Assembly (NCBI GenBank): GCA_965221185.1
Contig: OZ244866.1
Coordinates: 534,901-598,900 of the forward strand
From: Candidatus Aldehydirespirator sp.
GTDB lineage: Bacteria; Actinomycetota; Acidimicrobiia; Acidimicrobiales; Aldehydirespiratoraceae
DNA: 64,000 nt
Reading direction: 5' to 3'
Part shown: positions 1-64,000 of the stretch, piece by piece
Layout of the letters: each line of letters opens with the position of its first letter
How positions within the stretch are numbered: position 1 is the first letter of the stretch
Made by a program: the position numbers and the translations under genes
Notes under the pieces: model-generated
What the model was told of the DNA's origin: nothing
What the model saw: the letters and a program-made list of their open reading frames with translations, nothing else
Databases searched by the model: none

Positions 1-894
1 CCGCACGGCCCAGCGGGCCGCACCCACTAGATCGGCTCCATCCACGAGAGCGTCGGCGAGGGCTCCGCAGAAGGCGTCGCCGGCGGCGGTGGTGTCGACC
101 GGCTCGACCGCCGGCGCGGGCACGTGGGTCGCCTCGGTGGGCGTGACGACCATCGCCCCGGCCGCTCCCAGGGTCACCACCACGGCCGCAACCGGCAGCC
201 CGCGGGCCAGCGCCACCGCGGTCGCGGGGTCCACGTCTCCGATGGCGGACAGCCCGGCGTGGCCGGCCATCGTGGCCAACTCGGTCTGGTTGGGCACGAG
301 CACGTCCACGCCGTCGAGCACATCGGGGGGCAACGGCGCCGCCGGCGCGGGAGCGGGATTCAGCACCACGAGGCCACGGGCGGAACTCACCGCGGCCGCA
401 ACTGCCTCGAGGGGCACCTCGAGCTGCAGCAGCACCACCGCCGCGGCCCCGACCGCTTCGGCGGACTCCGCCACATCGGCGGCGCTGAAGCGGCCGTTGG
501 CGCCCGGGCTCACCACGACGGTGTTGTCGCCGTCGGCACTTACCGCGATCAGCGCGATGCCACTCGGGGTGTCGGTGGTGGTGTGCAGGCTGGTCGTGTC
601 GACGCCGGCGGAGGCAAGCGCCGCCCTCAGGATCGCCCCGGCGTCGTCGTCGCCAACCCGTCCGACCATGGCGACCCGCCGGCCGAGGCGGGCCGCGGCG
701 ACGGCCTGGTTGGCGCCCTTGCCGCCGGGGATGAGCCGCAGATCGCCGCCCAGCACCGTCTCGCCCGCCACCGGGATGGTCGCGACGTCCACCACCAAGT
801 CGAGGTTGGCGCTCCCCACGACGACCACCTCGGCGCGGGCGCTCTCCGGCCCGTCTCTGCGGGCGGTCCCGGTCGCGTCGTGCGGCTCGCTCAT
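1..894 (-). CDS. rbsK: Ribokinase (PfkB family), partial; C-terminus lies beyond the window start
   Basis: Not in the ORF track because it is open at the window edge. My minus-strand translation from the ATG at 894-892 gives MSEPHDATG..VVVVGSANLDLVVDV..GETVLGG..IPGGKGANQAVAAARLG..VGDDDAG..SPGANG..VEPVDTTAAGDAFCGA. These are the classic ribokinase GG, GANQA and DTxGAGD motifs. Confidence 0.8.
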   Translation of the reverse strand, partial: MSEPHDATGTARRDGPESARAEVVVVGSANLDLVVDVATIPVAGETVLGGDLRLIPGGKGANQAVAAARLGRRVAMVGRVGDDDAGAILRAALASAGVDTTSLHTTTDTPSGIALIAVSADGDNTVVVSPGANGRFSAADVAESAEAVGAAAVVLLQLEVPLEAVAAAVSSARGLVVLNPAPAPAAPLPPDVLDGVDVLVPNQTELATMAGHAGLSAIGDVDPATAVALARGLPVAAVVVTLGAAGAMVVTPTEATHVPAPAVEPVDTTAAGDAFCGALADALVDGADLVGAARWAVR

Positions 895-948
895 CACCAC
901 CTCCCGCTTCACACAGTCACACTGCTTCCCCACTGTAGGGTCGCCGAC

Positions 949-1368
949 ATGGACCGGCTGCTTGCATTCCCTGGCGGGACCGTCCCGGTGGAGGCTGTGA
1001 ATTGGCGCTTCGGCCCCTCGGGCGGCCCCGGCGGCCAGCACGCCAACCGGGCGAGCACGCGGGTGGAGGCTGTCCTCGACCTCACAACGGCCGGCGATGT
1101 GGTGCCAGCGGCCCGTGAGCGGCTCATCGACCAGTTCGGTGCCGAGCTGCGGGTGGTGGTGGACGACACGCGGTCGCAGGCTCGCAACCGCGACATCGCG
1201 CTCGACCGGCTGCAGGCGCGGCTTCGCGACGGGGTCGCCGTCACCCAGCCGAGGAAGCCGACCCGCCCGTCGGGGCGGTCTCGCCGGCGTCGCCTCGCCA
1301 AGAAGCGCCAGCGGTCGGAAACCAAGCGGGGCCGAGGCCCCATCGACCCGTCCAGCTTCGACGGCTAA
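949..1368 (+). CDS. arfB: Alternative ribosome-rescue factor ArfB (GGQ peptidyl-tRNA hydrolase domain with basic C-terminal tail)
   Basis: In-frame ATG at 949 inside ORF 124..1368. It has SGGPGGQHANRASTRVE (GGQ motif), then ..DDTRSQARNRDIALDRL.., then a basic tail PRKPTRPSGRSRRRRLAKKRQRSETKRGR. About 139 aa, the typical ArfB size. Confidence 0.75.
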   Translation: MDRLLAFPGGTVPVEAVNWRFGPSGGPGGQHANRASTRVEAVLDLTTAGDVVPAARERLIDQFGAELRVVVDDTRSQARNRDIALDRLQARLRDGVAVTQPRKPTRPSGRSRRRRLAKKRQRSETKRGRGPIDPSSFDG

Positions 1369-1416
1369 GAGGCCGAGCGAATAGGCGCGAACCACTAGGC
1401 GACTTCGCAAGGCGCT

Positions 1417-1524
1417 GAGCGAGGCCCCGGGCCCGAGCGGCCCGTGAGCGCAGTGAACGAGAGCGGGGAACTTAGGCCCGAGCGGCCCGTGAGCGCAGCG
1501 AACAAGAGCGGGAAACACAACGCC
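1417..1524 (+). repeat. Two tandem copies (1417-1471, 1475-1524) of a dispersed intergenic repeat, core GGCCCGAGCGGCCCGTGAGCGCAGCGAACAAGAGCGGGAAACAC
   Basis: Direct reading. Copy 1475-1524 is identical over 50 nt to the reverse complement of 9562-9611. It is near-identical to 44525-44580. Confidence 0.9.
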
Positions 1525-1756
1525 GCACGGCAAGGCGCCAGCAACCAATTGCACTCGCTCCTAGCCGTGTGAACCATCCGGTCGGGCCGGCCGTGAACCG
1601 CCGACTTGTATGCGGCCTGTGGCGGCAGCACCGGCGGTGGGCGCGGTGCCGGAATCAAAAGCTGACTGAATAGGTCGGTTTTTAGCTGGCGGGGTTCTAC
1701 ACTCACCCGACAACACGCGCTCAACCGGAGCGGTGGGGGAGGGAGACGTTCATCCA

Positions 1757-2323
1757 ATGGCTAGCAGCACAACTACCGCATCCGCCGACAACGGCGTGAA
1801 CGTCCAAGCGCTGCTCGACGCCCGCCAGGCTCTCGGCGAGGCACCCGAGGCGGCTCAGTTCACCTGGAAAGCCAGCAACGAATGGTTGTACGGCACCCAC
1901 AGCCGCTCCTCGGTCGAGAGCTACTTCGGGCTCGGGGCCGAGCACGATCATCGCTCCGTTTTTACCTTCGAGGCCGATCACCCCGTGGTGTTCGCGGCTG
2001 AAGACAACGCGGCCACGCCGGTAGAGCTGGTTCTCGTGGGCTTGGCCAGCTGCCTGACCGCCGGGGTGGCTGCGGTGGCCCAGAATCGTGACATCCAGCT
2101 CCGGTCGGTGAAGGCGACTCTCGAGGGCAACATGGACATCCTGGGCATCCTCGGCGGTGACGCGGATGTCCGCAACGGCTTCAACGGCGTCAAGGTCTCC
2201 TACGACATCGACGCGGACGCCACCCCGGACGAGATCCGAGCCTTGGTGGCCCAGTCGCAGAAGCGGTCGGCGGTCTACGACATCATGACCAATCCGACCA
2301 ATGTGACCGTCACGGTCAACTGA
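1757..2323 (+). CDS. OsmC family peroxiredoxin/hydroperoxide reductase
   Basis: ORF 1733..2323. ATG at 1757 is preceded by GGAGGGAG. The translation has PVELVLVGLASCLTAGV and KRSAVYDIMTNP, typical of the OsmC/Ohr fold with a conserved Cys. Confidence 0.7.
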   Translation: MASSTTTASADNGVNVQALLDARQALGEAPEAAQFTWKASNEWLYGTHSRSSVESYFGLGAEHDHRSVFTFEADHPVVFAAEDNAATPVELVLVGLASCLTAGVAAVAQNRDIQLRSVKATLEGNMDILGILGGDADVRNGFNGVKVSYDIDADATPDEIRALVAQSQKRSAVYDIMTNPTNVTVTVN

Positions 2324-2345
2324 CGCACCCACAGCTGGCGGGCTA

Positions 2346-3647
2346 ATGAGGACGACGGCCGTCGTCATTGGGGCCGGGCACTCCGGCTTGGCGGTGAGCC
2401 GGCTGCTAACCGGGTGCTCGATCGACCACGTCGTGCTCGAGCGCGGCGAGGTGGCCAACTCGTGGCGCACCCAGCGCTGGGATTCGCTGCGGCTGCTCAC
2501 GCCCAACTGGCAGAGCCGGCTGCCGGGCCTCTCCTACGGAGGCGACGATCCCGACGGCTACATGTCCATGCCGGAGGTGATCGAGTTCATGTCGGGCTAC
2601 GCACGGCTCGTCGACGCTCCGGTGTTGACCCGCACCACGGTCACGTCGGTGCGATCCGGCGGGGCCGGCTACCTGGTCGGCACCGACCACGGCCCCTGGG
2701 AATGCGAAAGCGTGGTGCTTGCGACCGGCGGGTTGAGCGTGCCCAAGGTGCCGCCGCTCGGCGGAGAGCCGCCCCCGGCGGTCACTGCCCTGAGCGCCTT
2801 CGAGTACCGCAACCCGGACGCGCTGGCGCCCGGCGGGGTCCTGGTGGTGGGCGCCTCGGCCACCGGCGTGCAAATCGCCGACGAGTTGCATCGCTCCGGC
2901 CGTCCCGTCACCCTGGCCGTGGGTGAACATGTACGCATGCCTCGCCTGTACCGGGGCCGCGACATCTTCTGGTGGATGGAGCGCTCGGGCCTGCTCGACG
3001 AGCGCTACGACGAGGTCGACGACATCACGCGGGTGCGTCGCACGCCGTCGCCGCAGTTGGTGGGAACCCCTGAACGGGCCACGCTCGATCTCAACGCCCT
3101 CACCGACCAGGGGGTTCGGATGGTGGGAAGGCTCTCGGCTCTGCGCGATGGTGAGGCGCTGCTGTCGGGATCGCTGGCCAACAAGTGCGAGCTGGCCGAC
3201 CTCAAGCTGGGCCGGCTCCTGGACACATTCGATGAAATGGCCACGGAGCGTCGCCTCGACGACCTGGGGCCGCCGGAGCGCTTCGCGCCCACCAGGGTGG
3301 AGATGTCGCCGCCATTGAGGCTGGATCTGGCCCGGGGGGAGATCCGAACCATCATCTGGGCCACAGGGTTCAGGCCCGATTACTCCTGGCTTGACATGCC
3401 GGTGCTGAACCACAAGGGCCAGATCCGCCATGACGGCGGCATCGTCACCGAGTTTCCCGGTCTGTACGTGATCGGGCTCAACTTCCTGCGCCGGCGCAAG
3501 TCGAGCTTTATCCACGGCACCGAGGACGACGCCCGGGATCTAGTCTCGCATCTGGCCGCCTACCTCGACTCCTTGGTCCCCGCCGGGCGGTTGGACGTCG
3601 GGTTGAGCCGGCGGCTGGTGGAGCCGGCGGCGGCGCCTGGCGGGTGA
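2346..3647 (+). CDS. NAD(P)/FAD-dependent oxidoreductase (flavin monooxygenase / CzcO-like)
   Basis: N-terminal dinucleotide fold VVIGAGHSGLA. Second fold VLVVGASATGVQIA. ATGF motif near the C-terminus (IWATGFRPDY). Confidence 0.7.
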   Translation: MRTTAVVIGAGHSGLAVSRLLTGCSIDHVVLERGEVANSWRTQRWDSLRLLTPNWQSRLPGLSYGGDDPDGYMSMPEVIEFMSGYARLVDAPVLTRTTVTSVRSGGAGYLVGTDHGPWECESVVLATGGLSVPKVPPLGGEPPPAVTALSAFEYRNPDALAPGGVLVVGASATGVQIADELHRSGRPVTLAVGEHVRMPRLYRGRDIFWWMERSGLLDERYDEVDDITRVRRTPSPQLVGTPERATLDLNALTDQGVRMVGRLSALRDGEALLSGSLANKCELADLKLGRLLDTFDEMATERRLDDLGPPERFAPTRVEMSPPLRLDLARGEIRTIIWATGFRPDYSWLDMPVLNHKGQIRHDGGIVTEFPGLYVIGLNFLRRRKSSFIHGTEDDARDLVSHLAAYLDSLVPAGRLDVGLSRRLVEPAAAPGG

Positions 3648-3677
3648 GGGCTCGAGCAGAGGCCCGCCCGCCGCGGA

Positions 3678-4841
3678 TCAGCCCTCGGCGGAAGCTATGA
3701 ACGGGACCTGGAAGGTGCCGTCGATCACTTCCTGCTGACGGGTCTCGAAGAGATCCATCGCCTCGGCGGAGATGGAGGCTGCGCTGTAGTCGGGGTTGAC
3801 CTGGACCTCGAAGCCACCGTCGCTCATCAGCACGTCGTAGGTGGGCTGGAAGTTGTCGGCCTTGATGTCCTCCACCATCCGGCGGTAGGTCTCGCCGATC
3901 TGCCAGGCCATGGACGCCACCACGTTGTCGGGGGCCAGGGCCGACTCGTCGTACACGTAGCCGAAGGCCGACAGCCCCTGCTCGCGGGTCTCTTGGATCA
4001 TGCCGAACGATCCGGCGTTGCCGCAGGCCACGAACACGTCCGCACCCTGCTCGGCCTGAGCCGCGGTGGCCTCCTTGGCCAGCGCGGCGTCCACCCAGGA
4101 GCCCAGGAACGCGTCGAGGCGCGTGGCGTCGGGTCGCACCTCTTGCACGCCGAGCAGGAACGCCTCGACGGTGGCACGGCACACGGGAATGTCGTAGCCC
4201 GAGTTGGCGCCGATCACGCCCGACTCGGTGATGCCGCCCGCGAGGATGCCCGAGAGGTACGCGGGCTCGTGCATCGGCATGAAGTAGTCGGTGATGTTGG
4301 GGCCGTCCACGCCGCAGAAGCCGCCGCAGGATCCCTGCCAGGCGAACTTGACGTCGGGATAGTCCGGCGCCATCTCGTGGATGGGCGCTCCGTAGTCGAA
4401 GGAGTGGCCGATCACGAGCTGCACGCCCTCCTCGGCGAATCCGCTCATCACCCGGGTCGCGCCCTGGGCGTCGAAGGGGGCGTCGTCCACGTACTGCAGG
4501 TCGATCAGGCCCTCGGACTCGAGCAGCTTGACGCCCTCGTAGGCGGCCTGGCACCAGGACAGGTCATTGAGGGCGCAGGGCAGCAGGATGGCCACGCTCA
4601 CCCTCTCGTCGGCCATGGCTTCGGGTTCCTCGGCGGCGGGCTCGGGTTCCTCGGCGGCGGGCTCGGGTTCCTCGGCGGGGGTTTCCGGTTCCTCGGCAGC
4701 GGGCTCGGGCTCCTCGGCCGCGGGGGCCGTCGTGGGCTCGGGCTCGGGCGCAGTCTCCTCGGTGGACGCCTCGTCGTCGCCGCAGGCCGCGGCGAGCAGG
4801 ACGAACACGGCCAACAGGGCAAGGACGCGTCGCGTGGTCAT
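3678..4841 (-). CDS. BMP-family (PnrA/Med-like) ABC transporter substrate-binding lipoprotein
   Basis: Signal peptide plus lipobox LLAAAC, then a PEPAAEE repeat linker. The body resembles BMP-family nucleoside/purine binding proteins. It is the last gene of the ABC operon. Confidence 0.75.
   Translation of the reverse strand: MTTRRVLALLAVFVLLAAACGDDEASTEETAPEPEPTTAPAAEEPEPAAEEPETPAEEPEPAAEEPEPAAEEPEAMADERVSVAILLPCALNDLSWCQAAYEGVKLLESEGLIDLQYVDDAPFDAQGATRVMSGFAEEGVQLVIGHSFDYGAPIHEMAPDYPDVKFAWQGSCGGFCGVDGPNITDYFMPMHEPAYLSGILAGGITESGVIGANSGYDIPVCRATVEAFLLGVQEVRPDATRLDAFLGSWVDAALAKEATAAQAEQGADVFVACGNAGSFGMIQETREQGLSAFGYVYDESALAPDNVVASMAWQIGETYRRMVEDIKADNFQPTYDVLMSDGGFEVQVNPDYSAASISAEAMDLFETRQQEVIDGTFQVPFIASAEG
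4617..4722 (-). repeat. In-frame 21-bp tandem repeat x5 encoding an (A/P)AEEPEP linker in the BMP lipoprotein
   Basis: Direct reading of cgggttcctcggcggcgggct-type units. The translation is AAEEPEPAAEEPETPAEEPEPAAEEPEPAAEEPEA. Confidence 0.85.
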
Positions 4842-4916
4842 AGGGAATCTGCCTCCAGGGGCTCGGTATACCGTGACGGCACAGTATCTGGCCGGGCCGC
4901 AGGGGCCGTTATCCGG

Positions 4917-5888
4917 CTAGGAAGACCTCGCACCCTTGATGTAGGGGACTCCCAACGACTCGGGCTGGGCGTCGGTGCGGGCCCGCGCCGTGGCCACTAC
5001 CACCACCACGATCGTCACCAGATAGGGCAGAGCCTGGAAGAACTCGAACGGGACGTTGCTCTCGATGCCGCCGCTGGCGGACTGGATCCGCAGCTGGAGC
5101 GCGTCGGTGAACCCGAACAGGAAGGCACCGGCCGCGACCCGCAGCGGGCTCCAGCGACCGAATATCACCAGGGCGATGGCCACCCAGCCCCGGCCCGCGG
5201 TCACGTTCTGGGTGAACAGACCCAGCTGGCCGACCACCAGCACCGCCCCGCCCAGGCCGGCCATGGCTCCCGAGGCGAGTATGGCGGCCGACCTGATGCG
5301 GTCGACGTTTGTGCCGGCGGCGTCGGCCGCTCCGGGCCGGTCGCCCGCGGCCCGCACCGCCAGCCCGAACCGGGTCCGGTGCAGTGTCCACGACACGCTG
5401 ATGATGAGGGCGACCGCGACGTACACCAGCGGGCTCTGGTCGAAGACAACGCTTCCCAGCCCGGGAATGGCGCCGAGCACGGGAATCTCCAGCTTCTGCA
5501 TGGGATCGAAGCGTTCAGGCGAGGTCACCCCGAACAGCCGCACATGCAAGAAGCTGGTGAGCCCCTGCGCCAGCAGAACCAAGGCGATGCCGTTGATCAC
5601 TTGCTCGGTCTTCAGCCTCACGCTGAACAGCGCCATCAGCATTCCGATGAACACGCCGCCGCCGATCCCGCCTGCGACCCCCAACCAGGGCTCGCCGCTG
5701 TAGTGCGTGGCCAGAAATGCCGCGTAGGCGCCCGAGAGCATCATCCCCTCCAGGCTCAGATTCAGCACCCCCGCCCTCTGGCACAGCGACTCGCCCACCG
5801 CGGCCAGCCCGGTGGGTACGGCCAGCCGGATCGAGGCGTTGAGCAGGGGGATGATGGCCGCCGCGCCGAAGACTGCACCCCAGTTCAC
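4917..5888 (-). CDS. ABC transporter permease (BMP/nucleoside-type, second permease)
   Basis: 323-aa polytopic membrane protein, positioned between the first permease and the BMP binding protein. Confidence 0.75.
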   Translation of the reverse strand: MNWGAVFGAAAIIPLLNASIRLAVPTGLAAVGESLCQRAGVLNLSLEGMMLSGAYAAFLATHYSGEPWLGVAGGIGGGVFIGMLMALFSVRLKTEQVINGIALVLLAQGLTSFLHVRLFGVTSPERFDPMQKLEIPVLGAIPGLGSVVFDQSPLVYVAVALIISVSWTLHRTRFGLAVRAAGDRPGAADAAGTNVDRIRSAAILASGAMAGLGGAVLVVGQLGLFTQNVTAGRGWVAIALVIFGRWSPLRVAAGAFLFGFTDALQLRIQSASGGIESNVPFEFFQALPYLVTIVVVVVATARARTDAQPESLGVPYIKGARSS

Positions 5889-5919
5889 GCCGAGCTCCCG
5901 ACCGATCTGAGAGCCGCGC

Positions 5920-7011
5920 TCATCGGCTCCTCCTTCCCACTTTGTCGGCCACCAGGATCAACAGCACGAACAGGGCCTGGATCACGATGGTCAGCACCCG
6001 GGGCACCTGTTGGGTGCGCTGGATCACGTCGCCCCCGAGGGTTAGCGCCCCGATCAGCACCGCGGCCACCAGCACCCCGACGGGGCGCATGCGGGCGACG
6101 AGGGCGACGATTATGGCGGTGAATCCGAAGCCCGGAGAGATGTTGCCGGTCAGCCTCGACTCCGGCCCCATCACCTGCAGGATCCCGGCCATCCCGGCGA
6201 ATGCTCCCGAGACGACCATCACCGTGGTGATGAGCCGTCCGGTCCGCACCCCGGCGGCCTCGGTGGCGTCGCGATTCAGCCCCATCATCCGAGTGTGGAA
6301 CCCGAACGGGGTCCGCCTCATGACGTAGGCCACGACCGGGATCAGCCCCAGCCCGATCAGCAGTCCGATGTGGACTCGAAAACCCGGCACGTCGGGCAGG
6401 CGGGCCGCGTCGGGAAGCGTCTCGGACACCGGCTGGAAGCCGACTGGGTCTCGCAGCGGCTTGCGGATCGTGTACTCGAGGGTCCGCAGAGCAACGTAGT
6501 TCAACAGCAGCGAGGAGATGACCTCGTTCACGCTCCAGCGGGCCCGCAGGAAGCCGGCCACCCAGCCCCAAGCCCCCCCGGCGGCCGCGCCGACCAGACA
6601 TGCGGCCGGGATCATGACCGCACGGGTGCTGATCGGGGCATAGATGGCGAAGGCGCCGCCGGCCAGGGCCCCCATCAGGAGCTGGCCCTCGGCTCCGATG
6701 TTCCACACCCGAGCCCGGAACGCCACGGCCAGGCCGAGCCCGATCAACAACAGGGGAGCGGTCTCCACCAGCACGAGGCTGAAGCCGAAGCGCGAGCCGA
6801 AGGTGCCGCTGAACATGTCGGCGTAGGCCTGGAGGGGGTTGGCACCGGAAAGGGCCAGCAGGACCCCGCCTAGCACGAACGCGGTGGCGACCGCAGCTGC
6901 CGACAGTCCCAGGGAGCTGAGTCGGGAACTCCAGCGCGCGACGGTGCTGGCCGCGTCGTGCCCGCGGTCCGGCTGGCCCAAGGGATCCACAGGGTTGACT
7001 TGAGCGGTCAC
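5920..7011 (-). CDS. ABC transporter permease (BMP/nucleoside-type, first permease)
   Basis: C-terminal 364 codons of ORF 5920..7620. The GTG start at 7011-7009 overlaps the ATPase stop (GTGA). The sequence from VTAQVNPVD.. onward is hydrophobic and polytopic. Confidence 0.7.
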   Translation of the reverse strand: MTAQVNPVDPLGQPDRGHDAASTVARWSSRLSSLGLSAAAVATAFVLGGVLLALSGANPLQAYADMFSGTFGSRFGFSLVLVETAPLLLIGLGLAVAFRARVWNIGAEGQLLMGALAGGAFAIYAPISTRAVMIPAACLVGAAAGGAWGWVAGFLRARWSVNEVISSLLLNYVALRTLEYTIRKPLRDPVGFQPVSETLPDAARLPDVPGFRVHIGLLIGLGLIPVVAYVMRRTPFGFHTRMMGLNRDATEAAGVRTGRLITTVMVVSGAFAGMAGILQVMGPESRLTGNISPGFGFTAIIVALVARMRPVGVLVAAVLIGALTLGGDVIQRTQQVPRVLTIVIQALFVLLILVADKVGRRSR

Positions 7012-8633
7012 CGCGTCGCAGCCCTCTCGGCTCGGCTGCCCGCTCCGCCCATCGCCATGCCGATCGCCTCCCTGTCCAGTGGAGTCTCGACGAGCCGGCC
7101 TCGGTAGATCACGAAACACCGGTCGGACAGGGCCGTGACCTCGTTGAGGTCCGTGGTGATCAACAGCACCGCGACCCCCGCATCGCGTTGATTCCTGATC
7201 TGGTTCCACACGAATTCGATGGCCCCGACGTCCAGCCCTCTGGTGGGCTGAGCGGCGATCAGGAGCTGCAGGTCGGTGCCGAGGGCGCGGGCCAGCACGA
7301 CCTTCTGCGCGTTCCCCCCCGACAGCGTGGAGGCAGGGGCCGACGGGCTTCGCACCGCGATGGAGAACCGTCCCACCAGGTCGGCGCCCCGAGCGGCCAC
7401 CGCCCTGGGGTCGATCCAGAGCCGGCGGCCGTACGGGGCCCTGTCGATGCGGTCGTAAACGAGGTTCTCGGCCACCGACAGCCCGCGGATCAGACCGCGG
7501 CGGTAGCGATCGGACGGGATGATGCCCACACCGGCGTCCAGCAGTTGCCGGGGAGTTGCATCGGTGACGTCGGCTTGGCCGAGGCGTATCCGTCCCGAGG
7601 CCGGCTGGCTCAGCCCGCACAGGACCGCCTCCAGTTCGGCCTGGCCGTTGCCCTCGACACCCGCGATGGTCACGATCTCGCAGGCTCGCACCTCCAGGCT
7701 CACGTCCACGAAGTCCCTGGCGTGCTCTCCGCTGGTTCCGGCCACCGATGTCGATGACAGATCCTCGAGCGTCAGCACGGCCGGACCCGCCGAGGCCGAG
7801 GCGGCCCTCGCATCGGCTTCCTCGACCTCGCCGACCTCGCTGAGCATTGTCACTTCCCGGCCCACCATCAGCCGGGCCAGCTCCAGCGGGCTGGTCACCT
7901 CCGCGGGCAGCGTGGCCACGTTGGCTCCGGCCCGCAGAACGGTTATCCGATCGGCCGCGGTCATCACCTCGTCGAGGTGGTGCGTGATCATCACGATGGC
8001 GGTGCCAGCAGACGCCATGGCCTGCAACTGCTCGATCAGATGGTCTATCTCCACCGGTGAGAGCGTGGCCGTCGGCTCGTCGAGGATCAGGATCCTCGCG
8101 CCCCGATACAGCGCCCGGAGAATCTCCACCCGCTGCTGCTCTCCCACCGAGAGGTCCCCGACCAGCGAGGCTGCCGAGACCGGCAGCCCGTAGCGCTCGC
8201 CCAGGTCCTCGATGGCGGAGGCCACCTCGGCCAGGTCGGGAAGCCTGATCCGGCGGCCCTGGCTGGCGCCCAAGATCACGTTCTCCGCCACTGACAGCCG
8301 CGGCACGAGCTGGAAGTGTTGGTGGACCATGCCGATGCCGGCCTCGATGGCATCGTGCGCGGATCGGAGGTGCACCCGCTCGCCGTCGATCTCAATGGTC
8401 CCCTCGTCGGGGCGCTCCAGTCCGTAGAGCAGGTTCATGAGCGTCGTCTTGCCCGCACCGTTCTCGCCCAATAGCGCGTGGATCTCGCCGAAGTACAGGT
8501 CGAAGTTGGCGCCGGCGACTGCGGTGACGGACCCGAACCGCTTGGTAATGCCGCGCATCGCGACCACCGGGCCCGAGCCGGACCGGCCCGAGCCGCGGCC
8601 GTCCGCCGGCCGGTCCTGGTCCGTGACCATCAC
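7008..8633 (-). CDS. ABC transporter ATP-binding protein with two fused ATPase domains
   Basis: Walker A GENGAGKTT, signature LSVGEQQRVEI and Walker B ILILDEPT. The second domain has LSGGNAQKVVLA and LLIAAQPTRGLD. Confidence 0.85.
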   Translation of the reverse strand: MMVTDQDRPADGRGSGRSGSGPVVAMRGITKRFGSVTAVAGANFDLYFGEIHALLGENGAGKTTLMNLLYGLERPDEGTIEIDGERVHLRSAHDAIEAGIGMVHQHFQLVPRLSVAENVILGASQGRRIRLPDLAEVASAIEDLGERYGLPVSAASLVGDLSVGEQQRVEILRALYRGARILILDEPTATLSPVEIDHLIEQLQAMASAGTAIVMITHHLDEVMTAADRITVLRAGANVATLPAEVTSPLELARLMVGREVTMLSEVGEVEEADARAASASAGPAVLTLEDLSSTSVAGTSGEHARDFVDVSLEVRACEIVTIAGVEGNGQAELEAVLCGLSQPASGRIRLGQADVTDATPRQLLDAGVGIIPSDRYRRGLIRGLSVAENLVYDRIDRAPYGRRLWIDPRAVAARGADLVGRFSIAVRSPSAPASTLSGGNAQKVVLARALGTDLQLLIAAQPTRGLDVGAIEFVWNQIRNQRDAGVAVLLITTDLNEVTALSDRCFVIYRGRLVETPLDREAIGMAMGGAGSRAERAATR

Positions 8634-9613
8634 GTCTCAGCCGGGATGACGCAGTAGGTCAGCCCCATATCGGACAGCCAGCGACGGTAGGCGATCGAGG
8701 TCTTGTCCGAGCGCACGGGCGTCTCGATCCGCGATCCCAGCGGCAGGCGCTTCGGCCTCTGGTTCTCGAGTATGGGCTTGTCCTGGCCGAAGATCAGTAG
8801 CTGGAAGCGCTTGAGCAGCCGGTCGTCGTTCTCGTCGTCGAGCATCGACAGCAGCATGTGGGCCCGCGTGGTCTCCTCGTCCATGGGCTGGCAGAAGATG
8901 GTGATGGCATCCATGCGGGACTCGTCGATGGGGCTCGACTTGAACAGGATGGCGCAGTAGGGGTGGGGCACCCGGTACACGTACCCCATGAGCATCCCGC
9001 CGTCGGCGTTGAGCGCCCCCAGCGGCTGGAAGAACTCGCAGCGGGTGGCGACTAGCTCCCGCCCGTCGTCGACCAGGTCGACGTCGTACTCCTTGACCTC
9101 GGTGAGGGGCTCGATACCCAGGTAGCCGGAGTGGACATAGGGGAAGTGGCCCATGTCGAGGAAGTTCTCCACCGCCCTCGGCGCCGATGTGTGCACCCCG
9201 ATGCTGCCGGCCCACACGTTGTGGCGGTCGGGCTCACCGAACTCCGGCAGGTCGAAGAGCTCGGCCTCCGGAGAACCCAGGCTTGTCCATATGTAACCGA
9301 AGCGGTTGATCGACGGCAGGGGCTCGCCCATTTCCGCGGGGGCGAATCGAGAGCCCGCAGGCAACTCCGGGATCGATCTCCAGGCATGGACCTCGCCGCC
9401 TGCGCTGACCCCGTACGAGACGGGCTCTTCGAGCAGTTGTGTCTCGTTGACGGCCCCGGGGGCCAGCTCGACGACGGCGCCGACGGGGTGCCACAGGTTC
9501 AGAGCGACCGGATCGGCGCACTTGGAGCGAGCGCGGATAGGTGGTGAACGCCTCGCGGTGGGGCGTTGTGTTTCCCGCTCTTGTTCGCTGCGCTCACGGG
9601 CCGCTCGGGCCAC
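8630..9613 (-). CDS. Oxygenase-like protein: VanA/PaO-type catalytic domain with a non-heme Fe motif but no Rieske cluster ligands; start uncertain
   Basis: The C-terminal domain has AVENFLDMGHFPYVH (ExxDxxHx4H-type mononuclear Fe site). The N-terminus NLWHPVGAVVEL..EVHAWRS..INRFGYIWTSLG lacks CxH..CxxH. The nearest in-frame canonical start with an SD is the GTG at 9613 (AAGGAG 7 nt upstream). The stop overlaps the ATPase start. Confidence 0.5.
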   Translation of the reverse strand: MARAARERSEQERETQRPTARRSPPIRARSKCADPVALNLWHPVGAVVELAPGAVNETQLLEEPVSYGVSAGGEVHAWRSIPELPAGSRFAPAEMGEPLPSINRFGYIWTSLGSPEAELFDLPEFGEPDRHNVWAGSIGVHTSAPRAVENFLDMGHFPYVHSGYLGIEPLTEVKEYDVDLVDDGRELVATRCEFFQPLGALNADGGMLMGYVYRVPHPYCAILFKSSPIDESRMDAITIFCQPMDEETTRAHMLLSMLDDENDDRLLKRFQLLIFGQDKPILENQRPKRLPLGSRIETPVRSDKTSIAYRRWLSDMGLTYCVIPAET

Positions 9614-9623
9614 GGCCTCGCTC
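9562..9623 (-). repeat. Copy of the dispersed intergenic repeat (reverse-complement orientation on the + strand)
   Basis: The reverse complement of 9562-9611 is identical to 1475-1524. The extension 9612-9623 matches the GAGCGAGGCCGT leader of the 44525 copy. Confidence 0.9.
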
Positions 9624-9675
9624 CTTTCCACGGGGTTCGCGCACGCCTGTCCGCTCGGCCTCCTGGCACCGGCGG

Positions 9676-10638
9676 TCACAGCACGGCCACCGGGTTGACG
9701 GGAGAGCCGCAGCCGCCCACGAAGGGCTCCGGGTTGGCCTGCAGCAGGAACTCGTAGCGGCCCTCCTCCGCGCAGGCGGCCGCCAGGCCCTCCAGGTCCC
9801 AGTTCTGGCCCTGGGTCATGCCCATGTCCACCACGTGCAGGCAGTGCACGCCCAGCGCGTCGTGGAAACTCGGCCCGGGGAACACCTCGAAGATGTAGGT
9901 GTCGTCGGCCACCGCGGCCACGTCGTGGCGCCAGAACCACCGCACCGCGTCGAGGCCGGGGCCGGGACTGGTGCCGTCGGCGTCGGGCCCGGTCACGTAC
10001 GGCATCGCCCCCATCTCCCGGAAGACCTGCATGCGCCCGGTGCGCAGAAGGACGATGTCGCCGGGGCGCATGGCCACCCGCCCGTGCTCGGCCGCCTCGT
10101 CGAGGTCGTCGCCGGTCACCTCGTGGTCGCTAGCGAGCCGCTCGAGTCCCTTGGCCGCGCACACATCGAGAAGGACGCCCCTGCCCGTGAGATGGCGGAC
10201 GTTCTCAATGCCGAGCACCGTGGCGCCGCCCATCGGGTTGATCGAGTCGATGGGCACGCCGTTGTAGAGGGTGTTGTCGTAGCTGACGTGACTCAGACCG
10301 TCCCAGTGGGTGGCGGCCTGCAGGGGCATGGTCACGATGTCGTCGGAGAAGTGGGGCACCAGCCCCTTGCCATCGGCGTCGCCCAGGTCGGGGCTGTGAA
10401 TCTTGACCATGGCATGCAGCGGGTTGATCCTCCCGTGCATCTGACCGATCTGCACCCCGTTCGTGTGCTGCAGGTCGAGGGCGCACGACACCCGCCGTCC
10501 GGTGCGCACCAGCGACGCCGCGTGGGCCACCGCGTCGTCGGTAATCAGATTGAGCGTGCCGAGGCGGTCGTCGTCACCCCACCGCCCCCAGTTGCGGACC
10601 TCGTCACGCACCGCGAAGAAGGCGTCACTAAAGCTCAT
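9676..10638 (-). CDS. Cyclase family protein (kynurenine formamidase-like metal hydrolase fold)
   Basis: ATG at 10638 (MSFSDAFF..) within ORF 9676..10767. Motifs are WGRWGDDDRLGTLN and ATHWDGLSHV (HxDxxxH-type). Confidence 0.7.
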   Translation of the reverse strand: MSFSDAFFAVRDEVRNWGRWGDDDRLGTLNLITDDAVAHAASLVRTGRRVSCALDLQHTNGVQIGQMHGRINPLHAMVKIHSPDLGDADGKGLVPHFSDDIVTMPLQAATHWDGLSHVSYDNTLYNGVPIDSINPMGGATVLGIENVRHLTGRGVLLDVCAAKGLERLASDHEVTGDDLDEAAEHGRVAMRPGDIVLLRTGRMQVFREMGAMPYVTGPDADGTSPGPGLDAVRWFWRHDVAAVADDTYIFEVFPGPSFHDALGVHCLHVVDMGMTQGQNWDLEGLAAACAEEGRYEFLLQANPEPFVGGCGSPVNPVAVL

Positions 10639-10817
10639 ATTTTGTCCCCGATTCCTCGATTCCGCGGGGGCGATCGCGAAGGGCAGTCTCCGGGATCGGT
10701 GTTCTCGGCGCGATAGGCACGGCCGGGATACTAGCTTTGGCCCATGTTCGCCTCGATTTGGGCACACCGGGACCCCCCGGCGTCAAATGCATCGGCAGTC
10801 GAGTGGGGAGCCGGGCC

Positions 10818-11357
10818 ATGACGTGGCTGTACGCGTTCATGCTGGCGGCCGGGGCGCCGGTGCTTCTGTGGTTCGTGTTCACCGGCGGCGACTCCGAAAT
10901 GGACGCGGGCGCGGAGATGGACGGCTTGTCGGAGGTGTTCGCGGTCATCCCGTTGAGCAGTCTGGCCTTCGTGGCGACGTTCTTCGGCGCCACCGGGCTG
11001 GTTTCGGAGTGGCTCGGAACCGGCGCAGTGTTCACGCTGCTGCTGGCCGTCGTAGTCGGTGTGCTCGCCGGCGGACTCAACAGCGCGGCGTTCGCCTACC
11101 TGCGCCGCAGCGAGGCCTCCAGCGAGGTCAGTGACCGCGAGATCGAGGGCAGCATCGCCCGGGTCTCGCTGCCCATGTCGAACGAGCGGCGCGGCCGGAT
11201 CGTGCTCACTGTGGCCGGGGCCCGCACCCAGATGACGGCCGCGCCCATCGACCCCCTCGACGACGGTCAGGCCATCGAGGCCGGCGCCCGGGTCATCGTC
11301 GTGCGCATTGAAGGCGGCGTCGCCCTCGTCACCCGCCTGGACCCCGAACTCGAATAG
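10818..11357 (+). CDS. NfeD-family membrane protein (C-terminal OB-fold), flotillin partner
   Basis: ATG at 10818 (MTWLYAFMLAAG..). It has three or four TM segments followed by a soluble tail GSIARVSLPMSNERRGRIVLTVAGARTQMTA.. typical of NfeD. Confidence 0.65.
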   Translation: MTWLYAFMLAAGAPVLLWFVFTGGDSEMDAGAEMDGLSEVFAVIPLSSLAFVATFFGATGLVSEWLGTGAVFTLLLAVVVGVLAGGLNSAAFAYLRRSEASSEVSDREIEGSIARVSLPMSNERRGRIVLTVAGARTQMTAAPIDPLDDGQAIEAGARVIVVRIEGGVALVTRLDPELE

Positions 11358-11412
11358 GCCGACCTGGCGCGGTGGCGCCACGTTCGATGCTGGTTCCGGG
11401 TGCCGCCCGTCC

Positions 11413-11646
11413 CTAGGCCGCACTGGAGGGAATCCTCTCCTTGTACATCGCACGGGCAGTCGCCAAGAACCAGGTCAGGAGCACTGCCCCCATGACCACG
11501 CCGACGGTCTGCCAGAGGTCATTCGCCTCGATGTGTGCGACCAACACGATGAGAACCGCGGTGGTCGCAGACAGCAGCGCGGTGATGCGCGATATGGCCC
11601 GGTACCCGCCGGCGGACAGCAGCCGCGACATTCCGAAGGCGGCCAT
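11413..11646 (-). CDS. Small hydrophobic membrane protein; possibly the 3-prime part of a frameshifted ~108-aa gene extending to 11743
   Basis: 77-aa ORF with high third-position GC and two or three TM helices. The upstream ORF 11519..11743 (another frame) starts with a membrane-like MGALTKQQRGGVYIVIAAALMGVGRLIV. Confidence 0.45.
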   Translation of the reverse strand: MAAFGMSRLLSAGGYRAISRITALLSATTAVLIVLVAHIEANDLWQTVGVVMGAVLLTWFLATARAMYKERIPSSAA

Positions 11647-11929
11647 GGCGATGCCGGCATACGATCAACCGTCCGACCCCCATCAATGCCGCCGCGATCA
11701 CGATGTAGACGCCGCCCCGTTGCTGTTTGGTCAGTGCCCCCATGATGACCCCTATCTGAGTCGTGCCGAGCCGGGCCTACGGAACCGGTACAGAAGCCGT
11801 GGCCGGTCTGAGACTATTGCAGCTTGCCGGATCTCCTAACAGCCCGGGTTGCGGGTCAGATGGGGCTGGTACGCTCGTTGGGGCAGTGGGCTTCCGAGAC
11901 GCGTAACGGCGCGTAGAAGGGAAGGCGCA

Positions 11930-13225
11930 ATGTCTTCAGCAATAGTGGCCGGTCTCGCTCTGGCGCTGGCCGTGTTCTTTGTCATCCTGATCGTGAGGTC
12001 GCTGATCGTGATCTGCCCGCCCAACCGGGTGGCGGTCATCTCGGGCCGCAAGAGAGTGCTCTCCGACGGGCGCAGGGTGGGCTATCGCATCCTCAAGGGC
12101 GGCCGCACGATGCGGATTCCGCTCCTCGAGAAGGTGGCCTGGATGGACCTCAACACCATTCCACTGGACGTGTCGGTTCAGAACGCCTACTCGCGCGGTG
12201 CCATCCCGCTCAATGTGCAGGGCATCGCCAACGTGAAGGTGTCGAGCGCCGAGGGCCTGCTGGAGAACGCCTGCGAGCGGTTCCTACAGGTCGGAAGTGC
12301 TCAGATCGGACAGATCGCCAAGGAGACCCTCGAGGCCAACCTCCGGGGTGTGCTGGCCACGCTGTCGCCCGAAGAGGTGAACGAGGACCGCCTCAAGTTC
12401 AGCCAGCAGCTCATCGATGAGGCCGACGACGACATCAAGACCCTGGGCCTCGAGCTCGACGTGATGAAGATCCAGAACGTCACCGACGACGTGAACTACC
12501 TCGAGTCGGTGGGCCGGCGCCTCACCGCTGAGGTGATCCGCGACGCCCGCGTGGCCGAGGCCAACCGCGTGGCCGAGTCCAAGCAGGCCGAGGCCGAGGC
12601 CCGTCGGGCCGCAGATATCGCGGCCATCGAGGCCGACAAGGCCATCGTCGAGGAGTCGAACGCGCTGCGGGTCCGCACCGCCGAGTTGGAGGCCATCTCC
12701 CGGGCGCGTGAGGAGGAGGCCCTGGTGGCCGGCGAGACCGCCAAAGCCGTCGCCAGCCAAGAGTTGGAGACCCAGCGGATCGAGTTGGAGAAGCGCCGGA
12801 TCGAGGCCGACGTGGTCGTCCCGGCCCGCGCCGACCTCGAGGCCCGCCAGCTTCAGGCCCAGGCCGAAGCGGCCACGATCGTCGAGGACGGCTTGGCCCA
12901 GGTCGAGGTGTTCAAGCGGCTCACCGACCAGTATCAGGCGGCCGGCACCGACGGCCACGACGTGCTGGTGCTCACCATGCTGCCCGACCTGATCGACAAG
13001 ATCGTTGCCACCGTGGCCAACGTGAGCATCGACCGCGTCGCGGTCGTGGACACCGGGGGTGGCGGAGGCGGCAACGGCGACGGCGACGGCAACGGCGGCT
13101 CCCGGGGCGGCATCCCTGGGCTCATGAGCCAGCTCCCGGCGTCTCTGGTGGCCATGACCGAGCAGATTGAGGCCGCCACCGGAGTCGACATCCTGGCGTC
13201 GCTGCGCCGCCGCGACGCGGAGTAA
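11930..13225 (+). CDS. Flotillin-like SPFH/band-7 domain protein
   Basis: ATG at 11930 follows AGAAGGGAAGG. It has an N-terminal TM, an SPFH core (ISGRKRV..GGRTMRIPLLEKV..), a long Ala/Glu-rich coiled coil and a Gly-rich tail. Confidence 0.8.
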   Translation: MSSAIVAGLALALAVFFVILIVRSLIVICPPNRVAVISGRKRVLSDGRRVGYRILKGGRTMRIPLLEKVAWMDLNTIPLDVSVQNAYSRGAIPLNVQGIANVKVSSAEGLLENACERFLQVGSAQIGQIAKETLEANLRGVLATLSPEEVNEDRLKFSQQLIDEADDDIKTLGLELDVMKIQNVTDDVNYLESVGRRLTAEVIRDARVAEANRVAESKQAEAEARRAADIAAIEADKAIVEESNALRVRTAELEAISRAREEEALVAGETAKAVASQELETQRIELEKRRIEADVVVPARADLEARQLQAQAEAATIVEDGLAQVEVFKRLTDQYQAAGTDGHDVLVLTMLPDLIDKIVATVANVSIDRVAVVDTGGGGGGNGDGDGNGGSRGGIPGLMSQLPASLVAMTEQIEAATGVDILASLRRRDAE

Positions 13226-13281
13226 GTAGCGCGGCGACAGCTGACGGCGCCCTTGTCTTCACTGGCGTTCGGCGACGGCGC

Positions 13282-14193
13282 GTGAGCGGTCACCTCAAGG
13301 GGAAGACCATCGCCGTCACCGGCGGCGGGGGCGGCATCGGCCGAGCTGTCTCTCTGGCCTGCGCCGCGGAAGGCGCCAACGTGGTGGTGGCCGACTACGG
13401 CGTCGCCCTCGACGGTTCTGACCCCTCAAGCGAAGTGGCCGCCGCGGTGGTGGCGGAGATCCGCGCCGCCGGAGGCGAGGCTACGGCGCTAGCCGGCGAC
13501 GTGTCCCGCTACGACGCGGGTACCTCGATCGTGGAGGCGGCCTGCGACCGGTGGGGGAGCATCGACGGCGTGGTGTGCGGTGCGGGCGTGCTGCGGGAGC
13601 GGATGCTGTTCAACATGAGCGAGGACGAGTGGGACCACGTGGTGGCCGTCCACCTCAAGGGGCACTTCAACGTGTACCGCGCCGCGCTGGCCCGGATGCG
13701 AGAGCAGCCGTCGGGCGGCTCGCTGGTGGGCTTCACCTCAGGTGCGTTCGTGGCGTCCACCGCGCAGGCCAACTATTCGGCGGCCAAGGGCGGCATCGTG
13801 AGCCTCACCCGCTCCGCGGCCATGACCGCGTCCTCGATACGGCTGCGGGGCGGGCCTGCGATCAACGCCAACTGCATCGCGCCCGTGGCCCGCACGCGCA
13901 TGAGCGACAATGTTCCCTTCGAGTTCGAGACGGGCGAGCCCGAGGCGGTGGCGCCCATGGCGGTCTACCTGCTCAGCGACGCCGGCCGCGATATCAACGC
14001 TCAGATCTACACGGTGGTGGGGAGGCGGATCTCGGTCTGGAACCAACCGGTGGAGGTGCGCTCGATGTGGTCGACTGGCGACCGTTGGACTTCCGCTGAG
14101 ATTGCAGAGCAACTGCCCCGGACGATCGGACAGGAGCCCAACCCGATGATCGCCGATCTCGAGCGGCGCATGGCCGAAATGGCCGACGGCTGA
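13282..14193 (+). CDS. SDR-family oxidoreductase (MFE-2/hydroxyacyl-CoA dehydrogenase-like)
   Basis: TGGGGGIGRA Rossmann motif and a YSAAK catalytic motif. Confidence 0.75.
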   Translation: MSGHLKGKTIAVTGGGGGIGRAVSLACAAEGANVVVADYGVALDGSDPSSEVAAAVVAEIRAAGGEATALAGDVSRYDAGTSIVEAACDRWGSIDGVVCGAGVLRERMLFNMSEDEWDHVVAVHLKGHFNVYRAALARMREQPSGGSLVGFTSGAFVASTAQANYSAAKGGIVSLTRSAAMTASSIRLRGGPAINANCIAPVARTRMSDNVPFEFETGEPEAVAPMAVYLLSDAGRDINAQIYTVVGRRISVWNQPVEVRSMWSTGDRWTSAEIAEQLPRTIGQEPNPMIADLERRMAEMADG

Positions 14194-14237
14194 GCCGTGG
14201 CTGCGGAGCCTGCCGGCCGAGCGTTCATGGCTGAGCC

Positions 14238-15047
14238 GTGACCGTCAAGCCTGCCGGGCGGCCTTGGCCCGAGGCTCCTTCGGAGCCGCCCGGGCGAGGC
14301 CTGCTGGAGGGCAGGAGGGTGGTGGTAACCGCCGCGGCCGGCGCGGGCATCGGCGCGGCCGTAGCCCGCAGAGCCCTCATCGAGGGCGCCAGGGTCCTCA
14401 TCTCCGACGTTCACGATCGGCGCCTCGCATCAACGGTTGAGCGGTTGGAGGCGGAGGCTGGCTCGCGGCCCGAAGCCGTGAGGTGCGATGTGACCTCCGA
14501 GCGTGACGTGCAGAGCCTGATGGACGCGGCCGGAAGCCTGCTGGGCGGCATCGACGTGATGATGAACAACGCCGGTCTCGGCGGCTCGGCCCGCCTCGTG
14601 GACATGACCGATGAGCAGTGGTCCGCGGTGCTCGGTGTGACCCTCGACGGGACCATGCGCTGCACCCGGGCCGCGCTGCGTCTCATGATTGACCAGGGCA
14701 TCGGCGGCGCCATCGTCAACAACGCCTCGGTAGCGGGATGGCGGGCCCAGACCGAGCAGGCCCACTACGCGGCGGCCAAGGCAGGGGTGATGGCCCTCAC
14801 CCGCTGCGCCGCCTTGGAGGCCGCCGAGCACGGGATCCGAGTGAACTGCGTGGCCCCGAGCCTGGCCTGGCACCCGTTCCTGGCCAAGACGGTCGACGAT
14901 GACCTGCTGGTCGATCTGGCCCGTCGAGAGGCGTTCGGCCGGCCCGCCGAGCCCTGGGAGGTGGCCAACGTGATGGTGTTCCTGGCTAGCGACCTCTCGG
15001 GCTATATGACCGGCGAGGTGGTCTCGGTCAGCAGCCAGCACCCATGA
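14238..15047 (+). CDS. SDR-family oxidoreductase
   Basis: VVVTAAAGAGIGAA, NNAG and YAAAK motifs. Confidence 0.75.
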   Translation: MTVKPAGRPWPEAPSEPPGRGLLEGRRVVVTAAAGAGIGAAVARRALIEGARVLISDVHDRRLASTVERLEAEAGSRPEAVRCDVTSERDVQSLMDAAGSLLGGIDVMMNNAGLGGSARLVDMTDEQWSAVLGVTLDGTMRCTRAALRLMIDQGIGGAIVNNASVAGWRAQTEQAHYAAAKAGVMALTRCAALEAAEHGIRVNCVAPSLAWHPFLAKTVDDDLLVDLARREAFGRPAEPWEVANVMVFLASDLSGYMTGEVVSVSSQHP

Positions 15048-15166
15048 CCGGGGCGTGCCGTCCTGGCGCTTGGCCGCAGCAGTTGCAGCAGTTGGCGTAG
15101 GTTCCCCCTAGACAAAGCGGGTGCCAGCAACCATCTGGGCGAGTCCGAGTTGGCTGAGTATGGAGC

Positions 15167-17026
15167 ATGAACGTGAACATCCGACCGCACGCGAGGGCAA
15201 GGGCCGGGCTGGCCGCAATGCTCGTAGCAGCCGTCGTGGCCAGCGCCTGCGCCGGGGGTGACGCCGCGGACGGGGAACCGGCAGCCGAGACCGCGGCAGA
15301 GACCGCGGCGCCAGCAGTGCCTGAGCCGGGCGGTGAAGGTGCCGCTCCAGGCAGTATCGACGAGGCTTCCGTCGGCGACGATGCCAGCGAGTCAGGCGCA
15401 GACGGGGGCGAACAGCAGGAGGAGGGGCAGCTCACGGCGCCCGTTGACACCGTCCCGCCGGCCGATGAAGAGACCGGAGCCGAGACGCCCGCCGAGATCG
15501 AGCCGCAGTTCGGAGGGACGCTGCGTGTTGCGGTGGAGGCTGAGACCGACGGCTTGAACCCGGCGGCCAACAACTTCGCCGTGTCGGCCTACGTTATGGC
15601 TTCCCCGGTGTTCGACCCGGTCGCGTACTGGGACACCAGCGGCCAGTGGATCCCGTATCTGGCCGAGTCGTTCGAGAAGGTCGGCGATGGGTCGGCGTGG
15701 CGGATGAAGCTGCGGGAGGGCGTGCGCTTCCATGATGGGACCGCCCTCGACGCCGACGACGTAATCGCCACCTTCGAGGCCCAGCTGGCCGACCCCATCA
15801 TCTCGCTGGCCATCATCCACCTGTATGACCGCGACGCGCCCCTCGTCAAGATCGACGACCTCACCGTCGAATACCAGTTGAGATGGCCCTTCGCGGCGTT
15901 CCCCAGGCAGCTCACGGGCCAGCTCGGAATGATATTGCCGTCGGAGTGGCTGGCCCTCGCCTTTGAGGATCCAACGTTCAACCAGATGCCGGTGGGCCAG
16001 GGCCCGTTCATGATCGAGAGCCGCGCCCAGGACACCGAGACGGTGCTGGTGCGCAATCCCGACTACTGGGCTGCCGACCTCGTAGACGTGTACCTGGACC
16101 GCATAGAGGTCTACCCCGTGACCGACTCTGCCATCGCCGCGGCCCGGCTGGCGGCGGACGAGCTCGACATGATGATCACCGACAACCCCGACGCGATCCT
16201 CACCATGCGAGAGGCGGAGGGCGTGAGAACCGTTGAGAATCTGCGGTCCGGCGAGCACTTCGCCATGCTCAACACCTCAAAGCCGCCCTTTGACGACATC
16301 CGGGCCCGCCAGGCCCTCACCTTTGTGACCGACCGCGACGCCTATGTGGCGCTGATCCGCCAGGACACCGCCCCGGCCGCGGACACGATGTTCCATCCCG
16401 ACCTTGTCTGGCACGACCCGGACGTGAAGCAGGAGACCAACATGGGCGAGCGGGCCGGTCCGCTCGTCGCGGCCTACTGCGCCGACTATCCCCAGAACTG
16501 CACCGAGGGCAAGATCAACATGGAACTGCAGCACTCGGGGCCGTCGGTCATACAGACCCGGATTGCCGACCTGCTCGTCGACAGCTGGGCAGACCAATTC
16601 AACGTCACCGTGCAGGAGTTGCTGCAGGACAACCACATTGTGGAGGTGGCGCTGGGGCAGTACGACGTGGTCACCTGGCGACAGTTCGGAGAGGTCGATC
16701 CCGACAACGACGTGGTGTGGCTGGAGTGCGCGTCGGTGAGCTTCATCTCGCTCAACTGGACCCGCTACTGCGATGAGGAGCGCGACGAGCTCATGTACGA
16801 GCAGCGCAGCATTGACGACCTGGAGCGCCGCGTCGAGATCTGGCACCAGGTCCAGGGGATGATGCGGGATGCCTACACCCATATCTTCTTCAACCACGCC
16901 AACTGGACTATCGGCGCCCGCGCCGAGGTCCACAACGTCTGTGGCCAGACCGCTCCCGCGGACGGAGCCGAGCTGTTCTGCAACAACCAGGGCCGCGCCC
17001 AACTCCACCAAGTTTGGCTGGGATGA
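15167..17026 (+). CDS. ABC transporter substrate-binding lipoprotein, family 5 (peptide/nickel type), paralog 1
   Basis: Lipobox VVASAC, an acidic linker, and FGGTLRVAVEAETDGLNPA.. typical of a family 5 SBP. Confidence 0.8.
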   Translation: MNVNIRPHARARAGLAAMLVAAVVASACAGGDAADGEPAAETAAETAAPAVPEPGGEGAAPGSIDEASVGDDASESGADGGEQQEEGQLTAPVDTVPPADEETGAETPAEIEPQFGGTLRVAVEAETDGLNPAANNFAVSAYVMASPVFDPVAYWDTSGQWIPYLAESFEKVGDGSAWRMKLREGVRFHDGTALDADDVIATFEAQLADPIISLAIIHLYDRDAPLVKIDDLTVEYQLRWPFAAFPRQLTGQLGMILPSEWLALAFEDPTFNQMPVGQGPFMIESRAQDTETVLVRNPDYWAADLVDVYLDRIEVYPVTDSAIAAARLAADELDMMITDNPDAILTMREAEGVRTVENLRSGEHFAMLNTSKPPFDDIRARQALTFVTDRDAYVALIRQDTAPAADTMFHPDLVWHDPDVKQETNMGERAGPLVAAYCADYPQNCTEGKINMELQHSGPSVIQTRIADLLVDSWADQFNVTVQELLQDNHIVEVALGQYDVVTWRQFGEVDPDNDVVWLECASVSFISLNWTRYCDEERDELMYEQRSIDDLERRVEIWHQVQGMMRDAYTHIFFNHANWTIGARAEVHNVCGQTAPADGAELFCNNQGRAQLHQVWLG

Positions 17027-17134
17027 AGCCTCCAGGCCGTGCACGCGGCATTTGGAAGCGCGGTGCGCCAGCGTCTGGCAAAGTAGTCGTGTCTGGATGC
17101 CGGTTCACCGGCCTCGCCTAGGAGGGCAATAGGA

Positions 17135-19024
17135 ATGTCTGCTCGACAGATTCACAAGCGTTCGGCGTGCTGGTTGGCGGTACTCCTGGCGCTCGCTCTG
17201 ATGGCCTCCGCTTGTGGAGGCGGTGACGGCGGGGGCGAGTCGCAACCCTCTCAGGCTGTCGAGACCACCGAGACGGCCGCTCCGTCGGAGCCGGTCGACT
17301 CCGGTGACGATGACGGTGACGATGACGGTGACAGTGCTGGTGCCACCGAAGAGGAGCCCGCGCCCACCGACACCGAGCCCGAGACAGTGCAGGAGCAGGA
17401 ACCGCTGGTCGCCCCGGTGGACACCACAACCACCACGACTCCACCGGCCCCATCAGAGGACGGCGAAGTGGCCCCCGAGGCCCCGGCCGAGCCCGAGCCG
17501 CAGTTCGGCGGCACGCTCCGGGTAGGTATCGAGGCCGAGAGCGACGGCCTCAACCCCGCGGCCAACAACTTCGCGGTGTCGGCCTACATCATGACCTACC
17601 CGATATTCGACCCGCTCACCTACTACGACAAGCAGGGCAACTGGGTCCCCGTTCTGGCCGAGTCGTGGACCAAGATCGGCGACGGCACGAACTGGCACAT
17701 GAAGCTGCGGGAAGGAATCCGCTTCCACGACGGCACCGAGCTCGAAGCCGACGATGTGGTCGCGACGTTTACGGCGCAGCTCGCTGATCCGGTCATCTCG
17801 CTGGCGTTCAAGCCCGGGTTCGACCCCGACGAGCCCTTCCGCAAGATCGACGACTACACCGTCGAGTACAGGGGCGTGAGGCCCTCGGCTCGGCTCCCGA
17901 TCTATTTCGCTAGTCAGCTCGGGATGATCCTGCCGTCGGAGTGGATCGAGCGAGCCCTTGCAGATCCCTCCCTGAACCAGATGCCCGTCGGCACCGGTCC
18001 GTTCATGATCGAGAGCCGGGTGCAGGACGAGAAGACCGTGCTGGTTCGCAACCCCGACTACTGGGCGGCCGACATAACGGACATCTACCTCGAGAGTATT
18101 GAGATCCATCCGATCACCGACACCGCCATCGCTGCGGAGCGGCTGGCCGCGGGGGACCTCGACCTGATAGTCACGCCCAACGCCGAAGCCACCCTCACGC
18201 TGCGAGAAGCTGCGGACCGAGGGGTGGTGACCTTCGAGAACCAGCGCTCCGAGGAGTCGTTCGCGGTCATCAACACGGAGAAACCGCCGTTCGACGACAT
18301 CCGGGCCCGCCAGGCCCTGACGTTCGCCACCGACCGGGACGCCTACGTGGAGTTGATCCGCCAGGGCACCGCACCGGCGGCCGACAGCATGTTCCATCCC
18401 GACTTGGTCTGGCACAACCCCAACGTGAAGCAGGAGACGAACATGCCCGAGCGGGCCGGGCCGGTCGTCGCGTCCTACTGCGCCGACAATCCCGGCAACT
18501 GCTCGGGAGGCAAGATCAACATGGAGTACACGTATGCGGGCCCGTCGGTGGAGAACACCCGGGTCACCGATCTGCTGATCAACTCCTGGGACGATTTCTT
18601 CAACGTCACCTCGATCGAGGTGCTTCAGGACGACCTGATCGTCCACGTGGTGCTGGGCAACTACAACGTGGTCGGCTGGCGGCAGTTCGGGGACGTCGAT
18701 CCCGACAACGACGTGCTGTGGATGGAGTGCGGAACGATCGGGTTCATCGCATTGAACTTCCCCCGCTACTGCAGCGAAGAGCGCGACGAGTTGATGTACG
18801 AGCAGAGACGCATCGACGACCTAGACCGGCGGGTGGAGATCTGGCACCGGATCCAGGAGATCGTCCGCGACTCCTACTCCTACATCTTCTACCACCACGC
18901 CAACTGGGTGATCGGAGCCCGGGACAACGTGCACAACGTCTGCGGACAGATCTCGCCGGAAGGTGACGAGTTGTTCTGCAACAACCAGGGCAGGATCTGG
19001 CTGAACCAGCTCTGGCTCAGTTAG
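17135..19024 (+). CDS. ABC transporter substrate-binding lipoprotein, family 5, paralog 2
   Basis: AGGAGGG RBS and lipobox LMASAC. The body is collinear and highly similar to the 15167 gene (FGGTLRVGIEAESDGLNPAANNFAVSAY..). Confidence 0.8.
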   Translation: MSARQIHKRSACWLAVLLALALMASACGGGDGGGESQPSQAVETTETAAPSEPVDSGDDDGDDDGDSAGATEEEPAPTDTEPETVQEQEPLVAPVDTTTTTTPPAPSEDGEVAPEAPAEPEPQFGGTLRVGIEAESDGLNPAANNFAVSAYIMTYPIFDPLTYYDKQGNWVPVLAESWTKIGDGTNWHMKLREGIRFHDGTELEADDVVATFTAQLADPVISLAFKPGFDPDEPFRKIDDYTVEYRGVRPSARLPIYFASQLGMILPSEWIERALADPSLNQMPVGTGPFMIESRVQDEKTVLVRNPDYWAADITDIYLESIEIHPITDTAIAAERLAAGDLDLIVTPNAEATLTLREAADRGVVTFENQRSEESFAVINTEKPPFDDIRARQALTFATDRDAYVELIRQGTAPAADSMFHPDLVWHNPNVKQETNMPERAGPVVASYCADNPGNCSGGKINMEYTYAGPSVENTRVTDLLINSWDDFFNVTSIEVLQDDLIVHVVLGNYNVVGWRQFGDVDPDNDVLWMECGTIGFIALNFPRYCSEERDELMYEQRRIDDLDRRVEIWHRIQEIVRDSYSYIFYHHANWVIGARDNVHNVCGQISPEGDELFCNNQGRIWLNQLWLS

Positions 19025-19307
19025 CGGATCACTGACTCGGCGAAGGCGGCGGCCGCGACGACGTCCACAACATCTGCGGGCAGGCGTCCCCCCACGGCAC
19101 CGAGCTATGGTGCAACGACTCGGGGCTGGTGCTGCTGGACGGAGTCTGGCTGAGCTAGGCGGCGGACTCCAGGGATGGGGCTGCGGATGTTGCGGTTGGC
19201 GGGCACGACCTCCTGGACAGTAGTAATCTCCCCGCGGAGTGGCTGCCGGAGTTGACCTGGGTAATGCCTCGATGAGCGTGCTGCGGCGGTCGAGGCGGTA
19301 GAGGCTC

Positions 19308-20306
19308 GTGGCGAGGTTCCTGTTGCGACGGCTGGCGTTGCTGGTGGCTGTGCTGTTCGCGGTCACGTTCCTCGGGTTCTCGGCCATGAACCTGCTGGGC
19401 GACCCGCTCCTGAACGTGGTGGGTGTGCTGGCCGAGCTCGACTGTGAGGGCATCGAGGCCGGCACGGTCCAGGACACGACGGTGGATGTTGCCAGCAACG
19501 ACTGCGAGACCGTGGCCGCGGCTAGGGCCGAGTATCACCTCGACCGGCCGGTTCCCGTCCGCTACGTGCTGTGGCTGCGCGACATGGCCACCGGGGACTT
19601 CGGCACGTCGTTCCAGAACGACCAGCCGGTGAGGCAGGTGATCATCGAGAAGCTGCCCGAGACGCTGATCCTGCTGGTGATGGCCCAGATCGTCTCGCTG
19701 GGTGTGGCCATCCCGTGGGGTGTGATCGCGGCCTACCGAGCGAACCGGGCCTTCGACCGCGGCTCCACCGTGGCGTCGTTCGGCCTGCTGTCGATCCCCA
19801 ACTTCGCGCTGGGGGTGGTGCTGCTGTACGTGCTGGCGCTGCGATGGCAGATCTTCCCGTCGGCCTACGAGAGCGACACCCCCGGCGGGCTCGTCTTCTC
19901 CATGGTCCTGCCCGCCCTCACGCTCGGCCTGCCCTTGGCGGCCAGCTACCAGCGGCTGCTGCGCACCGACTTGATCACCACGCTGCAGGAGGACTTCGTG
20001 CACATGGCGCGAGCCAAGGGCCTGCCGCCGATGCGGATCATGTTCAGGCACGCCCTGCGGCCGTCGCTGTTCTCGGTGGTGACCGTCTTCGGCGTCAGCA
20101 CCGGGGCCCTGATCGGTGGGGCGCTGGTGGTGGAGCGGATCTTCGGCATACCGGGGATCGGCAGGGAGATTGTGACCGCGGTGGTCCGCGACGACTTCCC
20201 GGTGGTGCTGTCGATCGTGATGCTGGTCGCATGCACGTTCGTGGTGATCAACTTCCTGGTGGACCTGTTCTACACCTGGCTAGACCCGAGGGTGAGGGCC
20301 CGATGA
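19308..20306 (+). CDS. ABC transporter permease (DppB/OppB-like)
   Basis: 332-aa polytopic protein with the RYVLWL.. and EDFVHMARAKGL motifs of DppB-type permeases. Confidence 0.8.
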   Translation: MARFLLRRLALLVAVLFAVTFLGFSAMNLLGDPLLNVVGVLAELDCEGIEAGTVQDTTVDVASNDCETVAAARAEYHLDRPVPVRYVLWLRDMATGDFGTSFQNDQPVRQVIIEKLPETLILLVMAQIVSLGVAIPWGVIAAYRANRAFDRGSTVASFGLLSIPNFALGVVLLYVLALRWQIFPSAYESDTPGGLVFSMVLPALTLGLPLAASYQRLLRTDLITTLQEDFVHMARAKGLPPMRIMFRHALRPSLFSVVTVFGVSTGALIGGALVVERIFGIPGIGREIVTAVVRDDFPVVLSIVMLVACTFVVINFLVDLFYTWLDPRVRAR

Positions 20307-21262
20307 GCGCCGAGGGCAAGCCATCCCGCAAGGGCAGGGCGTCCCGGCAGCGTCTGCTCCAGCGGTTCCGGATCCTGCGGATGATGCGGTCGGGGAGGAC
20401 CCCCGAGACCGGCGGCGAGAGCGACGACGCAGCGGTGCGTCGCCGCCTCGGCGTGGGCTTCTGGCTGGCGATGGTCTGGCTTGTGGTCATGGCGTTCGTA
20501 GCGCTGTTCGCTCCCTTGCTGCCGATCGCCGACCCAACCGAGGTGGGGTTCGGGGGCGCACGCGAGTCGCCCTCGTTCGACGCCTGGTTCGGCACCGACG
20601 CCCTAGGTCGCGACGTGTTCTCCCGCACCATGCACGGCGCCCGCATCAGCCTGGCTGTGGGCGGGTTCGCCATCGTGTTCGGCATGGTGGTCGGGGGCGC
20701 GCTGGGAATCCTGGCCGGCTACTTCCGCGGCCGCCTCGACCAGGCCGTCGGCTTCGTGTTCTTCGTGCTGCTGTCGTTCCCGGCGCTGGTGCTCGCCATC
20801 CTGATCACCGCCACCCTCGAGCGCAGCCTGCTGGTGGTAAGTCTCACCATCGGCATCCTGGCGGTGGCGCCCGTCGGCTTGCTGTCACGGGCCTCCACCC
20901 TGGTGTACGCGGAGCGCGAGTTCGTGTCCGCGGCCCGGGTGCTCGGAGCCAGGCACGGCCGCATCATCGTGCGCGAGCTGCTGCCCAACGTGGTGATCCC
21001 CATGGGGGCGCTCACCCTCCTCGGTATGGCCCTCGCAGTGGTCGCCGAGGGCTCGCTCGCCTTCCTGGGCCTGTCGGTGGAGGGCGACGATGCCATCTCC
21101 TGGGGCAAGATGATCGTCGACGGCGCGGGGATTCGCGATCTGCAGAACTCCTCCCACGTGGCCATGTTGCCGGTCGTGGTGATGTTCGTCACGGTGCTTG
21201 CGCTGAACTTTGCCGGCGATCGCATCCGCCAGTACTACGACGTGAAGGAGCTGGCCTTCTGA
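20303..21262 (+). CDS. ABC transporter permease (DppC/OppC-like)
   Basis: ATG at 20303 overlaps the previous stop (ATGA). It corresponds to the C-terminal 319 aa of ORF 19571..21262 and has the EFVSAARVLGA motif. Confidence 0.8.
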   Translation: MSAEGKPSRKGRASRQRLLQRFRILRMMRSGRTPETGGESDDAAVRRRLGVGFWLAMVWLVVMAFVALFAPLLPIADPTEVGFGGARESPSFDAWFGTDALGRDVFSRTMHGARISLAVGGFAIVFGMVVGGALGILAGYFRGRLDQAVGFVFFVLLSFPALVLAILITATLERSLLVVSLTIGILAVAPVGLLSRASTLVYAEREFVSAARVLGARHGRIIVRELLPNVVIPMGALTLLGMALAVVAEGSLAFLGLSVEGDDAISWGKMIVDGAGIRDLQNSSHVAMLPVVVMFVTVLALNFAGDRIRQYYDVKELAF

Positions 21263-22344
21263 TGGCCGCGGAGCAGGCACCGGCGCCCGTCCCGCTCCTG
21301 TCGGTGCGCGACCTGCATGTGCGGTTCCCCACCGAGCGGGGCACGGTCAACGCGGTCAACGGCGTCAGCTTCGACCTGTACGAGGGCCAGACCATCGCCA
21401 TCGTGGGGGAGTCGGGATCGGGCAAATCGGTCACGGCCAAGACCCTCATGAACCTGCTGCCCCGAAGCGCACGAGTGAGCGGGGACGTGCTCTACGACGG
21501 CCAGGATGTTCGCGCCCTGGCTGCCGCAGGCACGAAACACTTCTTCGGCGTGCAGATGACGATGGTCTTCCAGGACCCGATGACGTCGCTCAACCCGGTC
21601 AAGAGGGTGGGGGAGCAGATTGCCGAGACCCTCCGCTACCACCTCGGCCGTAAGAGGCGCGAGGCCCTGGATGAAGCCGAGGACCTGCTCGATCAGGTGG
21701 GCGTGCCGGAGCCGGCGCGGAGGGTGTCTCAGTACCCCCACGAATTGTCGGGCGGGCTGCGCCAGCGGGTGGTGATCGCCATGGCGCTGGCCTGCCAGCC
21801 CCGGCTGCTGATCGCGGACGAGCCCACCACCGCGGTGGACGTGACCGTGCAGAAGCACCTGCTGGATCTGCTCGACGAGCTGCGCCGGCAGCGGGGGATG
21901 TCGTTGATCCTCATCACTCACGACCTCGGCGTTGCCCACGGCCGTGCTGACGACGTGGCCGTCATGTACGCGGGCCGCATCGTGGAGACAGCCGACGCTC
22001 GCACGCTCTTCTTCGACATGCGTCATCCCTACACCGAGGCGCTGCTGCGCTCGATCCCCCGCATTGAGGATCCCGTCCATCATCGGCTCGATCCCATCCC
22101 GGGCCGACCGCCCGAGCTGATAGACCCGCCCGAGGAGTGCGCTTACGCTCCCCGCTGCATCTACGCGCAGGCCGACTGCCTCGAAGGCGTTCCCGAGCTG
22201 AGCGGGCTGGTCGGCCTGCATCGCTTCGCCTGCCTTCATCCGACGGGCACCGAGCGCGGCGCGGCCGCGCTGGCAGCCAACAAGGCTGCTGGCACCACCG
22301 CGGCAGGTCTGGCCGTGCCCGAAGTCCAGACAGGGATCAGCTGA
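21262..22344 (+). CDS. ABC transporter ATP-binding protein (DppD/OppD-like)
   Basis: [20 protein letters not shown] and [12 protein letters not shown], plus a C-terminal oligopeptide-type extension. Confidence 0.85.
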
Positions 22345-23360
22345 TGGCCGGGACGGGCCATGCCCAGCTGCGCGACCACGACGACGTGCTGCTGAGCGTC
22401 AAGGATCTCGTGGTGCAGTTTCCTGCGGGCCGCAAGCGCGTTGTGCACGCCGTGTCGAAGGTGACCTTCGACGTGGCGGAGGGAGAGACCCTCGGCATCG
22501 TGGGGGAGTCCGGCTGCGGAAAATCCACCGTGGCCCGGGCCATCATCCGCCTGGTGGACATCACCGCAGGGGAGGTGCGCTTCCAGGACCAGGATCTTGC
22601 CAGCCTCGAAGGCGAGGAGCTGCGCAAGGTGCGGCCCAACCTGCAGATGATCTTCCAGGACCCGATCTCGTCGCTGAACCCCCGCCGTCGGGTGCGCGAC
22701 GTGATCGGCGAGGGCCTGGCCGTGTGGGGCGACGAGATCGGATCCTGGAGCATTGACCGCATAGACGAGCTGATGGAAGCGGTCGGCGTGGAGGCCCGTT
22801 TCGGCGATCGGCGCCCGCACGAGTTCTCCGGTGGCCAGTGCCAGCGCATAGGCATCGCCCGGGCGCTGGCGCTCGACCCCAAGGTGCTGATCTGCGACGA
22901 GCCGGTGTCCGCGCTCGACGTGTCCATCCAGGCCCAGATCCTGAACCTGATCCAGGACATGAAGAGTCGCTACGGGCTGACCGTGCTGTTCATCTCGCAC
23001 GACCTGGCAGTGGTCAAGAACGTCGGCGACCGGATCGTGGTCATGTACCTGGGCAAGGTGTGCGAGATCGGCAGCACCGAGGAGATCTACTTCCGTCCCG
23101 CCCATCCCTACACCCGGGCGCTGCTGGCCTCCATTCCCGAGCCGGCCCCCACCGTGGACGTGAGCGAGGGCGACATTGGCGACGAGCTGCCTTCAGCGAC
23201 GGCCCCTCCGAGCGGCTGCCGCTTCCATACTCGCTGCCCGAGGGCTACCGACGTCTGCCGGGATGTTGAGCCGATCAGCGAGCAGATCGGCGAGGCGGAC
23301 CACTATGTCGCCTGCCACCATCCCGTGGCGGTGGAGGTCAGCGCCGGCTCGCGGGATTGA
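22344..23360 (+). CDS. ABC transporter ATP-binding protein (DppF/OppF-like)
   Basis: ATG at 22344 overlaps the previous stop. Motifs are GESGCGKST, FSGGQCQRIGIA and VLICDEPVSALD. Confidence 0.85.
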   Translation: MAGTGHAQLRDHDDVLLSVKDLVVQFPAGRKRVVHAVSKVTFDVAEGETLGIVGESGCGKSTVARAIIRLVDITAGEVRFQDQDLASLEGEELRKVRPNLQMIFQDPISSLNPRRRVRDVIGEGLAVWGDEIGSWSIDRIDELMEAVGVEARFGDRRPHEFSGGQCQRIGIARALALDPKVLICDEPVSALDVSIQAQILNLIQDMKSRYGLTVLFISHDLAVVKNVGDRIVVMYLGKVCEIGSTEEIYFRPAHPYTRALLASIPEPAPTVDVSEGDIGDELPSATAPPSGCRFHTRCPRATDVCRDVEPISEQIGEADHYVACHHPVAVEVSAGSRD

Positions 23361-23361
23361 C

Positions 23362-25182
23362 CTAGGTAGCGCACTCCGAGGCGCCCGTCTCCACCGTGTA
23401 GGGACTGGTCTCGTCGAAGTCGATATAGAACGACGGGTCGGCTTCGTAGGCGGGGAACTCGTCGAGGTCCTTGAGGCCCTCGGCCACGGCCCGGGCTCCG
23501 CCGGCGCGCTGCATCCAGTCCCGGAACTTCTCCTCGGCTTGGCGTTCCTCGGTGAAGCGCCGGATCACCCGGGCGGTGGCCTCGGGAGCGTTTCGGGCGG
23601 GCAGGCGCAGGGCCTTGGCGCCGAAGTGCATCTGCTCCTGGCCGATGTAGCCGCCGAGCAGCATCTGGTAGCCGGGCGCGCTACGGCCGTTGGCTCGGCG
23701 CTCGGCCCCCATGAAGCCGATGTCAGAGGCGTGGTGCTGGCCGCAGGAGTTGGGGCACCCCGAGATGTTGATGCGCACTCCGCCCACGTCGGCCAGTCCC
23801 TCCTCCTCGAGTCTCTCGCCTATGGCGTGGCCCAGGCCCCGGCTCTGGGTGACGGCCAGGTTGCAGGTGTCCGAGCCCGGGCATGCCACCACGTCTCGTG
23901 AGAGTTCAGCTCCCGGCCGAGCCATGCCCATGGCGCTCAGGCGGTCGTATACGAGTGGCAGGTCGTCGGCGTGGAGGCCCCGAAACACCGCGTTCTGGCG
24001 GTTGGTCAATCGCACGTCCGCCCCTAGGTCCCGCTGCAGGTGGGCCAGATCCCGGAACTGATCGCCGGTGATGTCGCCCAGTGGGGCCTGCGCGTACACC
24101 GACACGGTCCCGTCGGCTATGCCCCGCACCACGTTGGCCCGGTCCCAGCGCTCGTATTCGGTTCCGATACCGATGCTGACCGGCGTGCCCTGACCGATCG
24201 TGGTGATCGTGTCGGGATCGCCCGCGCCGGCCGGGTCGTCGCCGTCGACCTGCACCTCGGTCGGGATCCCGCCCGGCCATGACGTCGACGCGACCAAGAA
24301 CTTGCGCTGGGCGAACACCCGGCGCTGCACCTCCTCGAAACCGAGGGTGTCCACCAGCCACTTCATGCGGGCCCGCAGCTTGTTGTCCCGGTTGCCGGCC
24401 TGGTCGAACACCCTCAGGCAGGCCTCGATGGTTGGCAGCAGGTCCTCGCGGGCCGTGAAGTCCTCGAGGGCGAGCGCAGGGTGCGGCGTGGTGCCGAGGC
24501 CGCCCGCGATGAACACCCGGAAGCCGCTCTCGGGCGTGCCGTCGGCGCCCTGCCGCACGGCGCCGATGACGCCCACGTCGTTGAACATGGCCTGGCCGCA
24601 GTCGGACTCGCAGCCCGAGAAGTTGATCTTGAACTTGCGGGGCAGGCGCTGGCTGATCGGGTTGCGCACGAAGTGCCGGTAGGCGGCCTCGGCCCACGGC
24701 GTGATGTCGAGCTTCTCGTGCGGGCAGGCGCCGGCCAGGTGGCAGCCCTGGACGTTGCGAACCGTGTCGCCGCAGGCCTCCCGGGTGGTGAGGCCCACCG
24801 ACGCCAGATGCTCGAGCACCTCGGGGATCCGATCGAGCTGGACGTAGTGGAACTGGATGTTCTGGCGGGTGGTGATGTGGCCCCAGCCCCGGCTGTAGTT
24901 GTCGACCAGCCAGCCCATCATCTCAAGCTGCTCGGGTCTGATCGAGCCGTAGGGCACCTTCACCCGCACCATCTGGTTGGTGCCGCCCTGGCGCTGGCCG
25001 TAGATGCCGTTGTTGAGCCGGAAGACGCGGAACACCTCGTCGCTGAGGTCGCCGGCACGGTTTCGCTCGAGCATCTCGACGAACTTGTCGATGTCGACCC
25101 GCATCGCGGGATCCACAGGTCCGCTGGCAGGAGGCGGATCGGAGGGTGTGGGCGGCGCGATGCGCGGCTCCAGCAGGGTCAT
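23362..25182 (-). CDS. sirA: Ferredoxin-dependent sulfite (nitrite) reductase, siroheme/4Fe-4S
   Basis: ATG at 25182 follows AAGGAG. The translation has TTRQNIQFHY, GDTVRNVQGC and the cluster Cys motif CPGSDTCNLA..ISGCPNSCGQHH. Confidence 0.8.
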   Translation of the reverse strand: MTLLEPRIAPPTPSDPPPASGPVDPAMRVDIDKFVEMLERNRAGDLSDEVFRVFRLNNGIYGQRQGGTNQMVRVKVPYGSIRPEQLEMMGWLVDNYSRGWGHITTRQNIQFHYVQLDRIPEVLEHLASVGLTTREACGDTVRNVQGCHLAGACPHEKLDITPWAEAAYRHFVRNPISQRLPRKFKINFSGCESDCGQAMFNDVGVIGAVRQGADGTPESGFRVFIAGGLGTTPHPALALEDFTAREDLLPTIEACLRVFDQAGNRDNKLRARMKWLVDTLGFEEVQRRVFAQRKFLVASTSWPGGIPTEVQVDGDDPAGAGDPDTITTIGQGTPVSIGIGTEYERWDRANVVRGIADGTVSVYAQAPLGDITGDQFRDLAHLQRDLGADVRLTNRQNAVFRGLHADDLPLVYDRLSAMGMARPGAELSRDVVACPGSDTCNLAVTQSRGLGHAIGERLEEEGLADVGGVRINISGCPNSCGQHHASDIGFMGAERRANGRSAPGYQMLLGGYIGQEQMHFGAKALRLPARNAPEATARVIRRFTEERQAEEKFRDWMQRAGGARAVAEGLKDLDEFPAYEADPSFYIDFDETSPYTVETGASECAT

Positions 25183-26012
25183 GGCAGAGCTCCTTGGGCT
25201 GTCAGGGCGCTGGGCGCGCTCAATTCTCCGGCGGCGCCGCGCGGGGCGAGATTTTCGCCGCAGGGGTCTTGTGTCGGGGCGCCGGAGGCGCCGAGTTCGG
25301 ACAGGGCGAGCACGTCGGCGGCCGCGACCGCTCCCACGACGATGGTGGCCGGGCTGCGGACCCGAAGCCGGCGCAGTCCCTCCAGGTTGGTGCGTTCGAT
25401 GCGCTGCGTCGAGGTTGTGGCCGCACTGATCGCCGCTACGGGCGTGTCGTCCTCCATCCCGCCGGCTCGCAGCCGGTCGGCGATCTGTTCGACTCGGGCC
25501 GCCCCCATCAGGATCACCAGGGTGGTGCCTGCTCGGGCCAGCGCGTCCCAGTCGAGCCAACTACCTGACGACGGATCCTGGTGGGCGGTCACCACGGTGA
25601 AGCCGCTGGCGACGCCTCTCATGGTTACGGGGATGCCTGCCGCGGCCGGCGCGGCCACCGCAGAGGTCACTCCGGGGACCACCTCGACGTCGATGCCGGC
25701 CGACCCGAGAGCAGTGGCCTCCTCGCCGCCGCGCCCGAACACGAACGGGTCGCCACCCTTGAGCCGCACGACGCAGGCAAAGCGTTGCCCCCGGTCGGCC
25801 AGGACGGCGTTGATGCTGGCTTGGGACGGGCTCGGCGCTCCGGGCGTCTTGCCCACGCAGATGAGTTCCGCCCATGGCGGAGCGAGGTCCAGCACCGCGG
25901 GGTCCACCAGCCGGTCGTAGACAACCGCGTCGGCCCGGCGCAGCAGGTTCACGGCCCGGACGGTCAGCAGTTCCGGATCGCCGGGCCCTGCACCTACGAG
26001 ATGTACCGTCAC
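25179..26012 (-). CDS. cobA: Uroporphyrinogen-III C-methyltransferase (SUMT)
   Basis: GTG at 26012 (GTGA overlap with the upstream gene). Motifs are VHLVGAGPGDPELLT, YDRLV, RLKGGDPFVFGRGGEE and VPGVTSA. Confidence 0.85.
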   Translation of the reverse strand: MTVHLVGAGPGDPELLTVRAVNLLRRADAVVYDRLVDPAVLDLAPPWAELICVGKTPGAPSPSQASINAVLADRGQRFACVVRLKGGDPFVFGRGGEEATALGSAGIDVEVVPGVTSAVAAPAAAGIPVTMRGVASGFTVVTAHQDPSSGSWLDWDALARAGTTLVILMGAARVEQIADRLRAGGMEDDTPVAAISAATTSTQRIERTNLEGLRRLRVRSPATIVVGAVAAADVLALSELGASGAPTQDPCGENLAPRGAAGELSAPSALTAQGALP

Positions 26013-26674
26013 GACGCCATCGCTTCGGCTGGGGCGGGCTGGCGCACGTCCAGGCCCAGATGCCGCCACAGGCGGGAACGGGCCTCTTCTGTGCGCCCGA
26101 CCCTCATGAGTTCCAGCAACCCGTCGTCCAGCGCGGTTTCCCAGCCCGCCACCTCGGACGATCCGAAGTAGGCCCGGGCCTCGGCCCTCGCCTCGCTCAG
26201 CAATTCCAGCAGGGCCGCGTAGCCGGAGTCGATCTCTCGCTCGATGCGGCGGCGGAGCCAGCGGGCCAGGGCAGGGCTGCGGCCACCGGTGGACACCGCC
26301 ACCTGCAGGTCGCCGCGCCGGGCCACCGACGGCAGCGTGAAAGTGCAGTTGGCCGGGTCGTCGGCTGAGTTGACGAAGACGTTGGCGGCCTGGCAGTCGC
26401 TGGCCACCAGGGAGTTGACCGCCGGGTCATTGGTGGCGGTCACGACCAGTCGGTAGGAGCCTGCCTCTGGTGGCCGGTACATCCGTCGCTGCCAGGTGAC
26501 ATCAGGATCCTCTGCGATCGCGTCGACCGCGGCGGGCGCCACGACGGTTACACGGGCTCCGGCTCGCAGCAGCGCCTCCACCTTGCGGGCCGCGATCGGA
26601 CCGCCGCCGACAACCAGGACGGGCTGTCCGGCGAGGCACAGGTTCACTGGGTAGGGGACTGGGGTGCTTGACAT
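26009..26674 (-). CDS. Precorrin-2 dehydrogenase / sirohydrochlorin ferrochelatase (SirC / CysG N-terminal-domain type)
   Basis: ATG at 26674 (MSSTPVPYPVNL..). It has VLVVGGGPIAARKVEALLRAGARVTVVAP and VSTGGRSPALARWLR. Confidence 0.75.
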   Translation of the reverse strand: MSSTPVPYPVNLCLAGQPVLVVGGGPIAARKVEALLRAGARVTVVAPAAVDAIAEDPDVTWQRRMYRPPEAGSYRLVVTATNDPAVNSLVASDCQAANVFVNSADDPANCTFTLPSVARRGDLQVAVSTGGRSPALARWLRRRIEREIDSGYAALLELLSEARAEARAYFGSSEVAGWETALDDGLLELMRVGRTEEARSRLWRHLGLDVRQPAPAEAMAS

Positions 26675-26830
26675 CTGAATACGATAATTCCGATAAGATA
26701 AGTCGGGATTCAGGGAGGGTAGCGCACCCGCGGGCGCAATACAACACAAACCCGATCAGATTTATCGGGATTGATGGCCGGGCGGCACCACCTACCGGCG
26801 CTGCCTCATGGGCCGCCGGGTCTGAAATCG
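26675..26830 (-). promoter_or_regulatory. AT-rich control region upstream of the sirC-cobA-sulfite reductase operon
   Basis: All elements below are read on the minus strand. There is a CCCGAT-N7-ATCGGG hairpin followed by TTTGTGTTGT. AATCCCGA occurs twice and TTATC three times. A TATCGT box ends 6 nt before the ATG, and there is no SD. Confidence 0.35.
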
Positions 26831-27184
26831 TCAGCTGTGGTTCTCGACCGACCCATGGTGCGAGGATCGGCGGGCGGCGCGGGCGATTCGCCACATGATG
26901 AACCCGACTGCCGCCGCCACCGCGCCCAGGGTGACGAACTGGAGGCTCCCGCCCCGATCGCCGGACTGCTGGGGCTTGGGCCCGGCCTCGGGGGAGCCGA
27001 TGATCCGGTCGGCCCCGGGAGGCACCTCGTACACGGGCCCCAGATCGTCGCCCGTGTCGGCCGGGATGGGCTCGTCGTCGTCCTCATGGGCCCAGGCGCT
27101 GGCGTGGACCCCGAGTAACAGCGCGGCTGTCGCCATCAACAACGCGGCGCAGCGGCCCGCAGATTTGGGGAGCGGAGCTCTCAC
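26831..27184 (-). CDS. Small secreted, C-terminally membrane-anchored acidic protein (hypothetical)
   Basis: The GTG at 27184 overlaps the SDR stop (GTGA). The signal peptide is ..LLLGVHASAWA|HEDDDEP. The C-terminal TM is LQFVTLGAVAAAVGFIMW followed by RIARAARR. Confidence 0.5.
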   Translation of the reverse strand: MRAPLPKSAGRCAALLMATAALLLGVHASAWAHEDDDEPIPADTGDDLGPVYEVPPGADRIIGSPEAGPKPQQSGDRGGSLQFVTLGAVAAAVGFIMWRIARAARRSSHHGSVENHS

Positions 27185-27966
27185 GACTTGGGCCCGGGCC
27201 GGTATTGGGCGACCTCGCCGGTAGTGGCGAGGAGATAGGAGGGCACCTCCCCGCCGCCATGCACCGGCACCGACGCCCCCGACATGAACGACGCCATCGG
27301 GGAGGCGCAGAACAGCACGACATCGGCGATCTCCGCGGGATCCCCGAGGCGGCCGAGGGCGAGGGTTCGGCCCACGGCCTCGATCCCGGCCTCGTCGCCG
27401 TAGTACAGGTGGGCCTGTTCGGTGCGAAGCAGCCCGACCATGACGCTGAGCACCCGGATGGCCGGTCCCCATTCGTGGGCGAGGGTCTGGGTGAGGCTGT
27501 CGAGCCCGGCCTTGGCCGCTCCGTAGGCGGCCCCGGCGGGGGTCGGGCGGATGCTCGACACCGATGAGATGTTGATGATCACGCCTCCGGAATCCTGGGC
27601 GCTCATCACCGGGTGCACCGCCTGGGCGAAGGTCAGCGGGGCCAGCAGGTTGAGGGCGATCACCTTCTCGTTGAACCGGGGAGAGACCGTGGCGGTCTCC
27701 GCCGGCGGGGCGCCCCCGGCGTTGTTGACCAGCACGTCGATGCGGCCGGTGCGGCTGACGGCCCCGTCCACAACCGCGGCGACCTGCTCGGGGTCGCGCA
27801 CGTCGGCGGCCACGAAGACCGCGTCCCGTCCGGCTGCGGCCACAGGCTCGTCCGGCTCGCGCCGGGCGCACACGACCACATCGCCGCCGTGCTCGAGAAA
27901 CCTCGTGGCGATCACCCGTCCGAGTCCCATGGTGGCCCCGGTCACGATCACGGTTCGGCCGGTCAT
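27181..27966 (-). CDS. SDR-family oxidoreductase
   Basis: ATG at 27966 (MTGRTVIVTGATMGLGR..) within ORF 27181..29244. NNAG and YGAAK motifs are present. Confidence 0.8.
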   Translation of the reverse strand: MTGRTVIVTGATMGLGRVIATRFLEHGGDVVVCARREPDEPVAAAGRDAVFVAADVRDPEQVAAVVDGAVSRTGRIDVLVNNAGGAPPAETATVSPRFNEKVIALNLLAPLTFAQAVHPVMSAQDSGGVIINISSVSSIRPTPAGAAYGAAKAGLDSLTQTLAHEWGPAIRVLSVMVGLLRTEQAHLYYGDEAGIEAVGRTLALGRLGDPAEIADVVLFCASPMASFMSGASVPVHGGGEVPSYLLATTGEVAQYRPGPKS

Positions 27967-28038
27967 GTCGAGCGGATCGGTGTGCACGGGGCTCCCAGGG
28001 TTCCGTAAGCCGGGCGGTGCGACGCTATCGCCCCAAGG

Positions 28039-28083
28039 AATTGGCAGCGTCTTGCACGGCATGCGGGCATTCTGCTGCCAGTT
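28039..28083. promoter_or_regulatory. 10-bp inverted repeat AATTGGCAGC-N25-GCTGCCAGTT in the divergent SDR / ipdA-like intergenic region
   Basis: Direct reading shows 9 of 10 complementary positions. The repeat sits between divergent start codons at 27966 and 28126. Confidence 0.3.
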
Positions 28084-28125
28084 CGCCATCGGGTAGCGCG
28101 GCGGACCCCAGAGACGTACCGTCGA

Positions 28126-28992
28126 GTGGTGCCGGACAAACGGATGACCGAGGACGAGGTTGTCGCCGAACTCAGCGATGGCATGACCATCGGCATCGGC
28201 GGCTGGGGGTCGCGCCGCAAGCCGATGTCGCTGGTGCGGGCCATTCTGCGCAGCGGGCTTCAGGATCTGCACGTCGTGAGCTACGGCGGACCCGACGTGG
28301 GCTTGCTGTGCGCCGCGGGCCGGGTCCGCAAGCTCACCTACGGCTTCGTGTCGCTCGACTCCATCCCGCTTGAGCCGCACTTCCGGATCGCTCGCCAAAC
28401 CGGCTCCGTGGAGGCCCGCGAGTTCGACGAGGGCGCCTTCTACCTGGGCCTGCTGGCCGCGGTCCACCGGGTGCCCTTCTACCCGACCCGGGCCGGGCTC
28501 GCATCCGACATGCTGACCTACAACCCGGACCTCAAGACAGTGACGAGCCCCTACGGCGACGGCACCGAGTTGGTGGCTATTCCCGCCTTCGACATCGATG
28601 TGTCGCTGGTGCACATGAACCGGGCCGACGCGGCCGGAAACGGCCAGTTCCTCGGCCCCGACCTGTACTTCGACGACCTGTTCGCCATGGCTGCGGAGCG
28701 CACGTTCATGTCGTGCGAGCGACTGGTCCCCACTGAGCGCCTGCTGGATGAGGGCTCGATCCACACCCTGAAGATCCCCCGCCTGCACACCGACGGCGTG
28801 GTGGAGGCGCCCGGGGGCGCCCACTTCACCGAATGCCTGCCCGACTACGACCGAGACGAGGCCTTCCAGAGGGAGTACGCGGCGACGGCCCGCGATCCCG
28901 ACGCGTGGGCCCGGTTCCGGGCCGAATGGTTGGCCCTGCCGTCCCATGACGCCTACAGGGCCCGCCTGGCCGAGCGGGAGGCGACACGGTGA
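28126..28992 (+). CDS. ipdA: CoA-transferase subunit A (IpdA-like, glutaconate-CoA-transferase family)
   Basis: GMTIGIGGWGSRRKPMSLVRAILRS, VSYGGPDVGLLCAAG and EAPGGAHFT. The size and paired downstream B subunit match the actinobacterial steroid-ring IpdAB. The start could instead be the ATG at 28144. Confidence 0.65.
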   Translation: MVPDKRMTEDEVVAELSDGMTIGIGGWGSRRKPMSLVRAILRSGLQDLHVVSYGGPDVGLLCAAGRVRKLTYGFVSLDSIPLEPHFRIARQTGSVEAREFDEGAFYLGLLAAVHRVPFYPTRAGLASDMLTYNPDLKTVTSPYGDGTELVAIPAFDIDVSLVHMNRADAAGNGQFLGPDLYFDDLFAMAAERTFMSCERLVPTERLLDEGSIHTLKIPRLHTDGVVEAPGGAHFTECLPDYDRDEAFQREYAATARDPDAWARFRAEWLALPSHDAYRARLAEREATR

Positions 28993-29086
28993 GCGAATCG
29001 ATGTACGCCCACGTTGTCGGACCTGCGGGTGCGGATGAGACGCGCAATGCGACCATCGACGGCGACAGATCCGCGGGGGCGGCTCA

Positions 29087-29860
29087 ATGAGCGCGACCAT
29101 TGACGAGATCTGCCTCGTTGCGCTGGCTGAGGCCTTCCGGGGAGACGGCGAGCTGCTGTGCCATCCGATGGGTCCCTTCCCGGTGGCCGCGGGAAGGCTG
29201 GCGCGCGCCAGCTTCGAGCCCGACCTGATGCTCACCGACACCATCGCCTACGCGGTGGTCGGCACCCCGCCGCTGGGGGCGACCGTCCGTGTTCCCGGCG
29301 CGGCCGACGAGGCCCTGGTGGTCGAGGGCTACCTGCCGTTCCGCACGGTGTTCGACCAGATCTGGGCGGGTCGCCGCCATGTGGTTATGGGAGCCAGCCA
29401 GATCGACCGGCACGGCAACCAGAACTTCGCTGCCATCGGGGACTATCGGCGGCCCAAGGCCCAGCTCCTCGGTCTGCGGGGCGCGCCCGGGAACGTGATC
29501 AACCACACCACCAGCTACTGGATCCCCAACCAGGCTCGCACCTTCGTCGAGAGTGTGGACGTGGTGTCAGGGCCCGGCTATGACCGGGTAGCGGCGTTGC
29601 CCGAGCCCAGCGGACGGTTCCACGAGATACGCAGGGTCGTAACCGAGCTGGCCGCCTACGACTTCGAGACTCCCGATCGAACCATGCGCCTGCGATCCGT
29701 CCATCCCGGCGTCACCCTCGACGACATCCTCGCGGCCACCCCCTTCGAGTTGACCCTGCCCGACAATGTTCCAGCCAGCCGGCTCCCCACCGATGAGGAG
29801 CTCCACCTCATCCGCAACGTGATCGACCCCAACGGCATCCGCCAAGCCGAGTTCCGCTGA
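29087..29860 (+). CDS. ipdB: CoA-transferase subunit B (IpdB-like)
   Basis: 257 aa, paired with subunit A. It has GASQIDRHGNQN and LGLRGAPGN motifs. Confidence 0.65.
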   Translation: MSATIDEICLVALAEAFRGDGELLCHPMGPFPVAAGRLARASFEPDLMLTDTIAYAVVGTPPLGATVRVPGAADEALVVEGYLPFRTVFDQIWAGRRHVVMGASQIDRHGNQNFAAIGDYRRPKAQLLGLRGAPGNVINHTTSYWIPNQARTFVESVDVVSGPGYDRVAALPEPSGRFHEIRRVVTELAAYDFETPDRTMRLRSVHPGVTLDDILAATPFELTLPDNVPASRLPTDEELHLIRNVIDPNGIRQAEFR

Positions 29861-29894
29861 GCGCAGATCGAAACGGAAGGATACTGCAATCTAG

Positions 29895-29923
29895 TTGCCA
29901 TTCATACGGATTTATCGTAGACT
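29895..29923 (+). promoter_or_regulatory. Sigma-70/SigA-type promoter TTGCCA-N17-TAGACT, 7 nt upstream of the ATPase ATG (leaderless transcript predicted)
   Basis: Direct reading places the -35 at 29895-29900, a 17-nt spacer, the -10 at 29918-29923 and the ATG at 29931. There is no SD in between. Confidence 0.5.
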
Positions 29924-29930
29924 TGCTGCT

Positions 29931-31268
29931 ATGAGCGACAAAAACAAGGATAGTTCTGGCGTTAGCGCGCTCATATCGTTCACGGCGGAGAACGTGCGCT
30001 CCTACCGGGATGAGGTCCATTTCTCCCTTGAGGGAACGCGGCTGGCCGAGGAGGGTGTGATTCGCCACTTGCCCGTAGCGGGCAGGGCCAAGCCTGTGGC
30101 AGTTCTGCCCGCGGCCGGGATCTTCGGTGCCAATGCATCCGGCAAGTCGGCGCTCCTTAGAACTATGGCCGATATGCGCGACGTCGTGACGGGTTCGTTC
30201 CGTCGGGGCCATCGTGGAACGCGTCTACGTCGTCGGCCCTTCGTGCTCGACCCGGAGATGGCCGAGAGCCCGTCACGTTTCGAGATCGACTTAATCCTCC
30301 GAGGCGTCCGGTGGCGATATGGCTTCGCGATCGACGATTCGCGGGTGCTGAGAGAATACGCCTATCACGCTCCTCGCGGGCGCCCCGCGCTGGTGTTTCG
30401 TCGGGACGGCGATGACCTGGTGTTCGGGCCTCGGTTCCGCTCCTCGGGTCGTGCTCTGAAGAAGCTTCTGCGCGAGAATGCCTTGGTGTTGTCGGTAGCT
30501 GGTGCGGCCGGGGACGATTGGTTACACCCGCTCTTTTCTTGGTTCTCGGATAATCTCTGGCTAGCCGAGTCCGATAACCGCGACATTCGCACTACCTACA
30601 CGGGCCATCTCGTACAGTCAGACGAGTCGAGGGTCCGTGTCTTGGGCATGTTGAAGGCCGCAGACCTAGGGATAGAGGATGTGGAAATGGTCTCCTTGGA
30701 TCCTGAGGTCAAGGAACGCGTCGAGCGCGCCACACGGATTCTGCGTGGCATGGAAGACGACTCGGCTGGAGACGAAGAGTTCTTCATTCCTGACCTGATT
30801 GAACTCATGCATTCAACATCCCACGGGAATGTTGTAGTCGATCGCAATGATGAGTCTCAAGGCACGATGGTATGGGTTAGTCTCGTTGGTCCCGTGTTGG
30901 ATGCTTTGGATGAAGGAGAGACATTGCTGGTAGACGAACTTGACACTAGCCTCCATCCTCATCTTGTTCAACGCATAATTGATCTCTTTCAGAACGAGAC
31001 TACAAATCCGCACTGTGCTCAAATCATCTTCAATTCGCATGACACAAGTATTCTCGGCAATAGTGATGAACGATTCCTAAGCAGAGATCAGATTTGGTTC
31101 ACAGAGAAGGGTCTTGACGGTGCTTCGGTCCTGTACCCCCTATCGGACTTCAAGACCAGACGTGACGAAGCACTTGAAAGACGGTACCTCAATGGGCGTT
31201 ACGGAGGAATACCGGTACTTGATCACCTTGAATTCGAGCATGCTCTTGAGTCAAGCGTCTACAACTGA
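29931..31268 (+). CDS. ABC/SMC-like ATPase of the AAA_15/AAA_21 class (AbiLi / RloA / AriA-like)
   Basis: Walker A GANASGKS (30126-30149), signature-like ESQGT, Walker B LLVDELDTSLHP and H-loop FNSHD. There is a long insertion between the two ATPase lobes. The ATG at 29931 is preferred over the track TTG at 29895 because of the promoter geometry. Confidence 0.8.
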   Translation: MSDKNKDSSGVSALISFTAENVRSYRDEVHFSLEGTRLAEEGVIRHLPVAGRAKPVAVLPAAGIFGANASGKSALLRTMADMRDVVTGSFRRGHRGTRLRRRPFVLDPEMAESPSRFEIDLILRGVRWRYGFAIDDSRVLREYAYHAPRGRPALVFRRDGDDLVFGPRFRSSGRALKKLLRENALVLSVAGAAGDDWLHPLFSWFSDNLWLAESDNRDIRTTYTGHLVQSDESRVRVLGMLKAADLGIEDVEMVSLDPEVKERVERATRILRGMEDDSAGDEEFFIPDLIELMHSTSHGNVVVDRNDESQGTMVWVSLVGPVLDALDEGETLLVDELDTSLHPHLVQRIIDLFQNETTNPHCAQIIFNSHDTSILGNSDERFLSRDQIWFTEKGLDGASVLYPLSDFKTRRDEALERRYLNGRYGGIPVLDHLEFEHALESSVYN

Positions 31269-31879
31269 TGGCCAGATCAACGGCACGGAAGCCTAAGGGC
31301 CTCAATCAAAGAAAGGTTATTCTAGTACTTACTGAAGGCACCGTTACCGAACGTCAGTACTTAAAATATATGCAGAAGGTGGCGCCGGGAAGCTGCCGTG
31401 CGCATCTAAAGCTCGGGTCAGCAGAATCTGACCCTATCAAGCTTGTGAACAAGGCTGTTCGTCAATTGGCATATGACAAGCGTCGGAAGGACGGACGCAC
31501 CTTCGATGAGATATGGTGCGTCTGTGATTATGATGCCCATTTCAAACACCCTTATGATTTGTTGACGCTATTGAATCATGCATCTAGTCGCGACATCAAT
31601 GTTGCAGTCTCCAATCCCTGTTTCGAGTTATGGCTAGTACTTCATTATCAAGCTGTAACTGGCACAGTTCACCGACATGCCATACAAAGGATTGCGGATA
31701 AGCTGAAACTTCTTAACGACAAGAGAATTCGAGACGTTACCCTGTCTAGACTGCCAAGGGACTATGCGGTAGCAAGACAACACGCCAAGGCACTAAGGGT
31801 TCGACATCAACACAATGGCAATCATGAAACATCTAACCCGAGTACGGCTGTTTGGGAACTTGTAGACGAGATCCGGTAG
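31268..31879 (+). CDS. RloB-like (Toprim-related) protein, AbiLii-like putative nuclease effector
   Basis: VILVLTEGTVTERQYL, IWCVCDYDAH and VAVSNPCFELWLVLHY match the RloB family signature. The start overlaps the ATPase stop (TGATG). Confidence 0.8.
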   Translation: MARSTARKPKGLNQRKVILVLTEGTVTERQYLKYMQKVAPGSCRAHLKLGSAESDPIKLVNKAVRQLAYDKRRKDGRTFDEIWCVCDYDAHFKHPYDLLTLLNHASSRDINVAVSNPCFELWLVLHYQAVTGTVHRHAIQRIADKLKLLNDKRIRDVTLSRLPRDYAVARQHAKALRVRHQHNGNHETSNPSTAVWELVDEIR

Positions 31880-31902
31880 CAGAATAGGTAACCCTATTTC
31901 TG
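31880..31902 (+). terminator. Hairpin CAGAATAGG-TAAC-CCTATTTCTG immediately after the rloB-like stop
   Basis: Direct reading shows a 9-bp stem with one bulged base and a 4-nt loop. There is no clear U-tract. Confidence 0.4.
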
Positions 31903-31924
31903 ATCAAGGGCGAGCTGACCGTGG

Positions 31925-32470
31925 GTGACGATGATGGGTGAGCGGCCGGTGGTGTACATGGTGTGCACTGGCAACGCGGCCCGCTCGCCGATGGCGGCGG
32001 CCATGCTGCGGGACCTCGACGCCGGCAGCAGGATCGACGTTCGCAGCGCGGGTGTCCTCGCGCTCGAGGGCCACCCCATGAGCGTCCGCACCCGTACAGC
32101 CTTGGCTCGACACGGGCTCGTCGATCACTCCCACCGATCCCGGCAGTTCCGCGCTAAGGATGCTGTCGAAGCCGACCTGGTGGTGGTCATGGAACCGCTG
32201 CACCTGCACTGGATGCGGCGAAATCTCCCTGAAGCGGCGTCCATCACCGGGTCGCTGCGGCGGCTGGCGCGGGATCTGGCCCCACCGCCGGGCGATTCCC
32301 ATGCCAACGATCTGGGCACCAGGGTCCGGGCTCTCAAACTTGGCGAGCTAACGCCCGAGCCATGGGAGGAGGTGGTCGATCCGGGCGCGGGCGAGCAGGA
32401 CGACTTCGACCGCTGCTCCGACGAGTTGCGCATGCTGGTGACCGAATTGCATCGACGCCTGGGACGATGA
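31925..32470 (+). CDS. Low-molecular-weight protein-tyrosine phosphatase / ArsC-type phosphatase family
   Basis: P-loop VCTGNAARS (CX5R-S) near the N-terminus, and an Asp in the ..VVDPGAGEQDDF region. Confidence 0.7.
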   Translation: MTMMGERPVVYMVCTGNAARSPMAAAMLRDLDAGSRIDVRSAGVLALEGHPMSVRTRTALARHGLVDHSHRSRQFRAKDAVEADLVVVMEPLHLHWMRRNLPEAASITGSLRRLARDLAPPPGDSHANDLGTRVRALKLGELTPEPWEEVVDPGAGEQDDFDRCSDELRMLVTELHRRLGR

Positions 32471-32489
32471 GCCCGATGCGTCTGGACGG

Positions 32490-33215
32490 GTGGGCCCGGG
32501 CGTGAGCGGCCGGCCCTATCGGCGAGACTGTCTGGTGGTCAGCCTGGCGGTCGGGGTGATCGGCGTGACCTTCGGGGTGTTCGCCGACGCGGCCGGCTTC
32601 GACCTGGCCCAGATCGTGGTGATGTCGGCGCTGGTGTTCACCGGGGCGTCACAGTTCGCGGCCGTGGGCGTCATTGACGACGGCGGATCCGGCGGGGCCG
32701 CTGTCGGCTCGGCGCTGCTGCTCGCGGTCCGCAATGCGCTCTACGGGCCGGTGGCGCGGCGGGCTCTTCCGTTCTCGATGCTGGCCCGGCTGGGCTCGGC
32801 CCACTTCGTGATCGACGAGACCACCGCCATGGCGGCCGCCCAGGACGACAGCAGGGACGCACGGGGCGCCTTCTGGTTCACGGCCGTGACGTTGTGGCTG
32901 TGCTGGAACGGGGGCTCGATCGCTGGAGCGCTGCTCGGAGCAGTGCTGGGAGAGCCTGAGACCTGGGGGCTCGACGCCGCCTTCCCGGCGATGTTCGTGG
33001 CCCTGCAGGCCCCCCATGTGCGCACCGCTGCCGGTAGGACGGCGGCGGGGGTCGCGGCCGCAGTGGCGCTGGGCGCGGTGCCGGTCACTGCATCGGGCAT
33101 TCCGATCCTGCTGGCCGTGTCAGCTCTGATTCCAGCGGTGCTCGTCCAGCGGCGCCGGGCTCAGGCCCGACAAGATGTGGATCCGGCATCCGACGACCCG
33201 GAGAGGGCGTCGTGA
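32490..33215 (+). CDS. azlC: AzlC-family branched-chain amino acid exporter subunit
   Basis: LVFTGASQFAAVG and LLLAVRNALYG motifs. It is polytopic and paired with azlD. Confidence 0.75.
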   Translation: MGPGVSGRPYRRDCLVVSLAVGVIGVTFGVFADAAGFDLAQIVVMSALVFTGASQFAAVGVIDDGGSGGAAVGSALLLAVRNALYGPVARRALPFSMLARLGSAHFVIDETTAMAAAQDDSRDARGAFWFTAVTLWLCWNGGSIAGALLGAVLGEPETWGLDAAFPAMFVALQAPHVRTAAGRTAAGVAAAVALGAVPVTASGIPILLAVSALIPAVLVQRRRAQARQDVDPASDDPERAS

Positions 33216-33511
33216 GCTGGCCCCTGCTAGTACTGCTGGTGGCCGGCTCCTACGGCCTCAAGGCTCTGGGGGTGACGACGCTGGGGGGCATCGTCGAGCG
33301 GAGGTTCGGGCCGGTGGTGTCGCTGCTACCGGCCGCGCTGTTCTCGGCGCTCATCGTGGTGATGACCTTCGAGGAAGCAGGCGACTTGGTGTTCGACTCC
33401 CGCCTGGCCGGGGTGGCGGTCGGCGCGGTGGCCGCCTGGCGCAAGGCGCCGTTGCTGGTGGTGGTAGCTGTCGCCATGGTCGCCACCGCCGGCCTGCGAG
33501 TATTCATGTGA
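33212..33511 (+). CDS. azlD: AzlD-family small membrane subunit
   Basis: 99-aa hydrophobic protein with a 4-nt overlap with azlC. Confidence 0.7.
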   Translation: MSWPLLVLLVAGSYGLKALGVTTLGGIVERRFGPVVSLLPAALFSALIVVMTFEEAGDLVFDSRLAGVAVGAVAAWRKAPLLVVVAVAMVATAGLRVFM

Positions 33512-33544
33512 CCGGTGGCGCCGACATGACCACGCGGTGGGTTG

Positions 33545-34342
33545 TCACATCGTGAACGTGCGGGGCCAGGCGTCGGAGCGCATCAGGGCGTCGGTTCCGC
33601 CGTCGACGTAGATCACCGATCCGCATGCGAACCGAGCGGGGGCAGACAGCAGGAAGCTCACCCACTCGGCCAGCGTGTCGGCATCCGGCGTCTCGGTCAC
33701 CGGCACGGGGAACGCCTCCATGAGCGGCCCGTAGACCTCGTCGGCCTGGCCCGCTCGCAGCAGCGGGGTGTCAACCGGCCCGGGGGCGATCACATTGAGC
33801 CTTATCCCTTGGCCCACCCACTCCGGGGTGACCGCGGCCCGCCGACACCACCGGGTGATGGCCAGCTTGGCGCCGCCGTAGGCGATGGCCGGGGCGAACA
33901 CCGGATCGACCGTCTCGATGATCGCCACCGCGCCGTCTTCACGACCTTCTAGGTAGGCGGCCACCAAGTCGTCAGGCAGGTTGGGAGTAGTGGTGGCCGA
34001 GTTCGACCCGAACTGCACCACCTGGGCTCCGCCCGAAGCGGCTAGCGCAGGCCGCAACCCGTCGAGCAGGGCCTGAGAGCCGAAGTAGTTGACCCTGGCG
34101 ATGAGTTCGCCGGCCACGGGCGGACCGAGACCCGCAGCCGACACGGCGCCGTCGAGCACTCCGCCCGCGGCGTCGACGACGGCCGCGACGGCTCCGGCTC
34201 GACCCTGCGCGGTTCCCAGGTCGGCGATCACCTCGGCGTCGCGAAGGTCGATACCGATGACTTCGTGCCCAGCAGACTCCAGCCTGCGCCGCGTGGCCGC
34301 GCCCATGCCCGAAGCCGAGCCGCTGATTGCGTAGGTGCCCAT
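33545..34342 (-). CDS. SDR-family oxidoreductase (3-alpha-hydroxysteroid dehydrogenase-like, atypical glycine motif)
   Basis: ATG at 34342 (MGTYAISGSASGMGAAT..) within ORF 33545..34975. It has a YGGAK catalytic motif. Confidence 0.7.
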   Translation of the reverse strand: MGTYAISGSASGMGAATRRRLESAGHEVIGIDLRDAEVIADLGTAQGRAGAVAAVVDAAGGVLDGAVSAAGLGPPVAGELIARVNYFGSQALLDGLRPALAASGGAQVVQFGSNSATTTPNLPDDLVAAYLEGREDGAVAIIETVDPVFAPAIAYGGAKLAITRWCRRAAVTPEWVGQGIRLNVIAPGPVDTPLLRAGQADEVYGPLMEAFPVPVTETPDADTLAEWVSFLLSAPARFACGSVIYVDGGTDALMRSDAWPRTFTM

Positions 34343-34453
34343 GCGTCCATCCTGCCCCAGCAACCGCGCCGATTGGTGCCCCGGCTGATCCGCTCGGCCT
34401 CTTGGCCTGCGCCGGGGTGTCGCGACCGGGCGGCTCAGGGCCAGAATGGGGCC

Positions 34454-35185
34454 ATGGACTCCGACGCAATCGTCAACCAGATCGAGCTCGACGGGCGGCG
34501 CCTGATCGAGGTGGCCCGTTCCGACCTCGAAGCGGCCGTGCCCACCTGCGGTGACTGGAAGTTGCGCGACCTGGCCGGGCACATGGGATGGGTCCACGGG
34601 CTGGTCGGCAGCTACGTGGCCAGTCGGGCCACCGAGCCCCTCGGCAGAGAGCAGATGCCCCAGGTGCCCGACGATGACTCGGTCGTGGACTTCGCGGCGG
34701 CGTCGCTGGGCCGGCTCGTCGACGCCCTGGCCAGCATCGAGCCCGAGACCCCGGTGTGGAACTGGTCGCCCCGGCCCGATGCCGGCTTCTATTTCCGCCG
34801 GATGCTGCATGAGACCAGCGTGCATCGTTGGGACGCCGAGAATGCGGTCGGAGTGACGGGTCCGGTGGACGGCGAGCAGGGTTGTGACGGGGTGGACGAG
34901 TTCTTCGACTTCGTGCTGCCCAATACCCAGAAGCGCAAGCGCCGAGACTTGCCCTCGGGGAGCTTGCATCTGCACCGAACCGACGGCGACGGCGAGTGGA
35001 TCGTCAAGGCGAACGGCGACGAGGTGGTGTTAGAGCACGCCCACGTTAAAGGCGACGCCGCGTTGCGCGGTCCGGGTGGAGCGCTCTTCCTCGCCATGTG
35101 GAGCCGGCTGCCTCTGGACGACGACTCGCTGTCGGTGATGGGCGATGAGGCGACGGCCAGCGCTTGGGCAGCTCTCGCTCCGTGA
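34454..35185 (+). CDS. Mycothiol-dependent maleylpyruvate isomerase family (DinB-like) protein
   Basis: ATG at 34454. It has WKLRDLAGHMG and LHETSVHRWDAENA motifs and a C-terminal SCP2-like part. Confidence 0.65.
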   Translation: MDSDAIVNQIELDGRRLIEVARSDLEAAVPTCGDWKLRDLAGHMGWVHGLVGSYVASRATEPLGREQMPQVPDDDSVVDFAAASLGRLVDALASIEPETPVWNWSPRPDAGFYFRRMLHETSVHRWDAENAVGVTGPVDGEQGCDGVDEFFDFVLPNTQKRKRRDLPSGSLHLHRTDGDGEWIVKANGDEVVLEHAHVKGDAALRGPGGALFLAMWSRLPLDDDSLSVMGDEATASAWAALAP

Positions 35186-36042
35186 ACGACGGCCCCGACG
35201 CCGACGGGGAAGACCCGGACGGCGCGGAAACCGCCCTTGTCTCCGAGGTGTCCAGCGCCTCTGAGGTGTCCAGCGTCTCTGAGGTGTCCAGCGTCTCTGA
35301 GATGTCGGACGCCGATCCCGGGAGCAAGAACTTCGCGGCGGCACAGTCCCGTCGCATGACCTGGGGCGGGGGCAGCCAGCTCGACCAGCTCATGCCGGTG
35401 GTGCTGTTCTTGGTGTTCTACAACCTGGACCGAGTACAGGTAGCGGGTCTGAGCAACATCGAGGTCGCCGTGATCGCAGCCACGGCATGGTCGATCAAAG
35501 CTGCTTACAGCCGTCTCCGTCGGGGCCTGCCGATCGGGAAGTGGCTGCCGGCCATCACGGGATACCTGGTAGTGCGGGCCGCGTTCAGCATTGCCGTGGA
35601 GCGCGAGTTGGTGGACTTCGGCGTGAGCTCCGAAGCGGTGTATTTCGGCATCGGCATCGGCACCAAGATGCTGGTGGGACTAGCGGCCGTAGCCACCATC
35701 ATGGTGGGCAAGCCCTTCGCGCTGTGGGCTGTGCGTTTCGTCCCCGATCTCCCGGAGGCTTTGAGGAATGATCGGCGTTTCGTGGCCACCCTGCGCGACG
35801 TCACGTGGGTCGTCGCCTTCTACGAGATCGGTTCATCGGTGTGGGACACCTGGCTGTACAACAACTCCGGGGTGACCTCGTTCGTGATCATCCGCTATCT
35901 GGGCAACTACGTGGCGTCCTTCGTGCTGATCTTCGCCACGTTCATCTACATGGAGCGGCGGTTCTCGAGGATCGAGGGCTGCCCGAGTCTGGTAGAGCTC
36001 GTCAGCCGTATGATGCACCGCAGTCCCGCGAGCAACTCGTGA
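35182..36042 (+). CDS. Polytopic membrane protein with an acidic N-terminal SEVSS-repeat tail (hypothetical)
   Basis: The GTG at 35182 overlaps the previous stop (GTGA); the track start is the TTG at 35164. There are five or six TM helices after an Asp/Ser-rich tail. Confidence 0.55.
   Translation: MNDGPDADGEDPDGAETALVSEVSSASEVSSVSEVSSVSEMSDADPGSKNFAAAQSRRMTWGGGSQLDQLMPVVLFLVFYNLDRVQVAGLSNIEVAVIAATAWSIKAAYSRLRRGLPIGKWLPAITGYLVVRAAFSIAVERELVDFGVSSEAVYFGIGIGTKMLVGLAAVATIMVGKPFALWAVRFVPDLPEALRNDRRFVATLRDVTWVVAFYEIGSSVWDTWLYNNSGVTSFVIIRYLGNYVASFVLIFATFIYMERRFSRIEGCPSLVELVSRMMHRSPASNS
35245..35307 (+). repeat. 18-bp in-frame tandem repeat x3.5 (gaggtgtccagcg[c/t]ctct) encoding SEVSS[A/V]
   Basis: Direct reading. 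Confidence 0.85.
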
Positions 36043-36073
36043 CCAGGGTCGAGAGTGCCTCCAGGGCCAATCC

Positions 36074-38188
36074 CTAGACGGCGCGCAGGCGCTCCCATTC
36101 GTCCAGGAGGCTGGAGTCGACGCCGCGCACGAGGGCGCCCAGCCACTCCGTCGCCTCTCCGAGATGCTCATTGACAGCTGAGGCGGGAACAGTCTGCACC
36201 AGCGCCTTGTAGCAGTCGGTCAGGTAGCGCAGCACCAGACCCTCGGAGCGCTTGAGCCCGTACCGGCTCACGTACTGGTTGAAGGTGTCGGTGTGCTCAA
36301 CCATGTCGCGTACCACCGACTTGGGGCTGGGCCGCAGATGGCCGACCCAAGGGTGGTGGCGGGCGAACACGTCGAAGGCAGGATCGATGAACTCAGCCTC
36401 CGGCTGGGGCCAGGTCACCTCGGCCAGCCGCTCCATGCGCTCTTCGTACTCGACGCCCTCGTCCTTCATCCGGGTCATGAGCTCGTCTTTGGCCTTGTCC
36501 CGCTGGGCCAGCAGCACGGCCCTCGGGTCCTCCAGCACCGACTCCACCACGCTGAGCGCCTGCAGGTGGTAGTCGGGGGCCTCGGAGTCGAGAACGGAGA
36601 CGGCCTCCAGCGCGAACAGCCCCAGTGGCTGGTTGAGCCGGAACTCGTCCTGCAGGTCGAGGTTCACCCGCACCGGGCGGCCCAGTCCGTCGGGTTCGTC
36701 GAGCACCTCCACGATCTCCGCGTCGATCAGGGAGCGGAACACGCCCACGGCCTTGCGGATGTGTCGGCGCTGGCGGGAGCGGGGCTCGTGGTTGTCGACC
36801 AGAAGGCGCTTCATGGCCGCGCAGCCGTCGCCGGGACGGTCCAACACGTTGAGCATCATGGAGTGGGTCACGTCGAAGCTCGACTGCAGCATCTCGGGTG
36901 TGCCGTCCCACAGGCGGGCCAGGGTCTTGTCGTCGTAGGGCGCGTAGCCCCTCTCCGGGGGCTTGCTTCGCACCAACTTGCGCAGCTTCTTGGGGTCGCC
37001 GGCAGCCCGCATCTCGGCCCGCTTGTTCTCCACCGCGTGCTGGGGGGCCTGAACCCACACGCTGCCGATCGTGTCGAAGCCCCGCCTGCCGGCCCGTCCC
37101 GCGATCTGCTGGAAGTCGCGCACCGACAGCACCCGGGTGCGCCGGCCGTCGTACTTGTAGAGCTGGGTGAACAGCACGGTTCGGATGGGAACGTTCACGC
37201 CCACGCCGAGGGTGTCGGTGCCGCAGATCAGCTTGAGGTGGCCCTGCTGGGCCAGCTTCTCGGTCAGCAGCCGGTACTTGGGCAGCAGCCCGGCGTGATG
37301 CACGCCGATGCCGGCCAGCACGAAGCGGCGCAGATCCTTGCCGATGGGCGTGTCGAAGCGGAAACCGCCCACCGCCTCCTTGACCGCGGCCTTCTGCTCG
37401 GCGCTGAGCACCTTCAGGCTGGTGAGGCTCTGGGCTCGGGCTGTGGCCTCCCTCTGGGTGAAATGCACTATGTACACCGGCGCCTGCCCGGTCTTGAGCA
37501 ACTCCTCGATGGATACGTGCAGGGGGGTCTCGCGGTACTCGACGTCGAGGGGGACCGGGCGCTCGGCCGAAGCCACCAGGGCGGTGTCGCGGCCGGTGCG
37601 GGCGGTCAGGTCCCGGCGCAGCGCCGTCGTGTCGCCCAGAGTGGCCGACATGAGCAGGAACCGAGCTCTGGGAAGCTGCAGCAGCGGCACCTGCCAGGCC
37701 CAGCCCCGATCCCGGTCGCCGTAGTAGTGGAACTCGTCCATCACGACTAGGTCGGCGGGAGTGTCGGCACCGGACCGAAGGGCTCGCTGAGCCAGGATCT
37801 CCGCGGTGCAGGCAATCACCGGGGCGTTGCCGTTGACGGAGGCGTCGCCGGTGACCATGCCGACGTTGTCGGGGCCGAGCGCCGCGGTCAGCTCGAAGAA
37901 CTTCTCGCTCACCAGGGCCTTGATGGGCGCCGTGTAGGTGGTGCGCCGCCCCTGGGCCAGCGTGGCGAACGCTCCCGCCACGGCCACCAGCGACTTGCCC
38001 GAACCGGTAGGCGTCGACAGGACCACGTTCTCGCCCGCCAGCAGTCGCAGGACCGCCTCCTCCTGGTGCGAGTACAGCTCGAGTCCGGCGGCGAGCGACC
38101 ATTCCAGGAACGCATCGAGCAGTTCGTCGCTGCCGGATGTCTCCGGAATGAAGTCGCCGAGTGAGGGCGGGACCTTGAGGGCGGCCAT
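36074..38188 (-). CDS. Ski2-like DEAD/DEAH-box helicase with a long C-terminal DUF3516-type domain
   Basis: Motif I TPTGSGKS, motif II VMDEFH, SAT, and motif VI QIAGRAGRRG. Confidence 0.8.
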   Translation of the reverse strand: MAALKVPPSLGDFIPETSGSDELLDAFLEWSLAAGLELYSHQEEAVLRLLAGENVVLSTPTGSGKSLVAVAGAFATLAQGRRTTYTAPIKALVSEKFFELTAALGPDNVGMVTGDASVNGNAPVIACTAEILAQRALRSGADTPADLVVMDEFHYYGDRDRGWAWQVPLLQLPRARFLLMSATLGDTTALRRDLTARTGRDTALVASAERPVPLDVEYRETPLHVSIEELLKTGQAPVYIVHFTQREATARAQSLTSLKVLSAEQKAAVKEAVGGFRFDTPIGKDLRRFVLAGIGVHHAGLLPKYRLLTEKLAQQGHLKLICGTDTLGVGVNVPIRTVLFTQLYKYDGRRTRVLSVRDFQQIAGRAGRRGFDTIGSVWVQAPQHAVENKRAEMRAAGDPKKLRKLVRSKPPERGYAPYDDKTLARLWDGTPEMLQSSFDVTHSMMLNVLDRPGDGCAAMKRLLVDNHEPRSRQRRHIRKAVGVFRSLIDAEIVEVLDEPDGLGRPVRVNLDLQDEFRLNQPLGLFALEAVSVLDSEAPDYHLQALSVVESVLEDPRAVLLAQRDKAKDELMTRMKDEGVEYEERMERLAEVTWPQPEAEFIDPAFDVFARHHPWVGHLRPSPKSVVRDMVEHTDTFNQYVSRYGLKRSEGLVLRYLTDCYKALVQTVPASAVNEHLGEATEWLGALVRGVDSSLLDEWERLRAV

Positions 38189-38280
38189 GCCACCGGCAGG
38201 CTAGATGGCGAGGCCGGGACGCGGCACAGACAGAAGACCGCCTTGGGCTGCGGCATGTTGTTTCCCGTAGCGTTCCGCGG

Positions 38281-39570
38281 ATGTCGATCCAGGGGCCGCC
38301 GGAGCCGCCGGAGTTGCAAGGCTGGCCTAGGGCCAGCCGCCCGGGGCGGATCGGGCCGGGGTTGTGGGCGCTGTTCGGAGCGACCTTCTTCTCGATGGCG
38401 ATGACAATCGGGCAGATCACGATTCTGGGCAAGCAGGTGTTCGACATGACCGGCCGCCCGCTGTACCTGGGGCTGCTGGGATTGGCGGAATTCGTGCCCG
38501 CCTTCCTGCTCGCACCGATCACCGGCACGGTCGCGGACCGATTCGAGCGCCGTCTCGTGTTCGCATGGGGTCTTGGCGGCGAGGCCCTCGCCTCAGTCGG
38601 CCTGTTCTTCTACGTCGCGTCGAACCCGACGTCGGTGCTCCCCATATACGGCCTGGTCGTCGCTTTCGGCACTGCTCGAGCCTTCCAAATGGCGGTGAGC
38701 CGGGCCCTGCCGGTGGATCTGGCACCGGAAGGGGCCCGGGAGCGGACGGTGGCGCTGAATGTTGCGGGGTGGCAGGCGGGCTTCATCGTCGGCCCCGTGA
38801 CGTTCGGCTTCGCGTTCGAGGTCGATCCGGCCTTCCCGTACCTGCTGGCGGCCTGCTGCTCAGCAGCCGCGATCGCCCTGCTCATGCTCGTGCCGTCGGG
38901 CGACGTGCAGCGGGCCGGGGTCGCGGCCGGAGCCGGTGCGCGGGCCGCGTTCGGGCACGCCCTCGAGGGCCTGCGCTACGTCCTGAGCAACCGGGTGGTG
39001 CTCGGAGCGATCTCTCTCGATCTGTTCGCGGTCTTCCTGGGCGGCGTGCAGTTGCTGCTGCCCGCCATCGCCGAGGAGCGCCTCGGCGTGGGCGCCGTGG
39101 GCCTCGGCTGGTTGGCGGCCGCGCTGGGCATCGGGGCCGCAGCGGTGATGGTGGCCCTGTCGGTGCGACCACTCGAGCGGCGAGTGGGCCCATCGCTGAT
39201 GGCGGTGGTGGCCGCCTTCGGCGTCGGCGCGATCGTGCTCGGCTTGACCCGATCGTACGTTGTCGCCTTCGCGGCTCTGCTGGCAATGGGAGCGGCCGAC
39301 TCCGTGAGCGTCTTCATCCGCGGCACGATCGTCCCGCTGGCCACGCCGGAGGAGATGCGGGGACGGGTCCTGGCCGTGGAGTACGTCTTCATCGGCGGCT
39401 CGAACGAGCTGGGCGGATTCAGAGCGGGCGTGACCGCGGCGCTGGTCGGTGTCGCTGGGGCGGTTGTGTTCGGCGGCGCGGGCACCCTGGCCGTGGTGGC
39501 GATCTGGTTGTTGTGGTTCCCCGAGTTGCGGAGCATCGACGGCTTCGCTGAAGTGCAACCCGACACCTAA
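38281..39570 (+). CDS. MFS transporter (EntS/MFS_3-like)
   Basis: 12-TM profile with a GTVADRFERR loop motif. Confidence 0.7.
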   Translation: MSIQGPPEPPELQGWPRASRPGRIGPGLWALFGATFFSMAMTIGQITILGKQVFDMTGRPLYLGLLGLAEFVPAFLLAPITGTVADRFERRLVFAWGLGGEALASVGLFFYVASNPTSVLPIYGLVVAFGTARAFQMAVSRALPVDLAPEGARERTVALNVAGWQAGFIVGPVTFGFAFEVDPAFPYLLAACCSAAAIALLMLVPSGDVQRAGVAAGAGARAAFGHALEGLRYVLSNRVVLGAISLDLFAVFLGGVQLLLPAIAEERLGVGAVGLGWLAAALGIGAAAVMVALSVRPLERRVGPSLMAVVAAFGVGAIVLGLTRSYVVAFAALLAMGAADSVSVFIRGTIVPLATPEEMRGRVLAVEYVFIGGSNELGGFRAGVTAALVGVAGAVVFGGAGTLAVVAIWLLWFPELRSIDGFAEVQPDT

Positions 39571-39694
39571 CCCCCGACCTCGCCCCTTCTGGAGGGATTT
39601 CCTGGACTTGAAGGGGGAGAGTTTCCTTTGGCGACAGGAAGTTCGGCGCGCGGGCAATGGGTCAAGGAAGCGCGCTGACGCGGACGAGCCGGCC

Positions 39695-40087
39695 ATGACG
39701 GATACTGGGGGCATGACGACGGTGCAGGGGCTGGACCACATCGTGTTGAACGTGGTCGACGCAGAGCGCTCAATGCGCTGGTACTGCGACCGGCTGGGAC
39801 TCGAGCCGGTCCGCTACGAGGAATGGAAGGCCGGCGAAGCGCCGTTCGTGTCGGTCCGCATCGACGAGGCCACGATCATCGACCTGATGGAGATCGAGCG
39901 AAGCGGAGAGAACCTGAACCACTTCGCGCTCCGGGTAACGGGCGACGTGGAGTCGATCGTGGCCCACCCCGACGTGGAGGTGGTGCGCCGATCGCCGCGG
40001 GTCTTCGGGGCTCAGGGATGGGGCTCGGCGGTCTACGTCAGCGACCCCGACGGCAACGAGGTCGAACTGCGGTCCTACGGTTCCTGA
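39695..40087 (+). CDS. VOC / glyoxalase-family protein
   Basis: LDHIVLNVVDAERSMRWYCDRLGL and YVSDPDGNEVEL. The start could instead be the ATG at 39713. Confidence 0.7.
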   Translation: MTDTGGMTTVQGLDHIVLNVVDAERSMRWYCDRLGLEPVRYEEWKAGEAPFVSVRIDEATIIDLMEIERSGENLNHFALRVTGDVESIVAHPDVEVVRRSPRVFGAQGWGSAVYVSDPDGNEVELRSYGS

Positions 40088-40123
40088 GCGTGCTCTCGCA
40101 CGCCTGGCGAGCCCGTGCGCCAG
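40088..40123. terminator. Two adjacent GC hairpins (GCGTGC-tctc-GCACGC and CTGGCG-N8-CGCCAG) between convergent genes
   Basis: Direct reading. They lie between the VOC stop (40087) and the SDR stop (40151). Confidence 0.4.
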
Positions 40124-40150
40124 CGCAACGGGTGCGGCGGCGCAGCGAGG

Positions 40151-40978
40151 TCAGGCCAGGCCGGCGAAGTCGACCTGGTTGGTGGCGAACCAGGCGCTGA
40201 ACCCGTGGTCGGCGATCATGTTGTGGCCGTTCATGGCTGCGCTCGCGTCGGATCCGAGCATCACCAGAGTGCGGGCGATTTCGACGGGGGTCAGGATTCC
40301 GGCTGACTGGTCCACCATCCAGTCGATGATCTTCTCGGTCATGTGGCGGCGGAAATCGTGCAGCAGGGGGGTGTCGATCACGCCGGGGCAGACGCTGTTG
40401 GTGCGCACGCCGTATTCGAGGTAGCTGCGGCGCGAGCCGTGCATGGTCCACACCTGGGCCACCTCCTTGGAGAACTCGTACGGAGCCGGATCGATCAGCT
40501 CGCCGTGGCCGTCGATCCAGGCAAGGGCGTCGTCCCAGCCGTCGATGGCGATCAACTCGGAGATCTCAGCGAGGTGCTTGGGCCAGCCCTGACCGGCAAC
40601 CGAGGCGGTATTGACGATGGCGCCACCCCGGTTCATGGTGGGCAGCAGGCCCCCGCTGAGACGGCGCAGGCCCAGGTAGTTGACCCCTAGCACAAAGTCT
40701 GAGGAGTGCACGCCGGCCACTCCGGCGTTGTTGAACAGCACGTCGACGCCCGGGCCTATCGCCTCGCAGGCCTCGTCGATCGAGTCGGGGTCGCTGAGGT
40801 CGGCGGCCACATATGCGGTGGCCGGACCGGTGGGCTCGTTGCGGTCGAGCACTGTGAGGTCGGTGCACCCCGCCTCGCTCAGCAGCTCGACGGCGGCCGC
40901 GCCCACGCCGCTGGCGCCCCCGGTGAGCACCACCTTCTTGCCGTCATAGCTGAAGAGGTTCGATGAGGATGCGGGCAC
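40151..40978 (-). CDS. SDR-family oxidoreductase
   Basis: The GTG at 40978 is preceded by AAGGAG at a 7-nt spacing; the track start at 41026 would overlap the P450. Motifs are VVLTGGASGVGAA, NNAG and YEFSK. Confidence 0.7.
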   Translation of the reverse strand: MPASSSNLFSYDGKKVVLTGGASGVGAAAVELLSEAGCTDLTVLDRNEPTGPATAYVAADLSDPDSIDEACEAIGPGVDVLFNNAGVAGVHSSDFVLGVNYLGLRRLSGGLLPTMNRGGAIVNTASVAGQGWPKHLAEISELIAIDGWDDALAWIDGHGELIDPAPYEFSKEVAQVWTMHGSRRSYLEYGVRTNSVCPGVIDTPLLHDFRRHMTEKIIDWMVDQSAGILTPVEIARTLVMLGSDASAAMNGHNMIADHGFSAWFATNQVDFAGLA

Positions 40979-41018
40979 GGTGCGACTCCTTATGGTCTCG
41001 GCTGGCAGTGCAGTCCGG

Positions 41019-42245
41019 TCAGGCACCGATGAAGGCTAGGTGGGCCTCGCGCAGACCGTGGACGAAGGCGTTGGGCATCTCCACCTGGGGTGCGCCCTCG
41101 ATGCGCTCGATGCGGGCCACCCGCTCCAGCAGGCGCTCGAAGAAGATCTGGATCTCGAGGCGTGCCAGCGCCGCGCCGAGACAGAAGTGGGTGCCGAAGC
41201 CGAAGGCGATGTGGTTGTTGGGGCTCCGGGTCACGTCGTAGGTCTCGGGATCGTGGAAATGGCGGGGATCTCGGTTGGCCGCCGGGTACATCATCACCAC
41301 CTGCTGGCCCTTGCGGATCGTCTGGCCCCCCAGCTCGGTGTCTGCGGTGGCGGTCCGGCACATGTTGTGGATGGGAGTCACCCAGCGGATGAACTCTTCC
41401 ACCGCGATCTCGAGGTCCGAGCCCCCCTTGAGCGCGGCCCAGGCATCGGGACGGTCGGCCAGGTCCAGCAGCGTGCGGGCGATCACGGTGCGGGTGGTCT
41501 CGGCCCCGCCGTCTAGCAGCAGCAGGCAGTCCGAGACCATCTGGTCCAACCCGAACTCTGAGCCGCCCACCATCCCATCACTGTCGGTCTCGACCTCTAT
41601 CCAGCGCGACATCACGTCACCGGCCGGGCAGCCCTGCTTCTGGGTGTACAGCTCGGCGCAGGCCACCGCGAACTCCAGAACCGCCTCGACGCCTTCTTGG
41701 GTGTGGTAGCGGGGACCGCCGCCCGTGGCGATGGACGTCTCCGACCAGTGTTTGAGCTTGGGCCAAAGGTCGTCGTCGAAACCCAGCAGCAAACCGATCA
41801 TCTTTGCCGGCAGGGGAGCGGCCAGTTCGTCCACGATCTCGGCCCGGCCCCGCTCGATCACCGGGTCGAGCAGCTCGTCGACGGTCTCGGTGATGTGGCC
41901 GCGCCACTGCTGGACCGCTCGGGGTGTGAAACGGCGCGACACCAGCGTGCGTCGGGCCTGGTGCAGCGGATCGTCTCTGCCGATGATCGACTGGTCGGCT
42001 GGGATGTTGGGCCGGTAGCCGCCCTTGTCCCTGTCGGAGCTGATGAAGCGGCGCTTGTTCTTCTCGACGGCCACGATGTCGTCGTAGCGGGTGATCACCC
42101 ACAGCTCGTTGATGCTGTCCCAGTGGCACGGCGAGTTCTCCCGCAGCCAGGCATAGCGGGAGTAGGGATCGTTGACGTAGAAGTCGCCGTCGAGGATGTC
42201 GAGGGGTCGGGGATCGACGGGCGTTACGGGCATAGCCAGGGTCAT
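41019..42245 (-). CDS. Cytochrome P450
   Basis: Heme-binding loop FGFGTHFCLGAALARLE, ExxR (EEFIRW) and the I-helix LLLLDGGAETT. Confidence 0.9.
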   Translation of the reverse strand: MTLAMPVTPVDPRPLDILDGDFYVNDPYSRYAWLRENSPCHWDSINELWVITRYDDIVAVEKNKRRFISSDRDKGGYRPNIPADQSIIGRDDPLHQARRTLVSRRFTPRAVQQWRGHITETVDELLDPVIERGRAEIVDELAAPLPAKMIGLLLGFDDDLWPKLKHWSETSIATGGGPRYHTQEGVEAVLEFAVACAELYTQKQGCPAGDVMSRWIEVETDSDGMVGGSEFGLDQMVSDCLLLLDGGAETTRTVIARTLLDLADRPDAWAALKGGSDLEIAVEEFIRWVTPIHNMCRTATADTELGGQTIRKGQQVVMMYPAANRDPRHFHDPETYDVTRSPNNHIAFGFGTHFCLGAALARLEIQIFFERLLERVARIERIEGAPQVEMPNAFVHGLREAHLAFIGA

Positions 42246-42296
42246 CTTAAGGCGGGGCTCGATGACACCCAGAGGCCCCGGCGGTCGATACGGGGG

Positions 42297-42668
42297 TCAC
42301 GGGAAGAGACTCCGCAGCGCGGTCCACAGCACCCACAGGCCCGAGATGGCGAACGGTCCGGGAATGGCGATCACCAGGGTCCAGGTCAGGTAGCGCACCC
42401 AGGCAGGGCGGTCAGCGAAGCGCCTCTGATGGAAGGCGGCGTCGAGGTGCTCAGCCTCAATGTCGGACCGCTCGAGGCCGAGCACCTCGGCTGCGATGTC
42501 GGCGACCTCGGTGCGCACCACAACCATCGCCAGTCGCTCAGTGACATGGTGAGGAGCCACGTCGGTGGCCGGGTCGAAGATCACAGTCGCCTCGTAGCCC
42601 GCCTCCCGGAGCCGGGCCGCGGCCAAGTCGGCCTCCCAGCGGCTGGCGTACTCGGCGATGGGCACCAT
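42297..42668 (-). CDS. Hypothetical protein with a small alpha/beta N-domain and a C-terminal TM hairpin
   Basis: ATG at 42668 (MVPIAEYASRWEADLAAARLREAGY..) within ORF 42297..42764. The hydrophobic C-terminus is YLTWTLVIAIPGPFAISGLWVLW. Confidence 0.45.
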   Translation of the reverse strand: MVPIAEYASRWEADLAAARLREAGYEATVIFDPATDVAPHHVTERLAMVVVRTEVADIAAEVLGLERSDIEAEHLDAAFHQRRFADRPAWVRYLTWTLVIAIPGPFAISGLWVLWTALRSLFP

Positions 42669-42729
42669 GCCCGGCAGTGGCCTCACCCCCATATCGTGCC
42701 CGCTGGAGCCGCCGATAGCGTGCCCACCG

Positions 42730-43668
42730 GTGAGCCCGGCCGTCGCGGTGAACGATCTTGTCAAGCACTACGGCGCGGTCCGGGCTGTGGACGGCGTGTC
42801 GTTCGAGGTGGATCGAGGCGAGGTGTTCGCCCTGCTGGGCCCCAACGGCGCGGGCAAGTCCACCGTCGTGGAGATCCTGGAGGGGCACCGCAGCCGGACC
42901 TCGGGCACGGTGCGGGTGCTGGACACCGATCCCGCCACTGCGGGCCCATCGTTCCGGGACCGCATCGGCATCGTGCTGCAGACCTCGGGCATCGACCCGG
43001 AGCTGACGGTGAGCGAGGCCATCGCCTTCTATGGAGCCGCCTACTCGCGCCCGGTTCCAGCGCACGAGCTCATCGAACTCGTGGATTTGGACGAGAAGGC
43101 CGATGCCCGCATCTCCACCCTGTCGGGAGGGCAGCAGCGCCGCATCGACATGGCTCTCGGGCTGGCTGGCGACCCCGACGTCGTGTTCCTCGACGAGCCG
43201 ACCACCGGCTTCGACCCCGCAGCCCGACGGCGGGGCTGGGAGCTGGTAGAGCGGCTCGCCTCGCAGCAGCGGGCCGTGCTTCTCACCACGCACTACCTCG
43301 ACGAGGCCGAGCAACTCGCCGATCGGGTAGCTGTGCTGGCCAAGGGCCGTATCGTCGCCGAGGGCACCCCGGCCGAGCTGCGAGCTAGGGCGGGCTCTGC
43401 TCTCATCCGCTTCGCGGTGCCCGACAGAGCCGAGCCGGTGCCGGATCTGCTCGACCCGGTCTCGGGCGACATCGTCGGGCGGGGCCGTCACGTGGAGATC
43501 ACCACCGACACCCCCACCGCCGACCTGGCCCATCTCACGGGATGGGCCGCCCAGCGGGGAATCGAACTCGAGGGGCTAACGGTCTCGGCTCCGAGCCTCG
43601 AGGACGTCTACTTGGGCCTCGTGGCGGAAGACGGTGGCCAAAGCGACGAATCGGGGAGCGGATCATGA
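42730..43668 (+). CDS. ABC transporter ATP-binding protein (DrrA/ABC-2 exporter type)
   Basis: GTG at 42730. Motifs are GPNGAGKST, LSGGQQRRIDMA and VVFLDEPTTGFD. Confidence 0.85.
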   Translation: MSPAVAVNDLVKHYGAVRAVDGVSFEVDRGEVFALLGPNGAGKSTVVEILEGHRSRTSGTVRVLDTDPATAGPSFRDRIGIVLQTSGIDPELTVSEAIAFYGAAYSRPVPAHELIELVDLDEKADARISTLSGGQQRRIDMALGLAGDPDVVFLDEPTTGFDPAARRRGWELVERLASQQRAVLLTTHYLDEAEQLADRVAVLAKGRIVAEGTPAELRARAGSALIRFAVPDRAEPVPDLLDPVSGDIVGRGRHVEITTDTPTADLAHLTGWAAQRGIELEGLTVSAPSLEDVYLGLVAEDGGQSDESGSGS

Positions 43669-44477
43669 GATCGCTGTGGCGGGCCGCGCGCCACCAGAAC
43701 CGGATCTTCTGGCGCACGCCGGTGGCGGCCTTCTTCACGCTGGTGTTCCCGATCCTGATGCTCGTGCTGTTCACGGCCATCTTTGGCAACGATGCCTTCG
43801 ACACCGTCTACGGCCGGGTCAACAGCAGCCAGTTCTACACGCCCGGTCTGGCTGTGTTCGCGGCGGCGTCGTCCACCTACACGGGAATAGGCATCAACCT
43901 GGCTAGCCGGCGCGAGCTCGGCATCCTCAAGCGGGTTCGGGGCACTCCCATGCCGCGCTGGACCTACCTGGGCGGCGTGGTGGTGTCGTCGGTGTGGATC
44001 GCTGCGCTCGGCGTGACCGCCATGGTCGTGCTCGGCGTAGTCGCTTACGGCGTGAATGTCGAGGCGGCCAAGGTTCCGGCCATGCTCCTGTCCTTCGCGG
44101 TCGGCTCGGCGTCGTTCGCCGCCCTCGGCCTGGCCCTCGCCTCGGTGGCCCGGTCGGTGTCCATGGCGGTGCCCATAGCCAACGCCACCCTTCTGCCGAT
44201 GGCCTTCATCTCCAACATCTTCGTCCCGTTCGGCAGCGAGACCCCCGGCTGGTTGGAGCTCATGGGAGACATCTTCCCGCTGAAGCATTTCGGTCTGGCC
44301 TTCGGCGAGGCCATGAACCCGCTGTCGGAGGCCCCGGCCGTCGAGTGGCACCGGCTCGGCGTGCTGGTTCTCTGGCTGGCGGCAGGTGCCGCGGTGGCCG
44401 CGTGGCGGTTCAGCTGGGACCCGCCCGTGGTCTCCGGTCGGGGGTCCCGGCGGCGCGCCCGGCGGGTGCCTGCCTAG
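43665..44477 (+). CDS. ABC-2 type transporter permease
   Basis: ATG at 43665 overlaps the ATPase stop (ATGA). It is a six-TM protein. Confidence 0.75.
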   Translation: MRSLWRAARHQNRIFWRTPVAAFFTLVFPILMLVLFTAIFGNDAFDTVYGRVNSSQFYTPGLAVFAAASSTYTGIGINLASRRELGILKRVRGTPMPRWTYLGGVVVSSVWIAALGVTAMVVLGVVAYGVNVEAAKVPAMLLSFAVGSASFAALGLALASVARSVSMAVPIANATLLPMAFISNIFVPFGSETPGWLELMGDIFPLKHFGLAFGEAMNPLSEAPAVEWHRLGVLVLWLAAGAAVAAWRFSWDPPVVSGRGSRRRARRVPA

Positions 44478-44524
44478 AGGCCGAGCGAGCAGGGAGCCAT
44501 TCGTGGGGATCTTCGCGAGACGTT

Positions 44525-44580
44525 GAGCGAGGCCGTGGCCCGAGCGGCCCGTGAGCGAAGCGAACAGGAGCGGGAGACAC
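44525..44580 (+). repeat. Copy of the dispersed intergenic repeat
   Basis: GAGCGAGGCCGTGGCCCGAGCGGCCCGTGAGCGAAGCGAACAGGAGCGGGAGACAC has 3 mismatches in 56 nt against the reverse complement of 9568-9623. Confidence 0.9.
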
Positions 44581-44636
44581 CGAGCCGGACTGCGAAGCGG
44601 GTGCTCCCCGCCCGTGCCTGCGCCTAGCATCGACGG

Positions 44637-45542
44637 ATGGTCCGCTACGACGAGTTCGGGATGCTCGGCGAGAACGCCGGCGAGTACGGCCTTGAATGGT
44701 CGGGTCCTGCCACGGTTCGCCGGGAGTCGGTGGTGCTGCCGTCCGGGCTGCGATTGTCGTCTCTGGTGTGGGGTACGGCTGAGCCTGAGCTGGTGCTCAT
44801 CCACGGGGGCTCCCAGAACGCCCACACCTGGGACACGGTGGCTCTGGCTCTCAGGCGGCCGCTGGTGGCGGTGGACCTGCCCGGCCACGGGCACTCCGAC
44901 CACCGTCCTTCCCACAACTACGGTCCGGCGTCCATGGCCGACGACGTGGCCGTGGCGATGGCGGCGTTGGCGCCAGGGGCCGAGGCCGTGGTGGGCATGT
45001 CGCTGGGCGGCCTCACCGCCATCTGCCTCGCCGCGGACCACCCCCGTCTCGTGTCTCGCTTGGGGATCGTGGACGTGACACCGGGCACCGACCACAAGAA
45101 GGCCGAGCCCATCATCGCCTTCGTGGACGGACCCGAGCACTTCGACAGCTTCGAGGCGATCCTTGAACGCACCATCGAGCACAACCCCACCCGCAGCGAG
45201 TCGTCGCTGCGCCGGGGTGTGTTGCACAACGCCCACGAACTGCCCGACGGGCGCTGGACCTGGAACTACGACCGGATGCGGGACTGGAAGACCGGCGGGG
45301 GGGCCGAGCCGGCGTTCGAGGGCCTATGGGAGAGGGTCTCTCGCATCGCCGCAACGACCGCGCTGTGGCAGGGCGGGGCCTGGAGCGTGGTGGACGACGC
45401 CGACGTGGCCGAGTGGACGCGCCGGCTTCCCGGCACCGTCCATGTGGTGGTCGAGGGCGCCGGCCACTCCATCCAGGGCGACAGGCCCCTGGAGCTGGCT
45501 GCACTGATCGAAGACCTGCTGGCCCGGCCTGTGAGCCAATAG
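44637..45542 (+). CDS. Alpha/beta-fold hydrolase
   Basis: LVLIHGGSQNAHTW, nucleophile elbow GMSLGG and a C-terminal GAGHSIQ motif. Confidence 0.75.
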   Translation: MVRYDEFGMLGENAGEYGLEWSGPATVRRESVVLPSGLRLSSLVWGTAEPELVLIHGGSQNAHTWDTVALALRRPLVAVDLPGHGHSDHRPSHNYGPASMADDVAVAMAALAPGAEAVVGMSLGGLTAICLAADHPRLVSRLGIVDVTPGTDHKKAEPIIAFVDGPEHFDSFEAILERTIEHNPTRSESSLRRGVLHNAHELPDGRWTWNYDRMRDWKTGGGAEPAFEGLWERVSRIAATTALWQGGAWSVVDDADVAEWTRRLPGTVHVVVEGAGHSIQGDRPLELAALIEDLLARPVSQ

Positions 45543-45557
45543 GCCCAGGCTGTCCGG

Positions 45558-46337
45558 CTAGTCCTCTTCGGTGTAGCCGGACTCGTCGAACAGGTAGCCC
45601 CGCGGGGTGATCTCCAGACGGTGGCGGGGACCGGGCACCGACGGGTCGGTCGTCTCATATCCGGCGTCGCCCCGCCAAAGCGACACCGGGCCCTGCTCGC
45701 CCCGTCCGATGCGGGTCTCGTAGCGGCGGGAGCGGCGCCGGCTGAGACCCTCCAGCGCGCCGGCCACCGTGCTGAAGCGACCGATGGTGTGAAGCGTCAC
45801 CCATGTGGGGGCGATCAGCTCGATCTCGCCCGCGTCGCGGCGGCGCAGGGCCGCCGGCGGCGTCATCCACTCGTGGCGGACGATCTCGCCGTCGTCGATG
45901 CTGACCTCCGTGGACGGCGCCTGGGCTGCGAAGAACCAGGTTGCGAAGCGCTTGGGCGCTATCGGCGGCGGGATCCAGTAGGAGAAGTGCACTAGGTCCG
46001 CGGGATCGAGCACTATGGCCGCCTCCTCGCCGGCCTCGCGGGCCGCAGCATTGCGGGCGGCCGCGATCAGGTTGCCAGTGCCGTCGTAGTCGGCGTCGTC
46101 GATGCGGCCGCCGGGGAACACCCACATCCCACCGAACGCCAGCCGGGAGTTCTTGCGCAGCATCAGCGACTCCAAGCCGCCGGGTCCGTCGCGCAGCACG
46201 ACCACGGTGGCCGCCGGTATGGCTTGCGCCTCCCCGTCTCGCTCCAACTGCTTGTGCCACTCCTCGAATAGCAGCACCTCTCGCCGGAACGCTGCCTGGG
46301 AACGCTCGTCGGTGGTGTCCGGTCGGGGGTCGTTCAC
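45558..46337 (-). CDS. NUDIX hydrolase
   Basis: Nudix box GGMWVFPGGRIDDAD..AAAREAGEEAAI. GTG start at 46337. Confidence 0.75.
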   Translation of the reverse strand: MNDPRPDTTDERSQAAFRREVLLFEEWHKQLERDGEAQAIPAATVVVLRDGPGGLESLMLRKNSRLAFGGMWVFPGGRIDDADYDGTGNLIAAARNAAAREAGEEAAIVLDPADLVHFSYWIPPPIAPKRFATWFFAAQAPSTEVSIDDGEIVRHEWMTPPAALRRRDAGEIELIAPTWVTLHTIGRFSTVAGALEGLSRRRSRRYETRIGRGEQGPVSLWRGDAGYETTDPSVPGPRHRLEITPRGYLFDESGYTEED

Positions 46338-46416
46338 TTGGTCACGCCGTCTCTGCGATCCGCACGGAGGTCGGTTGCGCTGGCTGTGCAGTCCGGGAGG
46401 TCCGATCGGGAAGCGC

Positions 46417-47607
46417 TCACTTGATCACGCCGTCATTTCTCAGCTCGGCGATCCGGTCGCCCCAGCCCACCTCGCTCAGTACCTCGTCGGTGTGATCGCC
46501 GTGGATGGGAGACGACGGCTGGCGCAGCTGGGCCGGTGTCGCCGAGAACCGGGCCGCAGGCCGAGGCTGGCGGACTCGGCCCATCGCCGGATGCTCATGC
46601 TCCTCGAACAACTCGTTGTGCACCGCCTGGGCGTCGTCTGCGACGTCCTCCACGCTCAACACCACTCCGAAGGGGACTTGGTGTCGGTCCAGGGCCTCCA
46701 CCGCCTCGGCCAGAGGCATGGCGGCTGCAGCCGCGTGCACGGCACGGAACACGGCGCTGGTCTGGGGGCGGTTGCGCTGGCGGTCGGCCATGGTCGCCAG
46801 CCGGGGGTCCGACGAGTCCGCGCCGAAGGCCTTGGCCATGCCGTGGAACTCCGAGTCGGTTACCGCCGCCACCACTGCGTGTCCGTCAGCTAAGGCGATG
46901 GCCCGCTGATGCGCCGAGAACGACTGGGCCAGATGGGGCTGGTCGTTGTCGAGGGCGACCTCGTGGGCCGCCGCGTCCGCGAACAGGAATCCCACCGCGG
47001 CGTCCAGCATCGCGAGCTGGATGTGCTGGCCCCCCGCGCCGCGGTCGCGGGCGAACAGCGCAGCGGTGATGGCCTGCGCGGCCGTATACGCGGTGACCTT
47101 GTCGGCCGCGGCCTGGCGCAGGAAGCGAGGACTGTCGTCATTGATGCCGGTTTGGTTGCCGACGAGCCCGGATTGGGCCTGGATCACCGAGTCGTAGACC
47201 CGGCGGTGGGCGTATGGTCCGTCGGGGCCGAACCCTGACAGCGAGAGGTAGACGATTTTGGGGTTGCGGGCCGAGACCTCGCCGTAGCCGACTCCCAGCC
47301 GCTCGACCACGCCCGGCCGCATGTTCTGCACGAACACGTCGGCCTCGGCGCACAGATCGAGCACGATCTCACGGCCGCGGGGGTCGGTGCAGTCCACCGC
47401 GACGGAGCGCTTGCCGCGGTTGCACATCTGGAACAGGGCCGAGATGCCGCCGGAGACGACCCCGACGTAGCGGCCCTGGTCGCCGAAGCCGGGCTCCTCC
47501 ACTTTGATCGCGTCCGCTCCCTGGTCGACCAGCAGGCCCACAGCCAGGGGGCCGGTCACGGCCACGCACATCTCGACGACGCGCACTCCGTCCATCGGGC
47601 CCGGCAT
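46417..47607 (-). CDS. Family III CoA-transferase (CaiB/BaiF type)
   Basis: GVRVVEM..VTGPLAVGLLVDQGADAIKVE, NRGKRS and VFVQNMRPG motifs. Confidence 0.8.
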   Translation of the reverse strand: MPGPMDGVRVVEMCVAVTGPLAVGLLVDQGADAIKVEEPGFGDQGRYVGVVSGGISALFQMCNRGKRSVAVDCTDPRGREIVLDLCAEADVFVQNMRPGVVERLGVGYGEVSARNPKIVYLSLSGFGPDGPYAHRRVYDSVIQAQSGLVGNQTGINDDSPRFLRQAAADKVTAYTAAQAITAALFARDRGAGGQHIQLAMLDAAVGFLFADAAAHEVALDNDQPHLAQSFSAHQRAIALADGHAVVAAVTDSEFHGMAKAFGADSSDPRLATMADRQRNRPQTSAVFRAVHAAAAAMPLAEAVEALDRHQVPFGVVLSVEDVADDAQAVHNELFEEHEHPAMGRVRQPRPAARFSATPAQLRQPSSPIHGDHTDEVLSEVGWGDRIAELRNDGVIK

Positions 47608-47649
47608 GGTGGTCGCGATCGTCAGGGGGTCCGGAGCGCGCTCTGCGTC

Positions 47650-48105
47650 TCAGCCCTGACCGGTCGAGCCATCGTCGGCGGGCTTGTCAGGCTCGGGGAT
47701 TCCGTGGAACCAGCTGGCCTCCTCCACCAGTGACCGGCTCCGCCAGCCGTCGGAGGTGCGCACCAGTTCGTGGTGGTACCACCCGCCGGTGGCCCACACC
47801 GGGCTGTCGGGCAGCTTGAGCGGGTTGTAGACCATGGCCACAACCTTGGCCTCGCCGCCGTCGATGGTGATGTCGATGTTGGAGATGAGGTGCTGGATGG
47901 CCTCGAACATCGGCATCACTTCCGACAAGAAGCCGGCCACTTCCTCGACATCTCCGGCAATCCCGCCCACTTGGGTGTAATCGATGCGGGCGTCGGAGGT
48001 GAAGACGCTGCGGAACAGGTCCCAGTCCTGCCGGTCGACAGCTCTGGCGTAGCGGGTCAGCAAATCGGTAATCTCGGCCCGGTCGATGAGGGTCTGCAGG
48101 TCCAT
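47650..48105 (-). CDS. SnoaL-like / NTF2-fold protein
   Basis: ATG at 48105 (MDLQTLIDRAEITDLLTRYARAVDRQDWDLF..), a typical SnoaL_4 N-terminus. Confidence 0.65.
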   Translation of the reverse strand: MDLQTLIDRAEITDLLTRYARAVDRQDWDLFRSVFTSDARIDYTQVGGIAGDVEEVAGFLSEVMPMFEAIQHLISNIDITIDGGEAKVVAMVYNPLKLPDSPVWATGGWYHHELVRTSDGWRSRSLVEEASWFHGIPEPDKPADDGSTGQG

Positions 48106-48416
48106 AGCCCCACGATACGCAGGGGACGCCACCATTGGGGTTCTCGTGCGGGCGAGGGGAGTTCCTGTCGACGGAGCCCGGCGCGATCGCTGTGACCGGT
48201 ACTGCTTCGAACTCGCTGAGGACATAACCAGCAAGCTGCGAGACGCGTTGGTCGTGCGAGCCCGCTCGAACGAGTGCTGGCCGATCGCCTAATGGCCACC
48301 GCATTCGGGACTGGACCGGGCGTCGGCGGCCCCATCAAGGCGGATCCCCACAATTTATCAGCAATATTGTGAATTTTCGGGTTGTGTTGTCACACGGGTC
48401 GGGTAGCGTTGTCTCC

Positions 48417-49877
48417 ATGGAGCGAACAGGTGTTCTCAACGGCAGTGGCGAGTTCGGCGGCGAAGTGCTGGCGACTTGCGAGACTGTCCGCTTGAGCGGC
48501 CGGACGGTGCGGCAGGGATCCTCGGCGCAGGATCTACTGGAGGCGGCCTCTGGGGCGTTGCGAGCGGTTTCGTTGGAGGGGTTGGATGAGGACGGGTTGT
48601 GTCGGGTCGCGGCCGGGGCTGGGCAGGTGAAGGCCCTAGCCGATGCTCTGACTGTGCGGGCTGCGAGCGGGTTGGAGGCGCTGAGGGCGGGCTCGGCGCG
48701 GGAGGCGCTGGTGGCTGGAGCGAAGCTGTCGGGTCGGGCGGCCAGGCGGGTCACAGAGGTGGCGCGCCAGGTCGAGGAGATGCCCAACGTCGGTCGGATG
48801 CTGGAGGCGGGGGACTTGACGCTTGAGAGCGTGTTCGCTCTCGGGTCTGCGGCCAGGCAGTGCGGCGCGGCTGTCGTGGACGGTTCCGGCGAGTTGCTGT
48901 ACCAGGCTGCTACCCGGGACGCTGGCTCGTTCAGCCGAGTGGCCCGGAGGTTTGCGCAGCGTCATGACCCCTCGGCGGGTGGCGACCTGCTCAAGGGGCA
49001 GCGCAACAGCCGGAAGGCCGACCTGTTCGTCGGCAGCGATGGAATGGGCGTGCTCAAGGGCGAGATGGACCCGGTGAGCTTCGGTCTGCTGGAGCAGGCG
49101 GTGGACGAGCGCAAGGACTACCTGTGGCGCAAGGACGGCGGCCGTGACGGCACTCCAGACGCGGTGCGCAACAACGGGCAGCGCACGATGGATGCAATCT
49201 TCGAGTTGTGCACGGGCCGGAACGCGCTGACTCACAAGCCGCTCCCGGCCGACGCCGGTCCGAGGGGTTCGCGTCGCCTCCCGGCGGGGAGGATCATTGC
49301 CGTGACCGCAGGTGTCGTGGACGGCACCGACCCGGATGGGTCCTGTGAGATCATCGGAGCCGGCCCGGTACCGCCGTCGGTGCTCGACAGCATCTCGTCC
49401 GATGATCGCCTGTTAGGCGCGATCTTCGGCGGCGACGGCCAGCCGCTGTGGTTGGGTCGCATGGAGCGGCTGGCCAACATCGACCAGTACGTGGCGGTGG
49501 CGCTACGAGACCGGGGCTGTGTGCTGTGCCGGGCCCCTATGCATCGCTGCGATATTCACCACGTAGACGAGTTCCACGCCGATGCGGGCCACACCGACAT
49601 CGAGAACCTTGCCGCCCTCTGCAACAGTTGCCACCTGTGGCTTCACCGGACCGACCGGCGTGTCGTCCGGGAGGTCGACGCTTATGGGGCCATCGCCTGG
49701 TCCACGGCTCCCCGCAGCCCCGATCCCGATTGCTGCCGGGGAGGGGATCTGAGTGAGGTCGGGTCAGCTGACGTGCCCTGTGGTCATGGCAACCACGCCC
49801 AAGGCGACGTGCTTGAGGCCAGTAAGATTGCAGTTGGTGCTGGCTTCGCAGGCCGCGATCCGCCGGCTGCCAGGTGA
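48417..49877 (+). CDS. DUF222-type HNH endonuclease (13E12-repeat-family-like protein)
   Basis: The C-terminal HNH motif is CVLCRAPMHRCDIHHVDEFHADAGHTDIENLAALCNSCHLWLH. The long Ala/Arg-rich N-domain is typical of actinobacterial DUF222 proteins. Confidence 0.75.
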   Translation: MERTGVLNGSGEFGGEVLATCETVRLSGRTVRQGSSAQDLLEAASGALRAVSLEGLDEDGLCRVAAGAGQVKALADALTVRAASGLEALRAGSAREALVAGAKLSGRAARRVTEVARQVEEMPNVGRMLEAGDLTLESVFALGSAARQCGAAVVDGSGELLYQAATRDAGSFSRVARRFAQRHDPSAGGDLLKGQRNSRKADLFVGSDGMGVLKGEMDPVSFGLLEQAVDERKDYLWRKDGGRDGTPDAVRNNGQRTMDAIFELCTGRNALTHKPLPADAGPRGSRRLPAGRIIAVTAGVVDGTDPDGSCEIIGAGPVPPSVLDSISSDDRLLGAIFGGDGQPLWLGRMERLANIDQYVAVALRDRGCVLCRAPMHRCDIHHVDEFHADAGHTDIENLAALCNSCHLWLHRTDRRVVREVDAYGAIAWSTAPRSPDPDCCRGGDLSEVGSADVPCGHGNHAQGDVLEASKIAVGAGFAGRDPPAAR

Positions 49878-50121
49878 CGGTGTTGGTGCGACGGTTAGGG
49901 GTGCCGACCGGCTCGTCTCAACTGGAGGCGACCGTCGGTGCTCCGCCCACGTTGAGCCGCACTCCCGCCTTGGGGAGAACCCGTTGGGGGTCACCGCACC
50001 CCCGAGCCTCAGCCGCTACCTTCGATCCCATCGGTGCGCCGCACCTGAATCCCCGTCGGGCAAGGCCCGAGGTGGTACGCGGAGCACGAGAAGCATCGAG
50101 AAGAAGAGTCCGGAGACGACG

Positions 50122-52662
50122 GTGACACCACAACAGCAACTGACGACCGCAACCCTCGATCCCGTCCCGGCCCGCCATGTCGAAGACGTGCCGGTGGCCA
50201 AGGAGATGAGCGACTCGTTCCTCGCCTACGCCCTTTCGGTGATCACGTCCCGGGCCATTCCCGACGTGCGAGACGGCCTCAAGCCGGTGCAGCGTCGGGT
50301 GCTGTGGTCGATGCTGCAGATGGGCCTGCGCCCGGGCACCCCATACCGCAAGGCGGCCCGGGTCGTGGGCGACACCATGGGCCGCTACCACCCCCACGGC
50401 GATGCAGCCATCTACGACACGCTGGTGCGTATGGGCCAGGACTTCAGTCGCATGGTGACACTGGTGGACCCGCAGGGGAATTTCGGCAGTCTCGACGACC
50501 CACCGGCTGCGTCCCGCTACACCGAGTGCCGGCTCAGCGCTTCGGCCATGGACATGGTGGGCGAGCTCGACGAGGACACCGTTGACTTCCGGCCGACCTA
50601 CGACGGCGAGGAAACCGAACCTGTAGTGATGCCGGCCGCGCTGCCGAACCTGCTGGTCAACGGCACCACCGGCATAGCCGTGGGAATGGCCACCAACATG
50701 CTGCCCCACAATCTGGCCGAGGTAGGCGAAGCCATTGAGCTGGTGATGAGCAAGCAGCCCTCGCCAGAAACGGGCGGCGAGGGAGAGGCTTCCAATTCCG
50801 GGCCGAGCGGTCGGAGGACTAGCAAGCGCCGCAGGAATCCCCGGCCCACCACGGACGAACTGATGGAAGTCGTGCCCGGTCCCGACTTCCCGGGCGGCGG
50901 GATCGTGCTGGCCGACGACGGCCTGCGCCGGGCCTACGACACCGGTCGCGGCTCCGTCAGGGTGCGGGCCCGAACCGGCGTCGAGCAGGTGACGCGACGT
51001 CGTAAGGCCATCATCGTCACCGAGCTGCCGCATCTTGTGGGTCCCGAGCGCGTCGTGTCCAAGATCTCCGAACTGGCCAACGCCGACCGCCTGCCCGGAG
51101 TGTCCGGTGTCGCCGACCTGACCGGTATGGAGGGGCTGCGCCTCCAGATCGACCTCAAGCCGGACGCGGAGCCCTCGGCCGTGCTAGCCGAGCTCTACCG
51201 CCTCACCCCTCTGGAGGAGACCTTCAGCGTCAACAACGTGGTGCTCGTCAACGGCGTTCCCACCACCGTCGGGCTCCGCGAGCTCTGCGAGCACTACGTC
51301 GTTCACCGTCTCGAAGTGATCGTGCGGCGCACCCGCCACCGCCTGCGCCGGGCCGAGAATCGACTGGAAATCGTGATCGGACTCCTCGTGGCCCTCGACA
51401 ACATCGAGGAGGTCGTGGCCTTGATTCGCCGGTGCAGCAACGTCGCCGAGGCCCACTCGGCACTGAAGGCCCGTTTCGGGCTCACCGATGTCCAGGCGTC
51501 CCACATACTCGACATGGCGCTGCGCCGACTCACCGCGCTCGAGCGCCGCAAGCTGGAGGAGGAGGAGGCTGGCCTGCGCTCCGACATCCACGACTACAGG
51601 GGGATCCTCGCCAGCGACCGCAGAAGGCGAAACATCGTGCGCCGGGAGCTTCGCCGCATTGTGGAGGACCACGGTCGTCCCAGGCGGGCACGGATCATCG
51701 ACGCGGACGCCGCCGACCGCGAAATCCTCGCCGGTGGCGAAGCGGTTGTCGGCGTGGCGCAGTCCGTAGTCCCGGGCGCTCCGGCTGGGCGTGACGTGCC
51801 CTGCGTGGTGACCCTGTCCACAAGCGGCAACCTGGGAAGGATGCCGCTGAGCGGAGCCCGCCGGGCGGTGCCCGGACGCCATGACCTGATCGCTTCCCGC
51901 GTCGCCGCCTCCACGGCCTTGCCGATCTCGGCAGTCACCGCTGACGGTCGGGCGTTCGCCGTGCTCGGCGGCGAGGTACCAGAAGCCAAGAACCGTGTTC
52001 GTGGATCCGATGCGGCCGCAACCTTCGGACTCGGATCCAAGGATCGGGTCGTGTGCCTCGTCTCTGCCTCCGACGACAGGCTTGTGCTCGTCACATCCCG
52101 CGGCGTCGTGAGGAGGCTCGCGGCCGATGAAGTACTGCGGGTGCATCCAGGCTCGCAGTTGGTCGCTCTGGCGCCGGGCGACCGAGTGGTCGCCGCATTC
52201 ATGGCGCCAGAGGAGGTCGACATCGTGATCGCGGCTGACGACGGCAGGGCACTGCGCATGGCGTCGTCCTCGGTGCGGATCCAGGGCCCGGGAGCCTCGG
52301 GTGTGGCCGGCATCAAGCTCGTGGACGATGCAGCCGCAGTCGGCGCCGGGGCCGTGCTGGGCGACGCCGTGCTTATCCAGGCCACCTCATCGGCCGGAGT
52401 CAAGTCCACCTACTGCGCCGAACTGCCTGCGCAGGGGCGGGGGAGCCAAGGTGTGCTCGCCGTCAAACTCGCAGCGGGCGAGACCGTGACCTTCGCAACC
52501 GTCGGCGCGGATGCGAGCATGATGGCGCTGATGGGTCGCGACGACAATCCTCGCCGAATCGACCCCGTCCCCGTGCCATTGCGGGAGCGGCCCACACCCC
52601 GCTACCGCGCCGCGACCAGAGTCGAGCGGCGCGTACACGCGATAGCTCCGGGGAGGTGGTGA
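50122..52662 (+). CDS. Type IIA DNA topoisomerase subunit A (ParC/TopoNM-like, not a canonical GyrA)
   Basis: GTG at 50122 follows GGAGA. It has LKPVQRRVLW, GRYHPHGD and the catalytic Tyr context AASRYTECRL. The CTD has no QRRGGKG GyrA-box. Confidence 0.8.
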   Translation: MTPQQQLTTATLDPVPARHVEDVPVAKEMSDSFLAYALSVITSRAIPDVRDGLKPVQRRVLWSMLQMGLRPGTPYRKAARVVGDTMGRYHPHGDAAIYDTLVRMGQDFSRMVTLVDPQGNFGSLDDPPAASRYTECRLSASAMDMVGELDEDTVDFRPTYDGEETEPVVMPAALPNLLVNGTTGIAVGMATNMLPHNLAEVGEAIELVMSKQPSPETGGEGEASNSGPSGRRTSKRRRNPRPTTDELMEVVPGPDFPGGGIVLADDGLRRAYDTGRGSVRVRARTGVEQVTRRRKAIIVTELPHLVGPERVVSKISELANADRLPGVSGVADLTGMEGLRLQIDLKPDAEPSAVLAELYRLTPLEETFSVNNVVLVNGVPTTVGLRELCEHYVVHRLEVIVRRTRHRLRRAENRLEIVIGLLVALDNIEEVVALIRRCSNVAEAHSALKARFGLTDVQASHILDMALRRLTALERRKLEEEEAGLRSDIHDYRGILASDRRRRNIVRRELRRIVEDHGRPRRARIIDADAADREILAGGEAVVGVAQSVVPGAPAGRDVPCVVTLSTSGNLGRMPLSGARRAVPGRHDLIASRVAASTALPISAVTADGRAFAVLGGEVPEAKNRVRGSDAAATFGLGSKDRVVCLVSASDDRLVLVTSRGVVRRLAADEVLRVHPGSQLVALAPGDRVVAAFMAPEEVDIVIAADDGRALRMASSSVRIQGPGASGVAGIKLVDDAAAVGAGAVLGDAVLIQATSSAGVKSTYCAELPAQGRGSQGVLAVKLAAGETVTFATVGADASMMALMGRDDNPRRIDPVPVPLRERPTPRYRAATRVERRVHAIAPGRW

Positions 52663-54857
52663 CGGCCGTGGCTTCCGCTAGGGCACGCGCCGCTCCGCCG
52701 CAGGCCTCTGAGCTGCCGCTCGGTTCAAGCGACGATCACTACAAGCAAAGAGCCCTCGACGCTGAGGCAGCCACCGATGTGAACAGGCAGAACACGGATG
52801 CCGCTGACGGAGCGTCCAACGGCTCCTACGACGCCGACTCCATCGAGACGCTCGAGGGCCTGGAAGCGGTGCGCAAGCGGCCGGCCATGTACGTGGGCGG
52901 CAACGGCTCCGACGGACTCATGCACCTGGTCTGGGAGATCGTCGACAACGCCGTCGACGAGGCTGCCGCCGGCTTCGCCACCAGGGTGGACGTGACACTG
53001 CATCGCAAGGGTTACGTCGAGGTTGTCGACGACGGTCGCGGCATCCCGGTCGACATCCACTCCAAGCGCGATGTCTCCGCACTGGAGGTGGTGTTCTCCG
53101 AACTGCACGCGGGCGGGAAGTTCAGCGAGGGCGTCTACAAGGCTTCAGGCGGGCTCCACGGCGTGGGTGCAGCCGTGGTCAACGCCCTCTCCACCCACCT
53201 CGACGTGCAAGTACAGCGCAACGGGATCCTGTATGAGCTGAGCTTCAAGAACCAGAAGCCCGGCCTCTTCGAGAGCGGACGCTTCATAGAGGGAAGCGAG
53301 CTGCGCGCTACCCGCAAGCGCTCCAAGGCCACAGGCACACGGGTGAAGTTCCTTCCCGACACGGAGCTCTTCCATCCCGACGCCCGCATCGATGCCGATG
53401 AGGTTCGAAGGCGGTTCCGCCAGACCTGCTTCCTTGTGCCCGGCTTGAGGATGACGCTGCAGGACAACCGTCCCGATTCCGCTGATGAGCCGTTCGACTT
53501 CGTGAGTCGGGGCGGACTCTCGGACCTGGTCAAGGACCGGTCGTCGGGCGATCCGGTTACCGGCGTGATCACCCTGAACGGGATCGAGCCCTTCACCGAG
53601 AAGGTGCCGATCGACGGCAAGGTCACCGAGGTCGAGCGGGAATGCAGGGTCGACATAGCCATGCGATGGGTGTCCAACTACGACACCGACGTCGCTTCGT
53701 TCGTCAACACCATTCCCACCCCCGCGGGCGGCACCCACCTGGCTGGGTTCGACCGGGCGCTCACTCGGGTGGTCAACAGCATCCTGCTCAGGGACAACCG
53801 CAAGCTCGCCCGACTGGCCCGCCAGGACAAGAACGGCAAGACCAACGCCATCAAAGACGATGTCCAGGAGGGGCTGGTGGCCGCGGTGAAGGTGACGTTC
53901 AGCGAACCGCAGTTCAGGGGTCAGACCAAACAGGAGCTGGGCACCCCCGCAGTGGAGGGCATCGTGGCTCGGGTCGTGTACGAGCAGCTCAAGGAGTGGT
54001 TCGAGCCCGGCGGCGGCCCCCGGTCACAGGCAAAGGCGTTGAGCGACAAGCTCGCGGCCGCCGTCGTTAACCGGGTCGCGTCCAAACAGATGCTCGACAC
54101 GAGACGCAAGGCTGCGAGCTTCGGTTCTACGAACCTCCCCAACAAGCTGGCCGACTGCCGGGTCCACGGTCCGCAGGCCGAGTTGGTGCTCGTGGAGGGC
54201 GACTCGGCTGCTGGCCCGGCCAAGCGAGGCCGCGACTCGAAATTCATGGCGATCCTCCCGCTGAGGGGCAAGATCGTGAACGCGGCCAAGGCCAGTCCCA
54301 AGCAGGTCATGGACAACGCCGAGGCCCAGGCCATCTTCACTGCCATGGGAGCGGGTGTGGGCAAGGATTTCGACGCAGACTCGGCTCGCTACGGCCGGAT
54401 CGTCATCCTCTGCGACGCCGACGTGGACGGCAGCCACATCCGCTGTCTGCTCCTGACGCTGATTCACAAGTACATGACAGAGATGCTGGAGCAGGGCCGC
54501 GTGTTCTCGGCCCAACCGCCGCTGTACACCGCCAAGATCGGCGACCGCACGCACCGCGCCTACTCCGACGAGGAGCGCGACCGGATCACCGAGGAGCTCT
54601 GTCGCGGCAACCGGAAGCGCGAGAGCATCAGGTGGCAGCGCTTCAAGGGCCTCGGGGAGATGAACACCGACGAACTCCGGCATTGCGCGCTGGATCCGGC
54701 CACACGCACGCTGCGCCGCCTCACGATGGCCGACGTGCCGCAGGCCGAAGCTGCGGCGAAGATGTTCGACGTACTGATGGGCAACGATGTCGCACAGCGC
54801 CGCGACTACCTCGTCGAGAACTCGTCGGTGGTGGACGAGGCCACTCTCGACATCTGA
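52656..54857 (+). CDS. Type IIA DNA topoisomerase subunit B (ParE/GyrB-like ATPase-Toprim)
   Basis: LEGLEAVRKRPAMYVG, VWEIVDNAVDE, GGLHGVGA, Toprim EGDSAAG, PLRGKIVNA and DADVDGSHI. Its start overlaps the end of the A subunit; GTG candidates are at 52656, 52659 and 52668. Confidence 0.85.
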   Translation: MVTAVASARARAAPPQASELPLGSSDDHYKQRALDAEAATDVNRQNTDAADGASNGSYDADSIETLEGLEAVRKRPAMYVGGNGSDGLMHLVWEIVDNAVDEAAAGFATRVDVTLHRKGYVEVVDDGRGIPVDIHSKRDVSALEVVFSELHAGGKFSEGVYKASGGLHGVGAAVVNALSTHLDVQVQRNGILYELSFKNQKPGLFESGRFIEGSELRATRKRSKATGTRVKFLPDTELFHPDARIDADEVRRRFRQTCFLVPGLRMTLQDNRPDSADEPFDFVSRGGLSDLVKDRSSGDPVTGVITLNGIEPFTEKVPIDGKVTEVERECRVDIAMRWVSNYDTDVASFVNTIPTPAGGTHLAGFDRALTRVVNSILLRDNRKLARLARQDKNGKTNAIKDDVQEGLVAAVKVTFSEPQFRGQTKQELGTPAVEGIVARVVYEQLKEWFEPGGGPRSQAKALSDKLAAAVVNRVASKQMLDTRRKAASFGSTNLPNKLADCRVHGPQAELVLVEGDSAAGPAKRGRDSKFMAILPLRGKIVNAAKASPKQVMDNAEAQAIFTAMGAGVGKDFDADSARYGRIVILCDADVDGSHIRCLLLTLIHKYMTEMLEQGRVFSAQPPLYTAKIGDRTHRAYSDEERDRITEELCRGNRKRESIRWQRFKGLGEMNTDELRHCALDPATRTLRRLTMADVPQAEAAAKMFDVLMGNDVAQRRDYLVENSSVVDEATLDI

Positions 54858-54884
54858 GCCCGTGGCCCGATCTGTCCCGGAGAA

Positions 54885-54903
54885 CGGCCCGGCATCCGGG
54901 CCG
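54885..54903 (+). terminator. GC hairpin CGGCCCGG-CAT-CCGGGCCG downstream of the topoisomerase B gene
   Basis: Direct reading shows an 8-bp perfect stem and a 3-nt loop, with no U-tract. Confidence 0.35.
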
Positions 54904-54932
54904 GCGTCACACCCGTGAGCTAGAACTGCGGG

Positions 54933-55823
54933 ATGCAGCTCGCATTCGATCCCAGTGACACGCTCGACCGGGGCGGCACCGGGGCAGTGGACGACGACGG
55001 CACCCCGGTACCGCCGCAGCGGCTGTCGCCGTCCGGTGCGTCCACGTTCGAGCAGTGCCCCCGACGGTGGCGGTTCCGCTACGTGGAACGCCTTCCCGAG
55101 CCTTCGGGAGTCGAGGCCCTGGTTGGGACGTTCGCTCACCGGGTGCTGGAGCTCCTGATGCAGCAGCCGCCCGTTCGGCGGACCAGGGACGAGGCCCGGC
55201 GCATCGCGAGGGCGGTGTGGCCCGAGATGGTCGGCGACGAGGACTTCCGGGATCTGGAATTGGGCAGCGACGAGGCTCGAGGGTTCCGCTGGCGCGCCTG
55301 GCGCGCGATCGAGGGTCTGTGGCACTTGGAGGACCCGGCCAGCGTCGAGGTGGAGGCCACCGAGGAGCATGTGTCCGTGACGCTGGGACAGGTGCCGTTC
55401 AGGGGAGTGGTCGACCGCCTAGAGAGGGAACCCGACGGCCTCGTGGTCAGCGACTACAAGTCGGGCCGGGCACCCGCAGCCCGCCACGCGCCCGAACGGC
55501 TGCGGCAGGTGCTGCTCTACGCGGCGGCCATAGCCGAGGAGACTGGCGAGCAGCCGGTACGGGCGCAGCTGCTGTATCTCGGCCAGAGGGTCGTGGCGAC
55601 GGCCGTGACGACCGTAGAGATCAGCGACGCCGTCGACCGGTTGGAGTCGACTTGGAGCGCCATCGCGGACGCCTGCGACGTCGATGACTTCGCAGCCCGG
55701 CCGGGTCCGCTCTGCGGCTACTGCGCATACGCCGAGAACTGCCCGGAGGGCCAGGCTGAGAATCTCCGACGAGCACAGCAGCGAGCCGCCGAAGACGAGC
55801 ACCTGACGAGACTCGCGGGCTAG
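54933..55823 (+). CDS. PD-(D/E)XK nuclease, RecB/Cas4-like with a Cys cluster
   Basis: The N-terminal Cys lies in FEQCPRRWRFRYV and the core is VDRLE..VVSDYKSGR. The C-terminal CGYCAYAENC gives a 1+3 Cys pattern like the 4Fe-4S site of AddB/Cas4 nucleases. Confidence 0.7.
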   Translation: MQLAFDPSDTLDRGGTGAVDDDGTPVPPQRLSPSGASTFEQCPRRWRFRYVERLPEPSGVEALVGTFAHRVLELLMQQPPVRRTRDEARRIARAVWPEMVGDEDFRDLELGSDEARGFRWRAWRAIEGLWHLEDPASVEVEATEEHVSVTLGQVPFRGVVDRLEREPDGLVVSDYKSGRAPAARHAPERLRQVLLYAAAIAEETGEQPVRAQLLYLGQRVVATAVTTVEISDAVDRLESTWSAIADACDVDDFAARPGPLCGYCAYAENCPEGQAENLRRAQQRAAEDEHLTRLAG

Positions 55824-55899
55824 CCCCACCAGGCAAGGACGCCGCCGGGTGGGTCTCGAATCGGGGCGAGCACAGGCCCGGCCGGGCCGCTCGCCGGCT

Positions 55900-56175
55900 T
55901 CACCGCCCCCGGTGCGTCCACCGCCTCCACAGCCACCACAGCGCCGCCAGGGCGGTCGCCGCGCCCAGCAGTGTGGAGATTCCCGCGGAATACAGCAGCC
56001 TGTCGCTCCAGGTGCTTGCTGGTTCGGGCGTCGCGCCCGAACCGGGAGTCGCAGTTGCCTCCTGGATGGGTTGCGGCGGAGGGTCTGTCTCCCCGTCAAG
56101 GAGCGAATCGACTACTGAGGCCTGGAGTGGATCGGGTCGGTGACGGGGCCGGTCGCTCTGTGGGTCATATGCCAT
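55900..56175 (-). CDS. Small Pro/acidic-rich tail-anchored membrane protein, translationally coupled to ParA
   Basis: The ATG at 56175 overlaps the ParA 3-prime end by 11 nt. The C-terminal TM is LLYSAGISTLLGAATALAALWWLW followed by RRW. Confidence 0.5.
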   Translation of the reverse strand: MAYDPQSDRPRHRPDPLQASVVDSLLDGETDPPPQPIQEATATPGSGATPEPASTWSDRLLYSAGISTLLGAATALAALWWLWRRWTHRGR

Positions 56176-57001
56176 TGCGGTCCTCCGGGCGTTCTGTATC
56201 GATCACACGGTCGTAGATCTGGTCGAACTCGGCGCACGCCTCGGCCGCGCCCCGGCGGGGCGGAAGGGCGTGTATGGGCAGAGAGCGGGCCGCGGCCTCC
56301 GCCACCGCCGCCCGCAGGCGTACCGGCGGAAGGACCAGAGAGCCGTGATTGGCGATGAGCTGCTCGTGCCAGTAGCGCGAGTCGCGCGTGCGGGCCAGAC
56401 GGTTGACGGCCACACCCGACACCGAGAGTCCCGACGGCTTCCTGGAGGCGACCCGATCGATGGTCCGGAGAATCTCGCTGACCCCGTCTGAGGCCCACGC
56501 GCTCGGCTCGGTCACGACCAGGGCAGCGTCGGCCGCGAACAGGGCGTTGATCGTCAGGAGGCCGAGCGACGGGGGGCAGTCGATAAGGACCAGGCTCTGA
56601 TTTCCCGACAGCGCGACCCGGAGCCGGTCTTGCGCCCCGACAGGATCCGAGAGCAGCTGGCGCTCCCGTCCGGCCAGTGCTGGCGTGGATGGCACGATCC
56701 GGGGCGGCAGGCCCTTGTTGTCGGGCCATCCCGACGGCAGGGCCAGGTCCTCGACGATCCCGGGCCGGTCGGATTCCAGAGCCTCGTCCACGGTCGCGGC
56801 AGGCGCCCACACGCCCAGTCCCGTGGTGGCGTTGCGCTGGGGATCCAGGTCGATGACAAGGCTCGGTAGCCGCCTCGCCCACGCAGCTGACGCCAGCCCG
56901 AGCGCAGTGGTCGTCTTGCCTACCCCGCCCTTCTGGTTGACCAGCGCGATCACTACCACGCCCTGAACGGTAGCTAGGAAGGGCGATACCACGCGCAACA
57001 T
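56165..57001 (-). CDS. ParA/Soj-family ATPase (orphan; no ParB seen in the window)
   Basis: Deviant Walker A NQKGGVGKTT and LVLIDCPPSLG. ATG at 57001; the track GTG at 57049 is also possible. Confidence 0.8.
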   Translation of the reverse strand: MLRVVSPFLATVQGVVVIALVNQKGGVGKTTTALGLASAAWARRLPSLVIDLDPQRNATTGLGVWAPAATVDEALESDRPGIVEDLALPSGWPDNKGLPPRIVPSTPALAGRERQLLSDPVGAQDRLRVALSGNQSLVLIDCPPSLGLLTINALFAADAALVVTEPSAWASDGVSEILRTIDRVASRKPSGLSVSGVAVNRLARTRDSRYWHEQLIANHGSLVLPPVRLRAAVAEAAARSLPIHALPPRRGAAEACAEFDQIYDRVIDTERPEDRNGI

Positions 57002-57063
57002 CGCACGGAAGCTCCGCTCGACGGAGCACACTTTCACCCATGGTTGCACGCGGCCGCACCGGA

Positions 57064-58281
57064 ATGGCGCTCAGGCGGGCCGCAGCGAACTGGGCACGCG
57101 ACCTGCTCGCGGTCCGGAGCGCTTTCGGCGCTCTCGTGGTGGCGGCCGTCGCCAGTCTGGTGGCAGGACTGATTCTCGCGGCCATCACCGACACCCTCGA
57201 GGAGCTTCCGGGCCTGCTCCTTCTGGTTCCGGCCGCGATCGCGGTGAAGGGCAACATCTTCGGCGCGCTGGGCAGCCGGCTCGGCACGGCCAGCCATGCC
57301 GGCACATTGCGGCTGTCCGGCGGCCGGAACTCGGTGATGATGCAGAACGCGGTCGCGTCGGTGGGTCTGAGCCTCGTGCTCGGTGTGGCGTTGGCGGTGA
57401 TGGCGAAGGGTGTGGCGCTGGCCTTCAACGTCTCGCCGACCATGAGCCTGGCCGATTTCGTGGTGATATCGGCGCTCGGGTGCCTGATCGCCGCGTTTGT
57501 CGTCTTGGCTTTCACCTTGGCGACTACGGCCGGTGCTGTGCGCTTCGGCTGGGATCTCGACAACGTCGTGGCTCCCATGGTGACGGTCGCAGGCGACGTG
57601 GTGACCCTGCCCTCGCTGGTGGTGGCGGCCGAGCTTGCCGGGGTGGACGTCCTCACGCCGTCAGTCGCTTGGACGCTGGCGGTGATGGCGGCTGCTTCGA
57701 TGGTGTGGGGTCTGCGGAGCAGGCTGGCGGTGGTGCGGGCCATCATGCGCGACTCGATCCCGGTCCTGGTCGGCGCCGGGCTGCTCGACCTGGTGGCTGG
57801 GATCACGGTGGAGAAGCGCATCGATGACTTCCTCGAGTTCCCGGTCTTGCTCGTGTTGCTCCCGGGATTCCTGAGCACCGCCGGGGCGCTCGGCGGTGTG
57901 CTGTCGAGCCGGCTGTCCACCAAGCTGCACCTCGGACTCGCCCGGCCCGCGGCTCTGCCGGCGGGGGCGGCGCGGGTCGACCTCGCCACCACGTTCGCGC
58001 TGGCCATCCCAGTGTTCGCGCTCCTCGGCCTGGTGGCCTCAACCGCGGGTGGCCTGACGGGCCACGCCGGCCCTGCGTTGGCGGAGTTGGTGGGCGTGGC
58101 CGTGCTCGGCGGCCTGCTGGCCACGGTGTTGGTGGTAGTGGTCGCCTACTACGGGACGCTCGCGGCGGTGCGATTCGGGCTGGACCCGGACACCTACGGG
58201 ATCCCCATGGTCACCTCGTCGCTGGATCTGGTCGGTGCCTTCACCCTGATCGTCGCCGTGGTCCTGGTGGGCGTGGCATGA
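57064..58281 (+). CDS. MgtE/SLC41-type divalent cation channel, duplicated transmembrane domain only (no cytosolic N/CBS domains)
   Basis: There are two repeats of the MgtE TM-domain pattern: PAAIAVKGNIFGALGSRLGTA and PGFLSTAGALGGVLSSRLSTKLHLG, ending ..GIPMVTSSLDLVG. The start could be 57040 or 57064. Confidence 0.65.
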   Translation: MALRRAAANWARDLLAVRSAFGALVVAAVASLVAGLILAAITDTLEELPGLLLLVPAAIAVKGNIFGALGSRLGTASHAGTLRLSGGRNSVMMQNAVASVGLSLVLGVALAVMAKGVALAFNVSPTMSLADFVVISALGCLIAAFVVLAFTLATTAGAVRFGWDLDNVVAPMVTVAGDVVTLPSLVVAAELAGVDVLTPSVAWTLAVMAAASMVWGLRSRLAVVRAIMRDSIPVLVGAGLLDLVAGITVEKRIDDFLEFPVLLVLLPGFLSTAGALGGVLSSRLSTKLHLGLARPAALPAGAARVDLATTFALAIPVFALLGLVASTAGGLTGHAGPALAELVGVAVLGGLLATVLVVVVAYYGTLAAVRFGLDPDTYGIPMVTSSLDLVGAFTLIVAVVLVGVA

Positions 58282-58321
58282 CCGGCACCGTGCTGCATAC
58301 GATGATCGCAGGAGAAACCTG

Positions 58322-59560
58322 ATGGAAGACAGACCTCGCAACCTGCGGGAGATGCTGGCGGAGGCCAAGAACACCTCCGAGCTGATGGTGGACCTCGCCT
58401 ACGCAGCGCTGTATTTCGGAGATCCCGGCATGGCCGACGAGGTGAGTTCGCTCGAGGAGCGCATGAGCCACCTCGTGCAGGACATGAGGGCGGTGTGCAT
58501 ACTCGCGGTTCGCCACCCCCGCGACGCCGACGGCATGTCGTCAGTGCTTCAGGTGATCTCAGCCATCGAGCGCATTGCCAACGACGCGGTCGACATCGCC
58601 CGCATCGTCACCCACCGGGTCGGCATACCGGCGGAGCTCGTGGCCGAACTGAGCGCGGCTGAGGAGGTGTCTCACCGTGTGCTCGTGTCCGACGGCTCCC
58701 TGCTCGCCCACCGGCACCTGGCCGACCACGAGATGCCGGCCAAGATGGGCATGCGGGTGATGGCCGTGCGCCGCGAGCGGGAGTGGATCACAGATGTGGG
58801 CGGCGAAACGGTGCTCGTGCCCGACGACGTGCTGTTCCTTAGGGGATCACCCGACGGAATCGTCGCATTGCGCTCTCTGGCGGGGTCGCCTGAGTGGTCC
58901 CCGCCCGAAGAGCCTGTCGGCCCACGCGCCTCTGATCTTCGCCGGGCCGCGAACGCGCTGGTGGAGATGAAGGATCTCTCGGAGGTGGCGGTGGGCTTGG
59001 CCTACTCGGCGCTGGTGCTGCGAGACGAGAGCCTGGCTGCCGAGGTGCGCCACCTCGAGGACCGTCTCGACGAGATGAAGGACCGCCTGGAGGAGTGGGT
59101 GCTGCGCGCGGCCAGGGAGCATGTCGACCAGACGGGACTGCGAGGCCTGCTGCACTTGTCCCAAGCAGCGGAGGACCTGGGCGACCAGGCCCAGCAGATG
59201 GTGTGGATCATCGAGCGCCAGGAGCAGATCCACCCGATCCTCGCGGTGGCGCTCGGCGACAGCGAGGACGTGGTCGTGCACGTACCGGTGGCGGAGGGCT
59301 CCGAGGCTGACGGCCGGACGCTGGGCGACCTCAGGCTGAACATCGAGCCCGGATTCACTGTGCTGGCCATTCGCCGGGGGGGTCAGTACCGGTACCGGCC
59401 GGGCGGGATTGTCAAGCTCGAGACCGGTGACGCTCTGATCGCCAGCGGTCCCGACGAGGGGCGCGAGCGTCTGGCCGAGATCTGCGGCTGGCTGCTCACG
59501 AACCGAGACGACGATGCGGCCATGGTCCTCGAGCCCCTGGGATCGACGGCGGCGTGCTAG
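58322..59560 (+). CDS. Cytosolic regulator with 2 x (PhoU-like helical domain + TrkA-C/RCK-C domain)
   Basis: Duplicated pattern: ..ELMVDLAYAALYFGD..EVSSLEERM.. followed by a beta-rich ..HLADHEMPAKMGMRVMAVRRE.. domain. The same order then recurs (EMKDLSEVAVGLAYSALV.. / ..LGDLRLNIEPGFTVLAIRRGG..). Confidence 0.6.
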   Translation: MEDRPRNLREMLAEAKNTSELMVDLAYAALYFGDPGMADEVSSLEERMSHLVQDMRAVCILAVRHPRDADGMSSVLQVISAIERIANDAVDIARIVTHRVGIPAELVAELSAAEEVSHRVLVSDGSLLAHRHLADHEMPAKMGMRVMAVRREREWITDVGGETVLVPDDVLFLRGSPDGIVALRSLAGSPEWSPPEEPVGPRASDLRRAANALVEMKDLSEVAVGLAYSALVLRDESLAAEVRHLEDRLDEMKDRLEEWVLRAAREHVDQTGLRGLLHLSQAAEDLGDQAQQMVWIIERQEQIHPILAVALGDSEDVVVHVPVAEGSEADGRTLGDLRLNIEPGFTVLAIRRGGQYRYRPGGIVKLETGDALIASGPDEGRERLAEICGWLLTNRDDDAAMVLEPLGSTAAC

Positions 59561-59579
59561 CGCGCCCCACAGCGCTAGC
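59556..59579 (+). terminator. Perfect 8-bp inverted repeat GCTAGCGC-N8-GCGCTAGC overlapping the stop codon of the PhoU/TrkA-C gene
   Basis: Direct reading. Confidence 0.35.
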
Positions 59580-59589
59580 TTCACCGGTC

Positions 59590-60477
59590 ATGGCAACTGC
59601 GGCCGACCGACTCTGCCTGCTGACCGTTCACGCCCATCCTGACGACGAGGCGTCCAAAGGCGCGCCCACCGTGGCCCGCTACCACGCCGAGGGCGTGCGC
59701 ACGGTGCTTGTGTGCTGCACAGGGGGAGAGGAGGGCGAGATCCTCAACCCAGCGCTCGACGATCCCTCCATGTCCGAGAAGCTGGCCGAGGTGCGGGCCG
59801 AGGAGCTGGCCCGGGCTGCGAAGGTGATCGGCTACGACAAGGTGGTGATGCTCGGCTATCGAGACTCGGGCATGGAGGGTTCGGAGGCCAACGCCCACCC
59901 CGACTGCTTCGCCAAGGCCGACTTGGAGGAGGCGGTGGCCCGGCTGGTGGCGGTGATCCGGCAGCACCGGCCCCAAGTGATGGTGACCTATCCCGAGCAT
60001 CAGGGCGGCTACATGCACCCGGACCACGTACGGGTCCACGACGCTTCCGTGCCCGCCTTCGAGCGCGCCGGCGACCCTCAGTACCGTCCTGACCTCGGCG
60101 AGCCGTGGGCGCCGGCCAAGCTCTACTACACCCTGTGGTCTCGCAAGCGCATCGAGGAGCGACATCGGGCGTTCCAGGATCTCGGCTTGGAGTCGCCCTA
60201 CAGCGACTGGTGGTTCAAGCGCCCCTCCACCGACGACCAGATCACCACCCAGGTTCCCGTCGACGGGTTCATCGACGCGCGCATCGAGGGTTTGCTGGCC
60301 CACGCCACCCAGATCGACCCGGAATCGACCTTCTGGTTCGGGCTGCCAGCCGAAGTTGAGCGGTCGATCCATCCCTACGACGACTACGTGCTGGCCCGCG
60401 GGCCGCGCCCGGCGACGCTGCCTGAGCGCGACCTGTTCGAGGGGCTGCGGCCGGAGCCGAATGGCGATCTCGGCTGA
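59590..60477 (+). CDS. mca: Mycothiol S-conjugate amidase (PIG-L/LmbE deacetylase family, Mca/MshB type)
   Basis: ATG at 59590. It has LLTVHAHPDDE, MLGYRDSGM and HPDH motifs, with a length and C-terminal region typical of Mca. Confidence 0.75.
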   Translation: MATAADRLCLLTVHAHPDDEASKGAPTVARYHAEGVRTVLVCCTGGEEGEILNPALDDPSMSEKLAEVRAEELARAAKVIGYDKVVMLGYRDSGMEGSEANAHPDCFAKADLEEAVARLVAVIRQHRPQVMVTYPEHQGGYMHPDHVRVHDASVPAFERAGDPQYRPDLGEPWAPAKLYYTLWSRKRIEERHRAFQDLGLESPYSDWWFKRPSTDDQITTQVPVDGFIDARIEGLLAHATQIDPESTFWFGLPAEVERSIHPYDDYVLARGPRPATLPERDLFEGLRPEPNGDLG

Positions 60478-60853
60478 CGCGGTTCCGGAGCCTCTCAACG
60501 AAGGGTGGCTGGAGCAGGTCGCCGCCGCGCTGGAGAACGTTGATGCCTCCGGTGCGGCCGACGGGGTGGCACAGGTCACCGTGAGCGGCTCGCCTCGTGG
60601 CGCGGCAGCGTTTCACGCTGTGGTCGCGGCCGGCCGCGTGATCGTGTCGGCGGGGCGCCATCCGCAGCCCGACTTGGTGGTCGGGTGGTCGTATCCGGAC
60701 TTCGTGCAGGCCTGGCAGGGCGGGTTGTCTCTTGAGGCGGCCTACATGTCGGGCCGGATGAAGCTCGAGGGAGATCAGGTGCTGTTGTTCGACGGCTGGC
60801 GGCCGCTGCTGCGATCATCTGCGCTTCGGGAGGCTCTCGCCGCCCTGTGCTGA
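60461..60853 (+). CDS. SCP2/sterol-carrier-like domain protein
   Basis: ATG at 60461 overlaps the mca end by 17 nt. The C-terminal AAYMSGRMKLEGDQVLL matches the SCP2 signature. Confidence 0.55.
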   Translation: MAISADAVPEPLNEGWLEQVAAALENVDASGAADGVAQVTVSGSPRGAAAFHAVVAAGRVIVSAGRHPQPDLVVGWSYPDFVQAWQGGLSLEAAYMSGRMKLEGDQVLLFDGWRPLLRSSALREALAALC

Positions 60854-60877
60854 GCTGGCGGCCGCGGTTGCCAGGTG

Positions 60878-61747
60878 TCAGATCCGGTGCCGGGCCCGCC
60901 TCTGGGCGCTGCGCAGTGCGCGGTAGCCGACCGCGACAGCACCGGATTGCTGGAGCAGTTCGGCCATCTCGCTGGACACGGCCAGCGCGAGGTCGTCGAC
61001 CCGACCCGCCGCCGAGGGGTCGATGGCGTGGATCTCCGGCTCATCGAGCGCGGGGCACAGCGAAAGCTCGGTGACGCCGGGAGCGAGGTCGGACAGTTGT
61101 TCGAGCACGTGGGGCCGAGCGTTGCCCCGCACGAGCCGGAAGTGGACTGGAAACACTATGCCCTCGGACTCCGCCAGCGACCGGAACGGGAATCCGGCGT
61201 TGGCCTCGGCCTCGGGGCCCTCGAGCCGCACCGGGAGGTCGAAGGACACGGCGAGGTCCAACAGCACGTCGAAGAACTCCGGGCGTTGCTGCAGGGCGGC
61301 CATGTGCGTGGAAAGGTGGGTCACGTCGAACCCCCACAGCACGGCCCGCTCAAGTTGGGCGCGACACTCGCGCCGGACCTCGTCGATGTCCGCGTGGTCC
61401 CATAGGTCCTGCAGCGTCCGGGGGAATCCGCCGTCGCCGTCGAGAAGGCTCGGGGCGTTGGTGATCGGCCCCCAACGGAAGCAGTCGAGCTCTGAGTTGA
61501 GCGTGAGGTGGACGCCGAGGTCCTCGCCGCGGTAGAGCTCGGCCGCGTGGCGTGCCCACGCGCCGGGCATCACTATCGTGCCGGTCGTGGCGGCGCCCTC
61601 CCGCAGCGCCCGATAGCCCCCGGCGGTGGACGAGTGAGTGGTGCCGATGCGGTCCGCGCTGACGATCACGAGCCTTGCGTCAGGCGGGTGCCCGAGGCGC
61701 TCCACCAGCGATTGCACGGCCTTGACGGTATCTGACTCCCGGACCAC
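60878..61747 (-). CDS. YdjC/ChbG-like carbohydrate deacetylase family protein (divergent)
   Basis: LVIVSADRIG, LGVHLTLNSE and THLSTHM resemble the YdjC ADDxG / GxHxxL / DSHxH blocks, but with substitutions. Confidence 0.45.
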   Translation of the reverse strand: MVRESDTVKAVQSLVERLGHPPDARLVIVSADRIGTTHSSTAGGYRALREGAATTGTIVMPGAWARHAAELYRGEDLGVHLTLNSELDCFRWGPITNAPSLLDGDGGFPRTLQDLWDHADIDEVRRECRAQLERAVLWGFDVTHLSTHMAALQQRPEFFDVLLDLAVSFDLPVRLEGPEAEANAGFPFRSLAESEGIVFPVHFRLVRGNARPHVLEQLSDLAPGVTELSLCPALDEPEIHAIDPSAAGRVDDLALAVSSEMAELLQQSGAVAVGYRALRSAQRRARHRI

Positions 61748-61784
61748 ATCTCACTTCGACGCCCGTGCCGGTCGGCCGGGAGTC

Positions 61785-62726
61785 TCAGCCCAGCGGAACA
61801 TCGGGGCCGCCGCACGCGCTCCACAGGCCGCGACCGACGGCTACGGCATCCGCCTGCGCGCGGGCCAGGACGTCGGCGTAGTAGTCGTTGGGCGGGTAGT
61901 TCAACACCGCGGCGTAGCCGGCTGCGACGAGTTCCAGGTTCACGAAGAGGCCGTCACGGGATCGCACCACATATCCCAGGAGGCGGTCGTAGACGTCTCG
62001 GGCTTCCACGTCGCGCACCAGCGTTATCTCGGTCCCGGCCGGAAGCATCTCCTCGAGATGCAGCGATGCCTCCCTGCCGAAGCATTGCACTGGCCGGGTG
62101 GGCGCCACCGACTCGGGAGTGTCGATGCCGATGAGACGCACCGTCTCAAGACGGTCTCCGATCATCACGTTGAGCGTGTCGCCGTCGACGACACGCTCAA
62201 CGGTGGCGTTGGGAGCCCAGTCGTTCTCGCCGTTCCGGGGAACGGCTGCGTCGCCGCTGGCCGTGGACTCTGCCGGTGGATCGCGTGCGCTAACGACGAC
62301 ACCGGCGCGTTCCGAGGCCCCTGTCGCGGCCCTATCGCTGGCCACGTCGGCAGGGTCGCGGGTCCGGGTGCTGCATGAGCTCACAAGCACCAACACGAGG
62401 GCGCTTGCCGCATGCCACGACGTCAGCGATCGGCTGCGCCGCGGATTGCCACCGCCAGTGCAGCCAAGTGAGGCGACCAGCCCGCTGAGCGGGAGCCTCG
62501 CCCGTGCTTGCAGCCGTGGTGGCCGTTGGCGTGTGGTCCGCAGCCGTGGTGGCCGTTGGCGTGTGGTCCGCAGCCGTGGTGGCCGTTGGCGTGTGGTCCG
62601 CAGGCGTGGTGGCCGCTGGCGTGGTGCCCGCTGGCGTGTGGTCCGCAGCCGTCGCGGAGTGTTGGGAGCTAGTGATTGGGGTGATCGAGACCTCATGACG
62701 CATGCTCTCCTCCGCGAGGCCCCCAT
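61785..62726 (-). CDS. Secreted/lipoprotein thermonuclease (SNase-like); 5-prime end and reading frame upstream of the signal peptide are ambiguous
   Basis: The SNase core is VVDGDTLNV..VRLIGIDTPE..GREAS..DRLLGYV. A lipobox-like ALVLVLVSSC precedes it. No canonical start lies between the 30-bp repeats and the signal peptide. Confidence 0.6.
   Translation of the reverse strand: MGASRRRACVMRSRSPQSLAPNTPRRLRTTRQRAPRQRPPRLRTTRQRPPRLRTTRQRPPRLRTTRQRPPRLQARARLPLSGLVASLGCTGGGNPRRSRSLTSWHAASALVLVLVSSCSTRTRDPADVASDRAATGASERAGVVVSARDPPAESTASGDAAVPRNGENDWAPNATVERVVDGDTLNVMIGDRLETVRLIGIDTPESVAPTRPVQCFGREASLHLEEMLPAGTEITLVRDVEARDVYDRLLGYVVRSRDGLFVNLELVAAGYAAVLNYPPNDYYADVLARAQADAVAVGRGLWSACGGPDVPLG
62511..62657. 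repeat. 30-bp tandem repeat: three perfect units (cagccgtggtggccgttggcgtgtggtccg) plus about 1.5 degenerate units
   Basis: Direct reading of 62511-62540, 62541-62570 and 62571-62600 (identical), with degenerate units to about 62657. Two minus-strand frames stay open across it. Confidence 0.9.
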
Positions 62727-62800
62727 GGGCCGCTGCTTTGCAGATAACCGGTGGCCGACGGCCGGTGCTCGGCCGCGGCGATGGGCGCTCGCGCCAGCGA

Positions 62801-62995
62801 TCAGGCTGCGGCGGGGAGGTCGCTGCCACCGACGGTAGCGGTGCGGGCAGGTGTACGGGCGGCCTGCAGGGCTTTGCGGGCCCGGGCCACGCCGCGCCTG
62901 CCGATGTCGCAGGTGGTGGCGTCCAGTTGCCAGTCCTTCTGCGAGTCGGGCTGGCCGGGGGGAACGACGTCTATGAGAACCAGTTGATCGGTCAT
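62801..62995 (-). CDS. Small hypothetical protein (64 aa)
   Basis: ORF with high third-position GC (MTDQLVLIDVVPPGQPDSQKDW..). It is divergent from the LLM gene, 38 nt away. Confidence 0.4.
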   Translation of the reverse strand: MTDQLVLIDVVPPGQPDSQKDWQLDATTCDIGRRGVARARKALQAARTPARTATVGGSDLPAAA

Positions 62996-63033
62996 GTAGA
63001 CATGATGGCCAGGGGGTGTGACATCCTGTCCGA

Positions 63034-64000
63034 GTGACTCAGAACCTCTCCCAGCGACACGGAATCACAGTGCCCTTCGCGGGCCCCCTGCACGCCCAGC
63101 GCCAGCACTTCGAGGATCTCGCCGACTTGGGCTACACCGACGTCTGGTCGTCGGAGTCCAACGGCTTCGACGGCCTCACCACCCTCGCTCTCGCATCGGT
63201 GTGGGCGCCCAGCTTGCGGCTGGGCACCGCGATCCTCCCCGCCTACACGCGCGGCCCGGCCTTGATGGCCCAGTCGGCCGCGTCGCTGGCCTCGGCTGCG
63301 CCGGGCCGTTTCGTGCTCGGCATCGGCACATCGTCGGAGGTCATCGTGTACGGGTGGAACGCGGTCTCCTTCGACCGGCCCTACCAGCGGGTGCGAGACA
63401 CGATCCGCTTCCTGCGAGCGGCCCTGAGCGGGGAGAAGGTGACCGAGGAATACGACACCTTCTCGGTGCGGGGCTTCAGGCTCGGTGTGAGCGTCGAGGA
63501 GCCCGTGCCGATCATGGTGGCCGCTCTGCGGGAGCGCATGCTGCGGCTCGCGGCTCGCGAAGGCGACGGCGCCATCATCAACTGGCTCTCGGCATCCGAC
63601 GTAGTACGCGTCTGCGGCATCGTCAGAGATGAAAGCCCGACAGCCGAGGTCGTGGCCCGGATCTTCGTGCTGCCCACCACGGACCGGCAGACGGCCATCA
63701 CCGCCGGACGGCGATTGCTCGCGGCCTACATCAACGTCCCGGTTTATCGAGCCTTCCACACCTGGCTCGGACGGACGGACGCGCTCGGCGAACACTGGGC
63801 CCAGTGGGATGTAGGCGACCGCAGAGGCTCTTTGGACAAGATCCCCGAGCAGGTGGTGGACGAGTTGCTGGTGCACGGTTCGCCCGACGAGTGCCGCCGT
63901 CACATCCAGCGCTTCGTCGACAACGGTGTGACCTGCCCGGCGCCTACCGTGCTGCCGGCGGAGGGCGTCGATGCCTTCGACGTGGTGAGGGCCCTGGCCC
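63034..64000 (+). CDS. LLM-class (luciferase-like) F420/flavin-dependent oxidoreductase, partial at the window end
   Basis: Not in the ORF track because there is no stop in the window. My translation from the GTG at 63034 reads VTQNLSQRHGITVPFAGP..LGYTDVWSSESNGFDGLT..FVLGIGTSS..MVAALRERMLRLAAREGDGAIINW. Confidence 0.7.
   Translation, partial: MTQNLSQRHGITVPFAGPLHAQRQHFEDLADLGYTDVWSSESNGFDGLTTLALASVWAPSLRLGTAILPAYTRGPALMAQSAASLASAAPGRFVLGIGTSSEVIVYGWNAVSFDRPYQRVRDTIRFLRAALSGEKVTEEYDTFSVRGFRLGVSVEEPVPIMVAALRERMLRLAAREGDGAIINWLSASDVVRVCGIVRDESPTAEVVARIFVLPTTDRQTAITAGRRLLAAYINVPVYRAFHTWLGRTDALGEHWAQWDVGDRRGSLDKIPEQVVDELLVHGSPDECRRHIQRFVDNGVTCPAPTVLPAEGVDAFDVVRALA

Follow-up and report, generated by a model that had tools for sequence, protein, structure and literature searches.

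Between the stop codon of an ipdB-like gene (position 29860) and the start codon of an LMW phosphatase gene (position 31925), a 2,064-bp islet of low GC content (29861-31924) interrupts the chromosome of an uncultured 'Ca. Aldehydirespirator'-like lineage of the Acidimicrobiales. The stretch of DNA analysed, hereafter the window, is 64,000 nt long. As the first-pass annotation had read from the letters, the islet carries exactly two genes, both with intact reading frames, joined by a TGATG stop/start overlap in which one base is held in common. Its features, with the evidence for each, are as follows:

29861..29930, + strand: left junction and promoter (promoter scan, TTGCCA-17-TAGACT)
29931..31268, + strand: abiLi, ABC/Rad50-like ATPase, 445 aa (Pfam AAA_21, PADLOC AbiLi, invariant motifs, AF2/Foldseek)
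~30830, + strand: GC3 step inside abiLi, near codon 300 (GC3 per 50 codons)
31268..31879, + strand: abiLii, RloB-family Toprim-like putative nuclease, 203 aa (Pfam RloB, PADLOC AbiLii, invariant residues)
31500..31560, + strand: probable recombination breakpoint zone in abiLii, just 3' of DxD (identity vs L088)
31880..31924, + strand: right junction, a low-GC 45-nt spacer from the abiLii stop to the phosphatase start (junction comparison)

The GC content of the islet is 53% as against 69% in the flank, which bears out the collapse in composition previously described between the ipdB-like and phosphatase genes; four of the earlier 60-nt hand counts are likewise reproduced (0.63, 0.45, 0.37 and 0.40), the first being 0.70 and not 0.75. 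In 1-kb bins across the whole window, GC ranges from 0.63 to 0.75 except in the two islet bins (0.58 and 0.49), and the islet is the sole stretch longer than 500 nt that combines atypical GC with the lack of a high-GC3 ORF. GC3 is 0.61 in abiLi and 0.45 in abiLii vs. 0.80-0.94 in host genes. Within approximately 10 kb, the neighbours encode sulfite reductase, sirohaem synthase, SDRs, a CoA-transferase, AzlCD, MDMPI, a helicase and an MFS transporter, with no integrase, transposase or recombinase domain among them. The whole 64 kb is devoid of tRNA genes, Rfam families yielded nothing convincing, and neither did a comparison of the flanks for direct or inverted repeats, the two ends having just a 4-nt TCCG in common. 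The reported lack of integrase, transposase, tRNA and flanking direct repeats thus holds over these ranges, and a mobile genomic island (i.e., an integrative element) was rejected on the same grounds.

The first gene, abiLi, lies in an ORF (29895..31268, + strand) that encodes 457 aa when counted from a TTG and 445 aa when counted from an ATG at 29931. Homologue alignment, gene calls on identical contigs and the placing of the promoter assign the start to this ATG, the upstream TTG being that of the -35 box. The ATPase motifs picked out by eye (GANASGKS, ESQGT, LLVDELDTSLHP and FNSHD) are all present and make up an ABC-type head: Walker A at 30126-30149 (K72), the signature ESQGT at 30852-30866, Walker B D335/E336 at 30933-30938 and the H-loop histidine H370 at 31038-31040. 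Neither the Walker A lysine nor any other motif residue varies among 51 homologues. Pfam AAA_21 matches the product at 2e-30 (107 bits, cut-off 27), as had been anticipated, and AAA_15 stays under its cut-off (26.6 vs. 32.1 bits); among 47 PADLOC models, AbiLi ranks at the top (4.3e-87). An AF2 model of the protein (pLDDT 79.6) found Rad50, SMC, JetC and PtuA heads as its best Foldseek matches (E 2e-9 to 1e-6), with RecF also matched. Within the gene, GC3 falls from 0.62-0.74 before position ~30830 to 0.40-0.51 past it, a gradient also seen in L005 and L081, two of the related genomes compared below. A chimeric ATPase, fused from two alleles at this step, was considered and rejected, as the two halves lie at much the same distance from 120 homologues (mean identities of 60% and 56%); the N- and C-terminal halves differ so little in their identity to other alleles that no donor could be identified for either.

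The second gene, abiLii, begins on the final base of the abiLi stop codon, so translational coupling would be possible. Its 203-aa product contains each of the effector motifs initially named (VILVLTEGTVTERQYL, IWCVCDYDAH and VAVSNPCFELWLVLHY), and its membership in the RloB family is upheld by Pfam RloB (PF13707; 1.4e-35, 124 bits, cut-off 31.5) and by PADLOC AbiLii, the sole model matched (5.7e-25). Its conserved acidic residues lie at 31334-31336 (E23), 31526-31528 (D87) and 31532-31534 (D89), and these three belong to a larger set invariant in 47 homologues, namely E23, G24, T27, E28, D80, E81, D87, D89, S115, N116, E120, H126, K152 and H180. In the AF2 model (pLDDT 90.5), strands at residues 17-22, 46-49, 81-87 and 111-116 alternate with helices. 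We therefore call the effector Toprim-like on the strength of its motifs, its strand order and the literature. This part of the original assignment stood in so far as E23, the EGxxTE motif, D87xD89 and the order of the strands agree with it, and was not borne out by Foldseek or hhalign. Against the PDB, Foldseek returned only generic alpha/beta folds for the RloB model (best E 1.5e-3, TM ~0.3), and against BFVD only another RloB-like protein, neither search yielding an OLD or Toprim structure; PDB sequences searched with a profile gave no match either. Alignment to P2 Old with hhalign gave a probability of 0.1, whether a single sequence or a 3-sequence alignment was used, the latter being shallow in that the homologue search for P2 Old gave three fragments. 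The C-terminal region of P2 Old does have a visible EGxxE-type motif, LLVEGKTE, as in RloB. PHROG families of unknown function match both AbiLi and AbiLii.

Two features of these proteins could be read in favour of a role other than defence, either as an RloA/RloB-type accessory of a type I R-M locus or as a housekeeping RecF/RecR-like ABC-ATPase/Toprim repair pair: the RloB family takes its name from hsd-linked Campylobacter genes (PMC10440598; PMC13064643), and the ATPase model matches RecF and Rad50. We regard this reading as highly improbable, given that hsd, methylase and restriction domains are absent among the neighbours within ~10 kb, and that the locus, as would not be expected of a repair gene, is patchily distributed among sister species and foreign in its composition. 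The Campylobacter RloA/RloB and NetFlax pairs do resemble the islet in joining an RloB-family effector to an AAA_21-type partner; RloAB of type I R-M loci was rejected as an identification, the islet pair not being embedded among hsd genes.

On profile and motif evidence, the pair belongs instead to the known AbiL family and is not a new kind of system, because the PADLOC AbiLi/AbiLii and Pfam AAA_21/RloB models match, the motifs are intact, and both genes lie in the same operon. The proposed AbiLi/AbiLii-type module is thus confirmed by its two best PADLOC models. AbiL was described from Lactococcus lactis plasmid pND861 (Deng et al., 1999, as cited in PMC10440598 and PMC13064643), and the lactococcal system shares with the islet its ATPase-then-RloB gene order, its AAA_21 and RloB families and its best PADLOC models. 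The two differ in that the former resides on a low-GC Firmicutes plasmid, whereas the latter, known from genes alone, resides on a high-GC Acidimicrobiia chromosome and belongs to a subfamily with a conserved, apparently leaderless promoter of its own. The first-pass annotation had known of no characterised example in a high-GC actinobacterial host; the lineage is an Acidimicrobiia MAG and not a classical actinomycete, and such a host is not unusual, because homologues are common in the Actinomycetota (e.g., Nonomuraea, 48%, as well as Streptomyces and Rhodococcus plasmids).

AbiL has been grouped with ABC ATPase and TOPRIM systems (PMC11464382; PMC12409363), and published trees place it among these defence systems (PMC11464382). 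The parallels initially drawn with PARIS, split OLD and Gabija are analogies and do not amount to membership, there being no AriB/DUF4435, Toprim_Old or GajB match. Like the islet, PARIS splits an ABC ATPase from a small nuclease-like effector with acidic motifs, and its generic AAA_21-type AriA model matches the islet ATPase at 1e-30 (PADLOC). However, the PARIS effector is AriB/DUF4435 where that of the islet is RloB (PF13707), AbiLii superposes poorly on the AriB structure (reviewed in PMC13064643), and PARIS alone has a known trigger (Ocr-like proteins) and a tRNA-Lys target; membership was rejected since neither PADLOC nor Pfam matched the 203-aa protein to AriB or DUF4435. The P2 Old/OLD nucleases and GajA share the ABC ATPase and a putative Toprim-type catalytic logic, with visible EGxxE-type and DxD motifs, but fuse into one polypeptide what the islet keeps as separate proteins. 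Moreover, Gabija GajA requires the GajB helicase, whereas the islet has no adjacent helicase gene. The GajA models reach no more of the ATPase than its C-terminal lobe (residues ~298-421, E ~1e-5), and Gabija was rejected for its unfused domains here, this weak match and the lack of a GajB match. PtuA models match the ATPase weakly and PtuA structures match its fold; Septu (PtuA/PtuB) was rejected because the partner is RloB and not HNH.

Directly upstream of abiLi, a promoter-like site with a -35 box TTGCCA (29895-29900) and a -10 box TAGACT (29918-29923) ends 7 nt before the ATG, and this proximity suggests that the abiLi mRNA is leaderless. The promoter contains a palindrome-like core, ACGGATTTATCGTAG, at 29906-29920, from which we infer an operator. 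The architecture recurs in every allele from the same junction, 10 of which were aligned, and in two cassettes at other sites, and is kept across allele groups whose ATPases share only 52-61% identity; a degenerate 16-mer of the promoter occurs 13 times in the 1.19 Mb searched, and all 13 copies immediately precede an AbiLi start. At the other end, the right spacer (31880..31924) is peculiar to the allele group of the window. It lacks the GGTTCAGCCGC...GGCGGCGG hairpin present in other alleles and in empty sites, and no terminator-like site was found within it.

Comparison of the ipdB/phosphatase junction across 28 sister species revealed that half of them (14) have an empty junction, seven have short inserts and seven have AbiL pairs. 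The junction is therefore indeed empty in many relatives, and the alternative of a core locus with native GC fails. The earlier picture of a naked defence cassette inserted into a metabolic neighbourhood stands as regards the lack of mobility genes and gives way as regards a single event, since the junction is a recurrent, recombining slot. The AbiL alleles found there are nearly equal in length (2,055-2,080 bp). Cassettes share 92-100% nucleotide identity between species vs. 76-95% for their flanks, the allele of the window being better conserved between species than the DNA on either side of it. In a neighbour-joining tree of the 3.3-kb left flank the occupancy states are interspersed, the alignment being gappy and the tree noisy. 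Defence hotspots between core genes are a general concept from pangenome studies of E. coli, Pseudomonas and Vibrio. The slot resembles these in being a fixed, integrase-free core-gene junction whose content differs or is missing among close relatives, and exchange apparently proceeds, as it does there, by recombination in the flanks; it differs from them in repeating one system type (seven of the 14 non-empty sister genomes) in place of an unrelated mixture. On these sequence comparisons, the junction is a variable slot of 'Ca. Aldehydirespirator'-like Acidimicrobiales in which AbiL cassettes get lost, replaced and recombined.

Recombination also appears to reach inside the cassette. The dS values of the two genes are discordant between L006 and L018 (0.045 vs. 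0.465). At the nucleotide level, identity to L088 is 83-98% up to position ~31,560 and then 57-70% to the abiLii stop; at the protein level, the ATPase is 96% identical, and the identity of RloB drops from 88% over residues 1-95 to 50% over residues 96-203. These patterns place breakpoints between abiLi and abiLii and inside RloB, and the latter implies that the C-terminal helical half of the effector has been exchanged apart from the ATPase and its own N-terminal half. Across the allele series, ATPases are 96-98% identical where the C-terminal half of RloB is 50-89% identical. As an observation, then, a conserved putative sensor is paired with a variable effector.

Given its foreign composition, the islet might be regarded as a horizontally acquired cassette decaying in place. 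GC and GC3 far under host values and frequent loss in relatives would fit such a remnant, as would apparent frameshifts in the L005 (ATPase) and L011 (RloB) copies, which could be either decay or long-read sequencing errors. Yet both frames in the window are intact and retain all invariant family residues, the promoter is conserved, and an identical protein is present in two independent assemblies. Furthermore, dN/dS is well under 1, at 0.15-0.23 for abiLi (0.15-0.18 vs. L081/L083) and 0.36-0.56 for abiLii; both genes are under purifying selection. We thus hold a non-functional remnant to be very unlikely, and consider it probable that the islet is a bicistronic AbiL-type abortive-infection or toxin-antitoxin-like defence operon in a recombining slot.

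How such an operon might work can be sketched from what is published on AbiL and from the analogous PARIS and P2 Old systems. An oligomer of the ATPase would keep the RloB nuclease inactive and sense infection; a phage cue, together with ATP binding or hydrolysis, would free or open the nuclease, which would then cut nucleic acid and halt phage production at a cost to the cell. Both PARIS AriB and P2 Old are tRNases. For the target, host tRNA or some other RNA is a guess to which we give even weight for and against, and DNA, likewise a guess, strikes us as a rather doubtful target. Lactococcal AbiL acts past phage transcription (PMC13064643). The AbiLii of F. nucleatum is toxic to E. coli, and AbiLi supplied in trans failed to neutralise it in the only test published (PMC3985639), so that sequestration is not an established model for AbiL. 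In toxicity-neutralisation assays of other pairs, the AAA protein neutralised its partner in 3/3 AAA-antitoxin pairs, two of them with TOPRIM_OLD toxins (PMC10440598).

These last data bear on whether the pair is instead a selfish addiction module, in which an RloB toxin and an ATPase antitoxin would kill the cell upon loss with no net anti-phage role. Pairs of an AAA antitoxin with TOPRIM_OLD/RloB do occur in the NetFlax network, some as validated toxin-antitoxin systems (PMC10440598), AbiLii homologues are toxic (PMC3985639), and the window has no other defence genes around the islet. Nonetheless, that half of the sister species have an empty slot implies that loss of the cassette is readily tolerated, lactococcal AbiL protects against phages (PMC13064643), and a cassette of the same subfamily (L097) adjoins the defence-type genes methylase-HNH, PhdYeFM and KAP NTPase. 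Toxin-antitoxin behaviour is, besides, compatible with defence, as in PARIS. Addiction as the whole explanation is in our judgement improbable, and the defence operon is retained as the preferred reading.

For that operon we tentatively advance a joint reading, more speculative than the identification itself, in which the junction is a dedicated AbiL exchange slot and RloB residues ~96-203 are a swappable specificity module. A promoter/operator common to the alleles and a 3' end with terminal codons similar to those of the core gene upstream would permit scarless loss and replacement through recombination; the ATPase and the N-terminal catalytic half of RloB would travel together while the C-terminal half is swapped. 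If the module reading is true, the allele series would point to the seat of target or inhibitor specificity.

AbiL, described in 1999, is already found by standard defence finders. The new findings here are the host lineage, the polymorphic slot, the RloB breakpoint and the common palindromic promoter. They suggest that AbiL is an active family, subject to exchange, in uncultured Acidimicrobiia, relatives of which are sponge-associated. The conserved, palindrome-bearing and apparently leaderless promoter is a candidate regulatory element of the AbiL subfamily to which the islet belongs. The slot itself holds a natural allele set in which a near-constant ATPase is paired with a replaced effector, especially in its C-terminal half, and its alleles may thereby serve as a ready-made design for specificity chimeras.

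The drop in base composition that the first-pass annotation had placed between the ipdB-like gene and the low-molecular-weight phosphatase gene is borne out, and the islet it marks (29861-31924) holds two same-strand ORFs joined, as described there, by a one-base TGATG overlap and containing all of the motifs quoted for them:

29895/29931..31268, plus strand: abiLi, the AbiLi ATPase gene; 457 aa from TTG, 445 aa from ATG
31268..31879, plus strand: abiLii, the gene for AbiLii, an RloB-family putative nuclease; 203 aa
29860 and 31925: stop of the ipdB-like gene and start of the phosphatase gene, between which the pair lies

GC content falls across the islet from about 0.69 to 0.45-0.50 (0.53 overall vs. 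0.69 in the flank), and the earlier hand counts over 60-nt lines hold apart from the first (0.70, not 0.75). In a binned scan of the 64-kb window, all remaining 1-kb bins have a GC content of at least 0.63, and the islet is the sole stretch longer than 500 nt that combines atypical GC with the lack of a high-GC3 ORF. GC3 is 0.80-0.94 in host genes, 0.61 in abiLi and 0.45 in abiLii. Inside abiLi it steps down at ~30830 (codon ~300) from 0.62-0.74 to 0.40-0.51, with no recovery through abiLii; two related loci (L005 and L081) show this gradient too, and a search for a donor or chimeric partner explaining the step found none.

The first protein is an ABC-type ATPase, as had been proposed. It matches Pfam AAA_21 (2e-30), and the PADLOC AbiLi model is the best of 47 (4.3e-87). 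Across 51 AbiLi homologues, Walker A (G66, N68-K72), the signature (E308, S309, G311, T312), Walker B (D335, E336) and the H-loop His370 are invariant, and the AlphaFold model (pLDDT 79.6) matches the ATPase heads of Rad50, SMC, JetC, RecF and PtuA (E 2e-9 to 1e-6). The RloB assignment of the second protein is supported by a Pfam RloB match at 1.4e-35 and by AbiLii (5.7e-25) as the sole PADLOC model matched. Its invariant residues in 47 homologues include E23, G24, T27, E28, D80, E81, D87, D89, S115, N116, E120, H126, K152 and H180. A Toprim domain carries a Glu after strand 1 and a DxD after strand 3. In the AbiLii model (pLDDT 90.5), four strands alternate with helices, E23 directly follows strand 1 and D87xD89 ends strand 3, which is the layout expected of Toprim; the EGxxTE motif also resembles LLVEGKTE of P2 Old. 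The earlier description of this protein as Toprim-like stands on motifs, strand order and the literature, but the fold was not confirmed: Foldseek against the PDB returned generic alpha/beta folds only, BFVD only a phage "RloB-like protein," Toprim Pfam families gave no match even at E up to 10, and hhalign against P2 Old was negative.

Under the sequence-based definition, then, the pair is an AbiL system, that is, a member of an already known family, and the first-pass interpretation is supported. Tests for the defining partner genes rule out membership in PARIS, Gabija, Septu or R-M-linked RloAB; the PARIS and Gabija part of that interpretation holds as analogy. [quoted passage not shown] Fusobacterium nucleatum AbiLii is toxic in E. 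coli and is not neutralised by AbiLi in trans (PMC3985639). A 2026 review puts the action of lactococcal AbiL after phage transcription and treats a PARIS-like working of AbiL, RloAB and similar pairs as a still open question (PMC13064643). Both PARIS AriB (PMC11464382) and P2 Old (2026 preprint) are tRNases.

The pair carries no hallmark of an integrative element. The 64-kb window has no tRNA and no Rfam match, and a search for repeats flanking the islet gave nothing convincing, in agreement with the earlier reading. Genes within about 10 kb have metabolic or housekeeping roles (sulfite reductase, sirohaem synthase, SDRs, CoA-transferase, AzlCD, MDMPI, DEAD helicase, MFS transporter). In L083, a nucleotidyltransferase/HepT toxin-antitoxin pair (1-550) lies 3 kb upstream of the slot, as we term the ipdB/phosphatase junction. 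A second, diverged AzlC/AzlD pair, absent from the window, lies downstream of the first in L001 (9266-10188), L018 (5301-6235) and L082 (8768-9765), so that gene content near the slot varies in this respect too.

The closest relatives of the ipdB-like protein (80-96%) come from MAGs named "Candidatus Aldehydirespirator" or Acidimicrobiales; the former name appears in one paper found, on comparative genomics of sponge-associated Actinobacteriota. Among 28 informative close relatives from that genome collection, one genome per species, the slot, which the first-pass annotation had suggested checking, is empty (14-57 bp) in 14, contains a short insert (105-628 bp) in seven, and carries an AbiL pair in seven (L005, L006, L011, L013, L018, L020, L067), with more occupied slots on metagenome contigs (L081, L082, L083, L088, L089, L091, L092). 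On a rough left-flank tree, the occupancy states are intermixed. Occupied junctions are of near-equal length (2,055-2,080 bp), with GC of 0.53-0.63 vs. 0.68-0.72 in the host. Their AbiL proteins form at least three allele groups, between which ATPases are 52-61% and RloB proteins 36-62% identical, about the distance separating the window ATPase from homologues in other phyla (e.g., 59% to an Acidobacteria protein). Other slot occupants are an 823-aa low-complexity membrane-protein-like ORF (L029, 6756-9227) and, in the closest relative, a very acidic 114-aa ORF (L001, 7010-7354); L006 carries extra cargo beside its AbiL pair, a 406-aa ORF with a GNSGGP serine-protease-like motif (6980-8200, minus strand). 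Apparent frameshifts in the AbiLi gene of L005 (~7690) and the RloB gene of L011 (8429-8611) may mark pseudogenes or come from indel errors in long-read MAG assemblies. Away from the slot, L097 (745-9341) has a same-subfamily pair surrounded by genes of defence type (N6_N4 methylase-HNH, PhdYeFM antitoxin and KAP NTPase). L095 (4001-7960) has an AbiLi without a called RloB beside an AlbA_2/HATPase gene.

Every slot AbiLi is preceded by a TTGCNA box, a 17-nt spacer with a palindrome-like core (best form CTACGGAATTTCCGTAG, in L006/L018), a TAGAAT-like box and, 7 nt later, the ATG:

Window 29895-29933; L006 9359; L018 1562; L013 6831; L067 6825; L020 6823; L082 4978; L095 ~3960; L096 ~3925: promoter-like block

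The block persists in alleles whose ATPases share no more than 52-61% identity, and two same-subfamily cassettes located elsewhere than at the slot show its layout as well. In the 1.19 Mb searched, a degenerate 16-mer representing the core turns up 13 times, always just before an AbiLi start. Such an arrangement suggests a leaderless mRNA and perhaps an operator. The sole other palindrome-pattern match in the window, TCGGAATTATCGTAT at 26679-26693 (minus strand, 2 mismatches), is probably due to chance, as one of 100 shuffles gave two matches.

At the far end, the RloB gene of five alleles (L011, L013, L018, L020, L067) finishes in CCGG TCG TAG, with GGTTCAGCCGC..GGCGGCGG after it. Among the empty sites there is one class (L012, L014, L016, L022, L024, L027) where it is ipdB that ends in TTCCGG TCG TAG before the same GGTTCAGCCGC sequence, whereas at occupied sites ipdB ends in TTCCGC TAG or TGA instead (window junction ends compared: 29852-29863 and 31868-31882). 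Since "R-S-stop" is not unusual for an RloB C-terminus, the simplest reading, in which we infer the direction, is that this class of sites lost its cassette through deletion between TCCG microhomologies. In the allele group of the window the right end differs, being 45 nt long and low in GC. L023 and L073 have short inserts, the former with a duplicated ipdB 3' end as well.

The window cassette resembles its counterparts in other species more closely than the core genes on either side resemble theirs: against L083, L081 and L088, nucleotide identity is 92-100% for the ATPase gene, vs. 77-95% for ipdB and 65-85% for the phosphatase gene. Within the allele group of the window, the ATPase remains similar but RloB becomes progressively more divergent:

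Identity of related AbiL pairs to that of the window
L083: ATPase 98%, RloB 90%
L081: ATPase 96%, RloB 83%
L088: ATPase 96%, RloB 68%
L090: ATPase 90% (C-terminal 301 aa only), RloB 62%
L082: ATPase 75%, RloB 60%

Purifying selection acts on both genes (dN/dS 0.15-0.23 for the ATPase, 0.36-0.56 for RloB). The discordant synonymous divergence of abiLi and abiLii (0.125 vs. 0.242 for window/L081; 0.045 vs. 0.465 for L006/L018) points to recombination and not just to faster evolution. In L088 the break lies inside RloB, with residues 1-95 88% and residues 96-203 50% identical to the window and nucleotide identity falling at about 31,560, just past the DxD motif; the effector's C-terminal helical half is thus exchanged on its own. 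The region beside the slot also has a mosaic history: the phosphatase gene (31925-32470) is 65-85% identical in nucleotides between close relatives (window vs. L083, L081, L001 and L067), and ipdA, on the slot's other side, 94-99% in L083, L001 and L067.

The locus thus shows a promoter-like site, two genes whose overlap could allow translational coupling, an ABC ATPase with its motifs intact and a small protein carrying invariant acidic residues. The model we favour has an ATPase oligomer that would restrain the RloB nuclease and sense infection, a phage cue that, with ATP turnover, would free the nuclease, and nucleic-acid cleavage that would abort the infection. The cleavage target is the weakest step of this model: the chances that it is RNA or tRNA are roughly even, and DNA is a somewhat less probable substrate. 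What the locus adds to the AbiL family is an allele series in one slot, an intragenic breakpoint in the effector and a conserved promoter.
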